Source: Candidatus Jordarchaeales archaeon
GTDB lineage: Archaea > Asgardarchaeota > Jordiarchaeia > Jordiarchaeales > Freyrarchaeaceae
DNA length: 27,075 nucleotides
Assembly (NCBI GenBank): GCA_038858525.1
Contig: JAWCFL010000024.1
Coordinates: 1-27,075 of the forward strand
Direction: 5' to 3'
Part shown: one piece after another, positions 1-27,075 of the stretch
Position numbering within the stretch: the stretch's first letter is position 1
How the letters are laid out: each line of letters opens with the position of its first letter
Made by a program: the position numbers and the translations under genes
Notes under the pieces: model-generated
What the model was told of the DNA's origin: nothing
The model's input: the letters and a program-made list of their open reading frames with translations, nothing else
The model's database searches: none

Positions 1-3
1 AGA

Positions 4-303
4 ATGAGTGAGAGTGAGGAGGACGCTAGGTCTGGTTTCGCAAAGTTCTTAAAGCTTGGGGAGGCTTCCATGAGGATAGTGAAGTATGTGTTGTGCTCCC
101 CAGATCCAGTTACGCCTAAAGAGCTTATTGAGAAGTTAGGGTTAAGCGAGGGGGCTGTTTGGAACGCGCTTAGCAGGCTTAGTAAAGCCGGATTTCTGGT
201 TCCCACGGGGAGAGGAGAATACAGAGCTAATCAGGGATACATACTTGCAATGGTCCTCTTCGCTTTAGTTGAGCTTTACGAGAAAAGGGGGAAGAGGAGA
301 TGA
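4..303 (+). CDS. Winged-HTH transcriptional regulator (MarR/TrmB-like)
   Basis: VTPKELIEKLGLSEGAVWNALSRLSKAGFLV..GRGEY is an HTH plus wing, followed by a hydrophobic C-terminal helix. Confidence 0.75.
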   Translation: MSESEEDARSGFAKFLKLGEASMRIVKYVLCSPDPVTPKELIEKLGLSEGAVWNALSRLSKAGFLVPTGRGEYRANQGYILAMVLFALVELYEKRGKRR

Positions 304-632
304 GTGGAAGTATTGAAAAAGTGAATCCTAGAGCCGTGATATCGGCTCTTATGGGTTTCAAGGAGAGAGGGGCATCCGTTCTTTCATATATTCTTATGAG
401 GCAAGAGGGAAAGCCTGTTCCGCCATCAGAAATCCAGAAGGCGCTGAACATTTCTCCGTCAAATCTTTCCCACTCGGGAAGAAGTCTTGAGAATCTCGGC
501 TTAATAAAGAGGAGCCCAGATGGCTACACTCCGAACATGGGAGTGATCATAAACGTTTTGTTATCTGTCGTAGTAGACCTTGTAAAGCGCGTTGAAGAGC
601 TGGAGAAAGAAACTGAAAAGAAACAAGGATAA
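300..632 (+). CDS. Winged-HTH regulator, paralog of the upstream gene
   Basis: VPPSEIQKALNISPSNLSHSGRSLENLGLIKR..DGY; ATGA overlap with the upstream stop; same C-terminal helix layout. Confidence 0.7.
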   Translation: MSGSIEKVNPRAVISALMGFKERGASVLSYILMRQEGKPVPPSEIQKALNISPSNLSHSGRSLENLGLIKRSPDGYTPNMGVIINVLLSVVVDLVKRVEELEKETEKKQG

Positions 633-814
633 GTTACACGTCAACGACTAGGTAGCGAACTTGATGGCGTCTTAGAACGGTATCTTAGAGCGGGGGAAAT
701 CCTCGCCTACTCGAACTTCATAATGCTTCATGGTTCATTGCTAACTTTTGTTTTGAGATTCCGGGAAGCGCATGAAGGCTTTGCGTCGCTAATGCGTTGA
801 GTTTCCTCACTTTG

Positions 815-1747
815 CTAATCTCTTTTCTTCCTTTTAATGTGCCTTGACGCGTTTATAGCTGCCATGGCTCCTTCTCCCGCCGCAGTTACGACTTGCATTC
901 CACCACACGTGCAGTCTCCAGCTGCAAAGACCCCCTCGATGTTTGTTCTTTGCCAACGGTCAACTTTAACGCAGCCTTTCTCGTCAACTTCTACGCCTGC
1001 TTTTTTTACCAGCTCACTCGTAGGCACTCCGCCGAGAGAAATGAAAACGCCGTCAGCAGGGAGAACGTCTTCTCTTCCATCTTCGTATATTATTTTGACG
1101 TGTTCAACGCTATCTTTCCCACCTATCTCTGTAACACGTGCCTCGATCACTTTTACACCCTTACTCCTAATTCTCCGTATTAAGTCTTCGGCAGCTTCAA
1201 GAGGCGCGCCATGAGTTACCAGTACAACTTCACCCGCCAAGTCAGTTAAGAAGAGGGCGTCGGCCGCTGCCTCCTCGCCAGAGCCAACTACTATTACTCT
1301 AAGTCCTTTGAAGAACGCGCCGTCACATACGGGGCAGTAGCTTACTCCCCGCCCTAAAAACTCGGACTCTCCAGGTATTCTGATCTTACGTCTCTGGGTT
1401 CCAGTAGCAATTATCACGGCCATAGACAGGTAGCTACCCTTCCTGGTTGTGACCTTTTTAAGTGGACCCTTCAGGTCTAGGTCTATGGCCTCTTCGAATG
1501 TTCTTATCTCGGCGCCAAACTTTGAGCATTGCTTAACCATTCTTTCCACGAGCTCAACGCCAGCTATGCCTTCAGGGAAACCAGGATAGTTCTCTATGAA
1601 GGGGGCTTCTCCTGCTCTTCCACCCGGGATGCCGCTCTCCAAGATGAGAGTCCTTAAGCCGAGCCTAGAAGAATATATTCCAGCCGTTAGCCCAGCTGGA
1701 CCAGCACCCAATATGACCAAGTCGTATACTTGTTCCTCTTGGCTCAA
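815..1747 (-). CDS. trxB: Thioredoxin-disulfide reductase
   Basis: GAGPAG FAD motif, GRGVSYCPVCDG CxxC, GSGEEA NADPH-site variant, GVFAAGD; TTG start. Confidence 0.95.
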   Translation of the reverse strand: MSQEEQVYDLVILGAGPAGLTAGIYSSRLGLRTLILESGIPGGRAGEAPFIENYPGFPEGIAGVELVERMVKQCSKFGAEIRTFEEAIDLDLKGPLKKVTTRKGSYLSMAVIIATGTQRRKIRIPGESEFLGRGVSYCPVCDGAFFKGLRVIVVGSGEEAAADALFLTDLAGEVVLVTHGAPLEAAEDLIRRIRSKGVKVIEARVTEIGGKDSVEHVKIIYEDGREDVLPADGVFISLGGVPTSELVKKAGVEVDEKGCVKVDRWQRTNIEGVFAAGDCTCGGMQVVTAAGEGAMAAINASRHIKRKKRD

Positions 1748-1817
1748 AACATATCACCAAAAGAGTTTTTAGTCGTTCAATAATTTTGAGTCGATGATTT
1801 ATATTTGGTTTTGGTGT

Positions 1818-1837
1818 GTTTAGCTTTTTAGCTAAAC
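1818..1837. promoter_or_regulatory. Perfect 8-bp inverted repeat GTTTAGCT-tttt-AGCTAAAC in the trxB/cysK divergent region
   Basis: Read directly from sequence; function inferred only from position. Confidence 0.35.
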
Positions 1838-1890
1838 TAGTTTGTATTAGTGTCGTTGTGATTATGTGAGTTTCTTGTTGTGTGATAAAT

Positions 1891-1932
1891 TTTATAAGGA
1901 AGTTATAACAGCGTTATTATAACAGCGTTATA
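1891..1932 (+). promoter_or_regulatory. TATA-like box (TTTATAAG) followed by two tandem ATAAC-AGC-GTTAT palindromes just upstream of the cysK ATG
   Basis: 14-bp unit TTATAACAGCGTTA at 1903-1916 and 1917-1930; second copy extends to TATAAC-AGC-GTTATA (1918-1932). Confidence 0.6.
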
Positions 1933-1935
1933 TAA

Positions 1936-2862
1936 ATGGTGGTAGAAGTGAAAGTGGCGAACGACATTACAGAGCTTATAGGTGGAACTCCGATTGTTAA
2001 GTTAAGGAGGGTTGTGGAGCCCGGCTCAGCCACAGTTTACGCCAAACTGGAATGGTACAACATAGGTGGGTCTGTGAAGGACAGGATGGCTTACTACATT
2101 TTGAAGCACGCTGAGGCTGCAGGGAAACTTAGCAAGGACAAAGTAATACTTGAGGCCACCTCCGGTAACACAGGCATATCCCTAGCTATGTTGGCCGCGG
2201 CGAAAGGGTATAGAGTAGCGATAGTTATGCCTGAGTCCGTAAGCGAGGAAAGGCGGAAGATAATTAAGGCTTTTGGTGCCGACCTTATTCTTTCACCCGG
2301 AGAGAAGGGAACAGGAGGCGCCATAGAGTTAAAGCAAAGGTTACTAATGGAGAACCCTGACATTTACGTTGACATAGACCAATTCCGTGACCCAGCAAAT
2401 ATCCTGGCGCATTATGAAACGACAGGGAAGGAGATAATTGAGCAAACACAAGGGAAAGTAGATATGGTCGTTGTTGGCGTGGGAACAGCCGGGACAGGTG
2501 TTGGAACGTCAATGCGGCTTAAGGAATATAACTCAGAGATAAAAGTGGTTGGAGTTGTTCCTAAGCTCGGCGTGAGCATTCAGGGACTCAGAAATCCTAA
2601 TGAGCCGTATCCGACTCAGCTTTTCAGAAGAGAATGGTTCGATGAAATAGTGGAAATTCCGAAGGAACTGGTACCTGAAACGTTTGATGTCGCTAGAAAA
2701 ATAGCGAGAATGGAGGGGTTGCTGATAGGAATGAGCGCTGCAGCAATAATGTACGTCGCCCTGAAAAAGGCAAAGGAGCTTGGTCGGGGAAAAACCATAG
2801 TGGCAGTATTGCCAGATAACGGGCTAAAGTACCTTAGTACACCACTTTACAATTCACAGTAA
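1936..2862 (+). CDS. cysK: PLP-dependent cysteine synthase (CysK/CysM family; possibly O-phosphoserine sulfhydrylase)
   Basis: GGSVKDR PLP lysine, EATSGNTG, GVGTAGT, GMSAAA; SIQGLR segment resembles CysM-type enzymes. Confidence 0.92.
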   Translation: MVVEVKVANDITELIGGTPIVKLRRVVEPGSATVYAKLEWYNIGGSVKDRMAYYILKHAEAAGKLSKDKVILEATSGNTGISLAMLAAAKGYRVAIVMPESVSEERRKIIKAFGADLILSPGEKGTGGAIELKQRLLMENPDIYVDIDQFRDPANILAHYETTGKEIIEQTQGKVDMVVVGVGTAGTGVGTSMRLKEYNSEIKVVGVVPKLGVSIQGLRNPNEPYPTQLFRREWFDEIVEIPKELVPETFDVARKIARMEGLLIGMSAAAIMYVALKKAKELGRGKTIVAVLPDNGLKYLSTPLYNSQ

Positions 2863-3017
2863 GACTCCATAGACGGTAAGTGAAGGTTAGTGTTAAGAAC
2901 TGGTTGAAACTAACTGCGGGTCTTTTAGAGGCTATGAGCGCCGTGATGCCAAGTCTTGCTTATTTAAATACTTAATTTAATAAAATAAGTCGTATAATGT
3001 TTTTTGGTGGTGGTTTC

Positions 3018-3398
3018 ATGCGTCCTCCATGTGAACTTGTTATAAAATGCGTGCTTCCGGTTGTACGTTCTCTCGTGGCTAAGGAGCTCATCGAGAGACA
3101 TGGCTTTTCTCAGGTGGCTGCAGCCAAAAAACTTGGAGTTACTCAGGCTGCGATCAGTCATTATCTGTATTCGAAGCGTGGAATGAAATATTTGGAGAGA
3201 GTAAGTTCGATAGGCGACATGAGCCGACTGGTCAAGGAATTGGCTGATGGAATAGCTAGTGGGGCTATGTCTGATGCGGAGTTAGTGACGCGGCTTTGCG
3301 GCGTATGTTCGAGCATGCGTTCTCAGCGTTTGCTGTGTGACATACATAAAGGTTTTGGGAATCTGCCCGACACATGCAACCTTTGTACGGACATATGA
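3018..3398 (+). CDS. Archaeal HTH regulator (COG2522-like) with a Cys-rich C-terminus
   Basis: MRPPCE..LPVVRSLVAKELIERHGFSQVAAAKKLGVTQAAISHYL; C-terminal CGVC..CDIH..CNLC; ATG 3018 follows GGTGGTGG SD. Confidence 0.8.
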   Translation: MRPPCELVIKCVLPVVRSLVAKELIERHGFSQVAAAKKLGVTQAAISHYLYSKRGMKYLERVSSIGDMSRLVKELADGIASGAMSDAELVTRLCGVCSSMRSQRLLCDIHKGFGNLPDTCNLCTDI

Positions 3399-3637
3399 GC
3401 ATGGAAGCACATCATATTTGGCGTGTTAACCAATTCTGGCTCCACTTTTTCATGCATGATTCCGAACAAAACACGTAGAGCTTATTGACGCAACAGGTTT
3501 TCCTCGTTATTGGTTTGCCCTTTATAAGTTGGCCACAGGTTTGACACCTCATTTTTCCGCCTCCACGCATCTGCCTTTCTTAACAATAGTTAATTTTATT
3601 AATGTTTCGACACTAAAAACACTTAAGGTGGAGTAAT

Positions 3638-4435
3638 ATGACAGCTGAGGAATATGGGGAGCTCGATGAGGCGATAATTACAAGAGCAATTATTGAGAGC
3701 TCCGCTAGGATGCTAGTTGATGCTTCAAATACGGACGTCGTAGTAGTTGGAGCTGGACCAGCGGGACTTACAGCGGCGAGATACCTCGCTAAGTCCGGCC
3801 TAAGAACAGTTGTTTTCGAGAGAAAACTCTCCTTTGGAGGCGGTCTAGGTGGAGGAGGGATGCTCTTCCCCAAAATTGTGATCCAGAAGCCGGCAGACGA
3901 AATTTTAAGGGATGTTGGCTGCCCACTTGAAAAATTCGACGAGAAGCTCTTTCTAGCAGATGCCGCAACGGTAATGGCGAAGCTAGCTGTCGGAGCTGTA
4001 GACGCCGGCGCAAGAATAATTTTCGGCGTCACGGTGGACGACGTGATATTCAGAAAGGGAGAGAGGGAGGCGAAGATAGTAGGAGTCGTAGTTCAGTGGA
4101 CTGCCGTAATAATGTCCGGGATACACGTTGACCCGCTGAGCATTAGAAGCCGAGCGGTTGTTGACGCAACTGGTCACGACGCTGAGATACTTACAATTGC
4201 CTCGAGAAAGATTCCAGAACTTGGACTAACTGTTCAAGGCGAAAAATCCATGTGGGCTGAGGAGGCAGAAAGACTGACTGTTGAAAAAACAGGAAGAGTT
4301 TGCCCTGGGCTATACGCCGCCGGGATGGCTGTTGCAGCGCTACACCAAACGCCACGCATGGGACCTATTTTTGGCGGAATGCTACTGAGTGGGCGAAAAG
4401 TTGCGGAAATCATACTTAAAGACCTTCAAAGATGA
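3638..4435 (+). CDS. thi4: Sulfide-dependent adenosine diphosphate thiazole synthase (non-Cys Thi4)
   Basis: [24 protein letters not shown] (His at the suicide-Cys position), [21 protein letters not shown]. Confidence 0.95.
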
Positions 4436-4526
4436 AGACGATGGCTCAAATGAAGTAGACCTGAGCTACTGCACTTTGAAAGGTGAAAGAAAAAGTGAGT
4501 TACCTGATCTGCTAGGAAAACAATAA

Positions 4527-5357
4527 ATGCCTTTAAGGCTTGTTTTCCCTGTGAGTCTTATGCTTCAGCCGAGTGTAAAGGTTAAGGTTAAAAAAGTCGA
4601 CCTTTTTAGAGGTAAGATTGATACCGTTGATGACTGGGTATCGGTAGAGACGGCCGTGGTACTGTACATTAACGGAGAGCGTGCGACCACTTTCCTGTCG
4701 CTTCCATCACAGCTAAAGGAGCTTTGCGTTGGATGGCTACTGACTCAGTCCATAGTAGACTCAGTTGATGATATTGAAAGCGTGCAGGTTGAAAATGGGA
4801 AGGTAAGGGTTCGTTGTAGTAAAAACATTAAAGCTCGACTGAAAGCTTTAGGGCCACCAGTAGTTACAGATTCAGCATGCGGCTCTGAAAACACTTCGTA
4901 CTTTTATCTTATAGACAGGATCACGAAGCCCTTTGTAGATTCGAAATACAGAGTCAAAGCAGAAGATTTATCGTCATTCATGAAGGTTCTTAATGAGAAA
5001 GCTCAGCTTTTCAAGCTTACAGGAGGCACCCACTCTGCTGCGTTGTTTAGCAACGGGGAGCTTGTGGCGTTCGCTGAAGACGTTGGGCGACATAACACAG
5101 TTGACAAAGTAGTGGGTTCCGCCGCGCTAAATAAAGCAGACTTCTCCAGCTCAGTTCTAGTAAGTACAGGCAGGCAACCAGCAAGCATGGTTATGAAGGC
5201 TGCGCGCGTCGGTATTCCAATAATAGCATCCATTTCAGCTCCCCTATACTCAGGAATAATTGCAGCGGAGCAAGCCGGAGTAACATTAGTATGCTTCGTG
5301 CGGGGAAAACGGATGAACATCTACACTCACCATGAAAGAATAACAGGAGTTTTTTGA
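4527..5357 (+). CDS. fdhD: Formate dehydrogenase accessory sulfurtransferase
   Basis: DSACG Cys motif, TGGTHSAA, EDVGRHNTVDKVVG, STGR, SAP. True start may lie a few codons downstream. Confidence 0.93.
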   Translation: MPLRLVFPVSLMLQPSVKVKVKKVDLFRGKIDTVDDWVSVETAVVLYINGERATTFLSLPSQLKELCVGWLLTQSIVDSVDDIESVQVENGKVRVRCSKNIKARLKALGPPVVTDSACGSENTSYFYLIDRITKPFVDSKYRVKAEDLSSFMKVLNEKAQLFKLTGGTHSAALFSNGELVAFAEDVGRHNTVDKVVGSAALNKADFSSSVLVSTGRQPASMVMKAARVGIPIIASISAPLYSGIIAAEQAGVTLVCFVRGKRMNIYTHHERITGVF

Positions 5358-5583
5358 GCCATCTAAACTTGAAGATATTCTTAAACTTAGAGAAGGCGAT
5401 TTTCAAACTAAGTTTTTAAACCATGATGGGCGCCTATGCCCTGAAGATGGCCTCTTTGGCTAAATAGTGACAGGGAACTTCTATCACTAGCAGGAAAATA
5501 GAATAGAAGTAAGATGTACTGGGGAGAAAAGGGGCGAGTTGAAGTGTGGAAAAGAAGAAGTGTTTCCCTTTAATGATGGCAAG

Positions 5584-5853
5584 TTATTCCAAGATTTTTT
5601 TAAGTGTTTTTTCCACTTCTTTTCTGTCTCCGGCGTTTTTGAATATTACTCGGCCCGTCTTGTAAACCTTTAAAGTTTTTCCGTTGTAACTCACGTCGAA
5701 CATTATTCCTGATAGAGAGTTTAAGACCTCGCCGCGCTCAATTATTTTGTTTATAGCTTCGTTCCTTTTGGCATGTTTGAAGGTGACTATGAAGTCTCTT
5801 CCTTCCCCGCAAGCTTCCTCTATGCTGGCGACGTACTCTTCTATCTCTGGCGT
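5584..5853 (-). CDS. 89-aa protein absent from the ORF track, apparent ACG start; resembles the small alpha/beta domain at the N-terminus of COG4871 proteins and C-terminus of some ThiF/MoeB proteins
   Basis: Hand translation: (M)PEIEEYVASIEEACGEGRDFIVTFKHAKRNEAINKIIERGEVLNSLSGIMFDVSYNGKTLKVYKTGRVIFKNAGDRKEVEKTLKKILE*; GGAGGGG SD 5 nt before ACG; overlaps the sufS end by 13 nt. Confidence 0.75.
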   Translation of the reverse strand, partial: TPEIEEYVASIEEACGEGRDFIVTFKHAKRNEAINKIIERGEVLNSLSGIMFDVSYNGKTLKVYKTGRVIFKNAGDRKEVEKTLKKILE

Positions 5854-7103
5854 TTTAACCCCTCCGATACCTCCCTCAGAACCTCAACAAAACGGTCTAC
5901 TTCTTCCCGAGTATTATAAACGTAGAAGCTCGCTCTAACAGACGACTTCAGCCCTAAGTGCTGGTGTAGTGGTTGGGCGCAGTGGAAGCCGCTTCGAACC
6001 ATTATTCCGAACTGGTCTAGTAGGAGCGCTAGGTCATGTGAGTCTAGACCATCCATGTTGAAAGGTATTATTCCGCACCTATCTATTTCCCTTCCTGGAC
6101 CATAAGTCTTTAAAGTGCTCACTTCCCTAAGCTTGTCTAGAGCGTAGATGGTTAAGTTCCTCTCGTGCTCGTGCACGTTTTCCATACCTAGTCGCTTCAA
6201 GTATCTCACCGCCTCCATGAGACCGACGGCGCCACAAACATTTGGTGTTCCGGCTTCAAACTTCCAAGGCAGTTCGTTCCACGAAATCCTTAGTCTCCCT
6301 TCGTTATGAGTGTAGGTGACCTCTTTTATCATGTCACCCCCAAAAAGAAATGGTTCTCCTCCCTCTAATAGCTCACGCTTAGCGTAAAGGACGCCTATCC
6401 CCGTTGGTCCAAGCATTTTGTGGCCGGAGAACGCCAGGAAATCCACGTCTAGTTTTTTGACGTCCACTGGCATATGAGGAACAGACTGGGCTCCGTCTAC
6501 GAGGAGTAGTGCGCCATGTTCGTGTGCGAGTTTTGAGATTTTCTCTATATCGTTGATTACACCTGTAACGTTTGAAGCATGTGTCACACAAACAAAGCGT
6601 GTCTTTCCAGTTACAAGTTGCTCTAGACTTTCGTAGTTTAGAGTGCCGTCGTAATTAACACCCGCATACTTAACCTTGAACTTCTTTATTCTTGAGAGAG
6701 ATTCCCATGGAACAAGGTTGCTGTGGTGCTCCATCAGCGTGACAACCACTTCGTCTTCAGGGTTCAGTTTTAACCCCCAAGAGTAGGCTACGAGATTTAT
6801 CGCTTCGGTGGCGTTTTTCACGAAGACTACTTCCTCGTAGCTCTCAGCGTTTATGAAGCTTGCTACTTCTTTATGTGCTTCCTCGTAGAGCTCGGTTGCC
6901 TCTTGGGATAACGTGTGAACAGCCCTGTGAATGTTGGCGTTGCTTTTCTCATAAAACTCTCTCATCGCTTCTATCACGCTTATCGGCTTCTGCGACGTCG
7001 CTGCATTATCGAAGTAAACTAGGGGGTAACCATTCACAGTCCTCTTAAGTATGGGAAAGTCTTCCCTGACCCTGTAAGGGTCAAGCAACGCTACTACCCC
7101 CAA
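5841..7103 (-). CDS. sufS: Cysteine desulfurase, SufS (group II) type
   Basis: YFDNAATSQKP, MEHHSN, DGAQS, SGHKMLGPTG, EAGTPN, RSGFHCAQP, SVRASF: all catalytic residues present. Confidence 0.95.
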   Translation of the reverse strand: MGVVALLDPYRVREDFPILKRTVNGYPLVYFDNAATSQKPISVIEAMREFYEKSNANIHRAVHTLSQEATELYEEAHKEVASFINAESYEEVVFVKNATEAINLVAYSWGLKLNPEDEVVVTLMEHHSNLVPWESLSRIKKFKVKYAGVNYDGTLNYESLEQLVTGKTRFVCVTHASNVTGVINDIEKISKLAHEHGALLLVDGAQSVPHMPVDVKKLDVDFLAFSGHKMLGPTGIGVLYAKRELLEGGEPFLFGGDMIKEVTYTHNEGRLRISWNELPWKFEAGTPNVCGAVGLMEAVRYLKRLGMENVHEHERNLTIYALDKLREVSTLKTYGPGREIDRCGIIPFNMDGLDSHDLALLLDQFGIMVRSGFHCAQPLHQHLGLKSSVRASFYVYNTREEVDRFVEVLREVSEGLKRQR

Positions 7104-7584
7104 TTCTCTTAGCGAGCCTCTTCGCCAACTCTTCTTCCTCTAAAGCCTGTCTCTCCTCGAAAGTTATATCCTTTGGAAGCCAGTCAGGTGTCTTCCCTTT
7201 TCTTTTGTAATATTCTCTTATGGCTCTCCTCATCGCGCCAACAGCTAATACGCCGCAGTGAAACTTAACCGAGGGCAGGCCACCAACCTCCTCTGAAACT
7301 TGCTTCCAAGAGATCTCCCATGCTTCTTTCAGCGTCTTACCTTTCACCATTTCTGTCAGGATGCTCGAAGTGGCTATGTTAGCGGCGCACCCATAGCTCT
7401 CAAAGCTAGCCCGCTCTATAACTTCGTTTTCACTCACCTTAAGGTAGAAAGTTATCATGTCACCGCATGCAGGGTTACCTGCAACTGCCCAAGCATCGGC
7501 ATCCTCCATTCTGCCGAGGTTTTTCGGGTTCCTGAAAAGATCCAAGATCTTCGGGCTATAAGGAAGCGGAGCCCTAGACAACAA
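7081..7584 (-). CDS. iscU: Fe-S cluster scaffold IscU/NifU-like
   Basis: GNPACGDMI, YGCAANIATSS, KFHCGVLA (three Cys plus Asp); charged C-terminal extension. Confidence 0.92.
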   Translation of the reverse strand: MLSRAPLPYSPKILDLFRNPKNLGRMEDADAWAVAGNPACGDMITFYLKVSENEVIERASFESYGCAANIATSSILTEMVKGKTLKEAWEISWKQVSEEVGGLPSVKFHCGVLAVGAMRRAIREYYKRKGKTPDWLPKDITFEERQALEEEELAKRLAKRIGGSSVA

Positions 7585-8802
7585 TTATCCCCCCATACTC
7601 CCATATATCATTCTAAGTCTAGATACAGCTTCCCGTATGGATTGGAGGACGTACTCGATGTCCTCGTCTGTATGGTAGCGTGTAACCTTCATCAGGATGC
7701 TTCCATGCGCCTCCTCAAATCTTCTTCCAATGGCGAGCAGCACGTGGCTTGGCTGAAGAATACGTCTCGTGCAAGCACTTCCACTCGAAACATAAACCCC
7801 TCTTAAACTAAGCTCGACGGTCAATGATTCGCCTTCACACTTAAGGAAGCTAACGTTAACGTTATCCGGCGCCCTCCTATCCCCTAATGGCCCATTAAGA
7901 ATAGTTCCATCTAAGCCGTTCAGTATTCCACTTATAAGTTTGTCTCTGAGACGCGCCATGTGCGCAACGTTCCCATCAAAGTTGCTGAAGGCTTTCTCTG
8001 ACGCGGCGGCGAAACCGACAATTAATGGAGTATTTTCGACGCCGGGCCACAGTTTCTGCGTTCCAAACTGCCCCTCCAGTATCTTCTCGAGGGAGACGCC
8101 ACCCTTAACGTATAGGGCGCCAATTCCTCTTGGACCCAGAATCTTGTAGCTGCTTATTGTTGCAAGGTCAACGTCGAGGCGGCCCACATCAAACCTTACT
8201 CTTCCGTAGGCGTCAGAAGCATCCGTGTGGAAAATGGCTTCGGGGCTCTTGTCCTTCACTATCTCGACGGCCTCTCTAAGCGGCTCAATGGTTCCTATCT
8301 CGTTGTTTACAGCCATAAAGCTAGCCAAAATCACTTCGCGGTCAGCGAGCTCCTTTAGCCTCTCAAGGTTAATGAAACCTTCTTCATCGACGGGAACATT
8401 CACAGTTGTGAAACCATAATTTTCCAGCATACGGCAGACGTGAAGGATGCTTAGCGGCTCAACCTCTGACACAAGTATCTTTCGTCCCTTCTCCTTACGT
8501 CTAAGCGCGGCACCTATTAGAGCCAGGTTGTTCGCTTCAGTCTCACCCGGAGTGAAGTTTATCTCTTCTGGCTCCTTAGAGCCGATAAAGCTGGCGATTT
8601 TTTCAGCAGATTTCGATATCGCCTCGTACGCCTCCCAGCCCGGCTTATGCGTCAGCGTCGGGTTCCCATAAGCAACTCTGTTGAAGTATGGAAGCATCAC
8701 TTCAAGGATCTCGCCGGGTACGGGGCTGGAATTCTCGAAATCCAAGTAAACTTCCCTTTTCAGCTCGCCATGCGCTTTAATTAGCTCCTCGACATCTCCC
8801 AA
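7585..8802 (-). CDS. iscS: IscS/NifS-like (group I) protein with a degenerate PLP/substrate site
   Basis: Family scaffold clear (GNP, TEANN, VNNEIG, YKILGP, SSGSACT, PSHVL), but several active-site residues are substituted (see findings). Confidence 0.85.
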   Translation of the reverse strand: MGDVEELIKAHGELKREVYLDFENSSPVPGEILEVMLPYFNRVAYGNPTLTHKPGWEAYEAISKSAEKIASFIGSKEPEEINFTPGETEANNLALIGAALRRKEKGRKILVSEVEPLSILHVCRMLENYGFTTVNVPVDEEGFINLERLKELADREVILASFMAVNNEIGTIEPLREAVEIVKDKSPEAIFHTDASDAYGRVRFDVGRLDVDLATISSYKILGPRGIGALYVKGGVSLEKILEGQFGTQKLWPGVENTPLIVGFAAASEKAFSNFDGNVAHMARLRDKLISGILNGLDGTILNGPLGDRRAPDNVNVSFLKCEGESLTVELSLRGVYVSSGSACTRRILQPSHVLLAIGRRFEEAHGSILMKVTRYHTDEDIEYVLQSIREAVSRLRMIYGSMGG

Positions 8803-8846
8803 TTCAAAATCAACTCCAAACAGAGTCTAGTCCCTTAAACTAACTG

Positions 8847-8861
8847 TATAACATAGTTATA
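8847..8861. promoter_or_regulatory. TATAAC-ATA-GTTATA palindrome 45 nt upstream of the iscS-like operon
   Basis: Same half-sites and 3-nt spacer as the cysK-upstream motif. Confidence 0.6.
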
Positions 8862-8968
8862 AGAGTTTCGTATTTAAACAGCGAAACTATCCCTCTTCGA
8901 AAAAGCTTTATTTTCCCTCTCCTTCAAGTAAGCTAGCTTCCCTCCAAAAGTGAATACAAGAAAGGTGA

Positions 8969-10150
8969 GTGATGAAAATTTTCGCCTCCCTTCCACTGGA
9001 AGACATATGGAGAATCGTAGCAACGGAATTTACTGTTTCAGACGGGTTCCTGGACGATGAAGGTGTACCAACATTTATCTTACCCCCAGACCAAGAAACA
9101 AAAGAGCCATTCAAACGCCTCCTAGAAAAACTAAGGCTCTACAACCTTTTAGCAGTCATGCGATACGCTAGCCTAGACACAGCGTATACAAGCCAGCCGA
9201 ACTACCCTTTAAAAACGGAAAAAGTAATAATGATAAAGGTCTTCCCGATGGAGGAAAAAAGGAGAAGAAGCGTCTTAATCAATTTAGCCCTCCTCGCTGT
9301 GACAACGGTAACTATATTCTTCGCAGGATACTACTACGCCAATGAGTTTAATAGTAGTCTTCTCTTCCTATTCTTCTTCTTCGGGCTCCCTCTTACATCC
9401 TATCAGTCCCCAATAATCAACGCGGTATACTACACCCTTGCAATATACGGAATAATAGGGCTTCACGAAATGGCACACTACACTGTCTCAAAGATAAGAG
9501 GTGTTAAAGCGACGCTGCCATACTTTATTCCTGGATGGCCCTTCGGAACATTCGGTGCGCTAATAATGCAGGAAACACCAGTAGCAAATAGAGACGAGCT
9601 CTTCGATGTTGGAGTCAGTGGTCCAATAACGAGCCTCATAATAGCGGTCATAGCAACAATCGCAGGGATAATGATTGCACCCGTAATACCGTGGCCCACA
9701 GTATACGAAATGGAAGAAATTTCAAGGCAAATGAACGTCCAGCTACTCAGCCCACTACCCACACCTCTCCTATACGAACTAATCAGAGGAATAGTACCCA
9801 AACCCGCCTACGGAGTAGAATTACTACATCCTCTACTCTGGGCTTCATGGGCCGGCATGCTAATCGTTGCCCTCAATCTCTTTCCGATTGGACAGCTTGA
9901 TGGAGGACATTGTGCCCGTGCCGTGCTAGGCATGAGAACACATTACTTTGCATCGATCATTTCGGCTGTGGTCATGGCACTGTTGGGGTACTTCCCCATG
10001 GCGCTGTTGGCTCTTCTACTCTCCATGAGGGGGCACCCCGGGCCCCTAGACGACGTATCTAAAACAACTACCTCAAGAAAAATAGGATTCATCGTTTGCC
10101 TTATCCTAGCAATTCTCTGCATACCGCCATTAACTTTCTCGTTCTTTTAA
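8969..10150 (+). CDS. Site-2 protease (peptidase M50) family intramembrane metalloprotease
   Basis: HEMAH (HExxH), NLFPIGQLDGGH, GPITS, multiple TM helices, soluble N-terminal domain. Confidence 0.93.
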   Translation: MMKIFASLPLEDIWRIVATEFTVSDGFLDDEGVPTFILPPDQETKEPFKRLLEKLRLYNLLAVMRYASLDTAYTSQPNYPLKTEKVIMIKVFPMEEKRRRSVLINLALLAVTTVTIFFAGYYYANEFNSSLLFLFFFFGLPLTSYQSPIINAVYYTLAIYGIIGLHEMAHYTVSKIRGVKATLPYFIPGWPFGTFGALIMQETPVANRDELFDVGVSGPITSLIIAVIATIAGIMIAPVIPWPTVYEMEEISRQMNVQLLSPLPTPLLYELIRGIVPKPAYGVELLHPLLWASWAGMLIVALNLFPIGQLDGGHCARAVLGMRTHYFASIISAVVMALLGYFPMALLALLLSMRGHPGPLDDVSKTTTSRKIGFIVCLILAILCIPPLTFSFF

Positions 10151-10264
10151 ACCCGCCACTTAAGTCTACAAATAGAGGAAGCTGCGTGTGGAAAAGACAT
10201 ATTGAATAAAATCAAAATCGAATTTTCATTTATTTAATTGGTTAAAGGAGACGCTCAGCTTCGT

Positions 10265-11524
10265 TTATTTCTTTTTTATGGAGGCGAGGATGGCGGCTCC
10301 GTGTGGTACCACTTTGATTTTTGCGTTTTTCCCGATCGTTTCGAGTGCTTTTCTCAGCCCGTCTTCCACGCTTTCGATCGGTGTTACGTTAAAGACGTTC
10401 TCTAGTTCTTCTGCTGGGAGGGAGGACAGCATGAATATTTTTACTTTTTCTAGGGCTTTCGCCAGGTAGTAGGCTTTGTGTCCACCCATCTTGAAGTTGC
10501 TTTTCAGTCTTTTTTCCATTTCGTCTATGCTTAGTTTTTCTTTCATCCACTCGTAGAAAACTTGGTTTCCGACTCCATCTCTACATTCTGCTAGGAAGAT
10601 TACGCATCCTCCGTCTTTCACCATTGGGATTACGTTGTCTAGTGCTTTGTGTGCCTGGTAGAAGTCGATGTCCTTTGGGTATCCTCCGGCGCTCAGTATG
10701 ATTATGTCGGCGGGTTCGCTTTCAGCCTTGTAGAGGCTGTCGACAAGCTTTACGCCTTCCATGAAGGCCGCTTCAAGGTCTCCGCTGAAAGCCCGGACTA
10801 TTTCGCCCTTAGTGTTCTGGACCACGTTCACTATGAAGTCTGGTTTGGCTAGGCGGGCCGCTTCTGTCATGTCGAGGTGTACTGGGTTGCCGTCGAGCAC
10901 GCCACTCCTAGCGGCTGGGTGAAGCATCATGGCGTGGTTGAAGAGTATGGTTTCCCGCGCCGAGACACCTGGAAGTATGCTCTTCCGCCCACCTGTGTAT
11001 CCCGCATAGTAATGGAAAGTTATGTCGCCGGTGAGTATCTTTGCATCCGCCTCCGCCACTAGAGAGTTAATATAAATCCTGTTGCCGAAGGAGGTCTCAC
11101 CGAGGAAGGTTAAGTTGCCGTCGCAGTCATGGCTAACCCACTCATACTTGCTCCAAACGTCTTCTCCCAGTATTGCCTTCGCCTCGTCGTCTTTCACCTT
11201 CCTGTGAGTGCCGCAGCCAAAAATTATGGTTATGTCCCTGCTTGGGAAACCTATCTCGTCGAGTTCGCCGAGGAGGGCCGCCAGAATCTCGCGTGTCCTA
11301 GTGTCCCTCGTGTGGTCGTTCACCACTATGACGGCGTCACGCTTACCCCTCATCACCACGTGAAGGGGTGGACTACCTATCGGGTTCCTGATGCTTCTTT
11401 TGATTTCGCCCACCGGGTTGGCGCATCCCGGCACGTCTCTGACCTCGAGTGTACCGGCGAAGTTCTCGTCGGGCACTTCAAAACTCACTTCGGTAGAGCC
11501 GTACTTCAAAGCGAACTTAACCAA
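10265..11524 (-). CDS. larA: Nickel-pincer-dependent lactate racemase family protein (LarA), copy 1
   Basis: NDHTR, CGTHR, FHYYAGYTGGRKSILPG, FNH, GGYPKDIDFYQAHKA; start placed at TTG 11524 after a GGTGG SD. Confidence 0.9.
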   Translation of the reverse strand: MVKFALKYGSTEVSFEVPDENFAGTLEVRDVPGCANPVGEIKRSIRNPIGSPPLHVVMRGKRDAVIVVNDHTRDTRTREILAALLGELDEIGFPSRDITIIFGCGTHRKVKDDEAKAILGEDVWSKYEWVSHDCDGNLTFLGETSFGNRIYINSLVAEADAKILTGDITFHYYAGYTGGRKSILPGVSARETILFNHAMMLHPAARSGVLDGNPVHLDMTEAARLAKPDFIVNVVQNTKGEIVRAFSGDLEAAFMEGVKLVDSLYKAESEPADIIILSAGGYPKDIDFYQAHKALDNVIPMVKDGGCVIFLAECRDGVGNQVFYEWMKEKLSIDEMEKRLKSNFKMGGHKAYYLAKALEKVKIFMLSSLPAEELENVFNVTPIESVEDGLRKALETIGKNAKIKVVPHGAAILASIKKK

Positions 11525-11635
11525 GAAACCACCCAGAATACGAGTAACATGAACACCTATAAAAATTCTCCAGAACGACAAAAAAGATATATTTCGGGAT
11601 AAATTGACCTACAAACAGAAAGTTAAACCGGGAGA

Positions 11636-12112
11636 GTGAATGAGTTGTCACAGGCAAGCGTAAAGGCAATAGCGCTAGCTTTAACAGTAATAGTTGTCGC
11701 CTCCCTTGGAGCTGCGGGATACCTTTACTACCAGAACAATGTAGCACAGCAACAACAAAGACAATTGCTCACCCTCATCTTATACCACGACTTAACACAC
11801 GTAACAGTAATAATAGATTACGGAAACGGAACAAAGGAATCACATACAGTAACATTCACGCCCGGAATAACAGCACTTCAAGCACTAGAAGAAGTAGCGC
11901 TAGTCAACAAAACATACTGGCAATCCTATGACTCATACTTCATTGATGCTATAAACGGTGTTTGGAATAACGAGAACAACAATGGTTACTGGTGGATTTA
12001 CAATGTTAAACATTACTTCTCATCTGAGGTTGAACACCCGAGTGTAGGTGCGAATAAGTATCAGCTTTCCGGAGGAGACACTGTAATTTTTGTCTACCAG
12101 TTCTATGGCTGA
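11636..12112 (+). CDS. Membrane-anchored DUF4430 (transcobalamin-C-terminal-like) protein
   Basis: N-terminal TM helix, then ITALQALEE..FIDAINGV..YWWIYNV..VGANKYQLSGGDTVIFVY. Confidence 0.8.
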   Translation: MNELSQASVKAIALALTVIVVASLGAAGYLYYQNNVAQQQQRQLLTLILYHDLTHVTVIIDYGNGTKESHTVTFTPGITALQALEEVALVNKTYWQSYDSYFIDAINGVWNNENNNGYWWIYNVKHYFSSEVEHPSVGANKYQLSGGDTVIFVYQFYG

Positions 12113-12153
12113 GCGTTCAACATTATTTTTTATTTTTCTCTTTTATTAGAGAA

Positions 12154-12840
12154 GTGTTTTTGGGAAGGTATATTAGGATAATTTGTCCCATTATGACGGT
12201 GAGGGATGCTATAATGTATGTTGTTCCTAGGTCTGTTCGGGCTTCGCTTATCGGGGTTTTCACTGCTGCGGCTGTAGCTGGCACCTTTGCTCTTTCGCCT
12301 CTGCCTAACGTCGAAATTATCACGTTTTGCGCTTTTGTTGCTGGCTTTCTTTTTGGTAGTAGGGTCGGCGGCATGGTAGGCGCCCTGTCAATGTTTCTTT
12401 TTAGCGCTATTTCGCCTTATGGCTCAGGTTTAGGTTACCCTTTCCTGCTCCTTACTCAAGTCGTCGGGATGTCCATTGCCGGCTTAGTTGGAGGCTCACT
12501 CAGAAAAGTGCTCAGAAACCTCAAGTCGACTTCCCCCTGGTCCATGTATGTCTTTGGCGTGTCTGGAATCGCAGTCACTCTACTATATGACGCCATCACG
12601 ACTTTGGGTTTCATGTATCCCATGATTCCTTTCTCTGAGTTTCCCTCGGTTTTCGCTGCTGGAATTCCCTTTACCGTTGTCCACGTGGCGAGCAACGCTG
12701 TTCTCCTTGGCGTCGTGGCGCCATTCGTTGCGAGGTCTATTAGGTCAATGCTTGGAGAAGTTGAGGTTGAGTCTCACATCGCGGAAAAAAGGCTTCATGA
12801 AGTTGAAGGGGAGGATGCCGCCGAGACACGGCATGTGTAG
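12154..12840 (+). CDS. ECF transporter S component (CbrT-like, probably corrinoid)
   Basis: About 6 TM helices, LPNVEIITF motif, GIPFTVVHVASN; next to a DUF4430 gene; start uncertain. Confidence 0.75.
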   Translation: MFLGRYIRIICPIMTVRDAIMYVVPRSVRASLIGVFTAAAVAGTFALSPLPNVEIITFCAFVAGFLFGSRVGGMVGALSMFLFSAISPYGSGLGYPFLLLTQVVGMSIAGLVGGSLRKVLRNLKSTSPWSMYVFGVSGIAVTLLYDAITTLGFMYPMIPFSEFPSVFAAGIPFTVVHVASNAVLLGVVAPFVARSIRSMLGEVEVESHIAEKRLHEVEGEDAAETRHV

Positions 12841-12879
12841 GTTTTCCAAGCACATTACTCCTGCGGTGCCGTCTCTTAA

Positions 12880-12899
12880 TTGTTCCAGGCTGTCGAAAA
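12880..12899. repeat. TSD TTGTTC plus TIR at the tnpB 3' end
   Basis: TTGTTC|CAGGCTGTCGAAAA read directly. Confidence 0.9.
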
Positions 12900-13020
12900 A
12901 TTTGACTTCCTCTCTCAGCTCTGCTGGGTTCACCTCATCGGCATATAAGCCTTGACACCCCAGCTTCATTACGCTCACAGAGAGGCTTTCGGCGGAGCCT
13001 GAACCTCGCCACATCTTGAG
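12886..13020 (-). ncRNA. Putative omega-RNA scaffold overlapping the tnpB 3' end
   Basis: Position is as established for TnpB omegaRNAs; stems AGGCT/AGCCT, GGC-TTATAT-GCC, CAGC-AGA-GCTG; boundaries inferred. Confidence 0.5.
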
Positions 13021-13755
13021 CATGTTTAAACAAGCATTTATGTCCCTGTCTAAACCGCATTTTGGGCAGGTTTTCTCCATTGGAGCTATTTTTCCTCCGC
13101 ATCTGGAGCATATGCTGGAAGTTTTATGGGGGTTAAAATAAACCACATCAAAGCCATTCAACTTGTGCTTGTAATCAAGTAAGAATTGAAGTTTCCTGAA
13201 GCTCCATGTGTTCAGCCTTCGCTTGAGGTTCTTATTTCTTAAAGAGACTGGTTGGATTCTCTTACTAAACTTGTTGAACTTCTTAACCTTATAGTTTATG
13301 GCCTTCCTTATGTTCCTCAAGTCCTCCATGACGAGCGTTTTGCCTTTCGTTATCTCTGAAAGCCATTTTGTCAATTTGTGGAGCAAATCATGGACTCTGC
13401 GTTTTCTCCTCCCGGAATATTTAGCATAGAGGACCTTCTTAATCTTTGAATCCCCAATCCTTTGAATCCTTCTAAGCTTCCTTGAATAGGCTTCATGGAT
13501 TGCCCTAAGCTTGGAGGTATCTATCTTCCAGCAATTTCCAGAAGAATCAACCACTGTCACACTACACTCGTTAACATCTACAATACACTCATCTGGTCTC
13601 GTCAGATCGATCTCCTGTTTAAATGGAACTATTACCCAATTCATTCATTACAATCTCGCCTATCCTAAGCTTTCCCTCCCTCCAAAGCTTAATGAACTTC
13701 TCCTGGTAGCTCCCGAACTTCAAAGGGATTGTCAGGAACTCCCTTGGCTTGGCTG

Positions 13756-13781
13756 ATATTCTGAGCTTATATTCTGAGCTT
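13756..13781. repeat. 13-bp tandem duplication ATATTCTGAGCTT x2 inside tnpB
   Basis: 13756-13768 and 13769-13781 are identical. Confidence 0.9.
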
Positions 13782-14136
13782 ATCCCCTCGAAGTGCGTTA
13801 ACAACGGGCTGAACTCGATAAAAAGCTTCCTCGCTACTGGTCGCTCTCCTTTTGTCCTCTTCCAAGAGCTAAGCATGGAAACTGCAACCTTAATCGCCGA
13901 GATGAAGTATTGGCTGTTGTAGTCGTACCTGGCTTTAGCTCGTTGTAACATGCGTGGTGAAGGGCTTTGATGCTGAAGCTATTGGTCTCAAACGCTTTGT
14001 TCAGGCAGAAGTTGATCATGTCCCTGAAATCGTAGAGTAAGCGCTTTATCTCCGGAGTTATTTCATAACCGAACTTGACCGCTCTGATTATCTCTGTCAT
14101 TGATTTAACTATTAGTTAATTTATATTTAAACATCA

Positions 14137-14156
14137 TTTTCGACAACCTGTTGTTC
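14137..14156. repeat. TIR plus TSD TTGTTC at the tnpB 5' end
   Basis: TTTTCGACAACCTG|TTGTTC read directly. Confidence 0.9.
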
Positions 14157-14354
14157 TTTATACTTATGTTTTAACATTTAATGCTGTCCATGCATTCCGC
14201 TACGCGTTTTCTCATGTTTCGTTAACTTGGTCTTTAGATGTGGGCTCACAGCAAAGCTAGGAAACGACCCGGGCCTTAACTAATAACAGGGTCTTTTTCG
14301 GGTTTAATTCTAAATTTCTAAAATCCGGGAGCGGATAACGGCGTTAGGTTATTA

Positions 14355-14555
14355 TTAGTTTCCTGACATTAATACTAGGGCTCCGGTTTTGCATGCCATG
14401 GCACAAGTGAAGCATTCTCCTTTTTTGGCGCATTTGGAAACATCGACTTCAAATGGCTCTATTCTTGTTATGGCGTGTAGCGGGCATGAGTTCATGCATG
14501 ATGCACATTTACTACAGCGTTGGGGGTTTTTAAGTTGAGGGTAGTTGAACGGCAA
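14355..14555 (-). CDS. 2x[4Fe-4S] ferredoxin
   Basis: CSKCASCMNSCP and CAKKGECFTCAMACK; TTG start after GGTGG. Confidence 0.85.
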   Translation of the reverse strand: MPFNYPQLKNPQRCSKCASCMNSCPLHAITRIEPFEVDVSKCAKKGECFTCAMACKTGALVLMSGN

Positions 14556-14736
14556 AATGCCACCTTCAAGTTGTCAGCATGCATCACGGTAATGACAACT
14601 GCTTGCCGTTTTATTATAGTTTGCGCATTAGTGGAAACCTTTAAAGAGGAATTTCTCTTTCGGAAACGCGGTGGTTTGCATTCCTTTTGACGGCGTGAGC
14701 ATACCGACGAAAGGATACTTATTGGAGGTGCCTTCT

Positions 14737-15486
14737 ATGCCCGATATTTTCGATTTTCACACTCATGTTTACGATAGGGATTTTTGGTTTAGAGGTAAGG
14801 GGGTCTTACGGGCTTACGCTAAGGATTATTTTAAGTCTCCTGTGAGGCTTGCGGTTTCGCTTCCCCTGTTGGCGCGCTTCGAAAGCTGGATGAAGCCTCG
14901 TGAGCTTCGGCCGTCGAGCAGTAGTAGGCTTATTCTCTTCGACTTGGTCGGAAGTTTTTCTTCAATTTCTCCTTTGGGGTTGAAGCTTCACCCGCCTCTC
15001 CAGGACGTTTCGGCTTGTGATCCAGGGCTTGATGAGACATACGGGCTTGCCGAAAGGGAAGGGTGCCCCGTGGTGGTTCACTTCGGCTACTGTAGTGCTG
15101 GAAACTTGAGGTTCGCAGATCCCTTGAGCATAATTGAGGTGGTGGATAAGTTTCCAGGGTTAACCGTGGTAATGGCTCATATGGGAACTGGTAGGGGTAA
15201 CTACTGGGAAAACGCCAAGAGGGTAGCCCGTTGTTGTGATGGCGTTTACTTTGAGACATCGTGGGCGCCTCCGGGAGTTGTGAGGGAGGCTGTTGAGTTG
15301 TTCGGTGCTGAGAGAGTTGTCTTTGGGTCTGACTATCCGTTTAGGAGCGTGGAGGAAGAGCTTGACAAGGTGCTTTCTCTAGGTTTCTCTGACGAGGAGC
15401 TTTACAGGATTTTATGGAGGAACGCTGATGAGTTGCTTAGAGGGGTGATAAAACGTTCATCGTCCCTTATGGTGAGAGAAAAGTAA
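14737..15486 (+). CDS. Amidohydrolase-2 family metal-dependent hydrolase
   Basis: DFHTH, GLKLHP, VHFG, MAHMG, FETS, FGSDYP; ATG 14737 follows GGAGGTG. Confidence 0.88.
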   Translation: MPDIFDFHTHVYDRDFWFRGKGVLRAYAKDYFKSPVRLAVSLPLLARFESWMKPRELRPSSSSRLILFDLVGSFSSISPLGLKLHPPLQDVSACDPGLDETYGLAEREGCPVVVHFGYCSAGNLRFADPLSIIEVVDKFPGLTVVMAHMGTGRGNYWENAKRVARCCDGVYFETSWAPPGVVREAVELFGAERVVFGSDYPFRSVEEELDKVLSLGFSDEELYRILWRNADELLRGVIKRSSSLMVREK

Positions 15487-15488
15487 AG

Positions 15489-16643
15489 TTGAATGTTGAC
15501 GGAGTGCTTCTTAGCGGGGCGAGCGTAGCCCCCTCTTCGCCGTTGGGCGAACTTGTGGAGGAAAGTTTGAGGTTACCTGTTAAGTCAAAAAGGGTGGAGG
15601 AGCTTGATGGTGGAAGCGCCGTTATTCTTGTCGATGACTATACGCGAACAACTCCGGTGAGAGAAATTTTGCCGGTGGTTTTAGAGAGACTTAAGGTGGA
15701 TGGAGACGTCTCCGTGGTTGTAGCGTCTGGAACCCATAGGAAGATGAGTGAGGAGGAGCTGAAAAAGAAAATTGGTGAGGTATATTGGGAGCTCCCTGTT
15801 TTTCAACATGACCCAGATGAAAGACTGGTTTTTCTGGGTGAGACCTCGCGGGGGACGCCTGTATGGATTAATGAGCTTGCCGCTAGGGCCGACGTCCTCG
15901 TATCCATAGGTTCTGTGGCGCCTCACAACTTTTATGGGTGGAGTGGAGGGGCGAAGATCGTTTTGCCGGGAGTGGCAGGGAGGGAAAGCATATCGTGTAA
16001 CCATAAGTTGGCTGAGCATCCAGATGCGCGTCTAGGAAACCCGGAGAGCCCGGCAAGACTTGATGCTGAGGAGGCGGCGAAGAAGCTTAGGACCTTTTTC
16101 TCCATCAACGTGGTTAAGAACGTGAGGAGTGAGGTTGTCCATGTTTCTTCTGGAGATGTTGTTGCCGCTCATAGGGCTGCAGTGGAGGTGGCTATGAGAG
16201 TTATTGGTGTTAAAGCCCCCTGGGCTTCCGACGTGACAATAGTGAGCTCGCACCCTTACGATAATGACTTATGGCAGGCTGGAAAGGCCCTCTTCTCCGC
16301 TGCCAACATTACTAGGGAGGGAGGAACCATAATACTGCTATCCCCCATGAGGGAAGGCGTATGCGTGCACTATCCTCAATTCGAGCGCCTTCTTTCCTTA
16401 CCGCCTGAGGAAATAAGTAAAGAGGCTGCTAGTGCACCTCTGGAAGCCACTGTTGCTCTCCAAATAAAGAGGATGCAAGAAAGGTTTAACTGCATCATAA
16501 TTTCTGACGGAGTGACCGGAGAGCAGGCGGAGAGGATGGGGTTTAAGTGGTTTTCTTCGCCGCAGGAGGCGATTGACCAAAGCTTGAAGAGAAACGGAAG
16601 GGTGACTGTTATTCCCAACCAGCTTATTTACCCTTATCGGTGA
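15489..16643 (+). CDS. larA: LarA-family 2-hydroxyacid racemase/epimerase, copy 2
   Basis: VDDYTR, SGTHR, PHNFYGWSGGAKIVLPG, CNH, HPYDNDLWQAGKA. Confidence 0.88.
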   Translation: MNVDGVLLSGASVAPSSPLGELVEESLRLPVKSKRVEELDGGSAVILVDDYTRTTPVREILPVVLERLKVDGDVSVVVASGTHRKMSEEELKKKIGEVYWELPVFQHDPDERLVFLGETSRGTPVWINELAARADVLVSIGSVAPHNFYGWSGGAKIVLPGVAGRESISCNHKLAEHPDARLGNPESPARLDAEEAAKKLRTFFSINVVKNVRSEVVHVSSGDVVAAHRAAVEVAMRVIGVKAPWASDVTIVSSHPYDNDLWQAGKALFSAANITREGGTIILLSPMREGVCVHYPQFERLLSLPPEEISKEAASAPLEATVALQIKRMQERFNCIIISDGVTGEQAERMGFKWFSSPQEAIDQSLKRNGRVTVIPNQLIYPYR

Positions 16644-16649
16644 TAGAAA

Positions 16650-17810
16650 GTGAGGCGTTACAGGCTTTTGATGAGTGTGGGTCCAACGGAGTGCCCTCCA
16701 TACGTGTTAAAGGAGATGAGCAGACCAATCTACGACTTGAGAGACAGGGACCTCATTGAGATACACCTCGAAAACCTAGAATTGCTGAGGAGAATTTTCC
16801 ACTCAAGTGGTAAAATAATGGTGTTTGCCAGCTCGTCCTTCTCGGCGATGGAGGCGGCTATAGCTAACCTGGTTGAGCCGGGAGATCCGGTTCTCGTCAT
16901 CAATTCCGGGTTTTTCTCAGGGTTTATGGCTGAAATGGCTCAGATCCATGGGGGGCGCGTTTTTCTCACTCCGAGTTTCGAGGAGCAGCCGATCACCCTA
17001 GACGCCTTTGAAAATGCCCTGAGCGAATGTGATGCTAAAGTGGTCTGTATGGTTCATAATGAGACCGGGACGGGGCTTAGGACTCCTATAGAGAGACTTT
17101 GCCTGCTAGCTCATAGTTATGATGCTCTAACCGTGGTGGACGTAGTTTCCACGTTGGGCGGCATGAGGGTTGACGTGGACGGTTGGAGGATTGATGTCGC
17201 CTTCGCCGGCTGCCAAAAGTGCCTTAACGTTCCCCCAACACTGTCAGTGGCCTCAATAAGTGAAAGGGCTTGGCAGAGCTTCGAAAACAGGAAAAATCCC
17301 GTCAAATTATGGTATCTAAACTTTAAAACGCTAAAAATGGCGATTGGCGAAAAGCCAATTTTTCCATACACCTTCCCCATACACTCTATACTAGCACTTA
17401 ACGCCTCGCTAAAACATTTGTTGGCTGAGGGGCTTGAAAACGTTTACGAGCGACACAAGAGAGAGTCAACCGTGGCGAAGAGATTTGTAAGAGAGTTGGG
17501 TCTCTCGATGCATAACCGTTGCGAGGCGTGTCCCGGATGTGAGAATGAAGAGGCTTACTGTGCACTAACCGTAACGGCGTTCAAGACCCCGATACAAGCG
17601 ATGAAAGTCGTTGAGAAAATGGAGCATGACCACGGCGTAAGAATATCAGCTGGACTAAGAGAGCATCAAGAAGACGTCTTGAGAATTGGACACATGGGGT
17701 GGCAAGCACAACCACCATTCACTAAAGCTACTTTAACCTCTCTCGCATCCACACTGAAGAATCTAGGATTAAAGTTAAATTATGAGGAAGCCTTAGCGGG
17801 GCTTCTCTAG
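16650..17810 (+). CDS. Class V aminotransferase (alanine/serine-glyoxylate aminotransferase-like)
   Basis: GPTECP, VHNETGTG, VDVVSTLGG, GCQKCL PLP lysine, LRIGHMG. Confidence 0.88.
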   Translation: MRRYRLLMSVGPTECPPYVLKEMSRPIYDLRDRDLIEIHLENLELLRRIFHSSGKIMVFASSSFSAMEAAIANLVEPGDPVLVINSGFFSGFMAEMAQIHGGRVFLTPSFEEQPITLDAFENALSECDAKVVCMVHNETGTGLRTPIERLCLLAHSYDALTVVDVVSTLGGMRVDVDGWRIDVAFAGCQKCLNVPPTLSVASISERAWQSFENRKNPVKLWYLNFKTLKMAIGEKPIFPYTFPIHSILALNASLKHLLAEGLENVYERHKRESTVAKRFVRELGLSMHNRCEACPGCENEEAYCALTVTAFKTPIQAMKVVEKMEHDHGVRISAGLREHQEDVLRIGHMGWQAQPPFTKATLTSLASTLKNLGLKLNYEEALAGLL

Positions 17811-17861
17811 AGAGATATAGAAACTTAAAAAGCGCACCGTAAAAGCATATGTTGACCCAAG

Positions 17862-18212
17862 TCAAGTAAAGTATTTTTTCACGAATTCCCGCCATGATGG
17901 GAAATCTCTTCTGCGTAGAATCTTGATGGCCTCATCTATTTTGACATCAATGCCCAGTTCGTCGGAGAGGACCTTCAAGAAAGTGAATATGTGCACGTGT
18001 GCTGCGACATGTGAACCTACAACCTCGACCAGAGCGTTGTAAAAACGCTCCACGTCATTCACTAGAAGGCATAGTGCCTCGTCCTCGCTGTCAATCTCTA
18101 ACTCTTCACATAAACGCTCATAGATTATTCGAACCCCTGGGAAACGGTGCTGAAGCCTTGAGAAAGCTTCACGGAAAAGCTCAACTGCCTTAGCAAGCTC
18201 TTCGGACGCCAA
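17862..18212 (-). CDS. Hypothetical alpha-helical protein, resembling archaeal DUF3227-type proteins
   Basis: GGAGG SD plus TTG; NDVERFYNALVEVVG pattern recalled from DUF3227-like proteins, not verified. Confidence 0.55.
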   Translation of the reverse strand: MASEELAKAVELFREAFSRLQHRFPGVRIIYERLCEELEIDSEDEALCLLVNDVERFYNALVEVVGSHVAAHVHIFTFLKVLSDELGIDVKIDEAIKILRRRDFPSWREFVKKYFT

Positions 18213-18272
18213 TACGCTCTCCTCCTAAAAACCAAACTGAACGTTCATTTTTTGTTGTGCCCTCCAAAATAT

Positions 18273-18980
18273 CTAAGTTAAAATCGGAGAACAGTGTGCT
18301 ATGCATTCCCTTCCTTCAAATTTCACTATCGCGTAATGCCATTCGTTGCCTGTAGCTTCAGAAATATAGTGGCATATGAAGGAGGCAATACCACACACTA
18401 TTGTGCCGTCAGCCCTCTCCGAAAGACCAGACTGCTTAGAAATCCTGCAGCCGTCAAACAAGAAGCAGTTCTTAATTAGTAGAAGAACGTCTCCATTTTT
18501 CTTCCTATACCTTACCTCTAGAGGGGCAGTACGCATAGAGACCAGATCACTATACGCCTTAGAAACAGCAGCTTTAATGTCTCCCCTTTTCAGCTCACCG
18601 CCATAATTTTTACGCGCAAACTTAAGAATGCTACGCTCCAATATAACTTCACTAAGACCTTGATAGCCTTCAAACTTTTTACTAACAACAAACATTGCCC
18701 ATATAAGAAGGTAAGGCGCATTTATTTTATCCATCTTAGAGGCAAGATATTCCTCAAGCTGGTCTAGTGTTTTAATGCCACTGGGGGGCTCTTCGCCGCA
18801 AAGCTTAGCTGTTCCCCGCAGAGCGTACTTAATTACGTTTGACTCAAACCCCGCGCCATAAAAGTCAACAACACCTTTCAACCCCTCAACAATAACTCTT
18901 AAGAAGGCCCTAGGGTCCTGCTGCTCGCGGGACGCCCTTCCAACCAACTTAAACAGTAAGTTTTTAAGCATAGGCATCAT
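18273..18980 (-). CDS. Hypothetical protein with a C-terminal V4R/output-domain-like Cys-rich region
   Basis: LLIKNCFLFDGC..IVCGIASFIC..ECIAHC. Confidence 0.55.
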   Translation of the reverse strand: MMPMLKNLLFKLVGRASREQQDPRAFLRVIVEGLKGVVDFYGAGFESNVIKYALRGTAKLCGEEPPSGIKTLDQLEEYLASKMDKINAPYLLIWAMFVVSKKFEGYQGLSEVILERSILKFARKNYGGELKRGDIKAAVSKAYSDLVSMRTAPLEVRYRKKNGDVLLLIKNCFLFDGCRISKQSGLSERADGTIVCGIASFICHYISEATGNEWHYAIVKFEGRECIAHCSPILT

Positions 18981-19060
18981 CCTCGAAGGTTAAAGGTAAC
19001 TAGGCGTTTAGAAACAAATAAAGTTCTTTTTATACTTGTGGTTATTTATAGGTAAAACTT

Positions 19061-19390
19061 TCAGCTTTCTATTGTTTTAGCTAGCTTCGAAATTTCTAGG
19101 AGCATGTCTCGGGAGATTCTACTGGTTAATTCAAGTATTTTCTTTATGCGGTCGTCTTTTAGTTTATAGAACGATCTTTGCCCTTCTCTCCTATATTCGA
19201 GGATTCCGGAGCTTACTAGGGTTTGAAGATGCTGAGATATTGTGGACTGTGACTTTCCGATGAACGGTATTATCTCGCACTGACATTTCTCTCCCTCTTC
19301 GACGAGCTTTAATATTCTCAGTCTCGTCTCGTCCGCTAGAGCTTTCAGAAGCTCGACGTTCTTCTTCATTAGAAGTTCTTCTTTCTCCAA
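19061..19390 (-). CDS. arsR: ArsR/SmtB family regulator with alpha3 CxC
   Basis: LKALADETRLRIL, EKCQCEI, SQSTISQHL..L...G. Confidence 0.92.
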   Translation of the reverse strand: MEKEELLMKKNVELLKALADETRLRILKLVEEGEKCQCEIIPFIGKSQSTISQHLQTLVSSGILEYRREGQRSFYKLKDDRIKKILELTSRISRDMLLEISKLAKTIES

Positions 19391-19448
19391 AATTCCCCCC
19401 GACCAGAGTTCGCTCGTTTTTTCTAATTTATGTTTTAAGAATCGGAAT

Positions 19449-19490
19449 ATATTAATATTTACATGATTTCCAAGTTAAACGGCGCCGTTT
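19449..19490. promoter_or_regulatory. Palindromes ATATTAATAT (19449-19458) and AAACGGCGCCGTTT (19477-19490) in the arsR/dsr divergent promoter
   Basis: Both read directly; operator role is inferred. Confidence 0.4.
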
Positions 19491-19514
19491 TAGTTCTTCA
19501 GGGAGAGTGCTGCC

Positions 19515-19832
19515 TTGAAGGTTGTGATCGTTGTTCTCGATCCTCCCAGCTCGGACAGAGCGAGGAAGATAATGGGGCTACTAGAGGAGTTAGCTGGGCT
19601 CGGAACTGAAGTTTCAGTCTATTTTTTGGGGGACGGTGTCTATTGGGGTATAAAGGGATGCCTCGACAGGTTTGCCAACTCTAGAGCTGAATTTTTCGTA
19701 GAAGAAGGCGATCTTGAGGCGAGAGGTATTCAGAGGGAGATTCTTTCGGAGAGAGTTAACATTGTCTCAGAGATAGTTGAAAGGCTTGTTTATGAAATTA
19801 TGGAAAGGGCGGAGAGAGTCATAAGTGTTTAA
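19515..19832 (+). CDS. DsrH/TusB-like (DsrE superfamily) protein
   Basis: VYFLGDGVY, EEGDLEARG. Confidence 0.75.
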   Translation: MKVVIVVLDPPSSDRARKIMGLLEELAGLGTEVSVYFLGDGVYWGIKGCLDRFANSRAEFFVEEGDLEARGIQREILSERVNIVSEIVERLVYEIMERAERVISV

Positions 19833-19845
19833 GGAGGATTTATGT

Positions 19846-20226
19846 TTGAGGAAAACGTTGACGATAATTCTGTATCGCGGGCCTTATGCGTCCCAAAGGG
19901 TTGATGTGGGGTTGGCTATCGCAGAGAAGGCACTTGAGAGGGGATACGGTGTCAACATTTTCCTCTACATGGACGCTGTGCATGCCCCTAAAAAGGGGCA
20001 GATGCCAAGGTATTTTCCTAACGTAGGTGAGAAGCTTCGTGCCTTAGCAGAGAAGGGTGCGAGAATTAGGGCGTGCTCTCGATGCGCGGCCGCCAGAGGG
20101 TATGTAGAGGAAGACGCTAAGGATGGCGTTTACCCGACAAGCCAATATGTTGATGGAGTGGCTATAGTTAATCTGCGTGAGTTGGGGGACTGGATTAAGT
20201 TAAGCGATAAGGTGATAGTGATCTAG
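19846..20226 (+). CDS. dsrE: DsrE/TusD-like sulfurtransferase
   Basis: RGPY, IFLYMDAV, ACSRCAAARG active-site Cys; TTG 19846 follows AGGAGG. Confidence 0.85.
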   Translation: MRKTLTIILYRGPYASQRVDVGLAIAEKALERGYGVNIFLYMDAVHAPKKGQMPRYFPNVGEKLRALAEKGARIRACSRCAAARGYVEEDAKDGVYPTSQYVDGVAIVNLRELGDWIKLSDKVIVI

Positions 20227-20592
20227 GTGGTGATTGGGTTCAAGAGTGTAGTGCTGGTCATTACGAAGCCGCCTTACGGCTTGGAGGATTGCTTCAGCGG
20301 ACTCTACGTAGCGGTTGCATGCCTTAACAGTAATCTGAAGTGTAGCGTGATTTTCCTGGGTGATGGAGTTTACGCGGCTCTCGCTCATCAGAATACTGAG
20401 AAACTCTCTGTGCCGAGCGTCGAAGACGTCATCTACGCTTTGCTCCCCGAGGCGAAGCTTTACGTTCACAGGAATTCTCTGCTTGAAAGAGGAATACCCG
20501 AATCAAAAGTAGTGAAGGGTATAGAGTTAATTAATGACGCAAAGACAGCGGAACTACTATTAAGTGAGGGGGAGTGTATAATAACATTTTAG
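20227..20592 (+). CDS. dsrF: DsrF/TusC-like protein
   Basis: TKPPYG, IFLGDGVY, SLLERG. Confidence 0.8.
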   Translation: MVIGFKSVVLVITKPPYGLEDCFSGLYVAVACLNSNLKCSVIFLGDGVYAALAHQNTEKLSVPSVEDVIYALLPEAKLYVHRNSLLERGIPESKVVKGIELINDAKTAELLLSEGECIITF

Positions 20593-20847
20593 TTTTAGGC
20601 CCTTAAAAGTTATTTAGGGAAGTGAAGGGTTGAAGGCGGACACAAATGGCTCCCCGCTAACGGAAACATGAATATGGCGTAGCTGAGTTTTTGAGTGTGT
20701 AATTCAATTTCCGTTAGTTATTTTTTGGTCTGCGACTTCATTGTTGAAGAAGTCATTAATTTGAATATAACGATAAATTTAAAAGGAAAAACTCTTTAAT
20801 TCACTCTTAGAGTTTTATTGCTGTTTATCGTTAAAAGGGTGAACTTC

Positions 20848-21132
20848 GTGTCGAAAGTCAAAGTTGATATTTTCATCCCTATCGGTGCTTGTGCATGCCA
20901 GTTCGCCGGCTTCATGGACAAAGTGTTTAACGTGCTCGTGAAGTATCGTGACAAAGTGGAATTTGAGATTAAGTCGTCACTCTCAGATGAAGCTAAAAAC
21001 TACAAGATCGGCAGTAAAGGCGTTGTCCTGAACGGCGTAGAAGTTTTTACGGAGCATTTTAAGCCAGATAAGCTTGAGAAAGCCATAGAACAAGCAATTA
21101 AGAAGATTGAAGAAGGAAAAGTGGAAACTTAG
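20848..21132 (+). CDS. Small thioredoxin-fold protein with a CxC motif
   Basis: VDIFIPIGACACQF..GVVLNG; GTG start after GGGTGA. Confidence 0.65.
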   Translation: MSKVKVDIFIPIGACACQFAGFMDKVFNVLVKYRDKVEFEIKSSLSDEAKNYKIGSKGVVLNGVEVFTEHFKPDKLEKAIEQAIKKIEEGKVET

Positions 21133-21142
21133 TTTTCTTCGC

Positions 21143-21616
21143 TTATTTTTTAATCGATTTTTGCTTTTCAATTCTTTTCTGTTCTTCTCTTATTTTGAAC
21201 TCAACTAGCTTAGCGTATTCTTCAGCGTTCATTAGGTTAGCAGTGTCCGCTTCGAAGTTTCTTGGCTCGACCTTCAGCAACCACCCCTCACCGTAAGGAT
21301 TCTGGTTTAAGAGCTCAGGTTCGTCTTTGATTCTAGAATTCACCTCAACGACGCGGCCGCTTATTGGGGAATAGATTCCCATGACGGCTTTAACCGATTC
21401 GAGTTCTCCTATCTCTTCAGCGGTGTTAATCTCGCATCCTTCTTCTGGCAGGTTTACGTATAGGATGTCGCCCAGCAACAGCTGGAAATAGTCCGTTATC
21501 CCAATAACTGCTGGTGACGCTTCTCTCACCCAGGTATCATGCTGAGAATAGAGAAGCCCTCTAGGGATTTTTATGATGAATTTACCGGAGGCAACCTCTA
21601 TAGCGTCAATCATCAT
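21143..21616 (-). CDS. gcvH: GcvH-like lipoyl carrier protein
   Basis: GITDY, LGDILYV, ELESVKAV (lipoyl Lys), SPISGRVVEVN, NPYGEGWL; N-terminal extension; no gcvT/P/L in the window. Confidence 0.92.
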   Translation of the reverse strand: MMIDAIEVASGKFIIKIPRGLLYSQHDTWVREASPAVIGITDYFQLLLGDILYVNLPEEGCEINTAEEIGELESVKAVMGIYSPISGRVVEVNSRIKDEPELLNQNPYGEGWLLKVEPRNFEADTANLMNAEEYAKLVEFKIREEQKRIEKQKSIKK

Positions 21617-21630
21617 GTAACCTCCAGGCG

Positions 21631-22062
21631 TTAAATGTTAAACTTCATTGCTGTTTGCTTCGTCATTTCTCCTATTATTCTGTCTACTTCTTCCGCTATT
21701 TTTTCAGCTACTTTTCTGGCGAGTTTTTCACTTTCCTCGTCAAGTTTTCTCCTGGAGTTAGACTTAAGACCGTATGCTCTCATTACGTCCGAGACTCTTA
21801 TCACTGCCGCTACATTTCCACCATTCATTTTGATGACTTTCTCGGCGCATCCCTTATCGCACCCATCAACTATTATCGTAGGTTGCTTTCTGACGAAGGC
21901 ACGCTCATCCTCCTTACCTGAAATGTAGAGGGGCAAACATATGACCATCGTCTGGGTTGGTTTAAGCTCCTCCATCACGATTCGCGTAGCCACGCGCGTG
22001 ACGGTGCCCTCAGAAATTTCTTCGCCACCACAAGCCACTATGCCGATCATGGGAATCAGCAT
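21631..22062 (-). CDS. DGC-domain putative zinc-binding protein 1
   Basis: ACGG..CL..IVDGCDKGCAEK. Confidence 0.85.
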   Translation of the reverse strand: MLIPMIGIVACGGEEISEGTVTRVATRIVMEELKPTQTMVICLPLYISGKEDERAFVRKQPTIIVDGCDKGCAEKVIKMNGGNVAAVIRVSDVMRAYGLKSNSRRKLDEESEKLARKVAEKIAEEVDRIIGEMTKQTAMKFNI

Positions 22063-22065
22063 CAG

Positions 22066-22479
22066 CTACACCCCTTCGGAGTTTAATATCCTGTCGACCT
22101 CGCCGCTAACCTTCTCAGCTATTACCTCAGCCAGCTTTCTCCCCTTTTCATCGAGCTCTATCACAGACGACCTGTCAGGCTTCAAGTTCCTATATTCCCG
22201 GAGAAGTTTCGTGACCTCAAACACTACAGCAGGCTTGCCACCGGCGCTCTCCACGGCGAAGCTGGCACACTTTGAGGGGCAACCATTAATCACGATGCAA
22301 GCGTTATCTCTAACCAGCCGTCTAGCACCAACATCGTCGACTATCAGCTTTGGGAGACATACCGTTAATGTTACATCCGGTCTGAGTTCCTCGATGACCC
22401 TGTACGCCGCCTCGCGCGCTATACTCCCGTAAGTCTTCCCTACACCACTACAAGGAAGAACCACCACTTTTTTATCCAT
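22066..22479 (-). CDS. DGC-domain putative zinc-binding protein 2
   Basis: PCSGVG..CLP..INGCPSKCAS (DGC changed to NGC). Confidence 0.85.
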   Translation of the reverse strand: MDKKVVVLPCSGVGKTYGSIAREAAYRVIEELRPDVTLTVCLPKLIVDDVGARRLVRDNACIVINGCPSKCASFAVESAGGKPAVVFEVTKLLREYRNLKPDRSSVIELDEKGRKLAEVIAEKVSGEVDRILNSEGV

Positions 22480-22867
22480 AGGCAGCTTCCTCCTTAATTA
22501 TCCTTTTTAACTCCTCTTTCTCCGGAACAACTCCGACAGTTTTCACCTTTCCATTCACCACAACCACCGGAGTCAGCATTATTCTTCTCTTCCTCGCCTC
22601 CTCAACGTATGGGGCCAGCCACTCATCTATTCCCTTAAAGTCGCGCCTTTCGAAAAGCTCGTCCAGCTCGCCAGTATTAACACCTAAACTTTCGAGGAAG
22701 ATATGTGAGTCCATTATGCGCCCGTACTTTTCAGACTCATCAGAGCCGGCAAAAACGTGCGTTATCTCCATGTCTAATCCTTCTTCATTTTTTATTTCCC
22801 TAAGCATCTTGAGGATCCTACGACACCTTATGCATGGAGGATTTGGACCAATTATAACTATATGCAT
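22472..22867 (-). CDS. Thioredoxin-family redox-active disulfide protein with an internal insertion
   Basis: GPNPPCIRC..TPVVVVNG; ATG 22867 follows GTGGTGA. Confidence 0.8.
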   Translation of the reverse strand: MHIVIIGPNPPCIRCRRILKMLREIKNEEGLDMEITHVFAGSDESEKYGRIMDSHIFLESLGVNTGELDELFERRDFKGIDEWLAPYVEEARKRRIMLTPVVVVNGKVKTVGVVPEKEELKRIIKEEAAYG

Positions 22868-23153
22868 AAGTTTTTCACCACACTTAAAGTTAAAGCTCAA
22901 TACTGAACACGTCTGCTTCCTCGAGGGACATAAAGGATTATCGCTATAAAAAAATATCGTTTAACGTCAATATATTAGACTTCACATCACAGCAGAAACA
23001 TGAAAAGTAAAGAGATAGCGTAGTGCTCCTTTTATGTGAAGACGCATAAAGCACGAGAAATGACGACATTAGTGTAATAGTGACTTTGTACCAAACGCAA
23101 CGCTCTCATAAAGCGAGAATTGTACAAAAATGAAGAGGCACAGTAAAGGTCAG

Positions 23154-23336
23154 GTGAAGCGAAGGTCGTAAGAAGAGTAATAGTAGAACCTGGAGAAGGC
23201 TGAAAAGTTTAGAGGTCAACAAGAGATTATTCTTAGAACGCCAGCAGGACAGTTAGAGGAGCAACGATAGTACGCCCATTAAAAAAGTATGGGGGATTAC
23301 TATGAGGAAGCAAGAAAAGCAGAATGGAATGCCTAG
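23154..23336 (+). pseudogene. Degenerate antitoxin remnant upstream of the PIN pseudogene
   Basis: SD-like CAGGTG; broken frames ending GDYYEEARKAEWNA*; overlaps the PIN start in TA fashion. Confidence 0.4.
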
Positions 23337-23642
23337 AAAGTTTTTATGATATGAACGAAGCTCATAGAAGCCTTAAGTTCAGGAAGAACTTGACGGATAT
23401 ACGATTATTAACATCGTAGAGTTACCAAGGAGGGGTGAGGCTGGCTAACAGTCCTAGCATTTTGCTCAAGGACTACCCTAAGCAATGGAGGCATTTATGG
23501 ATAATGGTGGAGAAGAGAGAAGACACTCTTTATTCCAGCAATCAATTGCATAATTTCAGTAGCCGCGCTTGACAGAAAACTCATTATCGCGACTCGAGAC
23601 AAACAATTTTACATTCTTGAGAAGGGTCTAACCCTGAACTAG
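23324..23642 (+). pseudogene. vapC: PIN/VapC toxin pseudogene
   Basis: Fragments in different frames: ESFYDMN.., GYTIINIVELP, IPAINCIISVAALDRKLIIATRDKQF. Confidence 0.7.
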
Positions 23643-23837
23643 AAGTATCCGAAAAACGGCAAAGTATTAACTCATAGCATGATGTGCCGCTGTCATTAGG
23701 TTTCGGTTGGTTCCGCCATCAACGTTAGCATGTATCTGCTTTTCTAATTATCGACATAAAGCAATGTTTTTAAGTCGACAAATCTACTTTAGCTTGACGG
23801 TCGCCAAACACGAAAGCTAAAGAGGAGAGAATTTATT

Positions 23838-24422
23838 ATGTCAAATAAAAATACGGGCGGCAAAGGGTCATTTATCAATTTGCTGATCCCTCCAAGAGTG
23901 AGGGAAGTCAAGATAACAGAAGTTCTTCCCTGCCTCGCCGCCGAAGACAGGATACGAGTCGTGGGCAACACGGGTGAGAAACTAAGCGACCTCTTGCCAG
24001 TCATGTACCTCTATCTTCCCCAAGCAACGTATAGCAGGGAGTCGGACTCCGTGAGCTTTATGTTCGAAGAGCACCTCATCACTGTTTTTGGTGAGGGAAA
24101 AATAACAGCCACAAACCTGAAGGATAAGGATGAAGCTATACGCACTTTAAACTATGTTAAAGATCTGCTGAACAGGGCAGCGATCTACGTGAACCGGCAT
24201 GGAGTACCATCCCTCGAACTCATGAGTAGCAAGCCCAAAGTCAACCCAATCGAAATCAACAAATCCTTACCAAAAAAGGACTGCGGAGAGTGTGGCGTAT
24301 CTACATGCTATGGCTTCGCTGTAAAGCTCGCGCTCGGAGAATGCAAGCCAAGCATGTGCCCCTATCTCGACGCAAACAGCCAAAAAGAGCTACAAAAGAA
24401 AATACATTTCATTCAAATATAA
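23838..24422 (+). CDS. Fe-S-binding protein (COG4871-like; C-terminal CxxCxxxxC..CP domain)
   Basis: LPKKDCGECGVSTCYGFA..CKPSMCPYL; N-terminal PCLAAEDRIR..ITVFGEGKI domain. Confidence 0.82.
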   Translation: MSNKNTGGKGSFINLLIPPRVREVKITEVLPCLAAEDRIRVVGNTGEKLSDLLPVMYLYLPQATYSRESDSVSFMFEEHLITVFGEGKITATNLKDKDEAIRTLNYVKDLLNRAAIYVNRHGVPSLELMSSKPKVNPIEINKSLPKKDCGECGVSTCYGFAVKLALGECKPSMCPYLDANSQKELQKKIHFIQI

Positions 24423-24660
24423 ACTATCAGTCCTCCAAGCATCATGAAAACTTCTTCCTAAAACGAAAACAACGTAACCTTCTTCTTTTTCTCTTTTCAT
24501 TTAAAGCATCGCCTTCCATGTTCAGTAGACAAACTTATTAAGTTTTGATAGAGAAAGTTGAAGATTGTTTTCTCTTCATCAAGAATAAGAGGGTGAAGCT
24601 AGCGGAGGATTTGGTTTGATCCTTATGGTGGCGTTAAAAGTGTTAGAGGGAGGGTTTTAG

Positions 24661-25067
24661 ATGCCTGAGAGGAGTAGAGATTGGGAGAGGCAAGCGGATA
24701 GAGACCTGAGTGTCGCTGAAGAACTGTTAAGGATGGGGTTTCTTGAGTGGGCTTGCTTTGTAGCTCAGCAAGCTTCGGAAAAGCTGTAAAGGCGGTTTTT
24801 CAGAAGTTGAACGCCACCGCTTGGGGCCGCTCCGTTTATGAGCTACTCGCAATACTAGCAAAAAAGTTTGATGTGGATGAAGAGATCTTGGATTGCGCCA
24901 AAGTGCTGGACAAATATTATATCCCGGCGAGGTATCCTAATAGTTTTGAGAGGAGAAGCCCATATGAGTACTTCACCAAGAGAGAGGCGGAAAACGCCAT
25001 CATTTGTTGCAGAAGAATCATCGAATTCTGTAAAAGTATTCTGGCTAGACCAGGACCGCTTAATTGA
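24661..25067 (+). pseudogene. HEPN-domain protein, frameshifted at an A4 run (24779-24782)
   Basis: MPERSRDWERQADRDL..WACFVAQQASEK, premature TAA 24787; continues AVKA..LDKYYIPARYP in the -1 frame. Confidence 0.85.
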
Positions 25068-25362
25068 AAGCATCAGGAAAATAGCGGTAAAAGTGGGGAT
25101 AGAAAACGAAAACGTGGTAAAGATAATACTTTTCGGCTCTCTAGCGGAGAGAAGAGCGGCTCCGGGAAGCGACGCCGACATACTAGTAGTCCTCGAAAAA
25201 GACGACAAAAAATTCGTGGATAGGATAGAAGAGTGGACTAAAAAGTTCAAAGTAGGCTTCCCCATAGAAGTCTTTCCCTATACGTTAAGGGAACTAGAAG
25301 CTTCAATAGCTAAAGAAGCCATGAATCGGGGAATTATATTATACAAAAAGAGCGAAGCTTGA
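24964..25362 (+). CDS. Minimal nucleotidyltransferase (MNT)
   Basis: LFGSLAERRAAPGSDADILVV; start uncertain (ATG 24964 follows GAGGAG). Confidence 0.87.
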   Translation: MSTSPRERRKTPSFVAEESSNSVKVFWLDQDRLIESIRKIAVKVGIENENVVKIILFGSLAERRAAPGSDADILVVLEKDDKKFVDRIEEWTKKFKVGFPIEVFPYTLRELEASIAKEAMNRGIILYKKSEA

Positions 25363-25401
25363 GAGGAGCTCCGTGAAAACTAACCTAACCATCCGGGTTC
25401 T

Positions 25402-25452
25402 GGGTTAAGTAGGAATACATAGTGAATTGTTACTTTCGTTCCTACTTAACCC
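25402..25452. repeat. Perfect 14-bp hairpin GGGTTAAGTAGGAA / TTCCTACTTAACCC with a 23-nt loop at the tnpB 3' end
   Basis: Arms at 25402-25415 and 25439-25452. Confidence 0.85.
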
Positions 25453-26564
25453 TTCCCTCTCGATTAACTCATTGAGGGCTCTTTGAGTGAACCCTTCTCC
25501 CCGCATCTGAAGGTTCAAAACAGCTACAACGTCTCTATCCATTATCAGACCGCATTCTTCGCACTTCGTTATTCTGCCCCCATAGGAAGCCATGCTTCCT
25601 GAGCAGAGGGGGCAGGTTTTAGATGAGTTGGCTGGATTGACGTATTTTACTGGTAAGTCATTCCATTTCAGCTTGTATTCCAACATGAATTGAAATATCC
25701 CTTGCATTCCACTTTGATAGCTTTCGGTTCATTTTCTTTGAGCCGTTAAGGATTCGCCTCTTTATACCTTTCAGGTTTTCAAGTATTGCTCCGCAGCTCT
25801 TCTCCTTGAGCTCCCTCGCAATCTGCGTGGTTAGCTTGTGCATGAAGTCCTTGGCTCTATTCCTCTCACGCCTTGAATATTTCTTTAGCAACCTCTTGGA
25901 TGTTTCTGGCTTAAGCTTTGATAACCTCTGTATTCTCCTCCGCTTGTCCTCATAGACTCTGTGAATGTGGTAGAGCTTCTTCAGGTCGTAGCATCTAATT
26001 TTGCTATCAATTATGGCTGTTATGTTTGTTAGGTTTACGTCAAATGAAGCCCATTTATCCGCTTTAGGCTCAACATTCTTCTTAACCGTTATTATTATAA
26101 GCTCCCTCTCAGTTAGAATCAGCCCTCCAATCCTATCGAAATCTTCGTGAATCCAAGGATACTTTGTTAAATCGACCTCAAGATAACGTTTGCTCGGCTC
26201 CATGCTTATCCTCAGTATGCCGTTCCTGAAGCTGAAGAGCGTATTCTTGATGTAGACTGCCCTTTTAGTTATCTCAGGCTTACCTTCAGCTCTCCTCCCC
26301 ATTATATAGTGTTATCCAGCCCTTAACAAGCCCTATGATGGAGTTTATTGCTGAATCAACGTAGTGCTTTGAAAACCTCCAGTCTTTCAGCAACTCATCT
26401 CTAAGCTTCCTCCTATCCTCTCTGCTGAGGCTTAGATGGGCTTTACTTGAAAACCTTACATGGGCGAAAACATGCTCCAAGGCTCTCTGCTTAACCTTGA
26501 AGCATTCTTCGATTAAACCCCTTGGAGCTTCTACTGGGATCCTGTAGCTCTCAACTGCCTCCAT
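25405..26564 (-). pseudogene. tnpB: TnpB split by two +1 frameshifts in G runs (26297-26300, 25699-25701)
   Basis: SFDVNLTN, AILENL, CPLC..CEECG, DRDVVA; removing one G at each site joins the three ORFs. Confidence 0.9.
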
Positions 26565-26716
26565 AACCTCTCAACCCCACTCTTAGGATAACGGAGCTTA
26601 CCAGTCGGAAGCCTAACAGCCCTAATGATCCCCTTCTTCTGCCACTTCCAAAGAGTCTTAACTGAAACACCGAACTTCTTAGCAACCTCAGAGGGACGTA
26701 AGAGCTCTTCTTCCAT
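26531..26716 (-). CDS. 61-aa MerR-type HTH (IS607 TnpA N-terminal domain only)
   Basis: LLRPSEVAKKFGVSVKTLWKWQKKGIIRAVRLPTGKLRY; no resolvase catalytic domain follows. Confidence 0.8.
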   Translation of the reverse strand: MEEELLRPSEVAKKFGVSVKTLWKWQKKGIIRAVRLPTGKLRYPKSGVERLWRQLRATGSQ

Positions 26717-27075
26717 AAAAGAGCTAATGGAGCTAAAACAAATATTCAAAACCTATCTATTCCGAAACTGCTGACGGCGGCAACCCGTACTTCTAGAGGT
26801 AACCTTCAGGTCTTATGCGATCCGGAGCTCTTACAATCAGCATGTAGGTGGCATTTTCACTGAGAATGAAGACATTAGGTACTTCTGCTTTTCACTTCCC
26901 TCCTACAGGTTACTCGGCGGATGACTGAGTATTTAAGAAGCTGGACAGGTTTCTGATGAAAACGAATTGGTGAAGTGGCAAATAATGAAGAAAAAAGACG
27001 AATGAACGAGGGACGAAATTGACGAGAGAAGACATGTTACCGCAGGCGGAAAACCTTAAGGGCGCGAAAATATCT

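Follow-up and report, generated by a model that had tools for sequence, protein, structure and literature searches.

A putative ACG-initiated cistron encoding a single-cysteine protein at the end of a sufS operon in Candidatus Jordarchaeales

The window analyzed here is a stretch of 27,075 nucleotides from a Candidatus Jordarchaeales archaeon (assembly GCA_038858525.1, contig JAWCFL010000024.1, positions 1 to 27,075), and its minus strand carries a four-gene Fe-S operon. The first gene (7585 to 8802, minus strand) encodes an atypical IscS-like protein with 65% identity to a Bathyarchaeia protein whose gene also neighbors a homolog of the cistron described below; the two proteins have the unusual motifs ENSS and SSYK in common. 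It is followed by a gene for an IscU-type scaffold (NifU_N; 7081 to 7584, minus strand) with three Cys residues and a His-Cys, and by sufS (5841 to 7103, minus strand; 420 codons), which encodes a SufS-type cysteine desulfurase matching Pfam Aminotran_5 over its full length (E value = 2.5e-148). In an alignment of 24 sequences, its H228-K229 and H374-C375-A376, which hold the PLP Lys and the catalytic Cys, are invariant, and from the SGFHCA motif we take it to be a group II cysteine desulfurase. The last gene, here called X (5584 to 5853, minus strand), overlaps the 3' end of sufS. Genes related to sulfur and cofactors abound in the neighborhood of X, including those for a thioredoxin-reductase-like flavoprotein (815 to 1747, minus strand), a CysK-like PALP enzyme (1936 to 2862, plus strand), Thi4 (3638 to 4435, plus strand), and the sulfurtransferase FdhD (4527 to 5357, plus strand). 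Elsewhere in the window lies a TnpB/Cas12f-like open reading frame with OrfB_IS605 and TNB domains (12745 to 13644, minus strand).

Gene X comprises 89 codons and a TAA stop (5584 to 5586). Its frame is open from position 5883, 10 codons ahead of an ACG codon at 5851 to 5853, and between the upstream stop (5886 to 5884) and codon 51 there is no in-frame ATG, GTG, or TTG; Met51 (5701 to 5703) is the first canonical start. The start region reads GGAGGGG, then TTAAA, then ACG, with the Shine-Dalgarno (SD) sequence GGAGGGG (5859 to 5865) lying within the last sufS codons (TCG GAG GGG). Based on SD spacing, conservation, and independent contigs, we propose the ACG as a near-cognate start. The sufS stop TAG is at 5843 to 5841, giving a 13-nt overlap with X, which is read at -1 relative to sufS; codon 4 of X (ATA) overlaps this stop as ATAG (5841 to 5844) and forms an alternative point for reinitiation. 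The product has a single Cys, encoded by codon 15 (5809 to 5811) within the motif IEEACGEG. A first-pass annotation of this DNA had described an 89-residue frame devoid of ATG, GTG, and TTG until codon 51, preceded by GGAGGGG 5 nt before ACG, overlapping sufS by 13 nt, and specifying one Cys (EEACGEG) and an LKVYKTGRVIF..DRKEVEKTL pattern, and on rereading the sequence every one of these details is correct.

The X frame is not a chance open reading frame, because its codon-usage score is 0.36, compared with a median of 0.27 for SD-led genes with canonical starts in the same genome, and because it has orthologs under purifying selection in four further species. A six-frame search placed these orthologs downstream of sufS in three species of the same genus, with 69 to 77% identity, and, with 51% identity, in another genus of the family. 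We refer to the Jordarchaeum species as the window species, L002, L003, and L004 and to the representative of the sister genus as L005; all belong to the Jordarchaeaceae (Asgard). Synonymous sites are near saturation among the orthologs (pS = 0.6 to 0.99), with pN at 0.07 to 0.32, and the ratio of the two, where computable, is 0.06 to 0.12. The homologs and the purifying selection (dN/dS of about 0.1) bear out the earlier description of X as a hidden gene that closes the Fe-S operon.

The same comparison addresses whether X might be a decaying pseudogene or might yield only a 39-aa product from Met51, a group of explanations, extending to a sequencing error at position 5852, that we consider extremely improbable. 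Databases do contain the Met51 fragment alone, and the ESM Atlas holds X only from residue 51 onward (39 aa), which means that current annotation misses the gene. However, codons 6 to 50 taken by themselves show pN/pS of 0.12 to 0.34 at a pS of 0.57 to 0.96 and are thus as constrained as the remainder, and the invariant Cys lies upstream of Met51. This constraint on the half preceding Met51 excludes both the 39-aa product and the pseudogene.

Judged by its sequence, X is a member of an unnamed archaeal protein family. A profile search of 1.84 billion representatives retrieved 117 clusters, nearly all of them stand-alone proteins of 85 to 95 residues without a Pfam family, in whose alignments Cys15 and Gly67 are invariant; Cys15 is also kept in all 109 further loci that we surveyed. 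Seven family representatives (P0046, P0052, P0061, P0062, P0071, P0074, and P0083) have only 47 to 71 residues and begin at profile positions 19 to 44, and these, too, may have been truncated by gene callers that could not find a canonical start. The window stretch itself was found in hot-spring metagenomes from several studies. The operon order iscS-like/iscU/sufS/X occurs in this window and in most Bathyarchaeia, a second operon type reads iscS-like/iscU/X, and other Asgard genomes have the order X/iscS/iscU; ThiS, MoaE, and rhodanese genes are close to X in some loci. Among 98 junctions of X with SufS or IscU genes, 26 are -4 overlaps and 32 are -1 overlaps (58 of 98 together).

The start of X differs between the wider family and the Jordarchaeaceae. 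Our tblastn-based survey covered 29 loci from genomes and 80 from metagenomes, which are of the Bathyarchaeia type except for one from Jordarchaeum and two of the L005 type. At 107 of the 109, a canonical start (ATG at 67, TTG at 22, and GTG at 18) occupies the aligned place, 9 to 22 codons before the Cys, and the two noncanonical loci are copies of the second Jordarchaeaceae genus. The Met starts of homologs fall in alignment columns 1 to 6, aligned with the ACG region. In the window, L003, L004, and L005, no in-frame ATG, GTG, or TTG precedes the conserved block of X, and L002 has a GTG two codons past its ACG. All four Jordarchaeum species have the ACG, and in L005 the sole near-cognate codon is an ATA at a spacing of 9 from a G-rich SD, which in that genome follows the sufS stop and lies in noncoding DNA. 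A single transition separates either codon, ACG or ATA, from the ATG of distant homologs, and we propose that an ancestral ATG may have changed to ACG in Jordarchaeum and to ATA in the sister genus. The earlier alternative of an ATG-to-ACG mutation is therefore apt as history but not as a lesion, given that the ACG state is conserved.

Sequence context also points to the ACG. The 3' end of the 16S rRNA of this genome is ..GGAUCACCUCCU, and among 335 long frames with GGAGG upstream of the first canonical start, the most frequent distance between GGAGG and the start is 7 nt (105 frames), followed by 8 nt (56 frames) and 9 nt (50 frames); the ACG of X lies exactly 7 nt past GGAGG. In sufS, the ACG straddles a Lys-Arg codon pair as AAA-CGN, an encoding used for just 12.7% of K-R pairs genome-wide. 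Since the ACG overlaps sufS codons, part of its conservation could stem from SufS. The free third base of that Arg codon varies across the four Jordarchaeum species (C/T/G/C), and the sufS codons that build the SD (TCG-GAG-GGR) have a joint frequency of 4% yet are kept in all four. Jordarchaeum sufS runs 5 to 8 codons (..SEGLKR..) beyond the stop of the sister genus (..KEIA, then stop), and through this extension the SD and start of X were turned into sufS coding sequence.

Independent DNA contigs from two other studies span positions 5300 to 5999 and leave 5851 to 5853 unchanged. A sequencing error or strain artifact at 5852, which had been raised alongside the first reading, is thus refuted by these contigs and by the same ACG in three other species, just as the selection before Met51 refutes the pseudogene and the 39-aa product. 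A 334-nt metatranscriptome contig from one RNA library bridges the end of sufS and the start of X and keeps the ACG; RNA editing of ACG to AUG is accordingly unsupported, though as evidence this single contig is weak (depth of 2.8, with DNA carry-over possible). With the ACG conserved in four species, placed at the modal SD spacing, and identical in independent assemblies, it is most probably a true noncanonical start of X, as the first-pass annotation had suggested, and examination of relatives for an ATG at this place adds that ATG, GTG, or TTG is usual in the wider family while the Jordarchaeum species keep ACG.

We think it probable, taking the explanation as a whole, that X is a real last cistron with an SD-led ACG start and a product linked to SufS/IscU. 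Ribosomes would bind the GGAGGGG inside the last sufS codons and initiate 7 nt past GGAGG at the ACG, presumably with initiator Met-tRNA, to give a predicted N terminus of (M or T)PEIEEYVASIEEACGEGR. We infer that initiation would use Met and that expression would be reduced, an SD-led near-cognate start probably yielding less product than ATG.

The main rival for the start mechanism is termination-reinitiation, in which a ribosome ending sufS would restart at the codon that overlaps the stop (ATA in ATAG here, and GTG in GTGA in L002), so that the N terminus would be 3 residues shorter (predicted MEEYVASIEE..). This is plausible for the window and for L002, and it could act along with the SD. 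It gains from the dominance of -4 and -1 overlaps at the junctions of the wider family and from the classical GTGA overlap in L002, L025, and L067; translational coupling needs such overlaps (PMC10666635). However, the stop-overlapping codons are GTA (GTAA) in L003 and TTA (TTAG) in L004, each two changes from ATG, and across these two species the ACG is the sole shared candidate. The sufS stop of L005 precedes the sole near-cognate codon by 15 nt, and in the window an SD at the modal spacing points to the ACG. On balance, we consider reinitiation an unlikely account of the start.

Even less likely, in our judgment, is a programmed -1 frameshift toward the end of sufS, near GGGG or UUA-AAA-C, which would produce a SufS-X fusion (predicted trans-frame ..VSEGVKTPEIEEY..) and leave X without a start of its own. 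Relative to sufS, X is indeed in the -1 frame, and that frame is open for 6 to 27 codons ahead of the ACG across species, and there are a G-run and an A-run at the end of sufS. But no X XXY YYZ heptamer is present, UUA AAA is UUG AAA in L004, and in L004 the X frame opens just 6 codons before the ACG. A different recoding event would be needed in L005, where X shares the frame of the sufS TGA. The downstream RNA offers no stable or covarying structure (z = -0.64, with 0 compensatory pairs), no fused SufS-X homologs were found among longer proteins (weak evidence), and the other family members are all stand-alone genes with their own start.

The SD-led near-cognate start proposed for X may not be confined to this gene. 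We scanned the genome for coding-like frames with an SD and without a canonical start within 25 codons and obtained 23 sites, of which 10 have near-cognate codons (three ACG, two ATA, two AAG, and one each of ATT, CTG, and AGG), compared with a background of 9.3% at equivalent non-SD positions (Fisher P value = 2e-5, with one gene contributing two adjacent codons). ACG as such is not enriched genome-wide at SD+7 to SD+9 (7 of 336), so it is a tolerated, gene-specific exception of a few genes and not a new or general code. Across the genome, the SD-led first starts of long frames are TTG (137), ATG (126), and GTG (72), in that order.

Pfam-confirmed proteins among the near-cognate sites are Ogg, an AIR-carboxylase/LarB-like protein, an HdrA N terminus, and an RNase III-like protein. 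The gene for Ogg (8-oxoguanine glycosylase, Ogg-HhH; G000:C1:70863, L060:61-687), which lies outside the window, has no canonical start; three Jordarchaeum species have an SD and ACG, and the fourth has ATG at the same codon. In the LarB/AIR-carboxylase-like gene (G000:C2:90493, L058), the codon is ATA in four species and ATT in a fifth from another genus. The HdrA N-terminus gene (G000:C4:88462, L057) keeps ATT in four species, and its frame runs on through a TGA that is probably Sec. The RNase III-like gene (G000:C1:37700, L061) has AAG, AAG, ATA, and ACG at one position, right after a stop and an SD. These patterns suggest that conserved SD-led near-cognate starts at several genes are tolerated in the Jordarchaeum lineage.

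The AlphaFold model of X (pLDDT = 89.5) begins with a beta-hairpin (residues 8 to 14 and 20 to 25) with Cys15 at its turn, followed by a helix, four strands, and a helix. The only Pfam match is DUF3378 (PF11858), at an E value of 0.063 and 13.9 bits against a cutoff of 27, and NCBIfam TBP models match 6 of 12 members of the X family, with a best E value of 8e-4 and all below the family cutoffs. Structural comparison with VIA aligns X with Sulfolobus TBP (1mp9_B) over 78 residues (Z = 6.7, rmsd = 2.8), which is under the tool's safe Z of 8, and Foldseek matches it to the N-terminal domain of RNase HIII at a probability of 0.92 to 0.93 but an E value of about 0.1. The model thus suggests a TBP-like half fold for X, a protein of 86 to 93 residues, with structural scores that are modest. 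In the ESM Atlas, the fold recurs in hypothetical Bathyarchaeota proteins (TM = 0.95 and 0.89), and X-like domains occur within ThiF-family proteins and PF04060 Fe-S proteins (TM of about 0.65). One PF04060 protein (194 aa) is encoded in the window itself (23838 to 24422, plus strand); its C terminus carries the PF04060 "putative Fe-S cluster" motif, and the X profile aligns weakly with its N-terminal part (hhalign E value = 3.5e-4 over 31 columns). This second match to the X profile in the window (24057 to 24152) had been considered as a TBP and turned out to be the PF04060 protein.

No SufE (PF02657) was found anywhere in this 92.7%-complete genome, so the earlier remark that the window lacks one holds for the genome as well. 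The TusA homolog is a separate gene elsewhere in the genome (C16); X itself has neither a PF01206 (TusA) match nor a CPxP motif, having ..EEACGEG.. instead, and no family model relates it to SufE, TusA, or SufU. Given the near-universal translational coupling with SufS/IscU and the absence of SufE, X most likely works with SufS/IscU. Predicted complexes of a SufS dimer with X scored 0.32 (runs of 0.42, 0.23, and 0.32), compared with 0.00 for three controls, and were graded as weak support: in calibration, 58 complexes out of 80 solved ones reached the mark, as did 2 of 110 mismatched pairs, but just 7 of the 80 solved complexes and both of these mismatched pairs reached it at 0.60 or under. 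At least 85% of contacts agree among the runs, with a partner pLDDT of at least 80. The chance that X serves SufS/IscU as a sulfur acceptor, relay, or modulator is, in our view, about even. The earlier idea that X replaces SufE as a persulfide acceptor or Fe-S accessory thus fits the invariant Cys, the coupling, and the missing SufE, but it finds no kinship with SufE, TusA, or SufU and only a weak predicted complex.

An alternative reading, rather unlikely in our estimation, keeps the same translation mechanism and has X, as a small TBP-like protein that binds nucleic acid or is linked to Fe-S, regulate the operon instead of carrying sulfur. The resemblance to TBP and the RNase HIII N-terminal domain speaks for it, the TBP-like fold being better known for nucleic-acid binding, as do X-like domains fused to PF04060 Fe-S modules (one of them within the window) and a lone Cys that is unable to hold a cluster by itself but could sense persulfide. 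On the other hand, the surroundings of the Cys are acidic (IEEACGEE), ThiF-family sulfur-transfer enzymes can also end in an X-like domain, and -4/-1 coupling with SufS is typical of complex subunits; overlapping coupled archaeal gene pairs show a pattern tied to such subunits (PMC10666635). We speculate, tentatively, that X may instead be a third type of dedicated SufS sulfur acceptor, with a TBP-like half fold and a distribution over Bathyarchaeia and some Asgard, whose dose in Jordarchaeaceae would be set by a lineage-wide, eukaryote-like tolerance of near-cognate codons (ACG, AUA, AUU, and AAG) behind strong SDs.

As such an acceptor, X would resemble SufE/CsdE and SufU (the acceptors of type II desulfurases) and TusA (the acceptor of IscS) in being small, in having one essential-looking Cys and a gene beside and cotranslated with a desulfurase, and in occurring in a genome without SufE. 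Unlike them, it shows no sequence or fold kinship with this group, its predicted half fold being TBP-like and unlike that of IscU or TusA; its operon also encodes an IscU-type scaffold. With the TBP repeat and the RNase HIII N-terminal domain (DUF3378), X in its predicted structure appears to share the beta-alpha-beta4-alpha topology, and it has the ..YxTGK.. turn and weak sequence matches in common with them, whereas it consists of a single repeat, forms no saddle, and bears its Cys on an additional N-terminal hairpin.

Non-AUG initiation is known from eukaryotic and viral ACG starts and from the AUU of bacterial infC. The proposed start of X is similar in that its codon is one base off AUG where homologs have AUG, has a strong context, is conserved, and would presumably be read by initiator tRNA at reduced efficiency. 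It differs in belonging to an Asgard archaeon, in being an internal, SD-led cistron start inside the preceding gene, and in that the habit recurs at several genes. Our search of the literature on archaeal ACG starts and on near-cognate starts with aIF1 returned nothing establishing such starts in archaea; in ribosome profiling of Haloferax, about 30% near-cognate alternative sites were set aside (PMC7261190). Compared with archaeal coupled pairs joined by ATGA or TAATG (PMC10666635), most X-family genes likewise have 4 nt or 1 nt in common with SufS or IscU, but the Jordarchaeum sufS frame continues for 7 to 13 nt beyond the point where X starts, and the start within this overlap is not an NTG codon.

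Standard gene finders take only ATG, GTG, and TTG, and as a result X was missed and a 39-aa fragment was left on record. The same callers would truncate the Ogg, LarB-like, HdrA, and RNase III-like genes, which affects metabolic reconstructions from Asgard MAGs. Conserved, interchangeable ACG, ATA, ATT, and AAG starts in close relatives of eukaryotes would offer a testable case for the stringency of start selection by aIF1/aIF2. With an invariant Cys, and with genes welded to those of SufS/IscU at no fewer than 100 loci, the X family offers a concrete candidate for a role that seems vacant in archaeal SufS systems without SufE, that of sulfur acceptor or regulator. The near-cognate pattern in an Asgard lineage and an unnamed family coupled to SufS are, in our view, of greater interest than a single odd codon.

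Follow-up and report, generated by a model that had tools for sequence, protein, structure and literature searches.

A cysteine desulfurase homolog with a remodelled active site, encoded beside IscU and an intact SufS in archaea

Introduction

The locus described here raises the question of whether a protein with the fold of a type I cysteine desulfurase is still a desulfurase when much of its PLP and substrate pocket has been replaced, and, if not, what it contributes to the IscU and SufS proteins encoded beside it. The gene lies in a stretch of 27,075 nucleotides (the window) from a Jordarchaeales organism found in hot-spring metagenomes (Table 1). A sequence-only reading had interpreted the product as an IscS pseudoenzyme with an eroded active site, in a division of labour where SufS makes the sulfur and the IscS-like protein serves as a ligand or adaptor. 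The precedent that it invoked is Archaeoglobus fulgidus, in which IscS is inactive and its loop cysteine ligates the IscU cluster (PMC8918507, PMC7585200). A full-text literature search, whose coverage did not extend to the MIS/SMS paper of Garcia et al. 2022, returned no description of the subfamily to which the window protein belongs.

Table 1. Features of the locus, in window coordinates.
Feature	Position	Strand	Description
IscS/MisS-like protein, type A	7585..8802	minus	405 aa, TTG start; PLP/substrate pocket remodelled, Lys220 and loop Cys344 kept
IscU-type scaffold	7081..7584	minus	167 aa; Cys40, Asp42, Cys66, His109, Cys110; all cluster ligands present
Type II cysteine desulfurase SufS	5841..7103	minus	approximately 415-420 aa; active site intact
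Fourth gene	5584-5844	minus	approximately 86-89 aa; one invariant Cys (E-x-[TA]-C-G); TBP-like fold
FdhD sulfurtransferase	4527-5357		convergent to the operon
Palindrome TATAAC-N3-GTTATA	8847..8861	.	perfect; precedes the start of the IscS-like gene by 45 nt
TATA-like tttaaata	8871-8878	minus	the palindrome lies just downstream
Tandem palindromes (three)	1893-1932		before cysK

Results

Fold and family scores of the IscS-like protein

The IscS-like protein matches the Pfam family Aminotran_5 (PF00266) with 178 bits over residues 18-384 and is a class V aminotransferase-fold protein of about 400 residues, whose PDB matches include IscS, NFS1 and NifS (E values from 1e-85 to 1e-68). Its scores lie far below the cut-offs of the NCBIfam models for NifS (TIGR03402, 353.9 against 530.75) and IscS (TIGR02006, 308.9 against 643.2) and of NF010611 (305.8 against 548). 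Selenocysteine lyase, CsdA, DndA and SepCysS were also considered as identities and dropped, since the scores are far under the respective cut-offs and these families retain the His, Gln and Arg set. An AF2 model calculated from a 31-row alignment has a mean pLDDT of 73.5, with values below 50 in the active-site loops.

The sequence of the locus is not an assembly artefact, as near-identical copies are present in independent runs: a 135,920-nt contig from one hot-spring run shows 8 differences from it in 3 kb, and a second run shows none. Short near-identical contigs, with gaps, cover parts of SufS and of the IscS-like gene in one metatranscriptome run, an RNA library that may hold DNA.

Remodelling of the active site

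Residues were mapped with a MAFFT alignment to Escherichia coli IscS from NC_000913, the numbering of which is used below with window residues in brackets. All of the substitutions listed by the sequence-only reading were confirmed by this alignment, the residue that it labelled Thr241 being Thr243 of the E. coli enzyme. At the N-terminus, S10E, A11N and T12S (E23, N24 and S25) are found, and A75E (E87) places a glutamate beside the phosphate-binding Thr76. The PLP-stacking histidine is lost through H104P (P116), the glutamine that binds O3' through Q183D (D197), and the arginine that binds the substrate carboxylate through R354L (L370). The replacements H205Y (Y219) and R240W, S241P and T243V (W252, P253 and V255) include two phosphate ligands, His205 and the Thr243 of the other subunit; the phosphate ligands Thr76 and Ser203 are kept. 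Also retained are N155, the pyridine nitrogen ligand Asp180 (D194), the Schiff-base Lys206 (K220) and the persulfide-forming Cys328 (C344), in agreement with the earlier observation that the lysine and the SSGSAC cysteine remain. The Cys loop is as long as that of E. coli IscS and does not vary across the family.

His104 and Gln183 are each present in 116/116 canonical enzymes, and position 354 is Arg in 116/116 of these versus Leu in 67/67 family sequences. Single mutants H104Q and Q183E of E. coli IscS abolish activity (PMC9978102). Canonical enzymes have 90 columns with a conservation of 80% or more, of which the IscS-like protein keeps 66 and changes 24; the changed columns cluster at PLP and substrate positions, while all conserved columns between E. 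coli residues 245 and 343 (the Cys loop and C-terminal domain) are kept. The loss is thus local and not protein-wide. Judged from the residues alone, the formal charge of the pocket positions would shift from about +2 to about -3, a change that would disfavour a phosphate dianion.

A fixed pocket in a family of three types

In a set of 121 orthologs with at least 69% identity, E10, N11, E75, Y205, K206, W240, P241, C328 and L354 are invariant, P104 is found in 120/121, D183 in 118/121 and D180 in 114/121, the remaining 7/121 (type A) having Pro or Glu at position 180. The pattern is repeated in 46 species-level genome loci. The dN/dS ratio of the IscS-like gene is 0.037, compared with 0.024 for IscU and 0.056 for SufS, and purifying selection is as strong as on these neighbours. 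The pocket is therefore a fixed, conserved alternative state, hundreds of orthologs deep; the sequence-only reading was right that canonical residues have been lost, but its description of the site as eroded is misleading for a pocket that is fixed in more than 120 orthologs.

Three types can be distinguished, all of which share the Cys loop and an adjacent IscU. Type A, which includes the window gene, is found in Bathyarchaeia and Jordarchaeales and has lost both PLP histidines. Type B occurs in many TACK and Asgard lineages and carries Q183D, R354L and R240W together with G75, T76, H104, D180, S203, H205 and K206, so that its PLP-binding set is complete except for Q183D and T243V. Type C, from Heimdallarchaeota, has lost the lysine (K206R) and has in addition S203N and H205N. 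K206 is invariant in the 67/67 sequences of types A and B. Sister lineages have thus degraded different PLP ligands but never the cysteine, which is the pattern expected once catalysis has become dispensable.

A quick IQ-TREE phylogeny, with SH-aLRT as its sole measure of support, places the family in one clade (99, starred) apart from Archaeoglobus IscS, and the Archaeoglobus-like sequences P0138, P0157 and L092 in another starred clade inside the canonical set (98, starred). This placement implies that degeneration occurred independently of Archaeoglobus IscS, which therefore holds as an analogue of the window protein but not as a relative from the same subclade.

The IscU and SufS partners

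The scaffold downstream of the IscS-like gene, correctly named as IscU in the sequence-only reading, possesses every cluster ligand and a conserved, family-specific C-terminal tail in which Pro133, Trp135 and Glu149-151 are invariant columns. Among PDB entries it matches A. fulgidus IscU (4eb5_C) best, and its best models are NifU_clost and IscU; with 66.8 against a cut-off of 92.5 it falls below the SufU model TIGR01994, whereas the NifU/IscU models score it well above 66.8, and it carries His109-Cys110 without the SufU insertion. The SufS of the operon was correctly recognised as intact. It scores 568.2 bits against the TIGR01979 cut-off of 475.1, and all orthologs share its His, Asp, Gln, Ser-Gly-His-Lys, Arg and Cys motifs; the true start probably lies a few codons within the listed open reading frame. 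The nearest solved structures are the SufU-dependent enzymes 8d8s and 5xt5, and the residue aligned with Bacillus subtilis His342 is His in 29/35 orthologs.

The gene order is conserved. IscU lies directly downstream of the IscS-like gene in 44/45 type A and 17/19 type B loci. SufS directly follows IscU in 36 of 41 type A loci from Bathyarchaeia and Jordarchaeales, with overlapping or abutting reading frames and different flanking genes. The linkage is loose in type B, in which SufS is located within 4.5 kb in 11/17 loci; of five type B genomes (incomplete MAGs) without a neighbouring SufS, 3 encode it elsewhere and 2 have no match that reaches the family cut-off. Prediction of complexes from alignments, for the IscS-like protein and for SufS with IscU as the partner, gave neither support nor counter-evidence.

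The genome, which is 92.7% complete, contains one IscU (its sole NifU_N gene), one SufS and one SmsC/SmsB-like pair. No SufE, A-type carrier or canonical type I desulfurase was found in it, nor a SufU or other U-type partner for SufS besides this IscU, and the type II SufS is its only intact desulfurase.

A fourth gene and a candidate operator

The gene that follows SufS lacks an ATG, GTG or TTG start, and an ATA codon at 5844-5842 overlaps the SufS stop codon. Homologs of its product are encoded directly after SufS in 29 loci, and dN/dS is 0.09 relative to the Jordarchaeales ortholog. A Pfam search of this small protein gave no match. A profile match to archaeal TBP was obtained (E 5.5e-4), and its AF2 model (pLDDT 91) has weak TBP-like matches only in a Foldseek search of the PDB (TM approximately 0.5, E above 0.06). 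One small type B protein has a sub-threshold match to TusA in Pfam (E 0.18).

The palindrome upstream of the operon occurs 4 times in the window versus 0.08 expected, and exact copies precede the family gene in several further archaeal loci (L053, L061, L071, L075, L077 and L078). It is a candidate repressor site common to the operon and cysK.

Discussion

Proposed function and alternatives

The reading that we prefer, with a probability of roughly 0.55, is that the IscS-like protein is a non-catalytic adaptor that holds IscU, lending or relaying via its cysteine, with SufS supplying sulfur. The type I desulfurase-fold protein would no longer desulfurate free L-cysteine, and would dimerise and dock the IscU encoded immediately downstream, by analogy with the (IscS-IscU)2 complex of A. 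fulgidus. Sulfur would be made by the co-operonic type II SufS, and the loop cysteine, if the analogy extends to it, would be either the fourth ligand of a nascent [2Fe-2S] cluster on IscU or a swinging persulfide carrier. The small cysteine-bearing fourth protein may also participate, and opens other routes for sulfur. The substitutions and their fixation, the selection, the order of the genes and the gene content of the genome are observations; we infer the loss of PLP and of activity, the binding of IscU and the path of sulfur. The division of labour at the core of the sequence-only reading, which overlooked the fourth conserved cysteine gene, is supported by comparative evidence, namely the fixed substitutions, the strong purifying selection, the differing loss of PLP ligands, the invariant Cys loop and the conserved gene order.

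Counter to the adaptor reading, no type A or B sequence lacks Lys206, and Asp180, Thr76 and Ser203 are largely retained, which would be surprising in a pocket that is just empty. Binding of PMP or PLP persists in A. fulgidus IscS despite its missing lysine (PMC8918507), and by analogy it is possible that a B6 cofactor or another ligand occupies the pocket of the IscS-like protein. The near-complete PLP-binding set of type B suggests that the family ancestor may have been, or the family may still include, a PLP enzyme with another substrate. An alternative that we consider unlikely, although it accommodates these residues, is a B6-dependent catalyst of a new substrate or reaction, in which the lysine, Asp180 and two phosphate ligands would hold PLP or PMP in a pocket rebuilt (Arg354 to Leu, with new Glu10, Asn11, Asp183 and Trp240) to accept a substrate that lacks a free carboxylate, for example a persulfide donor or a cysteine that is esterified or bound to a protein. 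The invariance of the replacement residues is in keeping with selection for a new site and not with drift. Against this, type A has Pro in place of the stacking histidine, Glu beside Thr76, and neither His205 nor Thr243; position 180 tolerates Pro or Glu in type A, the lysine is Arg in type C, the E. coli mutations cited above are inactivating at two of the positions concerned, and the apparent charge inversion would be unfavourable to a phosphate dianion.

The link to SufS may also be questioned, as this enzyme could instead serve an SmsBC scaffold or other thiolation pathways. In an Archaeoglobus-like, SufS-independent scheme, the IscS-like protein and IscU would build clusters from free sulfide in a sulfidic hot spring, and SufS would merely be co-located, its acceptors being SmsBC, the adjacent FdhD, or tRNA or cofactor thiolation. 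The hot-spring origin of the organism, the usability of sulfide by MIS and SMS systems (PMC13066941), the frequent separation of SufS in type B loci and the position of FdhD convergent to the operon are all consistent with this scheme. We nevertheless regard it as improbable, given that SufS comes straight after IscU in most type A loci despite different flanks, that the genome offers SufS no SufE or SufU besides this IscU, and that the candidate operator common with cysteine synthase would tie the operon to cysteine supply.

It is also conceivable, at rather long odds, that the fold now serves neither as an enzyme nor as a passive ligand, but that its charge-inverted pocket, in which the retained lysine is surrounded by Glu10, Glu75, Asp180, Asp183 and His or Asn155, binds iron or another cation and hands metal together with SufS-derived sulfur to IscU. 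If true, this would be a four-protein archaeal Fe-S machine (IscS-like protein, IscU, SufS and the TBP-like cysteine protein) bridging MIS and SUF. A simpler version, in which a cation or iron site would have taken the place of the former PLP pocket and the protein would give IscU iron and not sulfur, seems more doubtful still. It draws on sequence, in the gain of carboxylate and imidazole groups (Glu10 and Asp183 throughout the family, Glu75 in type A, and His155 in every type B member and half of type A) and in the disappearance of both pocket arginines, but no known iron-donor family is similar, and an invariant lysine in the middle of the site speaks against a metal centre. Finally, a decaying gene, which the sequence-only reading had allowed for as a recent event unique to this assembly, or an artefact of assembly or annotation has the loss of canonical residues as its only argument, and is refuted by the intact frame, the low dN/dS, the near-identical independent runs and the presence of the same residues in more than 120 orthologs.

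Significance and comparison with known systems

Inactive IscS was previously represented by one oddity, in Archaeoglobus, and one untested paralog, Methanosarcina IscS1. The same idea appears here to have evolved independently as a large, strongly conserved family, which has members in Bathyarchaeia, numerous further Thermoproteota and several Asgard lineages and is labelled "cysteine desulfurase" in databases. If its genes are counted as desulfurases, cysteine-dependent sulfur mobilisation would be overstated in these genomes. The type A operon (IscS-like protein, IscU, type II SufS and small cysteine protein) is arranged as a natural MIS/SUF hybrid, and bears on the origin of the cooperation between SufS and U-type proteins, on the fourth cluster ligand or sulfur relay in minimal archaeal systems, and on Fe-S cluster making in abundant uncultured archaea of sediments and hot springs.

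With E. coli IscS (PDB 1P3W) the window protein shares the fold, the overall length, the SSGSAC loop and its length, the C-terminal domain, Lys206 and Asp180, but differs in 24/90 family-conserved columns, including the essential His104 and Gln183 and the invariant Arg354. The window SufS is closest to the SufS-SufU systems of B. subtilis and Staphylococcus aureus (PDB 5XT5 and 8D8S). It carries a histidine where the B. subtilis enzyme has His342, adjoins a U-type protein and belongs to a genome without SufE. In contrast to these systems, the U-type protein is an IscU scaffold and not a zinc-type SufU, which has the insertion and lacks a His before the third Cys, and SufS-SufU has no counterpart to the desulfurase-fold third partner of the window operon.

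The MisS-MisU pair of the MIS system is likewise a core of one IscS-like and one IscU-like gene from which IscA, HscBA, Fdx and IscR are absent, and in the present genome this core is accompanied by an SmsCB-like pair. In Methanosarcina acetivorans, which also has a Lys-less IscS1, the MisS of the IscS2-IscU2 pair is a normal PLP desulfurase (PMC8918507, PMC7585200). MisS is the desulfurase of its pair, whereas in the window its position is filled by a non-canonical protein lacking catalytic residues, and the operon adds a type II SufS and the small fourth protein.

The best match among solved structures is A. fulgidus IscS2 (PDB 4EB5, 4HVK and 4R5F, an "inactive cysteine desulfurase paralog"; E 1e-85). 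Both proteins have the type I fold, an adjacent IscU, the loop cysteine and Leu in place of Arg354. The residues that they have lost are different: A. fulgidus IscS2 lacks the lysine (Asp199, in SSNDIYG) and keeps His104, Arg240 and Ser/Thr243, whereas the window protein retains the lysine (SSYKILG) and has lost His104, Gln183, His205, Arg240 and Thr243. Coupling to SufS has not been described for A. fulgidus IscS2, whereas the window protein has SufS in its operon.

Active-site residues of the IscS-like protein

Alignment of the window protein with E. coli IscS (taken from the MG1655 record, whose numbering is used here) revealed the substitutions S10E, A11N, T12S, A75E, H104P, Q183D, H205Y, R240W, S241P, T243V and R354L, together with retention of T76, N155, D180, S203, K206 and C328 and an unchanged SSGSAC loop. 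The sequence-only reading had described an eroded pocket with a kept Lys and loop Cys, and each substitution that it listed was confirmed; its Thr change is genuine, but concerns Thr243 rather than "Thr241". The E. coli mutants H104Q, D180G, Q183E and K206A have no activity, and R354K does not abolish it (PMC9978102). Since H104Q and Q183E abolish activity, two of the window substitutions affect residues known to be essential. The window protein scores 178 bits against the class-V fold, but only about half to two-thirds of the cut-offs set by NCBIfam for NifS and IscS.

The 120 database clusters nearest to the window protein (69-87% identity) represent Jordarchaeales, Freyarchaeota, Bathyarchaeia and several MAGs labelled "Nitrososphaeria". 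Together with the window protein they have in common the invariant E10, N11, E75, Y205, K206, W240, P241, C328 and L354 and the nearly invariant P104 (120/121) and D183 (118/121). Against an 86%-identical Jordarchaeales ortholog, approximate dN/dS values, with dS near saturation, are 0.037 for the IscS-like protein, 0.024 for IscU and 0.056 for SufS. Recent decay, which had been considered in case the substitutions were unique to this assembly, is excluded by their fixation in 121 sequences, by the dN/dS of 0.037 and by the presence of the same sequence in independent hot-spring runs. Some MAG copies have IscS-like or SufS genes split over two or three frames (loci L036, L042, L081, L090 and L091), and an in-frame TAG occurs in one genome of the same family (G075:C5:9388-10557); these are probably assembly errors.

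Three states of the family and their phylogeny

An exhaustive search of 50%-identity representatives uncovered an identity gap below the family, with one full-length relative at 54% followed by canonical NifS/IscS at no more than 45%. We recovered 80 genome loci with the family alignment and sorted them by the residues at positions 10, 11, 12, 75, 76, 104, 155, 180, 183, 203, 205, 206, 240, 241, 243, 328 and 354. Type A (E-N-S-E-T-P-[NH]-D-D-S-[YF]-K-W-P-[VI]-C-L) comprises 46 loci, mostly from Bathyarchaeia and including the window. Type B (E-N-S-G-T-H-H-D-D-S-H-K-W-P-V-C-L) occurs in Thermoproteales, Desulfurococcales, Aigarchaeota, Nitrososphaeria, Methanomethylicia, Wolframiiraptor, Culexmicrobium and others; here both histidines and Gly75 are still present, but S10E, A11N, Q183D, R240W, T243V and R354L are already in place. 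Type C, from Heimdallarchaeota, has in addition K206R, S203N and H205N.

In 116 canonical type-I enzymes, 90 alignment columns reach at least 80% conservation; type A retains 66 of these and type B 61. All those within E. coli residues 245-343, a stretch that takes in the Cys loop and following helix, are kept, and those lost (11-13, 38, 55, 75, 96, 104, 151, 155 in part, 183, 205, 211, 233, 236, 240, 243, 354 and 380) belong to the shell around PLP and substrate and to its surroundings. Residues newly invariant across the family include Trp56, a His in an N-terminal extension of 14 residues and an Arg three positions past the loop Cys. Judging by the signatures, the formal charge of the pocket positions would be about -3 in type A against about +2 in canonical enzymes; Asp180 is relaxed in type A (Pro or Glu in 7/121). 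The PLP ligands lost differ by lineage and Cys328 is lost in none; of the sequence arguments that selection would no longer maintain desulfuration chemistry, we take this as the strongest.

Quick maximum-likelihood trees, with SufS or canonical enzymes as the root, place types A, B and C together in a single starred clade (99*), within which type A is one group. Jordarchaeales and Freyarchaeota sequences, the closest named relatives by this protein, are nested within Bathyarchaeia type A (96*), which suggests that the operon was transferred into the window's Asgard lineage. Among 151 genomes surveyed from the window's phylum, all four relatives in its own family have orthologs that are at least 74% identical, and several other Asgard families have relatives at 45-62%. 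Since the Archaeoglobus-like Lys-less proteins fall outside the A/B/C clade (98*), the two kinds of putatively inactive IscS arose independently. In Candidatus Atabeyarchaeum deiterrae (locus L092), a Lys-less protein of this kind (...S-N-D...) is encoded about 500 nt upstream of a SufS-like gene, and no IscU separates the two; judged by sequence, an inactive IscS is paired with SufS in this different Asgard lineage too.

Gene organisation

The source genome, a 2.09-Mb MAG (92.7% complete), belongs to a hot-spring Asgard archaeon; in the window, four genes are packed tightly on the minus strand from 8802 to about 5584 (see table). The co-operonic SufS proved to be intact, as had been proposed.

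Features of the window and of related loci
Feature	Position	Strand	Remarks
IscS-like protein	8802-7585	-	405 aa
IscU scaffold	7584-7081	-	all five cluster-site residues present
Conserved IscU C-terminal tail	7081-7180		last 35 residues
SufS	7103-5841	-	score above family cut-off; every catalytic motif present
Small fourth ORF	5844-5584	-	no ATG/GTG/TTG start; overlooked by ordinary ORF listing
TATAAC-N3-GTTATA palindrome	8847-8861		perfect; upstream of operon, after TATA-like tttaaata
Three tandem TATAAC-N3-GTTATA copies	1893-1932		before cysteine synthase gene
Thioredoxin-reductase-like flavoprotein	815-1747	-	
Cysteine synthase (cysK)	1936-2862		
Thi4 thiazole synthase	3638-4435		
FdhD sulfurtransferase	4527-5357		convergent on Fe-S operon
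LarA-family (lactate racemase-like) protein	10265-11581	-	
TnpB-like ORF	12745-13644	-	299 aa; Cas12f1-like TNB domain
LarA-family paralog	15489-16643	+	
Class-V aminotransferase	16650-17810	+	
Exact palindrome copies upstream of family gene, distant archaea	L053:2653, L061:4158, L071:4471, L075:3792, L077:3786, L078:3785		
Homologs of fourth protein (examples)	L019:7453-7719, L012:8962-9228, L013:8957-9217		
Type B ~80-aa Cys protein	L063:6230-6466, L062:6233-6538, L065:6364-6603, L068:6257-6499, L071:6224-6460		
Lys-less IscS, SufS-like gene	L092:4495-5676, 6173-7384		

In loci with room to judge, IscU lies directly downstream of the family gene in 44/45 type A and 17/19 type B cases. SufS directly follows IscU in 36/41 type A loci and is within the locus in 39/41, and the flanking genes are unrelated between Bathyarchaeia and Jordarchaeales. 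Type B loci never have SufS immediately behind IscU, but 11/17 have it within 4.5 kb; six of these loci (five from genome contigs and a duplicate of the Zestosphaera contig) encode between the two a protein of ~80 aa with an invariant Cys (G-C-T-x-x-P), whose profile weakly matches the TusA/UPF0033 structure 3hz7 (E 0.009).

A protein of ~89 aa directly follows SufS in 29 type A loci, with a single invariant Cys near its N-terminus (E-x-T-C-G) and a Y-x-S/T-G-K-A-I-F motif. A profile of this protein hits archaeal TBP (E 5.5e-4); the AF2 model is confident (pLDDT 91) and has weak TBP-like fold matches. The window copy (~86 aa) is 74% identical to that of the Jordarchaeales relative (dN/dS 0.09). 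Neither of these two genes has a canonical start; in the window an ATA overlaps the SufS stop (TAG), and the relative's gene caller shortened its copy to 47 aa.

The palindrome TATAAC-N3-GTTATA has 4 matches in the window against 0.08 expected, and these together with the copies in distant archaea suggest a conserved site for a sulfur/cysteine regulator; a candidate operator common to the Fe-S operon and cysK fits a cysteine-linked regulon. The genes listed for 815-5357, near the operon, are sulfur-related, and FdhD adjoins the operon in the Jordarchaeales relative also, but not in Bathyarchaeia. The TnpB-like ORF is probably a mobile-element insertion because it is missing from the otherwise syntenic Jordarchaeales locus L013. 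The aminotransferase directly after the second LarA paralog is of the pyridoxamine-pyruvate/aspartate-glyoxylate type.

Possible function

We propose, with a probability of roughly 0.55, that the IscS-like protein is a non-catalytic platform for IscU that lends or relays through its loop Cys, with sulfur supplied by SufS. This reading draws on the observed sequence states, their fixation, selection, synteny and the genome inventory. The protein would descend from a MisS/IscS-type desulfurase, having lost PLP and activity, and would still contact IscU; its mobile-loop Cys could ligate the cluster, like that of the A. fulgidus complex (PMC8918507, PMC7585200), or shuttle persulfide. SufS would make the sulfur from cysteine, and the small Cys protein may act as an additional relay. 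The MAG encodes only one U-type protein and, elsewhere, an SmsC/SmsB-like pair; at its 92.7% completeness no SufE, A-type carrier or other desulfurase was found, the remaining PF00266 matches checked being aminotransferases. The closest structures to the window SufS are SufU-dependent SufS enzymes, and the residue corresponding to His342 of B. subtilis SufS is His in the window and in 29/35 orthologs. A C-terminal tail conserved in the family IscU, with Pro133, Trp135, Glu144 and Glu149-151 invariant, may be a docking element.

The main rival, a B6 enzyme with a new substrate, is unlikely, although K206 is invariant in types A and B and the PLP set of type B is nearly complete. A sulfide-only, SufS-independent mode like that of Archaeoglobus is still less probable, and a metal-binding pocket is improbable.

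Comparison with known systems

Neither the IscS-like family nor the four-gene module is described in the literature that we searched. Inactive IscS is itself a known concept: A. fulgidus IscS is one (PMC8918507, PMC7585200), and M. acetivorans IscS1 is suspected to be another. The proposed platform would work in a similar way, but the family lies outside their subclade, and the Lys loss that defines the A. fulgidus type is not found in the window protein. It is separated from catalytic IscS/NifS equivalogs by score cut-offs and by the residues at His104, Gln183 and Arg354. The operon core resembles MIS, and its sulfur source resembles SufS-SufU, but it corresponds to neither system.

Follow-up and report, generated by a model that had tools for sequence, protein, structure and literature searches.

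An element occupying positions 12886-14150 of the window (the whole stretch of DNA analysed, 27,075 nucleotides from a Candidatus Jordarchaeales archaeon) is probably a 1,265-bp non-autonomous transposon that carried tnpB and its omega-RNA as its only cargo and was moved in trans by a DDE-type transposase. That it is a real transposon, now decayed, non-autonomous and equipped with inverted ends and a target-site duplication, is close to certain. The argument draws on observations of its ends and duplications, their conservation throughout a family, the absence of the element from orthologous loci, the decay of its gene and the conserved fold of its RNA. The genome analysed comprised 2.09 Mb in 63 contigs and was 92.7% complete. 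Among named proteins, the nearest to its TnpB belonged to a MAG of the Jordarchaeales (Asgard), and relatives at phylum level were consistent with an Asgard host.

The two inverted arms, at 12886-12899 and 14137-14150, are 14 bp long and match at 13 of 14 positions, as found by direct reading and pattern search. Each adjoins a perfect direct repeat, TTGTTC, at 12880-12885 and 14151-14156, respectively. No transposase gene lies inside the element. The features identified, in window coordinates, were as follows.

12880-12885: copy of the target-site duplication on the right-end (tnpB 3′) side, TTGTTC, equivalent to GAACAA in the tnpB orientation; from direct reading and pattern search.
12886-12899: right-end arm of the terminal inverted repeat, CAGGCTGTCGAAAA; read on the minus strand, it contributes the final codons of TnpB (KFFDSL) as well as the terminal hairpin's 3′ strand.
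12886-13015, minus strand: candidate omega-RNA scaffold from a consensus fold, overlapping the 3′ end of tnpB and terminating exactly at the element boundary.
12886-14100, minus strand: tnpB pseudogene with MJ0013-type N-terminal domain, RuvC and zinc-ribbon TNB; frame changes near 13935 and 13640.
13758-13783: 13-bp tandem duplication within tnpB, two copies of ATTCTGAGCTTAT, common to loci L012 and L013.
14105-14131, minus strand: putative left-end promoter region, immediately 5′ to the start codon (ATG, 14100).
14105-14119: palindrome TTAACTAATAGTTAA, kept in every relative having a left end.
14121-14131: TATA-like box TTTAAATATAA within the putative left-end promoter region.
14137-14150: left-end arm of the terminal inverted repeat, TTTTCGACAACCTG on the plus strand and CAGGTTGTCGAAAA on the minus strand; from reading, pattern search and relatives.
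14151-14156: copy of the target-site duplication on the left-end side, TTGTTC; from direct reading and pattern search.
14157-14160, minus strand: TAAA directly 5′ of the duplication in the tnpB orientation, a tentative TAM-like position; TAAN in some relatives.

Repeats of this kind might arise by chance around a degraded gene, with no transposon boundary present, and a single copy with these exact ends occurs in this genome. A control was evaluated at 4000 random loci of the same genome, with inverted pairs sought between 170-nt windows 1.3 kb apart. Any 13/14 inverted pair was found at 32 of the 4000 loci, and an inverted pair plus an abutting 6-bp direct repeat at none (0/4000). This control, the boundaries kept in relatives and the orthologous loci that lack the element refute a chance origin, the probability of which we regard as negligible.

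Three congeneric genomes had 81-290 bp in the orthologous intergenic region, versus 1591 bp in this genome, and in G004, from the same family, both flanks were present without the element. Because the orthologous loci in G001-G004 do not contain it, the window element is an insertion. A search for empty sites, suggested as a check in the preliminary description of the window, thus succeeded in part: loci without the element were found, but the exact joint could not be read in G001-G004, as the spacer DNA was too diverged to align.

The gene carried by the insertion encodes a recognisable TnpB. Its product matched PF07282 (Cas12f1-like_TNB) with an E value of 5e-14, and PF01385 (OrfB_IS605) only weakly. 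Alignment showed that the RuvC motifs DVNE, MED and DRDINA were retained, and the RuvC-like D/E/D motifs and zinc-ribbon TNB typical of TnpB are thus both present, though in a frameshifted copy. Relative to an intact relative, the window gene is distributed over three frames, 14100-13933, 13936-13640 and 13641-12886. The intact relative P0005 scored 105.6 bits against NF040570, above the cutoff of 100. The window tnpB frame meets no stop codon within the element; it reads through the arm at 12886-12899 (KFFDSL) and stops at 12745, in host DNA. This is a property of the whole family, in which the TnpB frame contains no internal stop, crosses the right arm (...REEV-KFFDSL) and has its stop supplied by host DNA.

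The same insertion was present at the same locus in two other assemblies (L012 and L013), which differed from the window by 11 substitutions and different small indels, with tnpB split there too. Given these differences between sister assemblies, and a gene that is also split in them, the window copy is decaying neutrally. It is a fossil, and dead; its sole consequence for the present host is one larger intergenic region, with nothing functional. The preliminary description had reported 14-bp inverted repeats, matching at 13 of 14 positions and abutting TTGTTC, and this was confirmed by reading, pattern search, the chance control and the relatives' boundaries. It had also described tnpB as bounded exactly by these repeats, which holds for the boundaries but not for the gene, given the frameshifts and the frame that crosses the right arm. 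A second tnpB element that it placed in the window proved to be an IS607-type remnant.

The right end also contains a predicted RNA structure. The consensus fold comprised 32 pairs, with 92.6% of cells paired, in a region that is also coding and with the structure taken from the same alignment. Compensatory changes occurred at 16 pairs, compared with 2-7 for slid-partner controls, again in the alignment that had defined the structure. The terminal hairpin, GUCRAA/UUCGAC, carried loop insertions in four relatives. A search of Rfam with the right-end scaffold matched no family. The predicted fold overlaps the 3′ end of the gene and ends at the element boundary, as is characteristic of the structured RNA of TnpB, and appears to fit an omega-RNA scaffold that ends there. 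As the scaffold terminates at the boundary, a guide would begin with the duplicated bases.

To judge the ends beyond a single copy, relatives in other genomes were compared. Six independent relatives, with TnpB identities of 40-78%, shared the window boundaries and had different duplications of 7-8 bp. TnpBs with 70-78% identity came from Bathyarchaeia and hot-spring metagenomes. A 45%-identical copy was found in G002, from the same genus, and the search of this genome itself returned one copy of the exact type plus one diverged copy, 40% identical and dead, on contig C1. The family left end reads [C/T]A[A/G]GnTGTCG[A/G]AAA, followed by a TATA-like box, the palindrome TTAACTAATAGTTAA and ATG, and the right end reads ...GTCGAA(n)TTCGACAsCCTG. 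The right-end terminus ...TTTTCGACAsCCTG was conserved across 10 loci. The tnpB elements of M. jannaschii were reportedly described with inverted repeats in 1996; for ISAMJ1 we obtained no literature match. The direct repeats flanking the independent insertions, in the tnpB orientation for the window copy, were as follows.

Window copy: GAACAA, 6 bp.
G002 copy: TAAACAA, 7 bp.
Contig C1 copy (inverted repeat 25/27): TGACTTT, 7 bp.
L018 copy: AAATACTT, 8 bp.
L020 copy: TATTTAA, 7 bp.
L074 copy: GCTTTCT, 7 bp.
L075-78 copy: TTAATAA, 7 bp.

Across the seven independent insertions, duplication lengths of 6, 7, 7, 8, 7, 7 and 7 bp were near-constant while the sequence varied. The flanking repeats differ from copy to copy, which marks them as genuine duplications of the target instead of a fixed cleavage motif. 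A simple 7-bp duplication did not fit two other, ambiguous loci: L019, with a 12/14 repeat within a tandem-repeat region, and L015, with a 10/11 repeat and a diverged left end. A 13-bp repeat at L014 was considered as a duplication and rejected, as it sits inside the longer L014 left end. Copies that ended elsewhere, without inverted repeats or duplications, would have spoken against the preliminary description; the relatives instead kept the boundaries and the inverted arms, with differing repeats. TAAN was found immediately before the duplication in four of the seven insertions, the window included, which in this small sample hints at a TAM-like motif in the window clade.

These comparisons bear directly on whether the element belongs to the IS1341 group of IS200/IS605, to which TnpB-only elements are usually assigned. 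It would then have been moved as single-stranded DNA by a Y1 TnpA, and the apparent duplication would be a target or cleavage motif. The window element shares with that group a single tnpB cargo, a predicted guide-RNA scaffold at the right end and a length of ~1.3 kb. It also has small palindromes at both ends, TTAACTAATAGTTAA on the left and GTCRAA..TTCGAC on the right, and with one copy alone a duplication cannot be told apart from cleavage motifs that are identical on both sides. The flanking repeats vary among copies, however, and hence there is no fixed motif. Members of the group have related subterminal hairpins, no inverted termini or duplication, and a fixed insertion motif of 4-5 nt, whereas the window element is the opposite with respect to termini and duplications: its two palindromes are unrelated to each other and its termini are true inverted repeats. 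Moreover, a search of this genome (92.7% complete) for Y1 transposases with PF01797 gave 0 matches. Membership of the IS1341 group is accordingly very unlikely.

Serine recombinases, on the other hand, are abundant in this genome, with at least 10 resolvase-domain matches. An IS607-type element of ~1.86 kb is present in ~20 copies and breaks the assembly at about 20 places. A tnpA-less derivative of the IS607 family could conceivably have been moved in trans by these enzymes. The two kinds of element carry a homologous TnpB/omega-RNA module: the TnpB on contig C3 is 48% identical to the window-clade consensus and is flanked by IS607-type ends, with a right-end tip, ...CCGACAACGG, that resembles the ...TTCGACAGCCTG of the window element. 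However, the IS607-type copies of this genome have GG at both junctions, with neither inverted repeats nor a duplication, as published for the family (PMC6188088), while the window element has both. Serine recombinase exchange takes place over a 2-bp core and cannot yield duplications of 6-8 bp, yet the seven window-clade insertions have duplications of this length with differing sequences. We therefore consider an IS607 derivative unlikely.

A staggered cut of 6-8 bp could also have been made by an integrase of non-DDE type, either a Cas1-type, casposase-like enzyme (for example, Asgard aCas1) or an unrecognised transposase. The host is an Asgard archaeon, and aCas1-TnpB loci flanked by repeats have been reported in Asgard genomes (PMC10691335). 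Three Cas1 matches were found in this genome, and the searches described below returned no DDE partner for the window-clade ends. The Cas1 loci of this genome, however, have no nearby tnpB and are putatively CRISPR-associated. Casposon duplications are ~14-15 bp, not 7, and the window family differs from both casposons and aCas1-TnpB loci in its duplications of 6-8 bp and, in this genome, in having no linked Cas1. In addition, the ends of a sister clade are shared with an IS6-like DDE gene and not with Cas1. Overall, a non-DDE integrase seems improbable, if somewhat less so than the IS607 route.

This sister clade was found in three other Asgard genomes, with TnpBs 32% identical to the window-clade consensus. 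The elements are ~1,292 bp long, with inverted repeats of 24-26 bp starting GGTTCTGTTACCTCTKCGG; the first nine bases of the 26-bp ends starting GGTTCTGTTACC are those of the IS431/IS257 inverted repeat. Duplications of 8 bp, at 7/8 identity or better, flanked 13 of the 18 sister elements fetched. Deletion derivatives of 381, 733 and 966 bp were also present. Two larger transposons are bounded by the same ends: one is 6.5 kb long and has a perfect 8-bp duplication, TGGAGAAC, and the other is 4.4 kb long, with a duplication matching at 7/8. Each contains a gene for a DDE transposase (383-394 aa) in which a SWIM finger and a zinc ribbon accompany a DDE_Tnp_IS240 domain (PF13610). The sister-clade transposase scored 120.7 bits against the NCBIfam IS6 model NF033587, below its cutoff of 125. 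Cargo genes, an Eco57I-type methylase among them, are present in the larger transposons as well. There is good support for an IS6-like DDE enzyme moving the sister clade in trans.

A sequence preference next to the duplication was detectable in the sister clade. TTR lay directly 5′ of the duplication, in the tnpB orientation, in 10 of 15 full-length elements, against a background of 3.4% (P ~5e-12). The preference was one-sided, with the mirror motif on the other side in 1 of 15. Such a pattern would be expected of a TAM, were TnpB to act on the uninserted allele. In the TnpB tree, the deep nodes lacked the resolution to place the two inverted-repeat clades as a single origin; row G053_L040 of that tree, a wrong ORF on a very long branch, is to be disregarded.

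For the window clade, a transposase between YAGGNTGTCGRAAA ends was sought in this genome, in four Asgard relatives (including G002, G004 and G053), in two Thermoproteota genomes and in a viral collection, and none was found. The end-pattern search of five genomes returned the tnpB elements themselves and nothing else, and that of the viral collection gave single chance matches. An 8.7-kb pair of ends at L270 in the viral collection was rejected as a partner, having neither tnpB nor a duplication. No IS6-type (PF13610) or IS1595-type (PF12762) DDE domain was detected in this genome or its genus. A weak tblastn match on contig C5 to the Asgard IS6-like DDE transposase was a chance match to an acetyl-CoA synthase-like gene. 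An autonomous element with near-identical ends was thus found for the sister clade, as the IS6-like DDE transposon, and none for the window clade, so that for the latter we infer DDE mobilisation in trans. A partner that was lost, or was never resident, would fit the dead state of both copies in this genome.

Compared with the IS6 family, the window arm has the 14-bp length of the IS26 and IS6100 arms, and there is a resemblance between its inner core, CTGTCGAAAA, and CTGTTGCAAA of IS6100. The sister clade has GGTTCTGTT in common with IS431, 8-bp duplications, and ends shared with IS6-like DDE elements. By contrast, the window element has a CAGG tip in place of GG and duplicates 6 bp (7 in relatives) in place of 8; IS6 ends are repeats of ~14-20 bp that start GG and leave an 8-bp duplication. 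The window element has no transposase gene, and a search with PF13610 gave no match in this genome or G002.

The preliminary description had proposed a non-autonomous element with terminal inverted repeats, mobilised in trans. The inverted repeats and duplications found throughout the family, the absence of an internal transposase and the DDE partner of the sister clade support this proposal. Of the checks it suggested, the comparison of ends revealed the resemblance of the inner core to IS6100 alongside a tip and duplication length that differ from IS6, and the search for an autonomous DDE element with the same ends was successful for the sister clade but not for the window clade.

Taken together, these findings make it likely that a DDE-type enzyme moved the window element. 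Under the preferred reading of a DDE-mobilised transposon, tnpB and the omega-RNA scaffold would have been the only cargo between the 14-bp terminal inverted repeats. Integration by a staggered cut would then have left the 6-bp duplication seen here and the 7-bp duplications of most relatives. Such a footprint would suggest a DDE-type transposase acting in trans, most likely one related to the IS6-like enzymes of the sister clade, and would differ from the one left by Y1 or serine TnpA, the enzymes by which tnpB is usually moved. In a double role, the right arm would supply the omega-RNA 3′ end as well as the closing codons of TnpB. A guide transcribed from a live copy would therefore open with the target bases that were duplicated, and that copy could cleave alleles lacking the insertion, beside a motif on the left-end side. 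In this reading, TnpB may have had a homing role in the window clade.

Associations between TnpB and DDE transposases are already in print. Six DDE-associated TnpB branches (DDE-1 to DDE-6) with inverted terminal repeats have been described, together with solo TnpBs that have the same ends and for which movement in trans is presumed; Asgard aCas1-TnpB loci were described as well (Altae-Tran et al. 2023, PNAS, PMC10691335). A 2026 review named ISL2, IS630 and IS1031 as DDE partners of TnpB (PMC13565253). As in these DDE-linked and solo elements, inverted terminal repeats enclose tnpB of the window, and the 3′ end of the gene sits at one end of the transposon. In the solo kind, no more than 250 bp separates the TnpB 3′ end from a terminus of the element; here the distance is 0 bp, since the frame crosses the right arm. 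The window clade differs from the DDE-linked TnpBs (PMC10691335) in its MJ0013-type TnpB, its ends of 14-27 bp (YAGGNTGTCGRAAA), its 7-bp duplication and the lack of a known partner. The main texts of PMC10691335 and PMC13565253 do not name the window family, its 7-bp footprint or the IS6-like partnership of the sister clade.

A possible analogy lies with the Fanzor nucleases of eukaryotic TIR transposons (Bao and Jurka 2013, PMC3627910), where a TnpB-family passenger likewise appears to accompany inverted repeats and a target duplication, and where the 5′ duplication or flank may serve as a TAM. The window element differs in its prokaryotic (Asgard) host and in a protein of TnpB size without Fanzor-type extensions. 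The preliminary description had drawn this parallel, starting from the premise that IS200/IS605 and IS607 elements make neither terminal inverted repeats nor target-site duplications. The IS607 copies of this genome agree with that premise, but the novelty was overstated, as DDE-linked and solo TnpBs had been published (PMC10691335, PMC13565253).

A transposon that carries only tnpB between inverted ends, flanked by a target duplication, is an uncommon arrangement of which the principle is already in print (PMC10691335). It does mean that 'solo' archaeal tnpB genes are not all relics of IS200/IS605 or IS607, and that pipelines filing the window family there are in error. Homologous TnpB/omega-RNA modules occur in three transposon architectures, two of them within this genome: the IS607 type, with GG/GG and no duplication; 14-bp inverted ends with a ~7-bp duplication; and, in the sister clade, IS6-like ends with an 8-bp duplication. 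This illustrates the portability of the module. The one-sided TTR of the sister clade offers a testable handle on TnpB homing for transposons that leave duplications.

More speculatively, the MJ0013-type TnpBs of hot-spring archaea, in both clades, may represent a nuclease lineage re-fitted to target-duplicating transposons, in which the duplicated bases would open the guide and the TAM would be a one-sided motif next to the left-end duplication, TTR in the sister clade and perhaps TAAN in the window clade. We hold this to be possible but doubtful at present. If it is true, TnpB could cut uninserted alleles and so help a cassette mobilised by a DDE enzyme to spread or be retained, and the 7-bp duplication of the window clade would point to a transposase partner yet to be described. 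Given its occurrence in Asgard archaea, such a system would then provide a prokaryotic working model for Fanzor-type nucleases in TIR transposons.

The window's dead tnpB transposon was inserted between two genes:

12154-12840, ECF-type S-component gene, one flank of the insertion
14671-15486, amidohydrolase gene, the other flank

The TnpB read-through frame of the element overlaps this ECF gene at its 3′ end, on the opposite strand. Two LarA-like genes and several class-V aminotransferase/cysteine-desulfurase-like genes also surround the insertion (window 8969-17810). The relative L019, of the same TnpB clade, sits within a host tandem repeat with a unit of about 70 bp (GTTAAATCRTCTAGGAAGCTTGAATAATTCAAGTAGCTTT...), seen around 1386-1500 and upstream of 177, and its odd 12/14 'duplication' is attributed to insertion in this repeat.

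The architecture of the window element recurs in a second dead copy in the same genome (G000):

L049, contig C1:114662-116023, dead tnpB element

L049 encodes a TnpB of 40% identity and has an inverted repeat that matches at 25/27 positions (CARGCTGTCGAAAGATTCGACATC); the duplication is the 7-bp TGACTTT.

Another Asgard genome, G021, hosts IS6-like transposons and their derivatives:

L060 5277-11830 (G021:C1:549276-555829), IS6-like transposon, 6.5 kb
L052 650-5068, IS6-like transposon, 4.4 kb
L099, G021:C1:763237-763617, derivative, 381 bp
L100, G021:C1:2135115-2135847, derivative, 733 bp

The cargo of the two transposons includes a restriction-modification methylase of the Eco57I type, HxlR-type and DUF5678 genes, and a pair of genes that have no annotation; about a dozen tnpB-only cassettes have the same ends as these transposons. 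Both derivatives keep both IS6-like ends and have lost most of tnpB, and are thus MITE-like; a clean 8-bp duplication was absent at each.

G000 also holds an IS607-type remnant, in the window, and a related TnpB between IS607-type ends:

25405-26715, minus strand, IS607-type remnant, the second tnpB of the window
about 26715-26530, minus strand, MerR-like HTH piece of TnpA, catalytic domain missing
26302-25405, minus strand, frameshifted tnpB downstream of this piece
L045, contig C3:90500-91770, intact-looking 385-aa TnpB

The family of the remnant has about 20 copies, many of which lie at contig ends; its unit is about 1.86 kb, and its junctions are GG/GG without duplication. No tnpA adjoins the L045 tnpB. 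The L045 protein is 48% identical to the consensus of the window clade, and its gene is flanked by IS607-type ends (right end ...GGATAGTTA..TAACTATCCGACAACGG). Therefore, the nuclease lineage common to L045 and the window clade has switched carrier architecture.

Follow-up and report, generated by a model that had tools for sequence, protein, structure and literature searches.

What is the role of a gene cluster in which an ArsR-family repressor adjoins DsrEFH-like sulfur carriers, thioredoxin-fold proteins, a GcvH-like lipoyl carrier and two DGC proteins? The cluster lies in a 27,075-nt stretch of DNA (the window, analysed at its full length) from a hot-spring Candidatus Jordarchaeales archaeon of the Asgard group, and was initially read as a candidate metalloid and sulfane-sulfur module. 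We put a probability of about 0.55 on the cluster being an accessory arsenic-defence set, which joins two conserved, uncharacterised modules of ars islands under an ArsR of the As(III) type.

Gene content and operon structure

Nine open reading frames lie where the original prediction had placed them, and profile searches matched their families. The ArsR/SmtB-family repressor (19061-19390, reverse strand, 109 aa) matches HTH_5 (E 1.3e-14) and NF033788 (87.4 bits, cut-off 55), and is the sole ArsR of its type detected in the genome. Divergent from it on the forward strand are genes for a DsrH/TusB-like subunit (19515-19832, 105 aa; PF04077, 26.6 bits, cut-off 24.4; TIGR03011, 32.5 bits, below cut-off), a DsrE/TusD-like subunit with the motif ACSRCAAARG (19825-20226; PF02635, E 3e-20) and a DsrF/TusC-like subunit (20227-20592; PF02635, E 1.5e-13; TIGR03010, 43.8 bits, below cut-off). 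A small CxC thioredoxin-fold protein follows (20848-21132, forward strand, 94 aa). Its mechanical reading frame opens at 20818, but orthologues in four other loci, 59-83% identical, begin MSKVKV, which sets the gene start at the GTG at 20848.

The convergent reverse-strand genes encode a Thioredoxin_3 protein of the MTH895/ArsE-like kind with a CIRC motif (22472-22900; PF13192, 55.7 bits; TIGR00412, 38 bits, below cut-off), a DGC protein of the A type (22066-22479; PF08859, 54.5 bits; PCSGVGK..., NGCPSKC), a DGC protein of the B type (21631-22062; PF08859, 56.5 bits; CGGEE..., DGCDKGC) and the GcvH-like lipoyl carrier with the motif ESVKA (21143-21616; PF01597, E 2e-38; TIGR00527, 134 bits against 115.9). 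Both DGC proteins have four conserved cysteines. For Thioredoxin_3 an ATG at 22867 (131 aa) is the probable start, judging from orthologues of 128-131 aa found upstream of DGC-A in two other loci. The genes are tightly packed, with 8-nt overlaps between dsrH and dsrE and between trx3 and DGC-A, no gap between dsrE and dsrF, 3 nt between the DGC genes and 14 nt between DGC-B and gcvH; this spacing is compatible with operons. While the nine genes stand, the extent first assigned to the cluster omitted a tenth conserved member, a PF04060 Fe-S protein (23838-24422, forward strand, 194 aa; E 1e-11).

Arsenic transporter, reductase and methylase genes are all absent from the window, as had been said of arsB, acr3 and arsC, but Acr3, ArsM and an ArsC-like LMW phosphatase are encoded on other contigs of the genome (C7, C3 and C31, respectively). 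Sulfur genes are abundant in the window, including cysteine synthase, IscS/SufS, IscU, FdhD and a thioredoxin-reductase-like gene. The window DNA also has matches in hot-spring metagenomes from several studies.

ArsR and its candidate operator

The repressor contains only two cysteines, both within the CxC of EKCQCEI at the alpha-3 position, and this CxC aligns with the ELCVC of most of 73 ArsRs from loci carrying DGC and GcvH genes. The third cysteine of the R773 site is missing. The original prediction had distinguished this arrangement from the cysteine pair of persulfide sensors, a distinction upheld by the lack of a second, distal cysteine and by the sharing of the CxC among ars-island ArsRs. 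The CxC might also respond to other soft metals, or close into a disulfide.

Sulfane sulfur would be the signal if the cluster served reactive-sulfur (persulfide or polysulfide) homeostasis, with DsrEFH carrying persulfide and the lipoyl, thioredoxin and DGC proteins acting as reductants; arsenic genes would then recur nearby for no other reason than that sulfide stress and arsenic stress occur together. Persulfide sensors are known within the ArsR family (sHdrR, SoxR and BigR; PMC10451225, PMC12423496), and the BigR model matches the window ArsR weakly, at 42 bits where the cut-off is 155. Proteins of the DsrE family carry sulfur, sulfur genes abound in the window, and TauE-type exporters flank the module in two other loci. 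However, the cysteine pattern of the repressor argues against this explanation, general sulfur trafficking has its own DsrE-TusA pair elsewhere in the genome, and clustering of the neighbourhoods described below recovered Acr3, ArsM, ArsC-like and ArsP as enriched families and no sulfide- or sulfite-oxidation family. We regard it as unlikely.

In the divergent spacer between arsR and dsrH lies an AT-rich palindromic element (19441-19466) with the core AATAT-N4-ATATT followed by TACAT. Near-identical elements occupy the same place in five other loci, in which the flanking spacer has diverged. This conservation makes the element a candidate ArsR operator, and is what now speaks for the control of these genes by ArsR on which the original prediction depended. 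The element may also overlap the dsrH TATA box, or simply be that box, and the bare palindrome is not commoner in the genome than expected by chance (4 found, 3.2 expected). A second copy of the 9-mer AATATATTA lies at 22969-22977, upstream of the trx3-DGC-DGC-gcvH operon. The 9-mer has two matches in the 27 kb, one per promoter region, and at least two matches anywhere arose in 7 of 100 shuffles. With the bases that follow it, the 22969 copy is identical to the arsR/dsrH element at 17 of 26 positions, and it is a possible, if weakly indicated, second operator half-site. The unlinked ArsM gene is preceded by an AbrB-type gene of its own, so it may lie outside an ArsR regulon.

Arsenic genes around both halves of the cluster

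Loci with DGC and GcvH genes were sampled as the best 80 of 172 genome hits, to which three further loci and the window were added. Within these 84 loci the families present were GcvH (77), OsmC (68, positioned after DGC-B), ArsR (56), Acr3 (50), Lpd-like proteins (42), LplA (35), ArsM (31), ArsC-like proteins (24) and ArsP (15). Among the 65 loci of at least 8 kb, drawn from many phyla, Acr3, ArsM, ArsC-like or ArsP genes occur in 50, an ars transporter in 46 and ArsR in 51, with the alpha-3 CxC shared by nearly all of these repressors. The scores for Acr3 and ArsM exceed the NCBIfam cut-offs. The commonest order is DUF1462-GcvH-DGCa-DGCb-OsmC-Lpd; the B type follows the A type in nearly all loci, and DGC~GcvH and DGC~Trx_3 fusions occur.

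The DsrEFH set leads to the same kind of neighbourhood. The closest non-Asgard relatives of DsrE (45-55% identity) were found in ars islands, and each of the 11 DsrE clusters (75% identity) that has a long locus has an ars gene in its neighbourhood. Metagenomes gave 39 loci of 6 kb or more that encode a DsrE of this clade, with the Fe-S protein in all 39, ArsR in 32, Acr3 in 22, ArsC-like proteins in 16, ArsP in 14, and ArsM and DGC in 12 each. GcvH occurs in none of these 39 Methanothrix-type DsrEFH-FeS loci, and the two modules may therefore act independently. One locus (L131) reads arsR-acr3-dsrH-dsrE-dsrF-FeS and another (L132) is similar, while in M. harundinacea (CP003117) an Acr3-ArsR pair is followed by ArsR~FeS-DsrE-DsrF-DsrH-Fer4-ArsC-like-ArsM and then by DGC-Trx_3. 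No other protein accompanies the DsrEFH set as tightly as the PF04060 Fe-S protein. In Methanothrix it forms a fusion with an ArsR HTH, and in locus L214 it is unchanged in position and length. One DsrEFH-FeS locus has a Cad transporter close by.

The whole block is syntenic in close relatives and appears in rearranged form in other Jord-/Freyarchaeia, so that the cluster is conserved. Because both halves recur among Acr3, ArsM, ArsC-like and ArsP genes in unrelated lineages, the link to arsenic is well supported by context, and the two sets probably form an undescribed part of arsenic or thio-arsenic defence. Our literature search found no paper on the GcvH-DGC set or on the DsrEFH-FeS set.

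The frequency of OsmC and Lpd-like genes in this sample is an argument for a different use of the lipoyl carrier, namely a defence against peroxide and thiol stress in which an Lpd - lipoyl-GcvH - OsmC/Ohr-type relay, with DGC and thioredoxin proteins as extra redox partners, is induced by metalloid stress and handles arsenic damage instead of arsenic itself. Ohr/OsmC peroxidases are established to be reduced by lipoylated proteins. Yet these two commonest partners of GcvH and DGC are missing from the window cluster, and OsmC went undetected anywhere in the genome; in Asgard versions their place is taken by Trx_3, the small CxC protein, DsrHEF and the Fe-S protein. A DsrEFH-FeS module directly within arsR-acr3 operons would also be left unexplained, and we hold such a relay to be quite improbable here.

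Handling of selenium or another soft metal or metalloid (Sb, Cd, Hg) in place of arsenic is very unlikely. It draws on NCBIfam matches to selenoprotein-operon families (TsoR, 53.5 bits; SaoT, E 0.0019; TsoX, E 0.0096), on the Cad transporter mentioned above, on a SelD-like gene near one GcvH paralogue of the genome and on a locus, L022, in which SelD, a Se/S carrier, a cysteine-desulfurase-like gene and TusA adjoin the module. The three family matches are weak and all far under cut-off, L022 is the only neighbourhood with selenium genes by the module among those examined gene by gene, and the recurrent neighbours that exceed curated cut-offs, Acr3 and ArsM, are specific to arsenic.

Protein features, proposed chemistry and related systems

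The lipoyl carrier is not a glycine-cleavage protein in the genome at hand. The original prediction had noted no GcvT, P or L beside it; GcvT and GcvP are absent from the whole genome (92.7% complete), but a Pyr_redox_2/dim-type candidate for the L protein is present on contig C32. In the GcvH tree the window copy groups with 76 DGC-linked GcvHs (SH-aLRT 97), apart from a GcvT-adjacent GcvH; the lipoyl lysine is retained in all full-length members of this clade, and the genome has a LipS1/LipS2-like radical-SAM pair and an LplA gene. Chance adjacency of housekeeping genes (a TusBCD-type DsrEFH relaying sulfur for tRNA thiolation or cofactors, a GcvH for glycine cleavage or a lipoyl relay, and an unrelated metal-regulator ArsR) accords with the TIGR00527 equivalog score, the weak TusB/C/D matches and the Fe-S and cysteine genes nearby, but is most unlikely given the lack of GcvT, GcvP and DsrC/TusE in the genome, TusB/C/D scores far under cut-off, a paralogue on contig C11 as the canonical-like GcvH, conservation of the block together with ArsR and recurrence of its modules in ars islands.

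A reactive cysteine motif is found in DsrE alone of the three subunits; C(S/V)RCAAARG is invariant in 17 relatives, and DsrF has no cysteine at the equivalent site. The H-E-F gene order is kept in four other loci. The small CxC protein has no Pfam match, but its AlphaFold model (pLDDT 84.8) has a thioredoxin fold with thioredoxin-type strand and helix order, its Foldseek matches in the PDB are nearly all thioredoxins (probability about 1, best E 6e-3), and its invariant CxC sits at the start of helix 1. The model of DGC-A (pLDDT 92.9), a protein with no solved structural relative by sequence, has an alpha/beta fold in which strands alternate with helices. Structure prediction pairs DGC-A with DGC-B in a heterodimer, at an ipSAE of 0.71 against 0.00 for the best control. 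Of 80 solved complexes 58 reached that mark, as did 2 of 110 mismatched pairs; both counts are only approximate here because our own alignments were used. Three runs share at least 92% of contacts (partner pLDDT 87), and the predicted interface takes in the conserved cysteine motifs.

On the arsenic-defence reading, one module would be a DsrH-DsrE-DsrF complex with a single reactive CxxC subunit and the Fe-S protein, and the other the lipoylated carrier, the DGC-A/DGC-B heterodimer, the CxxC Thioredoxin_3 and the small CxC protein. In sulfidic, arsenic-rich hot-spring water, arsenic would enter mostly bound to sulfur. As(III) would release ArsR from shared promoter elements; DsrE would accept sulfane sulfur from As-S species, or use its CxxC to bind As(III); the resulting persulfide or arsenic-thiol adduct would be relayed or reduced by the Fe-S protein, the DGC pair, the thioredoxins and the dihydrolipoyl arm of GcvH; and the remaining As(III) would pass to the unlinked Acr3 pump and ArsM. 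Gene neighbourhood makes a role in arsenic or metalloid handling through cysteine and lipoyl chemistry somewhat likelier than even, so the metalloid part of the original prediction gains from the ars context of both halves, while its lipoyl/persulfide relay and thio-arsenic substrate are still conjecture and thio-arsenic desulfuration in particular is doubtful. If the reading is true, the cluster is a testable, undescribed component of arsenic or thio-arsenic defence.

Among known systems, sHdr-LbpA sulfur oxidation, with its DsrE3/TusA transferases and sLpl(AB)/LipS1/LipS2 lipoylation (PMC6067878, PMC10332631, 10.1101/2023.12.18.572138), likewise combines a GcvH-like carrier outside glycine cleavage, adjoining DsrE-family carriers and an ArsR-family regulator. 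The genome even has two radical-SAM genes, an LplA fusion and an FAD oxidoreductase clustered in the lipS1-slpl(AB)-lipT-lipS2 layout. Unlike that system, neither the window nor the surroundings of any GcvH paralogue contain Hdr-like genes (about a dozen CCG-domain genes lie elsewhere in the genome), and the cluster has a DsrH-E-F trio in place of DsrE3, lacks TusA, includes DGC proteins, Trx_3 and the PF04060 protein, and in other lineages neighbours arsenic genes, not sulfur-oxidation genes. The DsrEFH of sulfur oxidisers and E. coli TusBCD share with the window set three paralogous small DsrE/DsrH-family subunits and a reactive cysteine motif in E only; the window set differs in its H-E-F order, its low equivalog scores, the missing DsrC/TusE acceptor, its constant Fe-S partner and its arsenic context. 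An ArsR5-ArsP-ArsE(PF13192)-DGC(PF08859) operon of Pseudodesulfovibrio mercurii ND132, known from annotation alone (10.1101/2022.10.17.512643), also has Thioredoxin_3 followed by a DGC protein under ArsR. It has a single DGC and neither GcvH nor DsrEFH.

Lipoyl-dependent OsmC/Ohr/AhpD relays pass from Lpd through a lipoyl protein to a peroxidase, and resemble the cluster in using a lipoyl carrier as dithiol donor to small cysteine proteins, with OsmC and Lpd usual in bacterial versions of the module; no OsmC was detected in the genome, the cluster lacks Lpd, and such relays contain nothing comparable to the DGC pair. Canonical ars operons (ArsR-Acr3-ArsC-ArsM/ArsP) have the transporter, reductase and methylase that the window lacks, and the ten genes of the cluster are accessory ones for which no arsenic-resistance function has been described. 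With those operons the cluster nevertheless shares an ArsR with the alpha-3 CxC, and modules homologous to its own lie in or beside ars genes in many lineages.

The ten-gene block and its relatives

The genome to which this whole 27-kb contig belongs measures 2.09 Mb, is 92.7% complete and has its nearest named relatives in Candidatus Jordarchaeia/Freyarchaeota (Asgard archaea). DNA of the window was found in hot-spring metagenomes from several studies. All nine open reading frames named in the original prediction are present, and their Pfam and NCBIfam matches agree with the families stated there. The genes dsrH-dsrE-dsrF (19515-20592) are divergent from arsR (19061-19390, minus strand) and are translationally coupled, with an overlap of 8 nt and then a gap of zero. 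The gene of the small CxC protein lies about 255 nt after dsrF, its start being placed at GTG 20848 according to its orthologues. Convergent on this gene is a tight operon of trx3, DGC-A, DGC-B and gcvH, which runs from 22900 down to 21143 with an 8-nt overlap followed by gaps of 3 and 14 nt. The unit has a tenth gene, encoding a PF04060 Fe-S protein of 194 aa (23838-24422), which is divergent from trx3 and separated from it by an ORF-free spacer of 937 bp.

That spacer (22901-23837) is purine-rich and unique within the genome; it matched no Rfam family and showed no protein or DNA similarity within the genome or the fetched loci. It measures 585 bp in a relative (L214), and a TnpB gene occupies the same place in another (L023). 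Short contigs from an RNA library lie over the region at 23431-23665 and 23718-24011. Within one metatranscriptomic library, short contigs that are 95-99% alike cover parts of dsrE/F, the small CxC gene, gcvH, both DGC genes, trx3 and the Fe-S gene, and none covers arsR; because contigs of such libraries may contain DNA and are no proof of transcription, they were not taken as evidence of expression. On the same strand as arsR and 80 nt downstream of it, a Cys-rich protein of 235 aa is encoded (18273-18980, minus strand), which has no Pfam or NCBIfam match and is not kept beside arsR in relatives.

Conservation of the cluster, whose absence would have counted against the original prediction, is evident. 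A relative with 81% DsrE identity carries the ten genes in identical order and orientation between different outer flanks, and two contigs of the Jordarchaeia MAG QC4 cover both halves of the block. Jordarchaeaceae contigs carry ArsR divergent from DsrH-E-F, followed by the small CxC protein, DUF5714, two LplA genes, and then DGC pairs and a DGC~GcvH fusion. On a Freyarchaeota chromosome ArsR is divergent from the small CxC protein and two DGC genes, with a DGC~GcvH fusion and two more DGC genes beyond, and Acr3 2.1 kb further on. The window joins both modules beside one ArsR, and within the set of 84 loci described below DsrHEF is linked to the DGC/GcvH module in this Asgard group only.

Recurrence of the two modules in arsenic islands

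The DGC/GcvH module belongs to ars islands. Species-representative genomes were scanned with DGC-A (A-type sequences), giving 172 relatives; the best 80 of the 172 loci were kept and, with three others and the window, made up a set of 84 loci, whose ORFs were clustered and their representatives named by Pfam and NCBIfam. GcvH is found in 77 of the 84 loci and OsmC in 68, followed by ArsR (56), Acr3 (50), Lpd-like and Trx_3 proteins (42 each), radical SAM proteins (36), LplA (35), ArsM (31), an ArsC-like LMW phosphatase (24), the PF04060 Fe-S protein (21) and the ArsP_1 permease (15). The Acr3 and ArsM assignments lie above curated cut-offs, while those of ArsC-like and ArsP proteins were made by Pfam alone. 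When only loci of at least 8 kb are counted, an ars gene is present in 50/65 and ArsR in 51/65. An operon of ArsR, ArsP, Trx_3 (ArsE) and DGC has been listed in a preprint, as annotation only (10.1101/2022.10.17.512643).

The DsrHEF set likewise belongs to ars islands, with the PF04060 Fe-S protein as its constant partner. A metagenome scan for this DsrE clade returned 80 loci, and counts were made on the 39 of at least 6 kb. The Fe-S protein is present in all 39, DsrF in 37, DsrH in 35 and ArsR in 32, with Acr3 in 22, ArsC-like proteins in 16, rhodanese in 15, ArsP in 14, ArsM and DGC in 12 each, Trx_3 in 11 and GcvH in none. Every DsrE cluster (75% identity) with a long locus has an ars gene nearby (11/11). 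The nearest DsrE relatives beyond the Asgard lineage are 45-55% identical. Methanothrix harundinacea carries an operon of an ArsR~FeS fusion, DsrE, DsrF, DsrH, a ferredoxin, an ArsC-like protein and ArsM, flanked by Acr3-ArsR and DGC-Trx_3; another contig reads arsR-acr3-dsrH-dsrE-dsrF-FeS, with the H-E-F order of the window, and a third has a Methanothrix-like layout together with ArsP-ArsR. Two contigs carry DUF166-DsrE-DsrF-FeS-DsrH, one of them with an ArsM-like methylase and an Lpd-like gene close by, and one inspected DsrE context is devoid of ars genes. In the ESM Atlas the Fe-S protein of the window retrieved only unnamed PF04060 clusters. The fusion in Methanothrix (L106, 5157-5987; L132, 5192-5986), which unites the PF04060 domain and an ArsR-type HTH in one protein immediately upstream of dsrE, suggests a possible sensory or regulatory role for the Fe-S protein itself.

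Taken together, gene neighbourhoods in two independent modules give strong support to an arsenic-related role. Sulfane-sulfur homeostasis, in which the DsrHEF proteins would carry persulfide, was considered and is ranked below the arsenic reading. The three subunits do form the full DsrE/F/H-like set that had been proposed, by their Pfam matches to the DsrE, DsrE(F) and DsrH families, and the reactive Cys motif C-x2-C-AAARG is found on DsrE only. As TusD, TusC and TusB equivalogs they were rejected, all three falling below cut-off (32.7 vs 89, 43.8 vs 94 and 32.5 vs 49 bits), and a DsrC/TusE acceptor (PF04358) had no match in the genome. A separate DsrE-TusA pair is encoded on contig C16 of the same genome.

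ArsR and its candidate operator

The regulator beside which both arsenic-associated modules stand matches PF01022 (HTH_5, winged helix) with 54.3 bits (cut-off 22) and NF033788 with 87.4 (cut-off 55). Its CxC pair had been likened to the metalloid site of ArsR, and the alignment bears this out: EKCQCEI falls on ELCVC/ERCVC, just before the recognition helix, in most of 73 ArsRs from DGC/GcvH loci. The protein has two cysteines only, so that the third of the R773 site (Cys37) is absent; in R773 ArsR this third cysteine is dispensable for induction. Nor does its sequence fit the persulfide-sensor type (BigR/SqrR/sHdrR), from which the original prediction had set it apart: it reaches 42 bits against the NF040642 BigR cut-off of 155 and lacks Cys outside the CxC, where that type has two distant Cys that form a di- or polysulfide.

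The spacer between arsR and dsrH holds an element of about 25 nt (19441-19466) with the core AATAT-N4-ATATT followed by TACAT, which is near-identical in four further genomes while the remaining spacer has diverged. A 9-mer of this element, AATATATTA, has one other copy in the window, upstream of trx3. Genome-wide the palindrome AATAT-N4-ATATT is not enriched (4 found vs 3.2 expected), and at this chance frequency it reveals no regulon; motif-like sites upstream of Acr3 had 5 mismatches and were not counted. Because the palindrome is unenriched and may coincide with a TATA box, control of the cluster by ArsR through this candidate operator is offered as a hypothesis drawn from sequence.

The window ArsR is the only member of its cluster detected in the genome, and Acr3, ArsM and an ArsC-like gene are scattered over other contigs. 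ArsM, on contig C3, is preceded by its own AbrB-type gene (L215, 3114-3458), which overlaps the arsM start by 4 nt and encodes an AbrB/SpoVT-like protein of 114 aa whose N-terminus is rich in Cys (MCCDDLSCYG); this protein is a candidate for a regulator of non-ArsR type that responds to arsenic. In the promoter region upstream of acr3 on contig C7 (L012, 9385-9500), a direct repeat of about 60 bp is arranged in tandem; every copy ends in AAATATTTAAATAATTAGAT, possibly a promoter or operator that has been duplicated.

Lipoyl and thiol proteins and the proposed arsenic chemistry

The GcvH of the window matches PF01597 (131 bits) and TIGR00527 (134 bits vs 115.9) and keeps the lipoyl lysine (ESVKA). 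This residue is present in every full-length member of the DGC-linked GcvH clade. A lipoyl-dependent peroxide defence is placed below arsenic handling. The reading as housekeeping genes also ranks below it. The genome holds three GcvH paralogues; as had been noted for the window, GcvT and GcvP are missing, PF01571 and PF02347 being unmatched in the whole 92.7%-complete genome. Grouping with canonical H proteins was checked in a tree of 85 sequences (76 DGC-linked, the three paralogues, and six more paralogues from 3 of the 5 other genomes searched). The window GcvH falls inside a clade that holds all 76 DGC-linked sequences (SH-aLRT 97), where the stem of its subclade is long and the sampling outside is of 8 GcvHs, among them the two other paralogues of this genome; Anaeromyxobacter's GcvT-adjacent GcvH groups with the C11 paralogue instead. 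The window GcvH is not a glycine-cleavage protein in this genome. Nor were sHdr genes, which the original prediction had not seen in the window, found nearby: no CCG-domain gene occurs on the window contig or beside any GcvH paralogue, and the window GcvH lacks the linkage to HdrABC-like genes by which LbpA of sHdr is recognised. The other paralogues, kept despite the absence of GcvT and GcvP, are on C2 (L003, 1435-1890; ETGKW), flanked by genes for a membrane hydrogenase and a SelD-like protein, and on C11 (L001, 1486-1899), the latter being canonical-like.

The two DGC proteins match PF08859 with 56.5 and 54.5 bits (cut-off 27), and each has four conserved cysteines, those of the DGC motif included (C10, C41, C67, C71 and C11, C42, C68, C72), which are invariant or nearly so. 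DGC-B follows DGC-A almost always in the DGC/GcvH loci, and fusions of DGC~GcvH and DGC~Trx_3 are seen. A DGC-A/DGC-B heterodimer is predicted by structure modelling, with an ipSAE of 0.71 against 0.00 for the best control, a mark reached by 58/80 solved complexes and 2/110 mismatched pairs in a calibration that applies only roughly because our own alignments were used. Contact agreement between runs was at least 92%, partner pLDDT was 87, and in both chains the conserved Cys motifs lie within the predicted interface. The DGC fold is modelled with confidence as alpha/beta, strands alternating with helices. No PDB entry matched in Foldseek at E <= 1e-3 or in a profile search against PDB sequences. 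VIA-align ranked 3pu6, an uncharacterised Wolinella protein, first (Z 9.2) and after it generic alpha/beta folds (Z 7-8); solved structures offer no informative relative, and the fold does not point to a function. Literature searches on the DGC domain or TsoR turned up diguanylate-cyclase and unrelated papers only. Contig C41 (L011, 7992-8832) carries a second DGC-A/DGC-B pair beside two KaiC-like ATPases, without GcvH or Trx_3 and with Ser replacing the second conserved Cys of DGC-B; the same pair is found in Jordarchaeum (L098). Some Jord- and Freyarchaeia contigs carry a third DGC subtype (motif CFGGFSNTG...) after the A/B pair (L025, 10955-11362; L027, 1470-1880). Trx_3 is MTH895-ArsE-like (PF13192, 55.7 bits vs 24.8) with an N-terminal CxxC, CIRC, and stays under the TIGR00412 cut-off (38 vs 62 bits). 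The small CxC protein has no Pfam match; its model is a thioredoxin fold (pLDDT 84.8), and nearly all its Foldseek PDB matches are thioredoxins.

Selenium or other metals rank below arsenic as well, and for selenium the selenoprotein-operon families, although registering some similarity, stay below cut-off (TsoR 53.5 vs 115, SaoT 17.9 vs 65, TsoX 16.1 vs 52 bits).

We favour arsenic or metalloid handling through Cys/lipoyl chemistry, at a probability of roughly 0.55, the chemistry being what we infer. The original prediction had gone on to thio-arsenic, and desulfuration of thio-arsenic specifically appears unlikely. In such a scheme a DsrHEF-FeS complex would strip sulfane sulfur from, or add it to, thioarsenates or methyl-thioarsenates, and DsrE, as a cysteine persulfide carrier, might take sulfur from As-S species much as rhodanese does from thiosulfate. 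The persulfide or As-dithiol adduct would then be resolved by the lipoyl-GcvH/DGC/thioredoxin chain, whose dithiols (lipoyl, CxxC, CxC and the cysteine cluster of DGC) could serve in persulfide resolution or in As(III) binding. That the cluster, with this chain, is the first enzymatic route for thiolated arsenic is a doubtful proposition.

Sulfidic waters, an alkaline sulfidic hot spring among them, readily give rise to thioarsenates; no enzyme is known to act on these, their turnover is unexplained, and DsrE/F-like genes of Thioalkalivibrio respond to arsenite for reasons likewise unexplained (PMC6620896). Searches of the literature for DsrE with ars genes, or for thioarsenate with sulfurtransferases, found neither module described. 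The two gene sets, one of a sulfur carrier and one of a lipoyl carrier, recur in arsenic islands across many phyla of bacteria and archaea, and both are candidates for the missing thioarsenate chemistry or, failing that, for a layer of arsenic defence yet to be described. They give a context to three families without described function, namely DGC, the stand-alone PF04060 proteins and the orphan GcvH clade, and cultured carriers are available in Methanothrix harundinacea, with its DsrEFH-FeS and DGC-Trx_3 loci (L106), and Anaeromyxobacter sp. PSR-1, with a GcvH-DGC-DGC locus (L096). If the proposal is true, genes would be named for a geochemically important and so far gene-less transformation, and lipoic acid, the classic arsenite target, would gain a dedicated role in arsenic detoxification. 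The genome also carries a LipS1/LipS2-type lipoate assembly cluster on contig C9 (L014, 5108-9866), adjoining an MtmB-like gene and a PIN/MazE pair, where two radical-SAM genes are grouped with an LplA~DUF116 fusion and an FAD oxidoreductase in a layout that matches the LipS1/LipS2 pathway of PMC10332631.
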